Of a DNA stretch of 31,518 nucleotides, positions 1-31,518 are shown piece by piece. Source of the DNA: an uncultured bacterium (GTDB lineage Bacteria; UBP4; UBA4092); contig CAZXWN010000002.1 of the NCBI GenBank assembly GCA_964644695.1, positions 372,001 through 403,518 of the forward strand, given 5' to 3'. A program made the position numbers and the translations under genes. The stretch's first letter is position 1, and every line of letters begins with the position of its first letter. The notes under the pieces are model-generated. The model made no database searches and was not told where the DNA came from. It saw nothing but the letters and a program-made list of their open reading frames with translations.

Positions 1-755
1 TCACAAATGACCTGACGAACATCTGTTCCATATAAAGTCCGGTCAATCACCATCTCGGTAACTCGACTATTTAGGTGGATTCTGACACCGGCTTTTTGAG
101 CCTTTTCTGCAAGGGCTGTCGGGATAGCACCAATTCCATTTCGGGGATAATAAAAATCCGAGACATAATTTTTATCAGGTCCCTGACTATTTTTAATCAG
201 GATGTTTTTTAATGTATCTTTCAGTCCCTTTTGCGAGATGCGAACTTTAACGATATCTGCAGAAATTTCCTGAGGGTCGATTCCCCAGACTTTTCGGGCA
301 TAGGGTAGAAAGAAAAAGTCACAGACCCCTTTTCCGAATTTTTGTTGGAGATAACCGGCATAGGAATTGATATCCGGGTTGTTCTTCCCCATATTCTTTG
401 AGACAAATCCCCACATGAACTTAAACCAGAGCGACATGGGGAGACCTTTTAATAATTCGGAAGCCTGAAGAGGATATTGGAAATACCGGTTTTTGAGTCT
501 CATCCGGCTTTGTCTGTGGACCAGATTGGATTCATCGCCACCCAGCTCCCGCATGAATTTCTCCACTTCTGGGAAATCTGAGTAGACTCGATGAGGGCCA
601 ATATCAAATGTGAAGCCATTTTTATGGAAATTCCGGGCTAATCCACCCGATTCCGGCAGGGCTTCAACGATATCAACTTGATAGTGATTTTGTGCCAGTT
701 CCAGCCCGCAGGCCAGTCCCGCCACACCGCCACCTAAGATTAAAACTTGTTTCAT
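1..755 (-). CDS. FAD-dependent oxidoreductase (protoporphyrinogen oxidase/UDP-galactopyranose mutase-like), truncated by the window edge
   Basis: Not in the ORF track. Manual translation from ATG at 755 gives MKQVLILGGGVAGLACGLELAQNHYQVDIVEALPESGGLARNFHKNGFTFDIGPHRVY..., open to position 1. It has a GxGxxG Rossmann motif, GGLA and FDIGPH motifs, and later PYARKVWG and FYYPRNGIGAIP. Confidence 0.85.
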   Translation of the reverse strand, partial: MKQVLILGGGVAGLACGLELAQNHYQVDIVEALPESGGLARNFHKNGFTFDIGPHRVYSDFPEVEKFMRELGGDESNLVHRQSRMRLKNRYFQYPLQASELLKGLPMSLWFKFMWGFVSKNMGKNNPDINSYAGYLQQKFGKGVCDFFFLPYARKVWGIDPQEISADIVKVRISQKGLKDTLKNILIKNSQGPDKNYVSDFYYPRNGIGAIPTALAEKAQKAGVRIHLNSRVTEMVIDRTLYGTDVRQVIC

Positions 756-849
756 AAGGAATTATTTATTATCGCTTGAAAACAAAGTGATTTGATATTC
801 AAAATATCATTAATATTACAACGAAAGGGGGATAAAGGCGGATAATTAC

Positions 850-1530
850 TTAATCTTTGAAACGATATTTCAAAAGGATACTGACGGCTTGAAAGAAATC
901 CTTCCAGCCGATTTTTTTTCCTTCTTCAAAAGTACGCGCTGAATAGGTGACCGGGACTTCAATGATGTGATAGCCATTTTTCAGTATTTTCGCTGTCACT
1001 TCAGGGCAAAATTCAAATCGGGTGCAGGTGAGGGGAATGGATTTAATCACTTCGGTTCGGAAGGCTTTATATGCGGTTGCTTCATCGGTGATTTTCTGGC
1101 CATACAACAGACTGACCATGTGTGCTAAGAGAAAATTAGCGACTCGGTTTGGTAAACGCATTCCCGTGACTTTTCCCATGAACCGGGATCCAAAAGCCAC
1201 TTGTGTTTCTCCCTTGAGAATGGGTTCCAGTACTTTGGGAATTTCATCACTGTTATATTCCAGGTCAGAATCCTGAATGATGACGATATCACCCGTCACT
1301 TCAGCCAGTCCCGTTCGGATACTGGCACCTTTTCCCTGATTGATTGAATGATATAGAACCTTTGTGTCCGGTTTTGCTTCTTCTTGTTTCAATATCGACA
1401 ATGTTCCGTCTTTTGACCCATCATCTACCAGGATGAGTTCTTTATCCAAGGGTAATCGCCTCAGATTCTCCAACACCCGGGGTAATAGGATTTCTTCGTT
1501 ATATATCGGAACAATGATAGATATTTTCAT
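850..1530 (-). CDS. GT2 glycosyltransferase (polyprenol-phosphate glycosyltransferase/DPM synthase-like)
   Basis: Motifs ISIIVPIYNEE, VDDGSKDGT, NQGKGASIR, QDSDLEY (DxD), FGSRF, FEFCPE and EVPVTY. Confidence 0.9.
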   Translation of the reverse strand: MKISIIVPIYNEEILLPRVLENLRRLPLDKELILVDDGSKDGTLSILKQEEAKPDTKVLYHSINQGKGASIRTGLAEVTGDIVIIQDSDLEYNSDEIPKVLEPILKGETQVAFGSRFMGKVTGMRLPNRVANFLLAHMVSLLYGQKITDEATAYKAFRTEVIKSIPLTCTRFEFCPEVTAKILKNGYHIIEVPVTYSARTFEEGKKIGWKDFFQAVSILLKYRFKD

Positions 1531-1539
1531 GTCTTATAA

Positions 1540-1568
1540 ATATTAAAGTTATGTCATCCCTTTGTCAA
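1540..1568 (-). promoter_or_regulatory. sigma70-type promoter for the GT2 gene
   Basis: Minus strand TTGACA (1568-1563), 17 bp spacer, TAATAT (1545-1540), then 9 nt to ATG. No SD. Confidence 0.65.
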
Positions 1569-1675
1569 AAGAACATTGGATTACAAAAGGCTGTATGTTC
1601 TATTTGATTCAGGATTGCTGTGGAACGTGGCTGATAAATGTAAATGATTTTAGAAAAAATGAGGCGCAATAGAGG

Positions 1676-4342
1676 TTATCTTTTTTTGATATCCGTTTGC
1701 CATTTCTGGATTTTCATTAAAGCTTCAACCGGGGGGAGAATTGTCAAATCCAGGTTTTTGATTTCCTCAACGATGGGGTCTGGAGCTGTTTCGAAGAAGG
1801 TCAACTGGACGGTGGAGACAGAAGGACGAACCTGGTCTGCCGCTGGAATGTGGGTTTTGGCCAGCTCACTCTGGGCAGATTGAGAATATTTCTCCAAATC
1901 TGCTAACACTTCCTTGGCGCGTTGAATTACGAGTTCAGGAAGTCCCGCCAATCGCCCGACAGCAATACCATAGGAACGGTCACAGGATCCTTCAATTATC
2001 TTGTGCAGGAAAATTACCTGGTCATTCCATTCCCGCACAGCAACATTAAAGTTTTTTATTCCGGTCAGGAACTCCGATAACTGGGTCAGTTCATGGTAAT
2101 GAGTGGCAAACAGAGTACGGGCTTTAATTTTGTCATGAATAAATTCCGCGACAGCCCAGGCAATGGAGAGTCCATCAAAGGTTGATGTTCCTCGGCCTAT
2201 CTCATCCAGTATTAAGAGAGATCTTTCTGTCGCATTATTCAGGATATTGGCCGTCTCATTCATTTCTACCATGAATGTCGATTGACCTCTTAACAGATTG
2301 TCTGAGGCACCGACACGAGTGAAGATTCTATCTATGATACCTACTTTGGCATATTCAGCGGGCACAAATGAACCTATCTGGGCCATCAGGGTGATTAATG
2401 CCACTTGCCGAATATATGTGGATTTACCTGCCATATTAGGCCCTGTAATCAGCAGTAATCGATTATCTGCTGTATCTGCCAGGGTGTCATTTGGTACGAA
2501 TTTTCCTGTAAGGAGTACATTTTCAACGACAGGATGCCGACCATTTCGGATATCCAGGACTGGTTCATCTACTACTTCAGGCTTGATAAAATTTTGGTTC
2601 ACTGCACATTCTGCCAGTGAGCAAAGGACATCTAATTGAGCGAGGGCATCCCCTGTTTTTTGGAGGGCGATTGTTTGTCCCGCTACTTGTTCACGGATTT
2701 GGCAGAATAATTGATATTCCAAATCAATAATTCGTTCTTCGGCGCCCAGGATTTTGGTTTCCCATTCTTTCAGTTCCGGGGTGATGAATCGTTCAGCGTT
2801 TGCCAAGGTCTGTTTTCGTTCATAATCTTCTGGCGTCTTATCCAGATTTGATTTGGTAATCTCAATGTAATAACCAAATACATTATTGAAACGGACTTTT
2901 AGAGACCCAATCCCTGTTCGATTCCTTTCTCTGGCTTCCAACTCCATGACAAATTGTTTGCCATTCCGCGTAATATGTCGAAGGTCATCCAATTCTGCTG
3001 AATAGCCATCTTTGATGATTCCGCCTTCTTTCAGGGAGATGGGAGGTTCTTCCACAATGGCTCTGCCAATAAGAACCCGTAATTCAGGCAAATCCTGCAT
3101 CTGAAGTAATATGTCTGACAGTAATTCGCAGGGAGACTCTGATAATGACTGTGTCAATGTGTTTCGCAGCAGAGGGACTTTGTCTAATGTTCGACCTAAA
3201 GCCAACATATCCCGGGCATTTCCAACGCCGCAGCTCAGTCGCCCCAAGAGCCGTTCGAGATCGTAGACTTCATCCAGATGGTTCTGAATATCTTGTCTCA
3301 ATCGATGTCGTTCCACCAGGGTCGATATCGAGTCTTGTCTTTTAAGCAGGGAACCCAAGTCTAATAAGGGTTGTGATAACCATGCTTTCAGTTTACGTCC
3401 ACCCATCCCGGTTTGGGTCTTGTCTAATATAGCCAGGAGAGATCCCGTTCTGGTTTTATCTCGTTGATTTTCGAATACTTCTAAATTACTTATTGTTGCC
3501 GGGTCTAAAACCAGGTAGTCTTCAAGAGTATAAGTTCTGATTGATCTTAGATGGTCGAGATTGTTTTTTTGAGTATCATACAGATATTGAAGTGCAGCTC
3601 CAGCGGCTCCTATCGCAAGGGTCATGTGGTCGCACCCAAATCCATGGAGGGATGAAGTCCCAAATTGTTTGAGCAGGCTTCGGTAGGCAATATCCCGGTC
3701 ATAGTGATACCCATTTACCGGGTTTACTGAGGCTCCGGGACATTCGGGTAACACTTGTTTAAGGGGTTGCCCATCCAGGCCTAAATCATTTGGAATGAGT
3801 AATTCCCGGGGGGAGATTCTTTGAAATTCTGTTGCAAGTCGGGTGAAGTGGCGAGTGTCATTAAACTCCGTAACTTGAAAGTCCCCCGTTGTTAAATCTA
3901 CTATGGCTAGACCAATAAAAATCTGTTGGCCTTTGCCTGCATGAATGTTTAATGATGCCAGAAAGTTATTAGCTTTTTCATCTAACAGGGCTGTTTCCAA
4001 GACGGTCCCGGGAGTAATGACCCGAGTTACATCTCTTTTTACAATACCCTTGGTGAATCGTGGATCTTCCATTTGGTCACATATGGCAACTTTGTGTCCA
4101 GCCTGGATAAGTCGGGCCATATAGGTTTGAACAGCGTGATAAGGAACTCCTGCCAGAGGGACAGTGTTATCTTTACCCATATGTTTTTTGGTAAGAGTTA
4201 GTTTAAGGGTTTTGGCGCCGATGACGGCATCTTCTCCAAACATCTCATAGAAATCGCCGACTCGAAATAATAAAATCGAGTCAGGATATTGAGACTTAAT
4301 GGATTTATATTGACTCATTAAGGGAGTCAGTGTGTCGGCCAT
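1676..4342 (-). CDS. mutS: DNA mismatch repair protein MutS (MutS1)
   Basis: N-terminal TPLMSQY and GDFYEMF (Phe-X-Glu), Walker A GPNMAGKST, DEIGRGTST, SYGIAVG helix-turn-helix, and a C-terminal QLTFF beta-clamp-like motif. 888 aa. Confidence 0.98.
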   Translation of the reverse strand: MADTLTPLMSQYKSIKSQYPDSILLFRVGDFYEMFGEDAVIGAKTLKLTLTKKHMGKDNTVPLAGVPYHAVQTYMARLIQAGHKVAICDQMEDPRFTKGIVKRDVTRVITPGTVLETALLDEKANNFLASLNIHAGKGQQIFIGLAIVDLTTGDFQVTEFNDTRHFTRLATEFQRISPRELLIPNDLGLDGQPLKQVLPECPGASVNPVNGYHYDRDIAYRSLLKQFGTSSLHGFGCDHMTLAIGAAGAALQYLYDTQKNNLDHLRSIRTYTLEDYLVLDPATISNLEVFENQRDKTRTGSLLAILDKTQTGMGGRKLKAWLSQPLLDLGSLLKRQDSISTLVERHRLRQDIQNHLDEVYDLERLLGRLSCGVGNARDMLALGRTLDKVPLLRNTLTQSLSESPCELLSDILLQMQDLPELRVLIGRAIVEEPPISLKEGGIIKDGYSAELDDLRHITRNGKQFVMELEARERNRTGIGSLKVRFNNVFGYYIEITKSNLDKTPEDYERKQTLANAERFITPELKEWETKILGAEERIIDLEYQLFCQIREQVAGQTIALQKTGDALAQLDVLCSLAECAVNQNFIKPEVVDEPVLDIRNGRHPVVENVLLTGKFVPNDTLADTADNRLLLITGPNMAGKSTYIRQVALITLMAQIGSFVPAEYAKVGIIDRIFTRVGASDNLLRGQSTFMVEMNETANILNNATERSLLILDEIGRGTSTFDGLSIAWAVAEFIHDKIKARTLFATHYHELTQLSEFLTGIKNFNVAVREWNDQVIFLHKIIEGSCDRSYGIAVGRLAGLPELVIQRAKEVLADLEKYSQSAQSELAKTHIPAADQVRPSVSTVQLTFFETAPDPIVEEIKNLDLTILPPVEALMKIQKWQTDIKKR

Positions 4343-4414
4343 AGTAAAGATTCCATACTTCCTTAAAGTTTACAAGTTATTGAATATTATCATATAAGAT
4401 TTAAGGAACATTAG

Positions 4415-4590
4415 AAAAAAGATGTGTGGTTTGTGGCAGGATTTGAAATGGTCGGGGGCATTGTGAATCATCCGCATCCCCACTCACAATGCCCCAGAAA
4501 CCAAATTCTTTTTACCCGTTTGGTTACCTTTGCCCTCCATCCCTGAAAGGCCAAACTGGTAATCTTGATTTATGAAACCATTTCAACATC
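4415..4590 (-). ncRNA. Putative sigma54-dependent structured sRNA with GGA-bearing loops (structured core 4440-4590)
   Basis: Closing stem 4577-4590 with 4440-4452. Hairpin 4512-4562 has loop CAGGGAUGGAGGGC. Hairpin 4455-4495 has a 12 bp perfect stem and loop GGGGAUGCGGAUG. A U6 run lies at 4420-4415. It starts at the predicted +1 of the sigma54 promoter. Confidence 0.6.
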
Positions 4591-4600
4591 AATTAGTTAG

Positions 4601-4617
4601 AGCAATAGTTGTGCCAA
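4601..4617 (-). promoter_or_regulatory. sigma54 (RpoN) -24/-12 promoter
   Basis: Minus strand reads TTGGCAC-AACTA-TTGCT, an exact match to the consensus TGGCAC-N5-TTGCW. Predicted +1 is about 4590. Confidence 0.8.
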
Positions 4618-4655
4618 CTTGTTTGTATGAGGTTGGTTAGAGATAACTTCTATAA

Positions 4656-4668
4656 AATCAATGTTCTA
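4656..4668. promoter_or_regulatory. IHF-like binding site between the sigma54 promoter and the putative enhancer sites
   Basis: AATCAATGTTCTA versus consensus WATCAANNNNTTR (one mismatch), in an AT-rich context at the usual position. Confidence 0.4.
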
Positions 4669-4698
4669 TTTAAATAAAGGCTTTTTACTGGGTTGTTG

Positions 4699-4754
4699 TG
4701 TGTATAGTTAACGTAACACATATATGTTGTTTTGTATGTTTATTGGGCAACATA
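4699..4754. promoter_or_regulatory. Putative upstream activator (enhancer-binding protein) sites
   Basis: Palindromes TGTGT-N12-ACACA (4699-4720) and TATGTT-N8-AACATA (4735-4754, containing TGT-N10-ACA), about 110-165 bp upstream of the predicted sigma54 start. Confidence 0.45.
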
Positions 4755-4823
4755 ACCTATGGAAATGGAATCTAGCGGTTAGTTGGAGGTTAGTTTTTAT
4801 CGCATGGATTGAAAAGAAGTGCA

Positions 4824-4832
4824 TGATATAAT
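4824..4832 (+). promoter_or_regulatory. Extended -10 promoter for rfbB
   Basis: TGaTATAAT, 25 nt upstream of ATG 4858, with SD AGAAGGA in between. Confidence 0.5.
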
Positions 4833-4857
4833 TGCGACAGGACAGAAGGATTCTTAT

Positions 4858-5856
4858 ATGAAATGGTTAATAACGGGTGGATGTGGTTTTTTGGGTTCTA
4901 ATTTCATACGTTATTGGTTAAGGCATCATCCCAATGATGTCATAGTAAATTATGACAAGTTGACCTATGCAGGGAATCTTGAGAATTTACGGGATATCGA
5001 AAATAATCCCCGGTATCAATTTGTTCATGGAGACATAGCCGATAAGAATTTGATTGAACAGTGGGTATCTGCTGTGGATGGGGTAGTGAATTTTGCTGCT
5101 GAAACGCATGTGGATCGTTCAATACAAAACCCTGAGGTTTTTATTCAAACTGATGTCATCGGTACTTACAATATTTTAGAAATATGCCGCAGAACAGGGA
5201 AACGTCTAATACAAATCAGCACCGATGAAGTTTATGGAACTTGTGATGCAGGTTCTTTCTCAGAAACCGCCTCTCTGTCACCCGGGAATCCATATTCAGC
5301 CAGCAAGGCGGGTGGAGACCTGCTTTGTATGTCCTATCAAAAAACCTATGGCATGAATCTTAATATTATCCGGTCCTGTAACGGGTATGGTCCTTTTCAA
5401 TATCCAGAGAAGCTGATTCCCTTATTTATTACCCATCTTTTAGAAAAGAAAAAACTTCCGTTATATGGGGATGGAAGTCAGGTCCGGCAATGGATATTTG
5501 CAGAAGATTTTTGTTCCGCCCTGGAAATAATCATTCAAAAAGGGGTTCCGGGTGAAATCTATAACATCACCACAGGTGAGTCCTGTACGAATCTGGAAAT
5601 GACCAGACGGCTGTTGGATTTAATGGGATTTGAAGAGGATTGGATAGAATCCGTTGTTGACCGGCCGGGTCATGATAAACGATATTCAATGACAGGCGAT
5701 AAACTCCAAAGTTTGGGATGGAAACCCGTTTATACTTTGGATACAGGCCTCCCTTATACGGTTCGTTGGTATAGAGAGCATTCTGACTGGTGGAAAATAC
5801 TTAAGAGTGGCGAATACTTGGAGTATTATCGTCGGCAATATATTGAACGAAATTAG
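4858..5856 (+). CDS. rfbB: dTDP-glucose 4,6-dehydratase
   Basis: Motifs ITGGCGFLGSNF, DKLTYAGN, AAETHVDRSI, STDEVYG, YSASK, YQ/FQYPEKLIP-type segment and DRPGHDKRY. Start moved from the track's 4819 to ATG 4858 because of the SD. Confidence 0.93.
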   Translation: MKWLITGGCGFLGSNFIRYWLRHHPNDVIVNYDKLTYAGNLENLRDIENNPRYQFVHGDIADKNLIEQWVSAVDGVVNFAAETHVDRSIQNPEVFIQTDVIGTYNILEICRRTGKRLIQISTDEVYGTCDAGSFSETASLSPGNPYSASKAGGDLLCMSYQKTYGMNLNIIRSCNGYGPFQYPEKLIPLFITHLLEKKKLPLYGDGSQVRQWIFAEDFCSALEIIIQKGVPGEIYNITTGESCTNLEMTRRLLDLMGFEEDWIESVVDRPGHDKRYSMTGDKLQSLGWKPVYTLDTGLPYTVRWYREHSDWWKILKSGEYLEYYRRQYIERN

Positions 5857-5910
5857 ATTTTTCATAAGCTTGAAATCGTTTTTAAAATGCAGGTTTTGGA
5901 GGGATGCTTC

Positions 5911-7392
5911 ATGATGAATATTATGAAGATTGGAATATTGATTGTACTTATTACAGGAATGAATTTGAGTCTTGCCTGGGCATCCCCCTCTTGTAATAAA
6001 TCCACAACGGGTGGAGTTCCAGACACAAAAATCCAGTCTGCAGTTTCCAATCCCGCATATACAAATTATGATATGTCTCCCAGGATTGTCCTGGCCAATA
6101 AAGAAACAGAGATAGTTATTACACCCCGAAGTAGTCAAAATTCTTTTAGCTCAATGAAAAACTATCGTATTACCTATGTTCCTATTCGCAACATAAATCT
6201 CAGCGGAAAGTGGAGTTGGGATCAGCGACAAAAAACACCAAAGCTGGTAAATGGTTCTCTCAAGCTTTATTTGTATTTTGAGGGTGAACAGGAACATATG
6301 CTTCGTTTGGAAGAAGTAAGTTTGTTGAGTACTAAACTTCTGGGGGATTTTCGAGTCTATTCTGTCTTTGATGATTTGTATGAAAAAACTCCACTGAAAG
6401 GTGAAATGCATAGCCATACCAATCGATCTGATGGAGTTGAGGAGCCCAAGATAGTGGCAGGTACTTATAGGAAGTATGGGTATGATTTCCTGGCTATTAC
6501 AGACCATTATTTGTATGCACCTTCAATAGAAGCTATCAATTTCTACCAACCCTTGAATTTGGATTTCAAATTGTTTCCCGGTGAAGAAGTCCAACCACTG
6601 GAAATGTCATATGTGCATACCGTTAGTTTTGGAGCCAGTACTGGAATTGCAAATTTAATGTTAAATAGAACTCAGTATCTGAAGGAAGTAGATGCCATTC
6701 AAAGTATGCTTCCTGCCGCTCCGGCGGGGGTGAGTGCAAGAGATTATGCCATTCTTGCCTGGGTTTATACCAAAATCAGAGAAAATGGTGGGATGAGTAT
6801 TTTGGCTCATCCCTACTGGCAATATAACTTTCAAAACTATCCTTCCGAACCTTTACTGGATTGTCTGCTTGAGCGCCGTCATTTTGATGCATATGAGATT
6901 ATTAGTGGATATTCAGCCAGTGAACAAGAGTTTCAAAATTTACAAGTCACCCGTTATTATGAGGAATATTTTCAAGGCAGGAAACTCCCTGTTGTTGGTA
7001 ATGGGGATACACATGGTGTAAATACCGGGACCCTTTTCAATTGGTATTTCAGTCTCGTATTTTCTCCTTCGGCAGATTTATCCGATATTATCCAAAGTGT
7101 GAAGAGCTTGAACTCGGTAGCCGTTACGCAAGTTAATGGAGCCAGCCCCACCATATATGGGCCTCATCGGTTAATAAAATATGGAAACTTCCTTTTGCGA
7201 GAAGTCTTCCCTGAGCACCATGTACTTTGCAATACTGAAGGCGATTTAATGTTGCAATATGCTAATGGAAACACTGCCGCTGGTACGCAATTACAAGCAC
7301 TGAAAGGACAAACTTCCGCATACTGGAAACATATCAAGGGATTGGATGTTACCTCTGCTGGCAATCCAGATTTGATTTCTGATTTGGAATAG
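5911..7392 (+). CDS. Secreted PHP-domain metallohydrolase (CehA/McbA-like)
   Basis: Signal peptide ending AWA. PHP metal ligands HSHT..SDG, ITDH, GEE, H, LAHP and GDTH. Start ATG 5911 follows GGAGGG. Confidence 0.8.
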   Translation: MMNIMKIGILIVLITGMNLSLAWASPSCNKSTTGGVPDTKIQSAVSNPAYTNYDMSPRIVLANKETEIVITPRSSQNSFSSMKNYRITYVPIRNINLSGKWSWDQRQKTPKLVNGSLKLYLYFEGEQEHMLRLEEVSLLSTKLLGDFRVYSVFDDLYEKTPLKGEMHSHTNRSDGVEEPKIVAGTYRKYGYDFLAITDHYLYAPSIEAINFYQPLNLDFKLFPGEEVQPLEMSYVHTVSFGASTGIANLMLNRTQYLKEVDAIQSMLPAAPAGVSARDYAILAWVYTKIRENGGMSILAHPYWQYNFQNYPSEPLLDCLLERRHFDAYEIISGYSASEQEFQNLQVTRYYEEYFQGRKLPVVGNGDTHGVNTGTLFNWYFSLVFSPSADLSDIIQSVKSLNSVAVTQVNGASPTIYGPHRLIKYGNFLLREVFPEHHVLCNTEGDLMLQYANGNTAAGTQLQALKGQTSAYWKHIKGLDVTSAGNPDLISDLE

Positions 7393-7456
7393 TAGCTCTA
7401 TACTGTTTTGATGTAGTATAAGTCTGTTTTATAAACTTACTGAAAAGGGTATTTAT

Positions 7457-8764
7457 ATGTGGAAGAAGGTTTTATTTGGAATTTGGGTAATAACTTTTAT
7501 TATGTGTTTGTCGGGGTGTTCGGGAAATCCAGATATTAAGGGGAAAACAAAGATATCTCTTATGTACTGGGGCAGTCCTGCTGAGAAGGCAGCGGTTGCA
7601 AGCTATGTAAAATCTTTTGAAAAAAAGTATCCACACATTTATGTTGAACTAATTCATAAACCCGGGTCGAATTATAATGATGTTCTTCAAACTATGATTG
7701 CTGGTAACAATCCTCCTGATGTGATGTATATGGGAATGGAAGATTTTCCATTCTTTGCTTCAAAAGGCGCTTTCCTGAATCTAGATTCATGTATGAGTGA
7801 TGATACGACATTCAATAAAAGTGATTTTTATGAATTACTTATGAATGTGTTTAAATACAATGGTATTCAATATGGGATTCCCAAAGACTTTGCCACCTTA
7901 GTGCTTTATTACAATAAAGATCTTTTTGATAAGGCGGGTGTTGCATATCCGAATGATAACTGGACTTGGAAAGATTTTCGAAGTGCTGCTGAAAAACTTA
8001 CACTAGATAAGGATGGAGATGGGAAACTTGATCAATATGGATTTGTCGTTGAACCAGGTCTTCATCATTGGCAGATGTGGGTGTGGCAGAATGGTGGCGA
8101 AGTGATGAGTCCTGATGGAAAACAGTGGTTATTGGGCGATCCGAAATATAAATCACAGAATATTGAAGCACTGAATTATCAATTAGAAATGATATATGGC
8201 CCCAAACCAATTGCCCCAACACGTGCAGTTACCGCAGACAGAAATACAGCCGAACTTTTTAAGACAGGTTGTTTGGCGATGTGTGCAACAGGACGCTGGA
8301 TGTGTATGGATTATAAAGATATTAAACACTTTAAATGGAATATTGTTCCGTTGCCGCATAATAAAAAGCGTGCGGCTACTTTGTTGACAACCAGTTATGC
8401 GATTTCATCAACTACAAAACATCCCAAAGAAGCTTGGGAGCTAGTGAAGTTTCTAACAGGACCCGATGGGCAAATTGAAATTGCTGAATCTGGTCATGCT
8501 ATTCCATCCATGATTAAATACGCAGAATCAGACCATTTCTTAAAATGTCCAGTATTGCCTTCTGACTTAAACAACAAGGCGAATTTGGATGTTGTAAATT
8601 ATAGCCGCCCAACTCCTACCAGTCCGTGTTTTAATGAAATTGCAGATGTACTTGTAAGAGAAATGGATTTGGTTTGGAATAACAAGGAATCTCCCAAAGA
8701 GGCCATTGAAAAGCTACAACCTAAGATTGAGAAAATAATCAAAGATAATGAAACATCAAAGTAA
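7457..8764 (+). CDS. Sugar ABC transporter substrate-binding lipoprotein (SBP family 1), paralog A
   Basis: LSGC lipobox, AGNNPPDV, YGIP, LYYNKDLFDKAGV, WTWKDF and EAWELVKFL. Dx[DN]xDG loop DKDGDGKLD. Confidence 0.92.
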   Translation: MWKKVLFGIWVITFIMCLSGCSGNPDIKGKTKISLMYWGSPAEKAAVASYVKSFEKKYPHIYVELIHKPGSNYNDVLQTMIAGNNPPDVMYMGMEDFPFFASKGAFLNLDSCMSDDTTFNKSDFYELLMNVFKYNGIQYGIPKDFATLVLYYNKDLFDKAGVAYPNDNWTWKDFRSAAEKLTLDKDGDGKLDQYGFVVEPGLHHWQMWVWQNGGEVMSPDGKQWLLGDPKYKSQNIEALNYQLEMIYGPKPIAPTRAVTADRNTAELFKTGCLAMCATGRWMCMDYKDIKHFKWNIVPLPHNKKRAATLLTTSYAISSTTKHPKEAWELVKFLTGPDGQIEIAESGHAIPSMIKYAESDHFLKCPVLPSDLNNKANLDVVNYSRPTPTSPCFNEIADVLVREMDLVWNNKESPKEAIEKLQPKIEKIIKDNETSK

Positions 8765-8779
8765 CCAAATACTATTAAT

Positions 8780-8810
8780 AAAAAGCCGTCATGATAAATG
8801 ACGGCTTTTT
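8780..8810 (+). terminator. Intrinsic terminator between the two SBP genes
   Basis: Perfect 13 bp inverted repeat AAAAAGCCGTCAT-gataa-ATGACGGCTTTTT. Confidence 0.85.
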
Positions 8811-8903
8811 GTTTGCAATATTGGGTTTGTGACAAAAGTTGACAGAGTAGGGTAATATAAAGGTGTTTGGCTTTTTTATTTTATTCGAAGGAGTGTTTAG
8901 GGT

Positions 8904-10205
8904 ATGAAAAAGTATATTTTGATCAGTATAGTGTTATTGTGTTTTTTTGTTCTATCTGGTTGTTCTGGAAATAAGGAAGCAGAGGGAAAAACAAAGATTA
9001 CATTTATGTTCTGGGGTGCCCCCGGGGAAAAAACAGCTGTAGAAAATTATATTAAGATGTTCAGCAAAACTCACCCTGATGTCTATGTTGATATGATCCA
9101 CAAGCCGGCGGGACAATATAGCGATGTGCTTCAAACTATGATTGCAGGAAATAATGCTCCGGATGTGATGTATGTGGGAATGGAGTATTTCCCGTTTTAC
9201 ACATCAAAAGGTGCTTTTTTAAATTTAGACCCAGTAATTGCAGCTGATACAGCTTTTAATATAAATGACTTCTATCCGGAAGTTGTGAAGCCATTCAAAT
9301 ACAAGGAAAATCTTTATGGAATACCCAAGGACTGTGCCACTTTAATGCTTTACTACAATAAAGATTTATTTGATAAAGCAGGTGTTGAATACCCAAATTC
9401 CAATTGGACCTGGAAAGATTTTAGAAATGCTGCAGAGAAACTCACTAAGGATAATAATGGCGATGGAAAGATTGATCAATACGGGTTTGTTGTGGAATCA
9501 TGGATTGGTATGTGGCAGCCTTGGGTGTGGCAGAACGGTGGAGAAATAATGAACCAAGACAACACTAAATGGGTATTAGGTGATCCAAAATATATTAATC
9601 AAAATGTTGAAGCCCTACAATTTCTTTGGGATATGATATTTGGTGCTAAACCTGTTGCACCAGAACCATCGGTTACTGCTGATCGTTCTACGCCGGAGCT
9701 TTTTAAGACTGGAAATGTCGCTATGTGTGCCTATGGTCGTTGGATGTGCATGGATTTCAAGGATATTAAACATTTTAAATGGGATATGGCACCACTTCCT
9801 CAAAATAAGAAAAAAGCGACATCATTATTCACAGTCTGTTATGCTGTTTCTGCAAAAACAAAACACCAGAAAGAATCATGGGAACTAGTTAAATATCTGA
9901 CAGGTCCAGATGGGCAAATTGCAATAGCTGAAGCTGGGCATGCTATCCCCTCTATGATTAAATATGGTGAGTCTGATCATTTCCTCAAAGCTCCAGTTCT
10001 TCCTACGAATTTAAACAATCGTGCAAACTTGGATGGGATTCCTTACGCAAGACCAATTCCATGTAATCCTGCTTTTAAAGAAATGGATGCAGTGATGACT
10101 CGGGATCTACAGTTGATGTGGAATGGAAAGATGAAACCGAGAGAAGCTGTCACAGCTCTTCAGCCCAAAATGGAGAAAATTCTTAAAGATAACAATATTC
10201 AGTAA
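8904..10205 (+). CDS. Sugar ABC transporter substrate-binding lipoprotein (SBP family 1), paralog B
   Basis: Colinear with paralog A over its whole length. LSGC lipobox, SD AAGGAG and DNNGDGKID loop. Confidence 0.92.
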   Translation: MKKYILISIVLLCFFVLSGCSGNKEAEGKTKITFMFWGAPGEKTAVENYIKMFSKTHPDVYVDMIHKPAGQYSDVLQTMIAGNNAPDVMYVGMEYFPFYTSKGAFLNLDPVIAADTAFNINDFYPEVVKPFKYKENLYGIPKDCATLMLYYNKDLFDKAGVEYPNSNWTWKDFRNAAEKLTKDNNGDGKIDQYGFVVESWIGMWQPWVWQNGGEIMNQDNTKWVLGDPKYINQNVEALQFLWDMIFGAKPVAPEPSVTADRSTPELFKTGNVAMCAYGRWMCMDFKDIKHFKWDMAPLPQNKKKATSLFTVCYAVSAKTKHQKESWELVKYLTGPDGQIAIAEAGHAIPSMIKYGESDHFLKAPVLPTNLNNRANLDGIPYARPIPCNPAFKEMDAVMTRDLQLMWNGKMKPREAVTALQPKMEKILKDNNIQ

Positions 10206-10225
10206 TCCTTTAAATTAGTTATAAG

Positions 10226-10268
10226 AAACAACCCCGACTCTTCTTATTCATGAAAGCCGGGGTTGTTT
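10226..10268. terminator. Likely bidirectional terminator between convergent genes
   Basis: AAACAACCCCG...CGGGGTTGTTT inverted repeat (11 bp arms) flanked by A/T-rich sequence. Confidence 0.75.
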
Positions 10269-10286
10269 AATTAATAAACTAGTAAT

Positions 10287-10586
10287 CTAAACAGTTGAAG
10301 ATTTCATAAGAGTTACATTTTCTGTCCGTGCATTGAATTGACGCATAAATTCCTGCACACTCGGAGATATTGCAATCATCATTAACGACATTTCATTAGC
10401 CAAATCAATATCAGCAATATATGAGTGGGAGAAGGATCCTTGCATCACCGTATTAATTCTATGAATCGCTGGGGGTTGACTGCTTTTTAGGACATCGGCT
10501 GCTTTGGGAAGTTCTTGTTTAATCCATGACTCAAAAGCAGCCGGATCTTCAGTGGATTTTAGATTGAAAAGGATATACATACGCAT
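10287..10586 (-). CDS. Small dimeric alpha+beta barrel protein (REDY-like/HapK or EthD-like)
   Basis: 99 aa with SD GGAG. The pattern ILFNLK..EDPAAFESW...ELP...SYIADID resembles REDY-like/HapK proteins (recognised by eye). Confidence 0.6.
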   Translation of the reverse strand: MRMYILFNLKSTEDPAAFESWIKQELPKAADVLKSSQPPAIHRINTVMQGSFSHSYIADIDLANEMSLMMIAISPSVQEFMRQFNARTENVTLMKSSTV

Positions 10587-10658
10587 AAAGAGTCTCCATA
10601 TTTAAAATTATTACTTGATAACCATACCATATTATCTTACTCAAATTAAATGAATATG

Positions 10659-10667
10659 TGCTAAAAT
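10659..10667 (+). promoter_or_regulatory. Extended -10 promoter for amrB-amrA
   Basis: TGcTAAAAT upstream of the GGAGGT SD at 10702-10707. Confidence 0.4.
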
Positions 10668-10714
10668 GCGCTCATCAACCATATCTAGGTATAGTCGGGT
10701 CGGAGGTGTTATCT

Positions 10715-11581
10715 ATGCAAGAAGATTTAGGTCCCCACTTACGGCATCCAGCTGTTGCTGGCACATTCTATCCATCTGGACCTCAAGATTTGTCACAAAT
10801 GGTTTGTCAGTTCATTGCGAAAGCTGTCGTTCCTGCTCCTGAGGGAGATGTTCTTAGTTTAATTGTTCCTCATGCCGGATATGTTTTTTCAGGTCAAGTT
10901 GCTGCTTTTGCATATCGTTTTATAGAAGATATTCGTTATGATTCTGTTATTTTAATTGGTTTGTGTCATCATGGACTAAAGGATGTGTCGATATTTAGTT
11001 CTGGCCAATTTATTACACCTTTAGGTGCAGTACCTGTTGATGAGGAGTTGGTTGGTGAGATTACAAATCACTGCCCACGTTTGATTACAGATAATCCCTT
11101 TTCACATCGTAATGAACATTCCTTAGAAGTCCAGATACCTTTTCTTCAAACAATATGGGCGCATCCTTTTTCTATTGTTCCCATATTGGTTGATGATGAT
11201 TTATTTGTTGAACCACTTGCAGAGGCAGTATCTCATGCTGTGAAAAATACCTTAAAAAAAGTGTTAATCATTGCTAGCACGGATTTGAGTCATTACCCAT
11301 CCTATGAAACAGCCGTTCAGGTAGATCGTGAATCCATTGAGGCAATCAAGAAAATGGATTTTGTAGAAATGGATCAGGTAGAACGAAAATGGTTAGGTAA
11401 GGGGATTATGAATTTGCATTGCACAGTTTGTAGCACTGCTGCAGTAAAAACTGTTTTGAAAGCATCACAACAATTAGGTGCAAAAACAGTGAAATTATTA
11501 GATTATGCTAATTCTGGTGATGTGCCGATTGGAGAAAAAGACCAGGTAGTGGGATATGCATCTATTGCCGTAATGAAATAA
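10715..11581 (+). CDS. amrB: AmmeMemoRadiSam system protein B (MEMO1 family)
   Basis: RHPAVAGTFYP, IVPHAGYVFSG, EHSLEVQIPFLQ, ASTDLSHY and YANSGDV...VVGYAS. Start ATG 10715 follows GGAGGT. Confidence 0.92.
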   Translation: MQEDLGPHLRHPAVAGTFYPSGPQDLSQMVCQFIAKAVVPAPEGDVLSLIVPHAGYVFSGQVAAFAYRFIEDIRYDSVILIGLCHHGLKDVSIFSSGQFITPLGAVPVDEELVGEITNHCPRLITDNPFSHRNEHSLEVQIPFLQTIWAHPFSIVPILVDDDLFVEPLAEAVSHAVKNTLKKVLIIASTDLSHYPSYETAVQVDRESIEAIKKMDFVEMDQVERKWLGKGIMNLHCTVCSTAAVKTVLKASQQLGAKTVKLLDYANSGDVPIGEKDQVVGYASIAVMK

Positions 11582-11618
11582 ATCAATATTTTAGTCAGAT
11601 CTCAACAGGGGAGAAATA

Positions 11619-12176
11619 ATGGCTGGAAGTGATTTTTTTACTGATTCCGAAAAGAAGGAATTATTAAGTATTGCACGCATGTCATTGGTAGAATGCGTAA
11701 ATGGAAGGTCTGTGGATACGATCGTTTCTGAAAATCCTAAACTACAGGATCTATTAGGTGCATTTGTAACATTAACTCAACACGATGATCTGAGAGGTTG
11801 TATAGGTAATTTTGAGCCTGAAAATCCTTTATGGAAAGTTGTGAGGGATATGGCAATGGAGGCCGCTTTACATGATCCCCGCTTCATGCCTCTGCAACCC
11901 GATGAATTGGATAGAACCGATATAGAAATATCAGTACTTACACCACGCGTAAAAATACATGGTCCCGATGAAGTTATAGTTGGTAAGCATGGTCTCTATA
12001 TATCCAGAGGATGGCATGGAGGGACTTTACTTCCCCAAGTTGCGCTCGAATGGGGTTGGAATCGTGAAGAGTTTTTATCTCAAACTTGCATCAAAGCTGG
12101 TTTGCCTCCAGATATATGGAAAGATCCCAAAACTGATATCTGGATATATACAGCAGTAATTTTTCATGAAGACTAG
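11619..12176 (+). CDS. amrA: AmmeMemoRadiSam system protein A (AMMECR1 family)
   Basis: GAFVTL, LRGCIG, AALHDPRF, EISVLT, LLPQVA and CIKAGL. Confidence 0.95.
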   Translation: MAGSDFFTDSEKKELLSIARMSLVECVNGRSVDTIVSENPKLQDLLGAFVTLTQHDDLRGCIGNFEPENPLWKVVRDMAMEAALHDPRFMPLQPDELDRTDIEISVLTPRVKIHGPDEVIVGKHGLYISRGWHGGTLLPQVALEWGWNREEFLSQTCIKAGLPPDIWKDPKTDIWIYTAVIFHED

Positions 12177-12197
12177 AATAGTCTTCTTTGTGCTAAG

Positions 12198-12226
12198 GTG
12201 AAAGTACCTGAGTTTTAGGTTAAAAT
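12198..12226 (+). promoter_or_regulatory. sigma70-type promoter for glyQ
   Basis: GTGAAA, 17 bp spacer, TAAAAT. Confidence 0.4.
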
Positions 12227-12264
12227 GTAGATTCTTATTAATCACTTATTGGTATTGGAAAATT

Positions 12265-13137
12265 ATGAATTTTCAAAATATTATTCTTTCATTACAAACT
12301 TATTGGGCTGAACAGGGATGTATTTTGCAACAGTCAACTGGAATAGAAGTTGGTGCAGGAACCTTTAATCCTGCAACCTTTCTAAGATCTCTTGGACCAG
12401 AACCTTGGAAAGTGGCGTATGTAGAACCCTCTCGGCGCCCCACGGATGGTCGTTATGGAGAAAATCCAAATCGGCTACAGCATTACTATCAATTCCAAGT
12501 TATTATGAAGCCCCCACCGGCGGATATTCAATCCTTATATTTAAAATCATTGGAACGGTTGGGGATTAATTTGTTAGAACATGATATACGGTTTGTAGAA
12601 GATGACTGGGAGTCTCCAACATTAGGTGCTGCAGGACTGGGTTGGGAAGTCTGGCTGGATGGTATGGAAATAACTCAGTATACTTATTTTCAACAAATTG
12701 GGGGTATACCTGTTAATCCTATTTGTTGTGAAATAACGTATGGTCTTGAGCGTATAGCAATGTATATTCAGGGTAAAAATAGTGTTTACGATATTGATTG
12801 GTTGGATAACATTAAATATGGAGATATTCACCATCAAAGTGAAGTGGAAGGTTCAAAATATAACTTTGAATGTGCAAATGTAGAAATGTTGTTGGATATG
12901 TTCAATAAGTTTGAAGCTGAAGCTAAAAATCTCTTGGAGGCTGGTTTGGTTTTACCTCCTTACGAATATACACTTAAATGTTCACATACCTTTAACTTAC
13001 TGGATGCTCGTGGTGCTATATCTGTTACCGAGCGGACACGATATATTGGGCGTGTCCGTAATTTAGCACGAGCTTGTGCAAAGGCCTATCTGGCACAACG
13101 TGAGGAAATGGGCTATCCTTTGTTGCATAAATGGTGA
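12265..13137 (+). CDS. glyQ: Glycine--tRNA ligase alpha subunit
   Basis: [57 protein letters not shown] and [21 protein letters not shown]. Confidence 0.98.
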
Positions 13138-13168
13138 TTTATAAAATAATGTGGAATGTGGAAGATTG

Positions 13169-14194
13169 ATGTTCAAACATCTTCGTTCACCAGATTTTAA
13201 AAGACTAACAAAAGCCTTATCAGGGGGGCAGCCAGATGCTGTTCCCCTGATTGAGTTAGGGATTCACTCCAAAATTAAGCAATCAATTATGGGGAAGCCA
13301 GTGATAACTATTGAGGATGAGATCTCCTTCATGTCTTCAATGGGATATGACTTTGTTAAAATTCAACCACACTTTCGATTGAAGTCAGGAATAACTGATA
13401 AACAAAATACTCTTCAGAATGGTGACAGAATTTGGGCTTCTGTTCATAGTGGTTTAATTAAAACACTGGATGATGTAGAAAGATTTCCTTGGCCCAAATT
13501 AGAAGAAATAAGTTATGCACGATTTGAAGAAGCATTTAAAGTGTTGCCCGATGGGATAGGTGTTATTGGACAGTATGGAGATATTTTTACACTGGCGTGG
13601 GAGTTGATGGGTTTTGAATCTTTTGCTATTGCTTCATATGAAGATCCCCTAGTGATTAAATCTTTGATTGATAAAATTGGATCTATAAATTTATCAATGT
13701 TTGAAACGATGGCATCAATGGATAAGGTAGGTGCTCTTTGGTATTCAGATGATTTGGCCTATTCTTCAGGATTATTAATGAGTCCCTCTTTTTATCGTGA
13801 ATATCTATTTCCGTGGGTGAAAAAAATTGGGGATTTGGCGAAAAAAAGGAATATCCCCTTTATTTATCACAGTGATGGTTTGTTATATCCAATTATTGAT
13901 GATTTGATAGGTTGTGGAGTAACATCGTTACATCCAATAGAGCCAAAAGCTATGGTCTTAAAGGAAGTCAAAGAAAGGTACCGTAATCGCTTGTCTATTT
14001 GTGGAAATATAGAACTGGACACGTTGTGTCAGGGTACTGAAGATGAGGTCCGTCAATTAGTTTTTGATGCTTTGCGAAATGGTGCCCCTGGGGGAGGGTT
14101 TTGTCTGGGATCGAGTAATTCTATCCCTGATTATGTGAATCCCCAAAATTATCTGGTTATGGTGGAAACTGCTTTGGAAAATGGCTGGTACTAG
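13169..14194 (+). CDS. Uroporphyrinogen decarboxylase (URO-D)/MtbA-superfamily protein of unknown function
   Basis: PDAVPLIEL, AWELMGFESF, SDDLAY..GLLMSP, YHSDG, LHPIEP, GNIE and GGGFCLGSSNSIP. Start uncertain (13151 GTG or 13169 ATG). Confidence 0.85.
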   Translation: MFKHLRSPDFKRLTKALSGGQPDAVPLIELGIHSKIKQSIMGKPVITIEDEISFMSSMGYDFVKIQPHFRLKSGITDKQNTLQNGDRIWASVHSGLIKTLDDVERFPWPKLEEISYARFEEAFKVLPDGIGVIGQYGDIFTLAWELMGFESFAIASYEDPLVIKSLIDKIGSINLSMFETMASMDKVGALWYSDDLAYSSGLLMSPSFYREYLFPWVKKIGDLAKKRNIPFIYHSDGLLYPIIDDLIGCGVTSLHPIEPKAMVLKEVKERYRNRLSICGNIELDTLCQGTEDEVRQLVFDALRNGAPGGGFCLGSSNSIPDYVNPQNYLVMVETALENGWY

Positions 14195-14198
14195 TTTT

Positions 14199-15488
14199 TT
14201 AGTTTAGATGATTATATATAGTATTGAGAGTCCTTTTTACGGCACCTGCATTTGCTGTTACAGCCGATGCAGCTTTTTCACCTAAACGAATAGATTCTTT
14301 ATTTGATTTAAGGAGTTTAGTGACTTCCTTCGCTAATTCTTGAGCATTTTGTACTTGAATTCCCCCACCAGATTCCAATAAGAGTTGAGCTGACTCCCTG
14401 AAATTATTCATAAAAGGTCCAAAAAGAACGGGCTTTTTCAACGCCGCTGGTTCAAGTACATTGTGACCTCCTTTACTAACAAGACTCCCTCCTATAAAGG
14501 CAACATCTGCCAGCATGAAAATATTCATTAGTTCGCCGACCGTATCGACTAGAATAATTGGATTATTTTTAATGCTGTTAGATGTTAAAGAGCTACGTCT
14601 GACTGAAGTAAAACCGTATTCCTGAATAATCTTTTCAACCTCATTTGCGCGTTCTGGATGTCGTGGGACTAAAATGAGCCGAGTCATGGAGTGTAAATTA
14701 AGGATATTTTTATAGGCTTCTAGTATTTGTTCTTCTTCCCCAGGATGAGTAGAGCCAGCAACAAAAACTGGGGTACTTGTATCATTGAGACCAAATATTG
14801 CTCGCCACTGATACAACTCTTCATTGGATAAATGCGGGGGCGTAATATCAAACTTGATATTTCCTGTTATTTGTACTTGCTTTTGAGGTGCTCCAATGGA
14901 TAGCATACGTTCTGCATCTACATTGGACTGCATTAACAGGTAAGTGACACTGGATGTGACTTTGGCCATAAACGGTTTCACCTTACGGTACCGATGAACA
15001 GATTTATCCGAGAGTCGGCCATTAATCAGGATAGATGGTATTTTTGATTTGTTACATTCTCTGAGGAAGTTGGGCCATAGTTCAGTTTCCATAATCATTA
15101 CTAGTTGTGGCTGAAACAGATGTAATGCTTTTTTTACTATCCATGGAAAGTCCAGGGGGAAATAAATTATCCCATCAAAATATTTCTCATTTTGTTGTGC
15201 AATCTGATTTCCGGTAACAGTAACAGTTGATATTAATATCGGCACTTCTGGGTGTTGGGCTTTCAACTGTTTTACTATCAGGAGGGCAGCCATAGTTTCT
15301 CCAACGGAAACAGCATGAAGCCAAATGGGTCGTTTGCCTTGAAGTCTATGAACTAACTCCAGTGGATAATATCCCAATCTCTGTGCAAAGTTTGCACGGT
15401 ATTTCGGAGTAAAGAGGATAAGCCCCAACCAGTAAGGCCAACTAATTAATACTCCAAAAATTAAAATCAGATTATAAAGGAAATACAT
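14199..15488 (-). CDS. waaA: 3-deoxy-D-manno-octulosonic acid (Kdo) transferase
   Basis: IWLHAVSVGE, ETELWPN, NGRLS, TGNIKFD, AGSTHPGEE, VPRHPER, DTVGEL and GGHNVLEPA. Confidence 0.96.
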   Translation of the reverse strand: MYFLYNLILIFGVLISWPYWLGLILFTPKYRANFAQRLGYYPLELVHRLQGKRPIWLHAVSVGETMAALLIVKQLKAQHPEVPILISTVTVTGNQIAQQNEKYFDGIIYFPLDFPWIVKKALHLFQPQLVMIMETELWPNFLRECNKSKIPSILINGRLSDKSVHRYRKVKPFMAKVTSSVTYLLMQSNVDAERMLSIGAPQKQVQITGNIKFDITPPHLSNEELYQWRAIFGLNDTSTPVFVAGSTHPGEEEQILEAYKNILNLHSMTRLILVPRHPERANEVEKIIQEYGFTSVRRSSLTSNSIKNNPIILVDTVGELMNIFMLADVAFIGGSLVSKGGHNVLEPAALKKPVLFGPFMNNFRESAQLLLESGGGIQVQNAQELAKEVTKLLKSNKESIRLGEKAASAVTANAGAVKRTLNTIYNHLN

Positions 15489-15500
15489 GGTTTAATTTAA

Positions 15501-16349
15501 CTAAACTTTGTCAGACAATCCGCTTTTCTTCGGATTTAAAAGGGATTTGGCAAATTTACGACGGCGTGGACATATCCCACATTCTGGATTTTTACATAAA
15601 AGGAATAACGGGTCTTCCTTGAGAATGTGAAGAACGATATCGACTACATTTTCCGCTTTCATGACTTGCATTACGGTATTGCCGATAGGGGCTATCTGAA
15701 CAATTCCCCTTTTCTGCAATACGGATTCTAATTTCACAAAACCTTCTGAGCAACCTGGAACTTCTGATATCTCAATTTCAACGATTTTCCCATTATCATC
15801 GTATTGGCGTGCAATATCTATTCCTGTTTTATTGTTGGACCAGGGAATTGAAAGATATGGTAGCTTTGCCAAAACTTCACATGTATGAATGAGAGGATTC
15901 CTATTCATTCCTACTCCGAGCAATACTACCAGTCCACCCATTTGCGATAGTTTGTGATAAGGCGTTCCTTTACCAAGAGGCGTGCATTTGTGATGATCCT
16001 TGGCTAATTCACGTGCAAAGAAACCTAATGTAGCAGTTGAGTGAGTAGGGTGGTAGCTTCGAACAGCTCCCGGCCATAATCTGACAGCTTCTGTGATTTC
16101 TCCACATAGTGAAGGCGTCATCACAGGATTAAAAGGTGGAAAGTTAGACCATTGTTTTAGTGAGTAAGTAAATGTGGGAACCAAGAGAGTACCACGGTCC
16201 CCAACAACTTCAACAAATGCCTCAACGACGGTTTTGGCTCCGCCGCTAACTTGTCCCATTGAGGATAAAGATGAATTAAGAGCGATTACATCACCACGGT
16301 GAATCCCTGCCTGTAAAATTGCTTCGATAATCTGCTCTTTAGTTATCAT
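15501..16349 (-). CDS. AAC(3)/YokD-family N-acetyltransferase
   Basis: SSLSSMGQVSGGA, GTLLVPTFT, VRSYHPTHS, LLGVG and HTCE. C-terminal CxxxxCxxC cluster. Confidence 0.88.
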   Translation of the reverse strand: MITKEQIIEAILQAGIHRGDVIALNSSLSSMGQVSGGAKTVVEAFVEVVGDRGTLLVPTFTYSLKQWSNFPPFNPVMTPSLCGEITEAVRLWPGAVRSYHPTHSTATLGFFARELAKDHHKCTPLGKGTPYHKLSQMGGLVVLLGVGMNRNPLIHTCEVLAKLPYLSIPWSNNKTGIDIARQYDDNGKIVEIEISEVPGCSEGFVKLESVLQKRGIVQIAPIGNTVMQVMKAENVVDIVLHILKEDPLFLLCKNPECGICPRRRKFAKSLLNPKKSGLSDKV

Positions 16350-16360
16350 CCAGTCTCCAG

Positions 16361-17062
16361 TTAAAATTTACCCCGAACAGCATTAGCAAACCGTTCGGTG
16401 ATCATGATGGGGCGTGTAATGGCTGACCCAATAACAACGGCATAGGCGCCTCTTTCCATGGCTTTCCATGCTTCTTTGGGTTCCCAGATTTTGCCTTCAG
16501 CAATAACGGGTATCTGGAGTTTCTTAGATAATTTCTTAATTAGTCCAAAATCAGGGGTTTTATCTTGTCGAGAGTAAGGAGTATATCCGGATAGAGTTGT
16601 ACCGACTAAATCGGCTCCTTCTTTTGCACACTGAATACCTTCCTCGTATGTGGAGATATCGGCCATTACTAAAATGCCAGGGAAATTCTTGTGGATATTT
16701 TCTGTGATTTCCTCAAACGTTTCACCATTTGGCCGTTTACGAGGTGTCCCATCAAGAGCCACAATATCTGAACCTGCTTTAATGACTTGCACAGCTGATT
16801 TGAATGTTGGGGTGATGATAACGGGAATTTTTGGGAAATCTAACTTATAGATTCCAAGTACAGGAATCTTTACTGCTTTTTTGATAGCTCTGATGTCTGT
16901 CGGGCCACTGGCACGGATGGCTACAGCTCCGGCCATTTCAGCACACTTGGCAAAAGCTGCCATAAATTTGGGACCATAACAAGGTTCACCAGGTTTGGCC
17001 TGACTTGAAACAATCAGACCGCCTTTAATTAAGTCGAGTGGGTTAATAATTTTGGTTGTCAT
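16361..17062 (-). CDS. nanE: N-acetylmannosamine-6-phosphate 2-epimerase
   Basis: GGLIVSSQA, GAVAIRA, PVLGIYK, ITPT, MADIST, GTTLSGYT, IAEG and VIGSAITRP. Confidence 0.93.
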   Translation of the reverse strand: MTTKIINPLDLIKGGLIVSSQAKPGEPCYGPKFMAAFAKCAEMAGAVAIRASGPTDIRAIKKAVKIPVLGIYKLDFPKIPVIITPTFKSAVQVIKAGSDIVALDGTPRKRPNGETFEEITENIHKNFPGILVMADISTYEEGIQCAKEGADLVGTTLSGYTPYSRQDKTPDFGLIKKLSKKLQIPVIAEGKIWEPKEAWKAMERGAYAVVIGSAITRPIMITERFANAVRGKF

Positions 17063-17071
17063 TATGTTATA

Positions 17072-17100
17072 AGGATACCCTAAAAAGGGTTGTTCTTCAA
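17072..17100 (-). promoter_or_regulatory. sigma70-type promoter for nanE-AAC(3)-waaA
   Basis: TTGAAG, 17 bp spacer, TATCCT, then 9 nt to ATG. No SD. Confidence 0.5.
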
Positions 17101-17302
17101 GTTGAGTTTAGCGCTTTCCTCTGTATCTCAACTATTGATAAAGAAATAGTTAGATGTCTATTTGTTAAGGAAAAAGGAGCTTTTTTCTGATTTAAAGAAC
17201 CAATTATTTTACAGTTTGATTAGGAGCATCTAACTTTATTCAGACGGGACTATTATAGAATGTTTAGATTATATTATTTACTCACGAATGATGGAGACTC
17301 TT

Positions 17303-19711
17303 ATGGGCAAGTATGGATATTTTGATGAAAAAACAAATGCTTATGTAATTACCCGTCCGGATACTCCAGCTCCCTGGATTAATTACCTGACTAATGAAAA
17401 TTACCATGCTTTGGTTTCAAATACTGGAGGTGGATTTTCTTTTGACCGCTCACCTAAAGATTCTCGGCTTATCAGGTTTCGATATAACAGTTATCCCATA
17501 GACCGGCCTGGTCGTTATGTGTATATTCGGGACAATGAAACGGGAGAATATTGGTCTCCTACCTGGCAGCCCACACTGACTAAACTGGATTCTTATAAAT
17601 GTACCCATATGCCTGGTGTGACTGCTATTGAATCTACCTACAAAGGAATTTATGTCTGTGTAGAGTATCTCGTTCCTGTTAAAGGTGACTTTGAATATTG
17701 GCGGATAACGGTCAGAAATGAAAGTAAAAAGTCCCGCAAATTGAGTTTTTATCCCTATGCTGAACTGTGTCTCAGCCATGCCTTGATTGATTTAATCAGC
17801 CAACCGAATGACCAGCATTTTAACCACCTTCGCTTCGATAAAGAAGACAATTCAATTTATGCTACTAAACGGTATTGGTCTGCACAGAGTGGTGTAACCG
17901 TCAAACAAGCCAATGAAGCCTGGGATCGAATGTTATTTTTTACTTCGACATTGAAGGTTTCAGCCTTTGATGGGAAACTAACGGATTTCCTGGGCCGCTA
18001 CCGTTCAGAAGCCAATCCCGTAAACATTGAGAAGGGTAAACTTACTAACACGATTGTTGACTCCGGTGATGCCTGTGCCGCAATTCAGCACAATGTGACT
18101 CTTTCACCCGGCAAGTCTGTAGATTTTTTAGTCATGTTGGGTGTGGTTCCTGTAGATAAATGGAAATCAAATACTAAGTCAGTATTTAAAAAATACCGTG
18201 ACTTAGATGCGTATGAAGTTGAAAAGGCCAAAGTTCAATCATGGTTTAAGGATTATTTTTCAGCCGTTCAAGTCAATACACCCGATAAAAATGTAAATCA
18301 GATGCTGAATACCTGGAATCAACTACAAGCTCTTATGACTTATCGAGAATCCAGAAATGCATCCTATTATCACGGCGGTTTGTTGTATGGAACTGGAATG
18401 AGGGATTTAGGGCAGGACCTTTTAGGTCCTGTGGTAACAAAGCCTGATTATGCCCGCCGTTCTGTGATTGAACTGTGTAATCACCAGTTTAAGGATGGAA
18501 GTACTCTTCATAACTTTTTCCGAGTGGGTGGGGGCGGCGAAAAAACCAACCATGGGGATACTCCTGTATGGCTTCCCATGGGAATATTTTTCTATGTAAA
18601 AGAAACGGGTGATCTTTCCATCCTTGATGAAAAAGTTTCTTATTATGATGAAGGAGAGGCCTCTGTTCTTGAACATATCTGTGGAGCGGTTGATTATCTT
18701 TATTCTCAGAGGACAAAAAGGGGGCTCTCAAAAATCTTTAATGGCGACTGGAATGATGATTTAGATTATCTGGGAAGAGATGGTAAAGGTGAAAGCCTGA
18801 TGGTGTCCCAGCAGTTGGCCTATGACTGTATGGAGCTGGTATGTCTCTTCAAATACATGGGTGATTCTACTCGTACTAAGAAATATCAAAAAATGTTTGA
18901 GTCCTTGAAGAAGTCTATTAATGACTATGGATGGGATGGTGAATGGTTTATCAGAGCAACACATGATTGTGGTCTTCCCATTGGTTCTAAAAAATGTAAG
19001 GAAGGTAAAGTCTTCATCAATTCTCAGACTTGGGCGGTTATTAGCAAGGTGGCTGAAGGAAAAAGAGCTGAGTCTTGTCTGAATGCCGTTCGTAAATACC
19101 TGGATACTCCCAAGGGACCTAAAAAGAATGACCCTGCTTACACCAAAGTTATTCAGGACGGATATCCTCCGTTTGGGTTGATAACTCGAGAATGTCCCGG
19201 CAAAAAAGAAAATGCTTCAATATTTAACCATACCGTCAGTTGGGCGATTTTGGCAGAATGCATTCTAGGGCGAGGAGATATCGCCTTCGATTATTATAAG
19301 AAATCATTGCCGATGAGTTTTCCTCCTGCCGGTGAAGACCGGTATAAAATGGAACCGTATGTTTATGCCGAATATGTGACCAGTACGGATCATTTCTCGT
19401 TTGGGGAAGCCTCTCATGCCTGGTTAACCGGGACTGCCGCATGGATGTTTCGGGATGCCGTAGATTATATCCTCGGAGTTCGACCTGAGTATGATGGACT
19501 TCGAATCGATCCCTGTATTCCAAAACACTGGAAGAAGTATTCAATCCATCGAAAGTTCCGTGGTGCTAATTATGAAATCACTGTGAAAAATCCCAAAGGG
19601 CTCAATAAGGGTGTGAAATCCATTCTCGTGGATGGACAACCATTTGATGGCCAATTACTGCCTGTGTTTTCAGAAGGTGAGACCCATTACATTGAAGTGA
19701 TGATGGGATGA
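17303..19711 (+). CDS. GH94 glycoside phosphorylase (cellobiose/chitobiose phosphorylase family)
   Basis: YGYFD...YVITRPDTPAPWINYL, RD..QD, GDWND catalytic segment, GKKENASIFNH, EPYVYAE, WLTGTAAW and ILGVRP. Start ATG 17303 follows GGAG. Confidence 0.93.
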   Translation: MGKYGYFDEKTNAYVITRPDTPAPWINYLTNENYHALVSNTGGGFSFDRSPKDSRLIRFRYNSYPIDRPGRYVYIRDNETGEYWSPTWQPTLTKLDSYKCTHMPGVTAIESTYKGIYVCVEYLVPVKGDFEYWRITVRNESKKSRKLSFYPYAELCLSHALIDLISQPNDQHFNHLRFDKEDNSIYATKRYWSAQSGVTVKQANEAWDRMLFFTSTLKVSAFDGKLTDFLGRYRSEANPVNIEKGKLTNTIVDSGDACAAIQHNVTLSPGKSVDFLVMLGVVPVDKWKSNTKSVFKKYRDLDAYEVEKAKVQSWFKDYFSAVQVNTPDKNVNQMLNTWNQLQALMTYRESRNASYYHGGLLYGTGMRDLGQDLLGPVVTKPDYARRSVIELCNHQFKDGSTLHNFFRVGGGGEKTNHGDTPVWLPMGIFFYVKETGDLSILDEKVSYYDEGEASVLEHICGAVDYLYSQRTKRGLSKIFNGDWNDDLDYLGRDGKGESLMVSQQLAYDCMELVCLFKYMGDSTRTKKYQKMFESLKKSINDYGWDGEWFIRATHDCGLPIGSKKCKEGKVFINSQTWAVISKVAEGKRAESCLNAVRKYLDTPKGPKKNDPAYTKVIQDGYPPFGLITRECPGKKENASIFNHTVSWAILAECILGRGDIAFDYYKKSLPMSFPPAGEDRYKMEPYVYAEYVTSTDHFSFGEASHAWLTGTAAWMFRDAVDYILGVRPEYDGLRIDPCIPKHWKKYSIHRKFRGANYEITVKNPKGLNKGVKSILVDGQPFDGQLLPVFSEGETHYIEVMMG

Positions 19712-19727
19712 AATAATAACTACTAAA

Positions 19728-19761
19728 AAAAGCCCTTGAGTTGAATGACTCAAGGGCTTTT
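19728..19761. terminator. Bidirectional intrinsic terminator (GH94/argJ)
   Basis: Perfect 14 bp inverted repeat AAAAGCCCTTGAGT-tgaatg-ACTCAAGGGCTTTT with flanking A and T runs. Confidence 0.9.
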
Positions 19762-19779
19762 CTTTTTTATAAAGATTCA

Positions 19780-21030
19780 CTAAGACCGATAGGACCCATT
19801 GATTTTCACATAGTCATAGGAAAAATCACAGGTCCATACATAGGATGATTGGGATCCTTCTTTGATATCAACCAATATGAGAATGTCAGAATTTTCCAAC
19901 AATTTCTTGGCGTCGGATTCTGGGAAATTAGTTGAAATACCATTCCGAGCTAATTTGATCAGCTCAAAATCTTCTTCATCTTTGGATTTTCCACCCAGTG
20001 TAATATCAACGACATCCGGATTGATTTTAACTCCTGAATAACCCGCTGCACAGATGATTCGACCCCAGTTGGCATCTGCTCCAAAGATGGCCGTTTTTAC
20101 CAGAGGTGAATTAGCAATTGCTTTTGCAATCACAAACGCATCTTTTTCGGTTTTGGCATTTTCAACAATGACTTCAACAAATTTCGTAGCACCTTCACCA
20201 TCCCGTGCCATCATCTTGGCCAGTGTTGTCGTGACAAACTGGAGTGCTTCCAGGAAAACAGCATAATCTTGCGAGGATTTACTTTTTAATGTTTTGTTTC
20301 CAGCTAATCCATTAGCAAAAATGATACAGGTATCATTCGTGCTTTCATCATTATCAACCGTGACATGATTGAAACTCCGATCAACGCTGGTCTCAACCAT
20401 TTTCTGTAATAATTTCTGGTCCACATTTGCATCGGTGGTTATGAAACACAACATCGTTGCATGAGGACCGGCCATCAGAGGAGCAATCATCCCGGAACCT
20501 TTACAGATAGCGCCCATTCTGCAGGTTTTTCCATCGAGTTCAAACTCCACAGAAATTGATTTCGGAAAGGTGTCTGTGGTCATGATTGCGGAAGCCGCGT
20601 CATCATTCCCTTCATGATGCAGGGATTTTACTGCTTTGGAAATACCCTTTACGACTCTATCCATTGGCAGTGTTTGTCCAATGACACCCGTGGAGGCAAC
20701 ATAGACTAAATCTGATTTAATCTTAAGAGCTTTAGCTGTCTCTGTCTGCATCTTCTTTGCATCTGTAATTCCCTTTTTTCCATTGCAGGCGTTCGCATTT
20801 CCAGAATTGGCGATAATGGCCTGTCCTTTACCCTTTTTTACGGTATCAATGTCCACTAATACTGGAGCTGCTTTTACACGGTTGGTAGTGAATGTTCCTG
20901 CAGCTGTTGCAGGAACTTCGGAATAGATAAGTGCGATATCTTTTTTATTTTTCTTTTTTATCTCAGCTTCAATACCAGATGCTTTAAATCCCTTCGGGGC
21001 TGTCACGCCGCCGTCAATGACCTTCAACAT
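19780..21030 (-). CDS. argJ: Ornithine acetyltransferase / glutamate N-acetyltransferase ArgJ
   Basis: FTTNRVKAAPV, NSGNANA, STGVIG, IMTTDT, KGSGMI..ATML, STND, DGEGATK, DANWGR and YVKING.YRS. Start ATG 21030 follows GGAAGGA. Confidence 0.97.
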   Translation of the reverse strand: MLKVIDGGVTAPKGFKASGIEAEIKKKNKKDIALIYSEVPATAAGTFTTNRVKAAPVLVDIDTVKKGKGQAIIANSGNANACNGKKGITDAKKMQTETAKALKIKSDLVYVASTGVIGQTLPMDRVVKGISKAVKSLHHEGNDDAASAIMTTDTFPKSISVEFELDGKTCRMGAICKGSGMIAPLMAGPHATMLCFITTDANVDQKLLQKMVETSVDRSFNHVTVDNDESTNDTCIIFANGLAGNKTLKSKSSQDYAVFLEALQFVTTTLAKMMARDGEGATKFVEVIVENAKTEKDAFVIAKAIANSPLVKTAIFGADANWGRIICAAGYSGVKINPDVVDITLGGKSKDEEDFELIKLARNGISTNFPESDAKKLLENSDILILVDIKEGSQSSYVWTCDFSYDYVKINGSYRS

Positions 21031-21125
21031 TATTAGGTTTCCTTCCATGCGGGGGAAAAATAAACATTCTATTAAAAAAATATTAACTGATATTTCGATA
21101 AATATACAGATTCTTTCTTGAATTC

Positions 21126-21155
21126 TTGAGAGTTAAGGCGAATACACGATAAGAT
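21126..21155 (+). promoter_or_regulatory. sigma70-type promoter for the MFS gene
   Basis: TTGAGA, 18 bp spacer, TAAGAT. Confidence 0.35.
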
Positions 21156-21185
21156 TAAATAATATTCCGAAGGGCTAATATCTAT

Positions 21186-22388
21186 ATGATTCCGTATTAT
21201 CAACGCAACCTCTACATACTTTCAACAACCATATTTCTGGTGTCCCTGAGTTGGAACCAGGTGATTCCTTTCTTGCCCAAATTTCTTGAGTCCATGGGGG
21301 TTGGTAATAATATTGACTGGTGGGTGGCCGCTGTATTCGGGCTGCAATCTGCTGCAGCCATGGTTTGTTTACCTTTCTGGGGAAAATTGGGGGATACCCA
21401 TGGTCGTAAAATTATGATTATCAGGGCGGGCATATTTTTATCCCTGATTTATTTTGCGATGAGTTTTTCGGTGGCACCATGGCAAGTGGCTTTATGTCGA
21501 TTTCTCAATGGTGCGTTAACAGGATTTATCCCTGGTTCATTTGCACTTATTGCGACGAATACTCCTGAAGAAGTAGCCCCTCGAAGTGTCGCTACCGCAC
21601 AGATGGCCTCGTCGGCAGGTTTATTGTTAGGTCCTGTTATTGGAGGCTTTCTCGCAGATATCTTTGGATATCGGGGATCCATGGTGGTTTCCGGGGCAAT
21701 TGTTTTTATTTCTACACTGACAGTTTGGGGCCTGGTTCAGGAACCTAATAAGGTAAAGCCGACCGATAAAACAAGTCTTTGGGAGGATGTGAAAACTGCG
21801 ATTCGTTCAAAAGTGATGCGGTCATTGCTTTTCGCCGTTTTTGTTGCATGGATGTTTGGTGCGGCAATTGGTCCCTTCCTGGCCTTGTATTTACCTACAT
21901 TACAACCAGGATTGAAGGCTTGGCTGATTGGTTTAGTCATATCTCTTCCCTCGTTAGCTCTTTTTCTTACCGCGCGTTTGTGGACGCGTATTGGCGAACG
22001 ATATGGATATGACCGAATCATAGTCATAGGACTTGTTGGTTCTGGGTGTATGGGCTTAACGGCTTTCTTTGTGCATACGTATCTGTTATTTGCTGTTTTC
22101 TTTTTTATTGGGGGTGTATTTATGGCAGCATTGCCTCCAGCTGTGGGGGCCATTACTTGTACACGAATCGAAGAATCCTTCCGAGGTAGAGCCTATGGAT
22201 TGCAACAGGCTGCCGGCACTTCGGCGGCATTAATTGCACCGGTAGGAGCCAGTTTTGTATCTCATTTTTTCGGGCGGGCTGCAATTTTTCCTGCTGCAGG
22301 ATTAGTTACTTTGACCGGAGCTTATATTGTGTGGCGACAGCTCAAACAATGGGAACCTGAAACAACCATTACCAATCGGGCCAAATAA
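21186..22388 (+). CDS. MFS transporter (DHA1, MdtG-like)
   Basis: About 12 hydrophobic segments, motif A WGKLGDTHGRK, RFLNG, GPVIGG and RGRAYG. Confidence 0.9.
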   Translation: MIPYYQRNLYILSTTIFLVSLSWNQVIPFLPKFLESMGVGNNIDWWVAAVFGLQSAAAMVCLPFWGKLGDTHGRKIMIIRAGIFLSLIYFAMSFSVAPWQVALCRFLNGALTGFIPGSFALIATNTPEEVAPRSVATAQMASSAGLLLGPVIGGFLADIFGYRGSMVVSGAIVFISTLTVWGLVQEPNKVKPTDKTSLWEDVKTAIRSKVMRSLLFAVFVAWMFGAAIGPFLALYLPTLQPGLKAWLIGLVISLPSLALFLTARLWTRIGERYGYDRIIVIGLVGSGCMGLTAFFVHTYLLFAVFFFIGGVFMAALPPAVGAITCTRIEESFRGRAYGLQQAAGTSAALIAPVGASFVSHFFGRAAIFPAAGLVTLTGAYIVWRQLKQWEPETTITNRAK

Positions 22389-24273
22389 TAGCCTCAGTAG
22401 ATGTCGGGAAGGTATCTTTCAGGTTTAGTTTTCCGTATCCCCACTTGTAACCTGAGTCAGGTACACTGCCTGTGGCAGCATCTGATTTTGTACCCATCGT
22501 GATTAATTTTTGCTTGACTTGAACAGGGGTTAGTCCAGGTTCTCTTTGCAAAATAAGGGCGACAGCTCCTGTGACCATCGGACAGGCCATACTTGTTCCC
22601 TGCATATACCAATGTTTTCTGTCGAGTGTTTGATTTGCTAATACAGTACTCGACGGACTGAATGAAGACATGGTCGAGGCGATTATTTGTCCTGGGGCTG
22701 CCAGGTCTGGTTTACGGGATTCGTCTCTACTGGGTCCGATTCCACTGAATGCAGAGATTTGGCCGGGTTGATTGCCAACCACTGAGTAAGTTAAACCATC
22801 TGCGGCTATCCATTCCAGACGAACTACATAAGAGGCTACTGTGATAGCTTCCTTTGCATGCCCGGGTTCGGTGACGAGATACCGATAGGTTGTATTGGGA
22901 CTATTGAATTGTGTGGCTTGATTGACGACCCATGCATGATATCTGCCATTCCCTGTGGACCCACTATTTCGCTTGAGAATTAGATTCCAGTTTCCGTATG
23001 ATGTAAGTAATGACACTGTGATATACATTTCCCGGTCACCACTTGCTGTTGAAGAAACACTGTTGTAAATCTCTGTTGACCCTCCTCCTAAAGTTCCATA
23101 CGAGACACTGTTAAAGGCAGTGGTGATGAAACTTCCAGCCGGAGAAATTAACTGACAATCAAACATATCCCCGGCAGAATACCAGACATTCAAAACAAGA
23201 TAACGATTGGATGAGGACATTGGAAACCGACAAGTGTCTTCGGAGCCTATAGCTACTTGGTTCTCTGCATGATATCCTCGGCTCCCATCATTTCCTGCAG
23301 CAACCACGACTATCCTTCCCGGACCACATAATGAACTGATTCCTGATTCCATTGCACTGGAGCCATCGTGAGGTCCATATTGTCCGCCAATACTTAAATT
23401 AACAACCGCCGGTTTGTATAAGGTTGAGGCAATATTGAAAATATACTGAACCGCATCCACAAGATGGGTGTCATTAAAATCAGTTTTTACAAAGATGATT
23501 TCAGATTCTGGAGCTATTCCGGTATAAGTACCCTCTGGTTGAGATGATCCATGACTTCTGCCATTCCCTGCGGATATTCCAGTTACATGGGAACCATGGA
23601 TATTAATCGCATTCTGAGAAATGATTTTTATGCCTGGATTCGCAATTTGATAATCAATGGTGGTTTTTGAATATTCTTGTCCATACGAATATCCGGAGGG
23701 TGGAGTCCCCGTTGTTAAATCTGACTGGTCCCATATACTTAATATACGGGTGGACCCGTTCGCCCAGCGAAAATCATCATTCATATAATCAATTCCAGAA
23801 TCCACAACTCCAACAATAACTCCACTGCCGTTAATACCCCTGTTATGTAAAGGTCTGGCGTGAATTCCTTGGTACAGCGGATGTCCCTGGTAATCTAAAG
23901 TCATAGATGTTGATGCACTGATATCCAGAACCGGTTCTCTCTTGGAAGCTCCTTCTATCCCTATGATTTCCGGATGTTGTGATAATTCGTCAATTTGATT
24001 TCGGGTTAATTCTGCGGTCCCTAAGTGTGGAGACAGGGGATTGATGATATATCCATTTTTCTGAAGCTTTTGCAAGGAACTGTGGGCTCTGATGAAAACC
24101 GGGTAATATGACTCACCATTAATGACTCTGTGTTGGACTTCTGCGGTTTTGTTGGTGTTGGCCCTGATTTGATATTGAATCAAAGGATTTATTTTGTTTA
24201 TATTTTCTGAAAAGGAAAAACTGATGAGCGTTATGAAAATCAAAATAAAATAAATAATCCCTTTTGGAGTCAT
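22369..24273 (-). CDS. Secreted S8 subtilisin-like serine protease, CspA-like subgroup
   Basis: Signal peptide and prodomain. Triad VVDSGID / HGSHVTGI / GTSMACP, oxyanion AAGNDG, TRILSIWDQ motif, and an inserted beta-rich domain between AAGN and the Ser. Confidence 0.92.
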   Translation of the reverse strand: MTPKGIIYFILIFITLISFSFSENINKINPLIQYQIRANTNKTAEVQHRVINGESYYPVFIRAHSSLQKLQKNGYIINPLSPHLGTAELTRNQIDELSQHPEIIGIEGASKREPVLDISASTSMTLDYQGHPLYQGIHARPLHNRGINGSGVIVGVVDSGIDYMNDDFRWANGSTRILSIWDQSDLTTGTPPSGYSYGQEYSKTTIDYQIANPGIKIISQNAINIHGSHVTGISAGNGRSHGSSQPEGTYTGIAPESEIIFVKTDFNDTHLVDAVQYIFNIASTLYKPAVVNLSIGGQYGPHDGSSAMESGISSLCGPGRIVVVAAGNDGSRGYHAENQVAIGSEDTCRFPMSSSNRYLVLNVWYSAGDMFDCQLISPAGSFITTAFNSVSYGTLGGGSTEIYNSVSSTASGDREMYITVSLLTSYGNWNLILKRNSGSTGNGRYHAWVVNQATQFNSPNTTYRYLVTEPGHAKEAITVASYVVRLEWIAADGLTYSVVGNQPGQISAFSGIGPSRDESRKPDLAAPGQIIASTMSSFSPSSTVLANQTLDRKHWYMQGTSMACPMVTGAVALILQREPGLTPVQVKQKLITMGTKSDAATGSVPDSGYKWGYGKLNLKDTFPTSTEAIIWPDW

Positions 24274-24516
24274 GACAGTTTTCCTTTCTCTAATGAATTG
24301 GACCTCTTATTATTTACTAACCTGTTATTGCTTTACTGTCAATCAGTTTTGTGTTGGATAGTAAAATTTGATTTTTCCTTGTGTTTGACCGAATCCTCAT
24401 ATTCTTTGTGGAAACGAAGCAATTACGGACTATCTCCGAACAGCTCCGTGGATGATCCCTTTATTTTGGGGTTATATCTAACGATATTTACATTTTGTGA
24501 ACAAGTGTGCAGATAG

Positions 24517-24558
24517 TGATAAAATTAATTAAATAAATTCTGCGCTGATTTATCAGCG
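24517..24558 (+). promoter_or_regulatory. Extended -10 plus downstream palindrome (operator or 5' hairpin) for the Gfo/Idh/MocA gene
   Basis: TGaTAAAAT (24517-24525) and CGCTGAT-tt-ATCAGCG (24543-24558), followed by SD AAGGAG. Confidence 0.4.
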
Positions 24559-24586
24559 TCAAAACGTCAAGGAGAATTCCTGGATC

Positions 24587-25453
24587 ATGAGTAAAAAATT
24601 AAAGATTGGGTTGGTAGACAACTACCTGAACAATTATCACTGTGATGTGTTGATGAAGTTTTTGGCCGGTCCATTGGCAAAGGAAAATGTGGAGATTGTC
24701 GCTGCCTGGGAATGGATGCCGAAAGGTGACAAGGATTGGTGCAAGGAAAATAATGTAAAACGGTGTGCTTCTGTGGATGAAGTGACCAAAGCCGCTGACT
24801 ATATTATGGTGATGTCTCCAAACAATAATGAATATCACCGGATGTTAGCTGAAAAAGTTATTCCCGCCGGAAAACCCATTTATATTGATAAATTCCTCCA
24901 TCCAGTTTACTCCGAAGCCGTTGCTATTGTGGAAGGCTGTCAGAAGGCCAATATTCCCTTGATGTCTTCTTCTGCACTCGCCTTTGCTGTGGAATTGAAT
25001 GCCGCTCTGAAGGAAATGGGTAAAAAGAAACCCGAAGATATGTTCTGTAAAGGTATTTCCAGTTGGAGCAATTATGGTGTCCATTCTGTGTCTCCAGTCA
25101 TTCGTGTAATGGGTGGCGACATCAAACGGCTCATCAATGTGGGTTCGGAGAAAGACAATGTGGTCGTTCTCGATTATAAAGATGGTCGTAAAGCCACTAT
25201 CCAGGTTGTGACCTGCGAAAATGAATGGCAGTTCTTCCCGACATGGAATATTGGTATTCGTGCTGAGAATAAATATTACGGTGGACCCGTTAAGGAATTT
25301 GATGCCTTCTACATTAATCTGTTCAAAGAAGTCTTCAAATTCTTCCGCACCGGTAAACCTGGTATGTCCATTGAACAGCAGTTGGCTGTTTGTAAGGTTT
25401 TGGAAGATGGTGCTCGTTCCCTCAAACAGGGTGGCGTTTACATTAACTACTAA
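24587..25453 (+). CDS. Gfo/Idh/MocA-family oxidoreductase
   Basis: N-terminal Rossmann-like KIGLV, H...GKPIYIDK (variant of the EKP motif), PLMSSSAL and YGVH. Confidence 0.75.
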   Translation: MSKKLKIGLVDNYLNNYHCDVLMKFLAGPLAKENVEIVAAWEWMPKGDKDWCKENNVKRCASVDEVTKAADYIMVMSPNNNEYHRMLAEKVIPAGKPIYIDKFLHPVYSEAVAIVEGCQKANIPLMSSSALAFAVELNAALKEMGKKKPEDMFCKGISSWSNYGVHSVSPVIRVMGGDIKRLINVGSEKDNVVVLDYKDGRKATIQVVTCENEWQFFPTWNIGIRAENKYYGGPVKEFDAFYINLFKEVFKFFRTGKPGMSIEQQLAVCKVLEDGARSLKQGGVYINY

Positions 25454-25471
25454 TTCAAATCAGATAAATAT

Positions 25472-25505
25472 AAACCCCATGGATGAGCAATTCTCCATGG
25501 GGTTT
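25472..25505. terminator. Intrinsic terminator, likely bidirectional
   Basis: AAACCCCATGGA...TCCATGGGGTTT (12 bp arms) followed by TATTTTGTTT. Confidence 0.85.
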
Positions 25506-25534
25506 TATTTTGTTTAAATATTTAAGCGGGTGGG

Positions 25535-26221
25535 TTAGAGAGACTCAATGACCTCAGCCAGCGCCGTTTCTTCTAATGAAAATCGGCTGATTATCTCCGA
25601 CAATTCTTCATATGCGGATGATTCGGGGTTTTCAAATACATCAAAAATCAATTGAATGATATGTTCTAACACTTCGTCCGTGATACTTGAATCTTTAATA
25701 TCCCTGATAAGGATATTTTTAATCATCTGAATACTGTCTTGAGTCGATTGTTGCAAGTCGTTCTGACTTCGATGCCCTAAAATACCTTGATGTCCCGTTA
25801 TCTTTGATAACTCCTGAATAAACAGGTTGCAATGGCTTGCGGGGCAATGGCGAATCAGATACTCATGAGCATAAGTATGAAGTGCATCTGCTGCTAACAA
25901 GGCATTTGCTTGCGTCGTCTGATTGTGGAGCCCTGGCTGGTTATCAAGTGCTGGTAAGTCAAACAATAGTTTGTTGGCCGCTTTGGTTAAACCCCATCCA
26001 ATCGAAAGGGATTCTATGGCTTTACGGACGTCATCTGTTAGGGGAAGGCTGTCTGCCAGAATTAATAACACTAATTCTTCAATCCGTTCAGTGTCCAGAT
26101 AAAGAGCTTTCTCCATGGTATCCCACAGAGAAGTTATTTGCTCATCACGTTTTGGAAGTGATCGCTTCAACGCTTGTTTGATATAGTCACGGTATTTAAT
26201 TAGTTTAAATGAGGATTGCAT
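25535..26221 (-). CDS. Polyprenyl synthetase (IspA-like) homolog with degenerate catalytic motifs
   Basis: LFDLPALDN resembles IHDDLPAMDN, ANALLAADALHTYAHE resembles ATAILAGDALLTLAFE, and IQELSKITGHQGILG resembles ELARAAGAEGMVGG. Start 26221 or 26230. Confidence 0.6.
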   Translation of the reverse strand: MQSSFKLIKYRDYIKQALKRSLPKRDEQITSLWDTMEKALYLDTERIEELVLLILADSLPLTDDVRKAIESLSIGWGLTKAANKLLFDLPALDNQPGLHNQTTQANALLAADALHTYAHEYLIRHCPASHCNLFIQELSKITGHQGILGHRSQNDLQQSTQDSIQMIKNILIRDIKDSSITDEVLEHIIQLIFDVFENPESSAYEELSEIISRFSLEETALAEVIESL

Positions 26222-26238
26222 GCTATACATTCTACAAT

Positions 26239-26267
26239 AAAAAAAGGGGAACCTTCAGGTCCCCCTT
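26239..26267 (-). terminator. Intrinsic terminator of the aminotransferase gene
   Basis: Minus strand AAGGGGGACC-UGAA-GGUUCCCCUU followed by a U run. Confidence 0.85.
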
Positions 26268-26289
26268 AAGTTTCTTATTTATTGGAATT

Positions 26290-27477
26290 CTATTTAAGAA
26301 CTTCAATCATCCGTGAAATACCTTTTTCGATGTTCTCCATGGATGTCGCATATGAGAACCGAAGAAATCCATCAAACCCAAATGAGGAGCCCGGCACTAC
26401 GGCAATATGCGCTTCTTCCAGCAAGAAAGCAGATAAATCACTGTCATTTTCTACCTTCCGACCTTTATACGTCTTGCCTAATAATCCAGTGATATTGGGG
26501 AAAGCATAAAAAGCTCCACTGGGAGTTCGGCAGGTTACACCCGGGACCTGGTTGAGTAATTCAACTGTACGAATCCGGCGTTTATCAAATTCGTCATACA
26601 TGGCCTTCATGGCAGGTGCGCTCTGTGGGCTTACCAGTGCTTCAATGCCAGCCTTCTGAACAAAGGATGTTGGATTGGATGTGGTATGGCTCTGGAATTC
26701 ACTCATGGCTTTGATAATATCGGTCGGCCCTGCACAATATCCTAAACGCCATCCGGTCATAGAATAACTCTTGGAAAAGGTATAACAAACCACTGTTAGT
26801 TCCTTTATTTCAGGACCAAAGCTGGCTATACTAACTTGCTTTCCGTCATAGACCAGGTCTTCATAACATTCATCTGAAATAACATAGATACCCTTTTCAA
26901 CGCAGATGTCGGCAATAGCCTTTAATTCTTCAGGAGTATATAGTGAACCGGTCGGATTCGATGGACTATTGAGGATGAGAGCTTTTGTCTTCGGTGTAAT
27001 GGCGGCTCGGAATTCCTCCGGTGTCATTTTAAAATCGTTTTCTTCTTTGGTCTGGATAATGACATTAATACCATCGGACATTTTGACCTGTTCTGGATAT
27101 GTGACCCAGTAAGGGGCTGGCAAGATAACTTCGTCTCCTACATCAATTAATGCCCACATGATGTCATAAAGTACATGTTTGCCACCACAGCCAATCAGGA
27201 CTTGGGCCTGGGTATACTCAAGGTTATTGTTTTTCTTTAGTTTTTCTACAATGACTTTTTTGAGTTCGGGGATCCCTGCAGCAGCTGTGTATTTAGTAAA
27301 ACCACTCTGGATTGCTTTTATTCCTGATTGTTTAATGTGTTCCGGAGTATCAAAATCGGGTTCACCTACACCGAAGTCAATAACATCAATGCCTTGTGAT
27401 TTTAGTTCTTTGGCTTTTGCGGATAAAGCCAAGGTAGGTGATGCTGCAATTTGAGTCGTACGACGGGCGAGTTTCAT
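26290..27477 (-). CDS. aspC: PLP-dependent class I aminotransferase (aspartate aminotransferase subgroup Ib-like)
   Basis: GEPDFDTP, NSPSNPTG, SDECY, SKSYSMTGWRLG (PLP lysine), GAFY and LRFSYATS. Start ATG 27477 follows GGGAGG. Confidence 0.9.
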   Translation of the reverse strand: MKLARRTTQIAASPTLALSAKAKELKSQGIDVIDFGVGEPDFDTPEHIKQSGIKAIQSGFTKYTAAAGIPELKKVIVEKLKKNNNLEYTQAQVLIGCGGKHVLYDIMWALIDVGDEVILPAPYWVTYPEQVKMSDGINVIIQTKEENDFKMTPEEFRAAITPKTKALILNSPSNPTGSLYTPEELKAIADICVEKGIYVISDECYEDLVYDGKQVSIASFGPEIKELTVVCYTFSKSYSMTGWRLGYCAGPTDIIKAMSEFQSHTTSNPTSFVQKAGIEALVSPQSAPAMKAMYDEFDKRRIRTVELLNQVPGVTCRTPSGAFYAFPNITGLLGKTYKGRKVENDSDLSAFLLEEAHIAVVPGSSFGFDGFLRFSYATSMENIEKGISRMIEVLK

Positions 27478-27511
27478 GGAGAAGCCTCCCATATATGGAA
27501 TAAGTTTATCT

Positions 27512-27541
27512 ATTATATCTAAAGCGTATAGCAGACGACAA
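27512..27541 (-). promoter_or_regulatory. sigma70-type promoter for the aminotransferase
   Basis: TTGTCG, 18 bp spacer, TATAAT. Confidence 0.5.
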
Positions 27542-27607
27542 TTGGATATATTATCGTCAAATTAATCATCAAGTTGTTTACGGAAATATGACAAAAAAGA
27601 TTGTTAT

Positions 27608-28234
27608 TTATTGAGTGGTAACCAAGTGACGAATCTCCATATATCGTTTTTCGCCAATTCCTTTTATATTCATCAACTCTTCCGTGCGGCGGAATCCCCC
27701 TCTTTGATTTCGGTAGTCAATGATTCTCTGCGCATAGGCAGGGCCAATCCCTGATAATTGATCTAAATCTGAAAGTGAGGCGGTGTTTAGATTAATCAAC
27801 CTTGGAGCGGGTGGGATATTCTTTACTGGATTTGGGTTAGATATATTTATTGCTGTTGGATTGAGTTGAGTTGTGGTTTCTGCTTGAATCTCAGGAACAA
27901 CGATTCGAGTTCCATCCTGAAGGTGTTCTGCAAGATTTATCTGGTTTAAATCTGCTTTATTGGTAGCTTTTCCAGCAGCATCAATGGCTTGATATACTCG
28001 ACTTCCGGACGGAAGATGATAAACTCCGGGTTTATTAACTGCTCCAGTAATATGGACCACGAGTGAAGATGATACCGATACTGCTCCTTCTCCACCAGCT
28101 GATGGTGTAAGGATTTGTGTTAACTGAACCGGACGGGTTTGATGGGACCAGTACCAGTATCCCCCGCATCCTGCCACGATAATTAAAAGCAGGAAGATTA
28201 TTGTCCGGAATTCTCTCGGTGAAAGGCCGAACAT
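27608..28234 (-). CDS. comEA: ComEA-family DNA-binding competence protein
   Basis: N-terminal TM anchor, SLBB domain (VHITGAVNKPGVY...GSRV...INLA) and HhH domain (INLNTAS...LSGIGP...IIDYR...KGIGEK). ATG 28234 preferred because the track's TTG start at 28270 is a -35 box. Confidence 0.92.
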   Translation of the reverse strand: MFGLSPREFRTIIFLLLIIVAGCGGYWYWSHQTRPVQLTQILTPSAGGEGAVSVSSSLVVHITGAVNKPGVYHLPSGSRVYQAIDAAGKATNKADLNQINLAEHLQDGTRIVVPEIQAETTTQLNPTAINISNPNPVKNIPPAPRLINLNTASLSDLDQLSGIGPAYAQRIIDYRNQRGGFRRTEELMNIKGIGEKRYMEIRHLVTTQ

Positions 28235-28241
28235 AGCTAAT

Positions 28242-28270
28242 ATAATGATAAAAAGAGAGTTGTCTGTCAA
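28242..28270 (-). promoter_or_regulatory. sigma70-type promoter for comEA (leaderless)
   Basis: TTGACA, 17 bp spacer, CATTAT, then 7 nt to ATG. No SD. Confidence 0.55.
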
Positions 28271-28291
28271 TACCTAATAATTATTATTGAT

Positions 28292-28326
28292 AAAAAAACC
28301 TCTCCAAGATAGTTCCTGGAGAGGTT
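28292..28326 (-). terminator. Intrinsic terminator of the flotillin gene
   Basis: AACCTCTCCA...TGGAGAGGTT (10 bp arms) with a U run on the minus strand. Confidence 0.85.
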
Positions 28327-28346
28327 CTATTTTTAACTTATAGATG

Positions 28347-29819
28347 TTATAGATTATCTTTTTTCTCATCGGATTGAATGCCGGGTATCTTTTTAATAAC
28401 CTTCAGAATATCCACTCCTGATAATGCTTCCACCGTCGGAGGTAATTGGGACATGATATCAATTACATCCTTTGTGACCTTGGATGCCCCGCCACCTTCA
28501 TTACCTGAATTAATAATGACCATCCGTTCTGTCTTAGATAGAGGTTCAGAAATGGCTCGGGCAATTTCTGGAAGTCTATCAATCAACATCTGAATGACAG
28601 CCGCTTCATTATACTGTTTCCATGCCTCCGCTTTTTTGTGCATAGCTTCAGCCTCTGAATATCCTGTGGCTTTAATAACTTCAGCCCCTGCCAATCCACG
28701 AGCTTTATTCGCATCAGCTTCTGCCTGACCTATTTGACGTGTAGCTTCTGCTTGACCTGTGGCCGTAGTTTGAAGTCTGAACTTTTCAGCATTAGCCAAA
28801 GTTTCCATCCGGTATCTTTCAGCATCTGCCGGCTTTTCAACGGTGGCTGCCAGTTCTTTCTGTCTACGTTCAATTTCTTTTTCCTGGACCTGAATAGTCA
28901 TTTCTTTTTCAACGACCTGAACTTGAACCTCTTCACGTTTAACGGCCTGATTTGTTTTATATTTCTGGAGATCGTAGGCCAAATCAGCAGCGGCTTTTTT
29001 CTCATTTACAGACGCTGTATAATCAGCAACCTGCATTTCATAATCCCGTTGAGATTGGGCAATTCGGGTATCGGCTGAATACTTGGCAGTTTGCCCTTCC
29101 TGATTAGCCTGAGCTGATTTTATTGTGGCATCTCTCTGAGCTTCGGCTTCACCAATAATGGCATCTCTCTTAACTTGGGCAATTCGAGGTTTACCGAGAG
29201 CAACCAGGTATCCGGTATTATCTCTGATGTCACGAATAGTGAAAGATATAATAGTTAAGCCCATGTTGGCTAAATCAGTGGAAGCCACTTCTTGCACCTT
29301 CTGAGCAAAGAAATCTCGGTTTCCATAGGCTTCTTCAACCGACATGGTACCAAGAATGGCGCGCAAATGCCCTTCCACGGTTTGTAAGGCGATTCGGGAA
29401 ATCTCATTAATAGTTTTACCCAGGAATTGTTCGGCTGCCGTAGCGATACTGATGTCATCGCCTTTTACTTTAATCTGGGCAACACCATCAACAATAATAG
29501 GTACTCCAAGTTTTGTATATACTTCAGGAGTATTCACATCCAGGGTGATTATTTCTAACGAAAGGATGTCTGCTCTTTCGAATATTGGCCAGACAAAGGT
29601 GCCGCCACCTTTCACAAACCGAAATCCTACGGTTTGTTTTTGGCCTTGTTCATCACGAATGGTTCTTTTTTTACCGGAGATAACCAGAACTTGGTTGGGT
29701 CCGACTTTGATATACCGCCTGGAATAAGTGACGAGTCCCAGGATGATTACAATTACAACAGCGATTGCACTGAATGCAACTCCGGCTATTCCGAAGAGTG
29801 AGGGTTCTGCTGTAGGCAT
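28347..29819 (-). CDS. Flotillin family protein (SPFH domain plus coiled coil; FloT/YuaG-like)
   Basis: N-terminal TM, GGGTFVWP, VDGVAQIK, EGHLRAILG, YLVALGKPRIAQVKRDA, EA-rich coiled coil and LPEIA. Start ATG 29819 follows GGAGG. Confidence 0.93.
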   Translation of the reverse strand: MPTAEPSLFGIAGVAFSAIAVVIVIILGLVTYSRRYIKVGPNQVLVISGKKRTIRDEQGQKQTVGFRFVKGGGTFVWPIFERADILSLEIITLDVNTPEVYTKLGVPIIVDGVAQIKVKGDDISIATAAEQFLGKTINEISRIALQTVEGHLRAILGTMSVEEAYGNRDFFAQKVQEVASTDLANMGLTIISFTIRDIRDNTGYLVALGKPRIAQVKRDAIIGEAEAQRDATIKSAQANQEGQTAKYSADTRIAQSQRDYEMQVADYTASVNEKKAAADLAYDLQKYKTNQAVKREEVQVQVVEKEMTIQVQEKEIERRQKELAATVEKPADAERYRMETLANAEKFRLQTTATGQAEATRQIGQAEADANKARGLAGAEVIKATGYSEAEAMHKKAEAWKQYNEAAVIQMLIDRLPEIARAISEPLSKTERMVIINSGNEGGGASKVTKDVIDIMSQLPPTVEALSGVDILKVIKKIPGIQSDEKKDNL

Positions 29820-29878
29820 TTGATTTTGTTCCTCCAATGGTATTGTTTTTAAATTATCCCTGCATGGGGACTATCTGT

Positions 29879-30766
29879 TTACTGTTTTTGCGTTATTTTA
29901 GAGACGGTTTTCTTATCTTTTATCTGTTTGGATATTAGCTTAACCTGTTCCAAAAGAATCGGAAAGGCAGGTGCAGCCATCGACCCATGAGTGCACCCCT
30001 TCATTTCATAAATGGATGTATTCTTATGACCAACAACCTTCATCATGCGCATCAAATAAGCATCTTCCTCATATCGTCCCAGCATCTCCAGTTCACGGTC
30101 CCCGGTAATCAGGACAAGCGGCGGAGCGTCTTTTCTCACATGAAAGAGTGGTGCATATTCATCTACGATGGGTTGAGTGTCTGGTATCCCTTTTTCTTTC
30201 CTGATAACAAAATGGGTGATTGCATGTCCACTGAAGGGGATCAAGCCTGCGATTTTATTGGCATCAGTATCATATTTGGCTAACCACCTTTTATCTAAGC
30301 CAATCATGCTGGTCAAATATCCGCCAGCTGAATGTCCTGATACAAAAACCAACTCAGGATCTCCGCCGTAGTTCTGGATATTTTTCATGACCCAGGCAAC
30401 TGCGGCCGCTGCATCATCAATGTAAGCGGGTGTGGATACTTTTGGATATAAGCGATAATTTACACCTACGACTGCAATGTTCTTATTTTTTAATGGCTCT
30501 GGTATGAACTTTTCACCAGAGGACAATCCTCCACCATGAAACCAGACGACGGTTGCAAAACCTTTCTGTGACGCCGGGTAATAAATATCCAGCCGGCATC
30601 GTTTGTTCATATAGTCGTCCAGGGGTTCCTTTGTTTCATTCTGATAAAGCAGGTTGCTGACAATTGAATATTTAACCGTAGTGTCTATTGCCTGTCCCAT
30701 AACGGATGGCGTATAGAATATTGACATTATCAGCAAAACTGAAATAACAAATAAATTTATCTTCAT
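29879..30766 (-). CDS. Secreted alpha/beta hydrolase (HSL/BD-FAE-like esterase)
   Basis: Signal peptide, LDIYYP, HGGG oxyanion motif, GHSAGG nucleophile, ITGD and a C-terminal HG. Confidence 0.9.
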   Translation of the reverse strand: MKINLFVISVLLIMSIFYTPSVMGQAIDTTVKYSIVSNLLYQNETKEPLDDYMNKRCRLDIYYPASQKGFATVVWFHGGGLSSGEKFIPEPLKNKNIAVVGVNYRLYPKVSTPAYIDDAAAAVAWVMKNIQNYGGDPELVFVSGHSAGGYLTSMIGLDKRWLAKYDTDANKIAGLIPFSGHAITHFVIRKEKGIPDTQPIVDEYAPLFHVRKDAPPLVLITGDRELEMLGRYEEDAYLMRMMKVVGHKNTSIYEMKGCTHGSMAAPAFPILLEQVKLISKQIKDKKTVSKITQKQ

Positions 30767-30831
30767 GGAGTAATAATCCCTTAAAAACTATGATGGTAAT
30801 AAATGAATAATTAAATGGGAGTTTGGTCGAT

Positions 30832-31416
30832 TTATGGCTCTGAATGAGTCTGGGGTTCATCTTTTAATGGTTCGACCACTGCCGTTGACCCTACGACCTT
30901 AATTATCCGTACCGCTTTCATTTTGGAGATTGCGGTACCATCCTGAGATTTGGCTGGAGATGTGTAGCGGCTTCCTCTGAGGATATAGGCGATTTCTCCC
31001 AAGCCGGAATCTGCAATTGGAGTAATGACCTCAGCTGTCATTCCTGCTAAATCACTGACTCGTGCCTCAGAAGAACTTTGGGTGGCACGAAATACCTTCA
31101 GAAAAAAGTAGAAGACGCAGGCTCCAACAATAATTCCGGTAATCAAGGCAACCAATACATTGAATATCCCTGTTATTTCAAAGGCATACCGGGCAACCAA
31201 TCCTCCAGCGCCAAAAGAAGCAATAAAACTGGAAATAACGATGGGGCTGAAGGGTGAAAAAGATACCTCCCCACTGGATAAGTCATGTCCCATATCATGA
31301 CCGCCAAAGTCATGTCCTCCAGTGTCCATTCCGCTGTGTCCTAATAAGGTACCGATCAGAGCGTATGCTAATCCCAAAACTACGCAAAAAATGTAGATAA
31401 GTATTAGTGTTGCCAT
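30832..31416 (-). CDS. NfeD-like membrane protein (YuaF/NfeD2, flotillin partner)
   Basis: TM, then a His/Asp/Gly-rich linker, two further TMs (FGAGG) and a C-terminal OB-fold (G.TAEVITPI...GEI). SD GGGAGG. Confidence 0.85.
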   Translation of the reverse strand: MATLILIYIFCVVLGLAYALIGTLLGHSGMDTGGHDFGGHDMGHDLSSGEVSFSPFSPIVISSFIASFGAGGLVARYAFEITGIFNVLVALITGIIVGACVFYFFLKVFRATQSSSEARVSDLAGMTAEVITPIADSGLGEIAYILRGSRYTSPAKSQDGTAISKMKAVRIIKVVGSTAVVEPLKDEPQTHSEP

Positions 31417-31470
31417 GGTATCCCTCCCGGCTATTAATCATTGTGCCAATTAATTACCAATTATGGCGCT

Positions 31471-31499
31471 ATCCTAGCGTGAAGAATTACTAATTTCAA
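31471..31499 (-). promoter_or_regulatory. sigma70-type promoter for the NfeD-like gene
   Basis: TTGAAA, 17 bp spacer, TAGGAT. Confidence 0.55.
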
Positions 31500-31518
31500 G
31501 CAAAATCGGATTATCAGT

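Follow-up and report, generated by a model that had tools for sequence, protein, structure and literature searches.

Several small RNAs (sRNAs) are known to act by titrating a protein, CsrB being directed at CsrA, GlmY at RapZ and CrcZ at Hfq. The synthesis of GlmY, a decoy of RapZ, depends on GlrR and sigma-54, and NtrC-dependent sRNAs are also found among the sigma-54-dependent sRNAs of proteobacteria. In Firmicutes, the G-rich RNAs RosA (Bacillus) and RsaI (Staphylococcus) serve as sponges of C-rich sRNAs. We know of no protein family other than CsrA that reads GGA motifs presented in loops, and regulatory RNAs have remained nearly unexplored beyond a few cultured phyla. The rsmZ gene of Pseudomonas is located in an rpoS-fdxA-mutS neighbourhood. 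Two reports place the Qrr sRNAs of Vibrio under the control of LuxO and sigma-54 (PMC4878744, PMC11407668), and two others place CrcZ and CrcY under the control of CbrB (PMC8871633, PMC6296734). A literature search brought up sigma-54 systems already known from proteobacteria and spirochaetes, and no others.

The locus described here was found in a window of 31,518 nucleotides, by which we mean the whole stretch of DNA that was analysed, from the genome of an uncultured bacterium. The first-pass annotation of this window had proposed a novel, structured, sigma-54-dependent sRNA, and the proposal has held: promoter, upstream block and hairpins recur in a relative, with compensatory changes, the genome encodes rpoN and eight activators, and no Rfam family matches. 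The RNA would work in the manner of the proteobacterial sigma-54-dependent sRNAs (Qrr, CrcZ/CrcY, GlmY and the NtrC-dependent sRNAs) and belongs to none of them. It represents a new RNA family, in the sense that Rfam has no match for it; its functional kind is known, and its range, in uncultured bacteria of sludge and digesters, is narrow.

The Qrr sRNAs provide the functional model that we favour. The likeness lies in a sigma-54 promoter accompanied by a candidate upstream activator site, in a short sRNA made of several hairpins and in an organism containing Hfq. The RNA differs from Qrr in having no match in sequence or structure, in being single-copy instead of one of a set of paralogs, and in its conserved G-rich loops. 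CrcZ, CrcY and GlmY, as sigma-54-dependent sRNAs that titrate a protein, resemble the protein decoy weighed below among the rival explanations. These three are however gammaproteobacterial, whereas the present RNA occurs in two genera of an unrelated candidate phylum, without an Rfam match and without an A-rich array of Hfq motifs. With CsrB, CsrC, RsmX, RsmY and RsmZ it has in common that GGA, and even GGAUG, is displayed in the hairpin loops of a stand-alone sRNA. The CsrB/Rsm RNAs carry many loop motifs and depend on GacA/UvrY, in contrast to the two conserved motifs and the sigma-54 type promoter found here. RosA and RsaI offer a parallel in setting G-rich single-stranded tracts against a C-rich sRNA of the same genome, yet there is no homology and the pairing in the present case is no better than chance.

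Genomic setting, promoter and transcript ends

The phylum is represented by five genomes: that of the window (G000; 3.07 Mb, 98.7% complete), G001 and G002 from the same family, and G003 and G004 from a second family. Their MutS proteins are 68% (G001), 68% (G002), 62% (G003) and 61% (G004) identical to the MutS of the window. MutS-anchored scans of the genome_contigs and metagenome_contigs collections returned no MutS above 52% identity and no usable relatives, so that the comparison is confined to G001-G004. The RNA element lies in a 476-bp gap between mutS and a divergent gene for a NAD-dependent epimerase/dehydratase (4819-5856), and no open reading frame of at least 60 amino acids is present in 4343-4818. 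The coordinates of its features are collected in Table 1.

Table 1. Features of the RNA gene and its surroundings, in window coordinates.
Feature	Position	Strand	Remarks
Conserved upstream block TGTTACGTTAACTATACAC (TGT-N12-ACA), candidate upstream activator site (UAS)	4700..4718	-	Roughly -128 to -110 relative to the predicted start
Second conserved upstream block AAGTTATCTCT, between candidate UAS and promoter	4639..4649	-	From the alignment of the window with G001
Sigma-54 (-24/-12) promoter	4601..4617	-	TTGGCAC 4617-4611, N5, TTGCT 4605-4601; read from sequence
Predicted transcription start, G	4590	-	12 nt past the C (4602 = -12) of TTGC; usual sigma-54 spacing
5' block AUAAAUCAAG, predicted single-stranded	4564..4573	-	Aligns with AUAAA-CAAG of G001; unpaired probability >0.7 in the window's own fold
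Hairpin 1	4512..4562	-	5+6+5 bp possible; conserved lower stems 4560-4551 with 4523-4514
Hairpin 1 apex, conserved block GGAGGGCAAAGG	4538-4527	-	From the comparison of the window with G001
Hairpin 2	4455..4495	-	14-bp stem (12 Watson-Crick, G·U and U-A), 13-nt loop GGGGAUGCGGAUG at 4481-4469
Hairpin 2, invariant block GAGUGGGGAUGC	4485-4474	-	12/12 identical in G001
Long-range closing stem, 3' strand	4440..4452	-	Pairs with 4590-4577; 13 bp, one bulged G
U6 run, one possible 3' end	4415..4420	-	RNA then ~176 nt; read from sequence
mutS, downstream neighbour of the RNA gene	1676..4342	-	All five MutS domains found

The RpoN promoter TTGGCAC-N5-TTGCT on the minus strand, with its predicted +1 at G4590, is exactly where it had first been placed. 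Its full 12-base consensus occurs four times in the 3.07-Mb genome, against about 0.3 occurrences expected by base-composition arithmetic. The form TTGGCAY-N5-TTGCT is counted five times in G001, four times in G003, three times in G004 and not at all in G002, while a reversed-pattern control gives 0-1. Elsewhere in the window's genome, the consensus precedes an N_methyl pilin-type gene lying beside the gene of a PilR-like response-regulator activator, and in G003 it precedes the glutamine synthetase gene glnA. A pilin-type gene next to a response-regulator activator and glutamine synthetase are both textbook sigma-54 targets. At the aligned place, G001 reads TTGGCAT-N5-TTGCT, likewise upstream of its mutS.

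Further upstream, a 19-nt block reads TGTTAC-N-TTA-N-CTATACAC and is taken as TGT-N12-ACA. As the pattern TGTTACNTTANCTATACAC, it is found without mismatch only at the window locus and at its equivalent in G001 among the five genomes of the phylum, and it begins 101 nt (window) or 92 nt (G001) 5' of the TTGGCAY motif. Because of its position and conservation, this block may be regarded as a candidate UAS for an enhancer-binding activator. A one-mismatch match to the pattern in G002 was rejected: what follows it is a protein-coding region, and no canonical -24/-12 motif accompanies it. The 9-nt difference in spacing between the window and G001 amounts to about one helical turn. At the second upstream block, AAGTTATC-CT is kept in the alignment of the two genomes; our guess is that a DNA-bending protein might bind there.

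For the RNA as read in the window, no U-run comes after hairpin 2; the sole U6 stands behind an unstructured C-rich stretch, with no canonical G+C-rich hairpin abutting it. A terminator scan with a loop limit of 3-8 nt found none at the RNA in either the window's genome or G001, and because of this limit the scan leaves out hairpin 2. With neither a hairpin at the U6 run nor a terminator found, the 3' end is uncertain; it would fall between about 4455 and 4415, or transcription would read through. In G001, hairpin 2 has a longer stem with a U6 directly after it, which gives a terminator-like 3' end ahead of mutS.

The upstream neighbour gene is not the same in the window's genome and in G001, and the mutS side is constant; the RNA is therefore linked to mutS itself and not to the region at large. 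The mutS genes of G002-G004 are without the RNA element. Between the RNA and mutS, both genomes that have it also contain a TGn-extended -10-like sequence, read by eye, which suggests a separate mutS promoter. Pairing of the loops with the 5' region of mutS was no better than that of shuffled loops (fractions 0.20-0.88).

Fold of the RNA and its conservation

For the window's own sequence, RNAfold gives -58 kcal/mol with a z-score of -2.5, a level that 3 of 200 shuffles also reach. The minimum-free-energy structure retains the whole of hairpin 2 and, of hairpin 1, the lower part. It closes the apex of hairpin 1 otherwise than first drawn, through GCCUUUCA/UGGAGGGC with a GGGA loop, and it pairs the first five bases of the RNA with the ACAUC immediately before the U-run. 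Within the 176-nt stretch 4590-4415, GGA occurs exactly four times (4542, 4538, 4479 and 4473), always in the two loops, and this number is no excess over the 3.3 expected by composition. GGAUG is found three times, against 0.27 expected. The features described from the window are correct and, taken alone, go beyond chance only moderately.

Comparison with G001, the one relative whose mutS-upstream region yielded a homolog, provided the covariation that the first-pass annotation had proposed to look for. The two RNAs have 23 base pairs in common, and all 46 cells hold standard pairs; 12 pairs have changed on both sides, each a compensatory double change, and three on one side. The nine shared pairs of hairpin 1 are all kept, five of them with changes on both sides. 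All 14 pairs of hairpin 2, seen in the window as had been claimed (12 perfect pairs, a G·U and a U-A), are also kept, with seven double and two one-sided changes and a G·U pair in both species. None of 500 column shuffles reaches any of the five measures applied, and sliding the 3' partners by 1-3 columns lowers pairing to 33-54%. RNAalifold, with no structure supplied, recovers the lower stems of hairpin 1 and the entire hairpin 2. On its own, the G001 RNA folds at -63.9 kcal/mol with a z-score of -3.7, and 0 of 200 shuffles are as good. Twelve double compensations around invariant loops, even if seen between two sequences only, are hard to explain otherwise than by selection on RNA structure.

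The same pairs settle the strand. The shared structure contains one G·U pair in the window and five in G001, all of which become C-A mismatches on the other strand, and the fold therefore belongs to the strand that would be transcribed from the promoter, as had first been argued from a single G·U pair. Three sequence blocks are conserved: AUAAA(U)CAAG at the 5' side, GGAGGGC(C)AAAGG at the apex of hairpin 1 and, topping hairpin 2, GAGUGGGGAUGC. G001 keeps both loop cores, GGAGGGC and GAGUGGGGAUGC, without a change, about half of the stem sequence being different, and A/U-rich linkers lie ahead of hairpin 2 in both RNAs. The gaps separating the two homologs measure 14, 8 and 1 nt, which makes a conserved peptide unlikely.

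Other parts of the original description hold for the window and not, or not entirely, for its homolog. Of the 5+6+5 bp drawn for hairpin 1, which can all form, the lower stems are conserved; the apical 5 bp are not, the pairing at the apex being unlike in the two RNAs as well as different in the RNAfold structure. The long-range closing stem (4590-4577 with 4452-4440) is present in the window, but the columns of its 5' strand are deleted in the alignment with G001. The observation that all four GGA motifs sit in the two loops is true of the window's RNA; two of these four are conserved, the second GGA of each loop being the one that is not kept, and G001 has six GGA, two in loops and four in stems. 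The loop word GGGAUG(C)GGA, given as common to both loops, is not conserved in G001. GGAUG itself occurs there twice, the second time in the base of hairpin 1, outside the loops.

Variation among strains was observed in contigs from three other runs (probable DNA), which show zero differences across 4307-4633, a segment comprising the promoter, the RNA and the mutS leader. In the same contigs, mutS varies at five sites (4148-4306) and the upstream spacer at 11 (4634-4778), and both conserved upstream blocks are free of variation. Among the sequencing runs listed as containing this stretch, none is recorded as RNA. Altogether, we consider it very probable that a selected RNA structure exists behind a sigma-54 promoter at this locus.

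Distribution, protein partners and possible targets

The covariance model matches the window's genome and G001 only, that is two of the five phylum genomes and 2 of 151 overall, with one copy per genome. No match came from G002, the family's third genus, from the other family (G003 and G004) or from 146 other genomes. With filters off, a search directed at the regions upstream of mutS in G002-G004 and at the UAS-like locus of G002 returned noise (best E 0.37), and blastn over 41 genomes recovered the query itself only. The stretch has a single match, itself, in the 3.07-Mb genome. A multi-copy REP/MITE or other repeat, which had been raised as a possible challenge to novelty, is out: the RNA gene is single-copy in its genome and, by the covariance model, in each genome that has it. 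The 11-mer AGTGGGGATGC occurs at eight places in three of the five genomes, and the six of these outside the two RNA loci are without the context of promoter and hairpins.

Novelty had also been made to depend on Rfam, and cmscan found no family match in the window, the gap or the G001 locus. The whole window was scanned at gathering threshold without a match. A permissive scan of 4340-4820 (E up to 10) gave five chance-level matches, to eukaryotic and CRISPR models and far below their gathering scores, and the scan of the G001 locus likewise returned no Rfam family. The covariance models of Qrr (RF00378), GlmY, GlmZ and CrcZ are unmatched in the window and in the G001 locus. Those of the Csr/Rsm RNAs are unmatched in the window and not among the five permissive matches in 4340-4820.

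Of the protein partners named for the RNA at the outset, rpoN and hfq are both present in the window's genome; rpoN was found in 5/5 genomes of the phylum, and so was Hfq. The window's genome encodes eight strong Sigma54_activat genes, each of which has a reciprocal best hit in G001 and another in G002, in a comparison that left out three activator genes of G004. As these activators are common to G001 and to G002, which is without the RNA, none of them tracks the RNA, and naming the activator by phyletic pattern fails. The CsrA profile PF02599 had no match above its cut-off in the five phylum genomes, that of the window included, and matched all of its positive controls (E. coli, B. subtilis and T. 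maritima). ProQ was found in 0/5 genomes of the phylum; of the three classical sRNA chaperones, Hfq alone was thus found there.

A CsrA sponge of the CsrB/Rsm type is therefore refuted, since no CsrA is found in the genome or in the phylum; in addition, there is no Rfam match and two loop motifs are conserved. The protein-sequestering, Csr-type sRNA of the first-pass annotation, which by its own terms stood or fell with csrA, is thus abandoned (csrA in 0/5 genomes).

The alternative put forward with it is that the loops may pair with CAUCC-containing targets. Genome-wide searches for the complement of the hairpin 2 core were uninformative, and no convincing CAUCC-type target came from simple searches. 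The complement of the core, CATCCCCAC, occurs 46 times in G001 and 35 times in the window's genome, including the complement of the RNA gene itself. Among 30 of the 46 sites in G001 and all 35 in the window's genome, nearly all fall within long open frames, and a start-region site common to the two genomes was not found.

The phylum also has a second sRNA-like unit, in which a sigma-54 consensus is followed, after about 25 nt, by a terminator hairpin (GGAGCAG...CUGCUCC) with a U-run and a C-rich loop, UCCCCCUUC. It is present in four of the five genomes (G000, G001, G003 and G004) and matches no Rfam family. In predicted duplexes between the RNA and this unit, shuffles were equal or better in 43% and 60% of cases for the full-length RNAs and in 49% and 73% for the loops alone.

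Favoured and rival explanations

The explanation that we favour is an independent, non-coding sRNA gene, driven by sigma-54 and acting in trans with the help of Hfq, a combined statement to which we give somewhat more than an even chance. We infer that an sRNA of about 140-175 nt would be made from the sigma-54 promoter. Such a promoter requires a bacterial enhancer-binding protein, which would sit at the TGT-N12-ACA block about 100 bp upstream, so that the RNA would be made only when some signal activates that protein. The transcript would fold into two long hairpins, with stems that vary in sequence and retain their pairing, and with the apical G-rich GGAGGGC (hairpin 1) and GUGGGGAUGC (hairpin 2) held constant. 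Free stems combined with fixed apical loops suggest that the loops are the recognition surfaces, and these would pair, assisted by Hfq, with C/U-rich stretches of other RNAs. Hfq-assisted base pairing is favoured because Hfq is the sole classical sRNA chaperone present. To our knowledge, G-rich seeds are unusual among sRNAs that block ribosome-binding sites, and this counts against the favoured reading. The recurring GGAUG (three in the window's RNA, two in G001) also looks more like repeated protein-binding sites than like a single seed.

Such sites would be expected of a decoy, whose GGAUG/GGA loops would bind a protein other than CsrA, either an analogue or Hfq, the RNA being induced through sigma-54 and sequestering it. 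The abundance of GGAUG over expectation in the window's RNA (3 vs 0.27) and its double occurrence in G001 speak for this idea, as do loop sequences that are conserved as the stems drift, and a dimeric binder would fit the pair of similar G-rich loops, which sit on different hairpins at a distance of about 60 nt. However, CsrA, the only family that we know to read GGA loops, was not found in the five genomes, two conserved loop motifs are far below the number in known sponges, the second GGAUG of G001 is in the base of hairpin 1 and not in a loop, and no candidate protein emerged; we consider the decoy unlikely on the whole. The RNA might instead act in cis, the sigma-54 promoter being a second, signal-dependent promoter of mutS and the RNA a 5' leader or attenuator, with hairpin 2 as the terminator and the loops bound by a read-through factor. 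Its position and orientation directly upstream of mutS are kept in both genera, with the other neighbour differing, the window has no canonical terminator before mutS, 248 nt downstream, and G001 has a hairpin with U6 at the place of an attenuator. This arrangement is nevertheless rather unlikely: mutS is found without the element in the third genus of the family and in the other family, the TGn-extended -10-like sequence of both genomes suggests a separate mutS promoter, the loops have no special complementarity to the 5' region of mutS, and a terminator loop needs no conserved sequence such as the one seen here. A long shot is a sigma-54-induced decoy whose GGAUG/GGAGG loops are read by an unknown RNA-binding regulator replacing CsrA; the circuit would resemble Csr by convergence, without homology, and might be cross-wired with the C-rich sRNA.

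That sRNA, phylum-wide and itself driven by sigma-54, could also be the partner, if the G-rich loops were to pair with its C-rich loop UCCCCCUUC and neutralise it. The second unit, present in 4/5 genomes including the window's and G001, joins this promoter consensus to a terminator hairpin with a C-rich loop and so invites the comparison, and by eye GGGGAU(G) pairs with (C)GUCCCC in the window's genome or AUCCCC in G001. Yet the predicted duplex energies are no better than those of shuffled partners and the distributions differ (2/5 vs 4/5 genomes), which makes this kind of sponge very unlikely. Finally, there might be no functional RNA at all, the promoter motif and the hairpins being due to chance, to a palindrome bound by a protein at the DNA level or to the remnant of a mobile element. 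The modest z-score of the window's own fold and the restriction of the element to two genomes would agree with such a reading. It is extremely unlikely in view of the 12 compensatory double changes with 100% pairing, of G·U pairs that fit one strand, of the single copy, of a promoter and upstream block conserved at the right spacing, and of the absence of strain variants across the element.

The favoured sRNA gene adds a well-supported RNA candidate to an uncultured lineage of sludge and digesters of which only five species-level genomes are known. Its practical value is limited by the lack of cultures, by the narrowness of the family and by the absence so far of any pointer to targets. The occurrence of CsrA-like loop motifs in a CsrA-free lineage raises the question of which RNA or protein reads them. 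Together with the second short RNA driven by sigma-54, the RNA suggests that riboregulators of this phylum are, as in proteobacteria, under the control of sigma-54 and its activators.

Sequences complementary to the window RNA in a relative

Upstream of mutS in G002, a genome of the same family as that of the window (G000), CCATCCC and GCCCTCCAT stand on either side of a hairpin on the mutS-sense strand (locus L164:1362-1417). Both exactly complement parts of the hairpin 1 loop (GGGAUGG and AUGGAGGGC) of the window's candidate sRNA, of which no copy is detectable in G002. The hairpin between them lies within the 3' region of the gene upstream of mutS, and GGTTACAG/CTGTAACC repeats come next, at L164:1422-1472. 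The complementarity is possibly just a resemblance to Shine-Dalgarno and anti-Shine-Dalgarno sequences.

A second candidate short sRNA

From sequence, a second candidate short sRNA, apparently sigma-54-driven, was recognised in four of the five genomes of the phylum. Its layout is TTGGCAY-N5-TTGCT, about 25 nt and a terminator hairpin (GGAGCAG...CUGCUCC with a U-run) whose conserved, C-rich loop reads UCCCCCUUC; it matches no Rfam family. Just upstream of its promoter in G003, two neighbouring near-threshold matches to Rfam Acido-Lenti-1 lie on opposite strands (L206:14-125, on contig G003:C40); their bit scores are 36.8 and 29.8, where the family's gathering score is 37.

Copies of the second candidate sRNA, and two sizeable ORFs assigned to no Pfam family
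Feature	Location	Strand	Remark
Second sRNA, G000	G000:C12:77083-77180 = L213:384-480	+	
Second sRNA, G001	L202:1501-1600	+	
Second sRNA, G003	L206:383-480	+	
Second sRNA, G004	L198, about 1400-1517	-	
501-aa ORF	window 5887-7392	+	adjoins epimerase gene
371-aa ORF	G000:C5:119159-120274 = L215:260-1375	-	signal-peptide-like start; perfect sigma-54 promoter ahead, at C5:120332

Sigma-54 promoters across the phylum

The whole genome of G002 holds no exact TTGGCAY-N5-TTGCT site, versus three to five in its relatives. Yet G002 carries rpoN and 14 strong activator genes. Either the search pattern is overly stringent or the sigma-54 promoters of this genome must depart from the consensus.

In G000, the region C12:3831-5814 (= L214:532-2515, minus strand) holds a pilin-type gene with an N_methyl motif. 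This gene is preceded at C12:4270 by a perfect sigma-54 promoter, TGGCAC-N5-TTGCT, and lies directly downstream of a gene for a PilR-like response-regulator/sigma-54 activator; activator gene, promoter and pilin-type gene are arranged likewise in G001 (L208).

In G003, TTGGCAT-N5-TTGCT at 111212-111228 of contig G003:C23 (L203, minus strand) stands ahead of a glutamine synthetase gene. Such a layout is classical for NtrC and sigma-54, and demonstrates that the consensus holds in this phylum.
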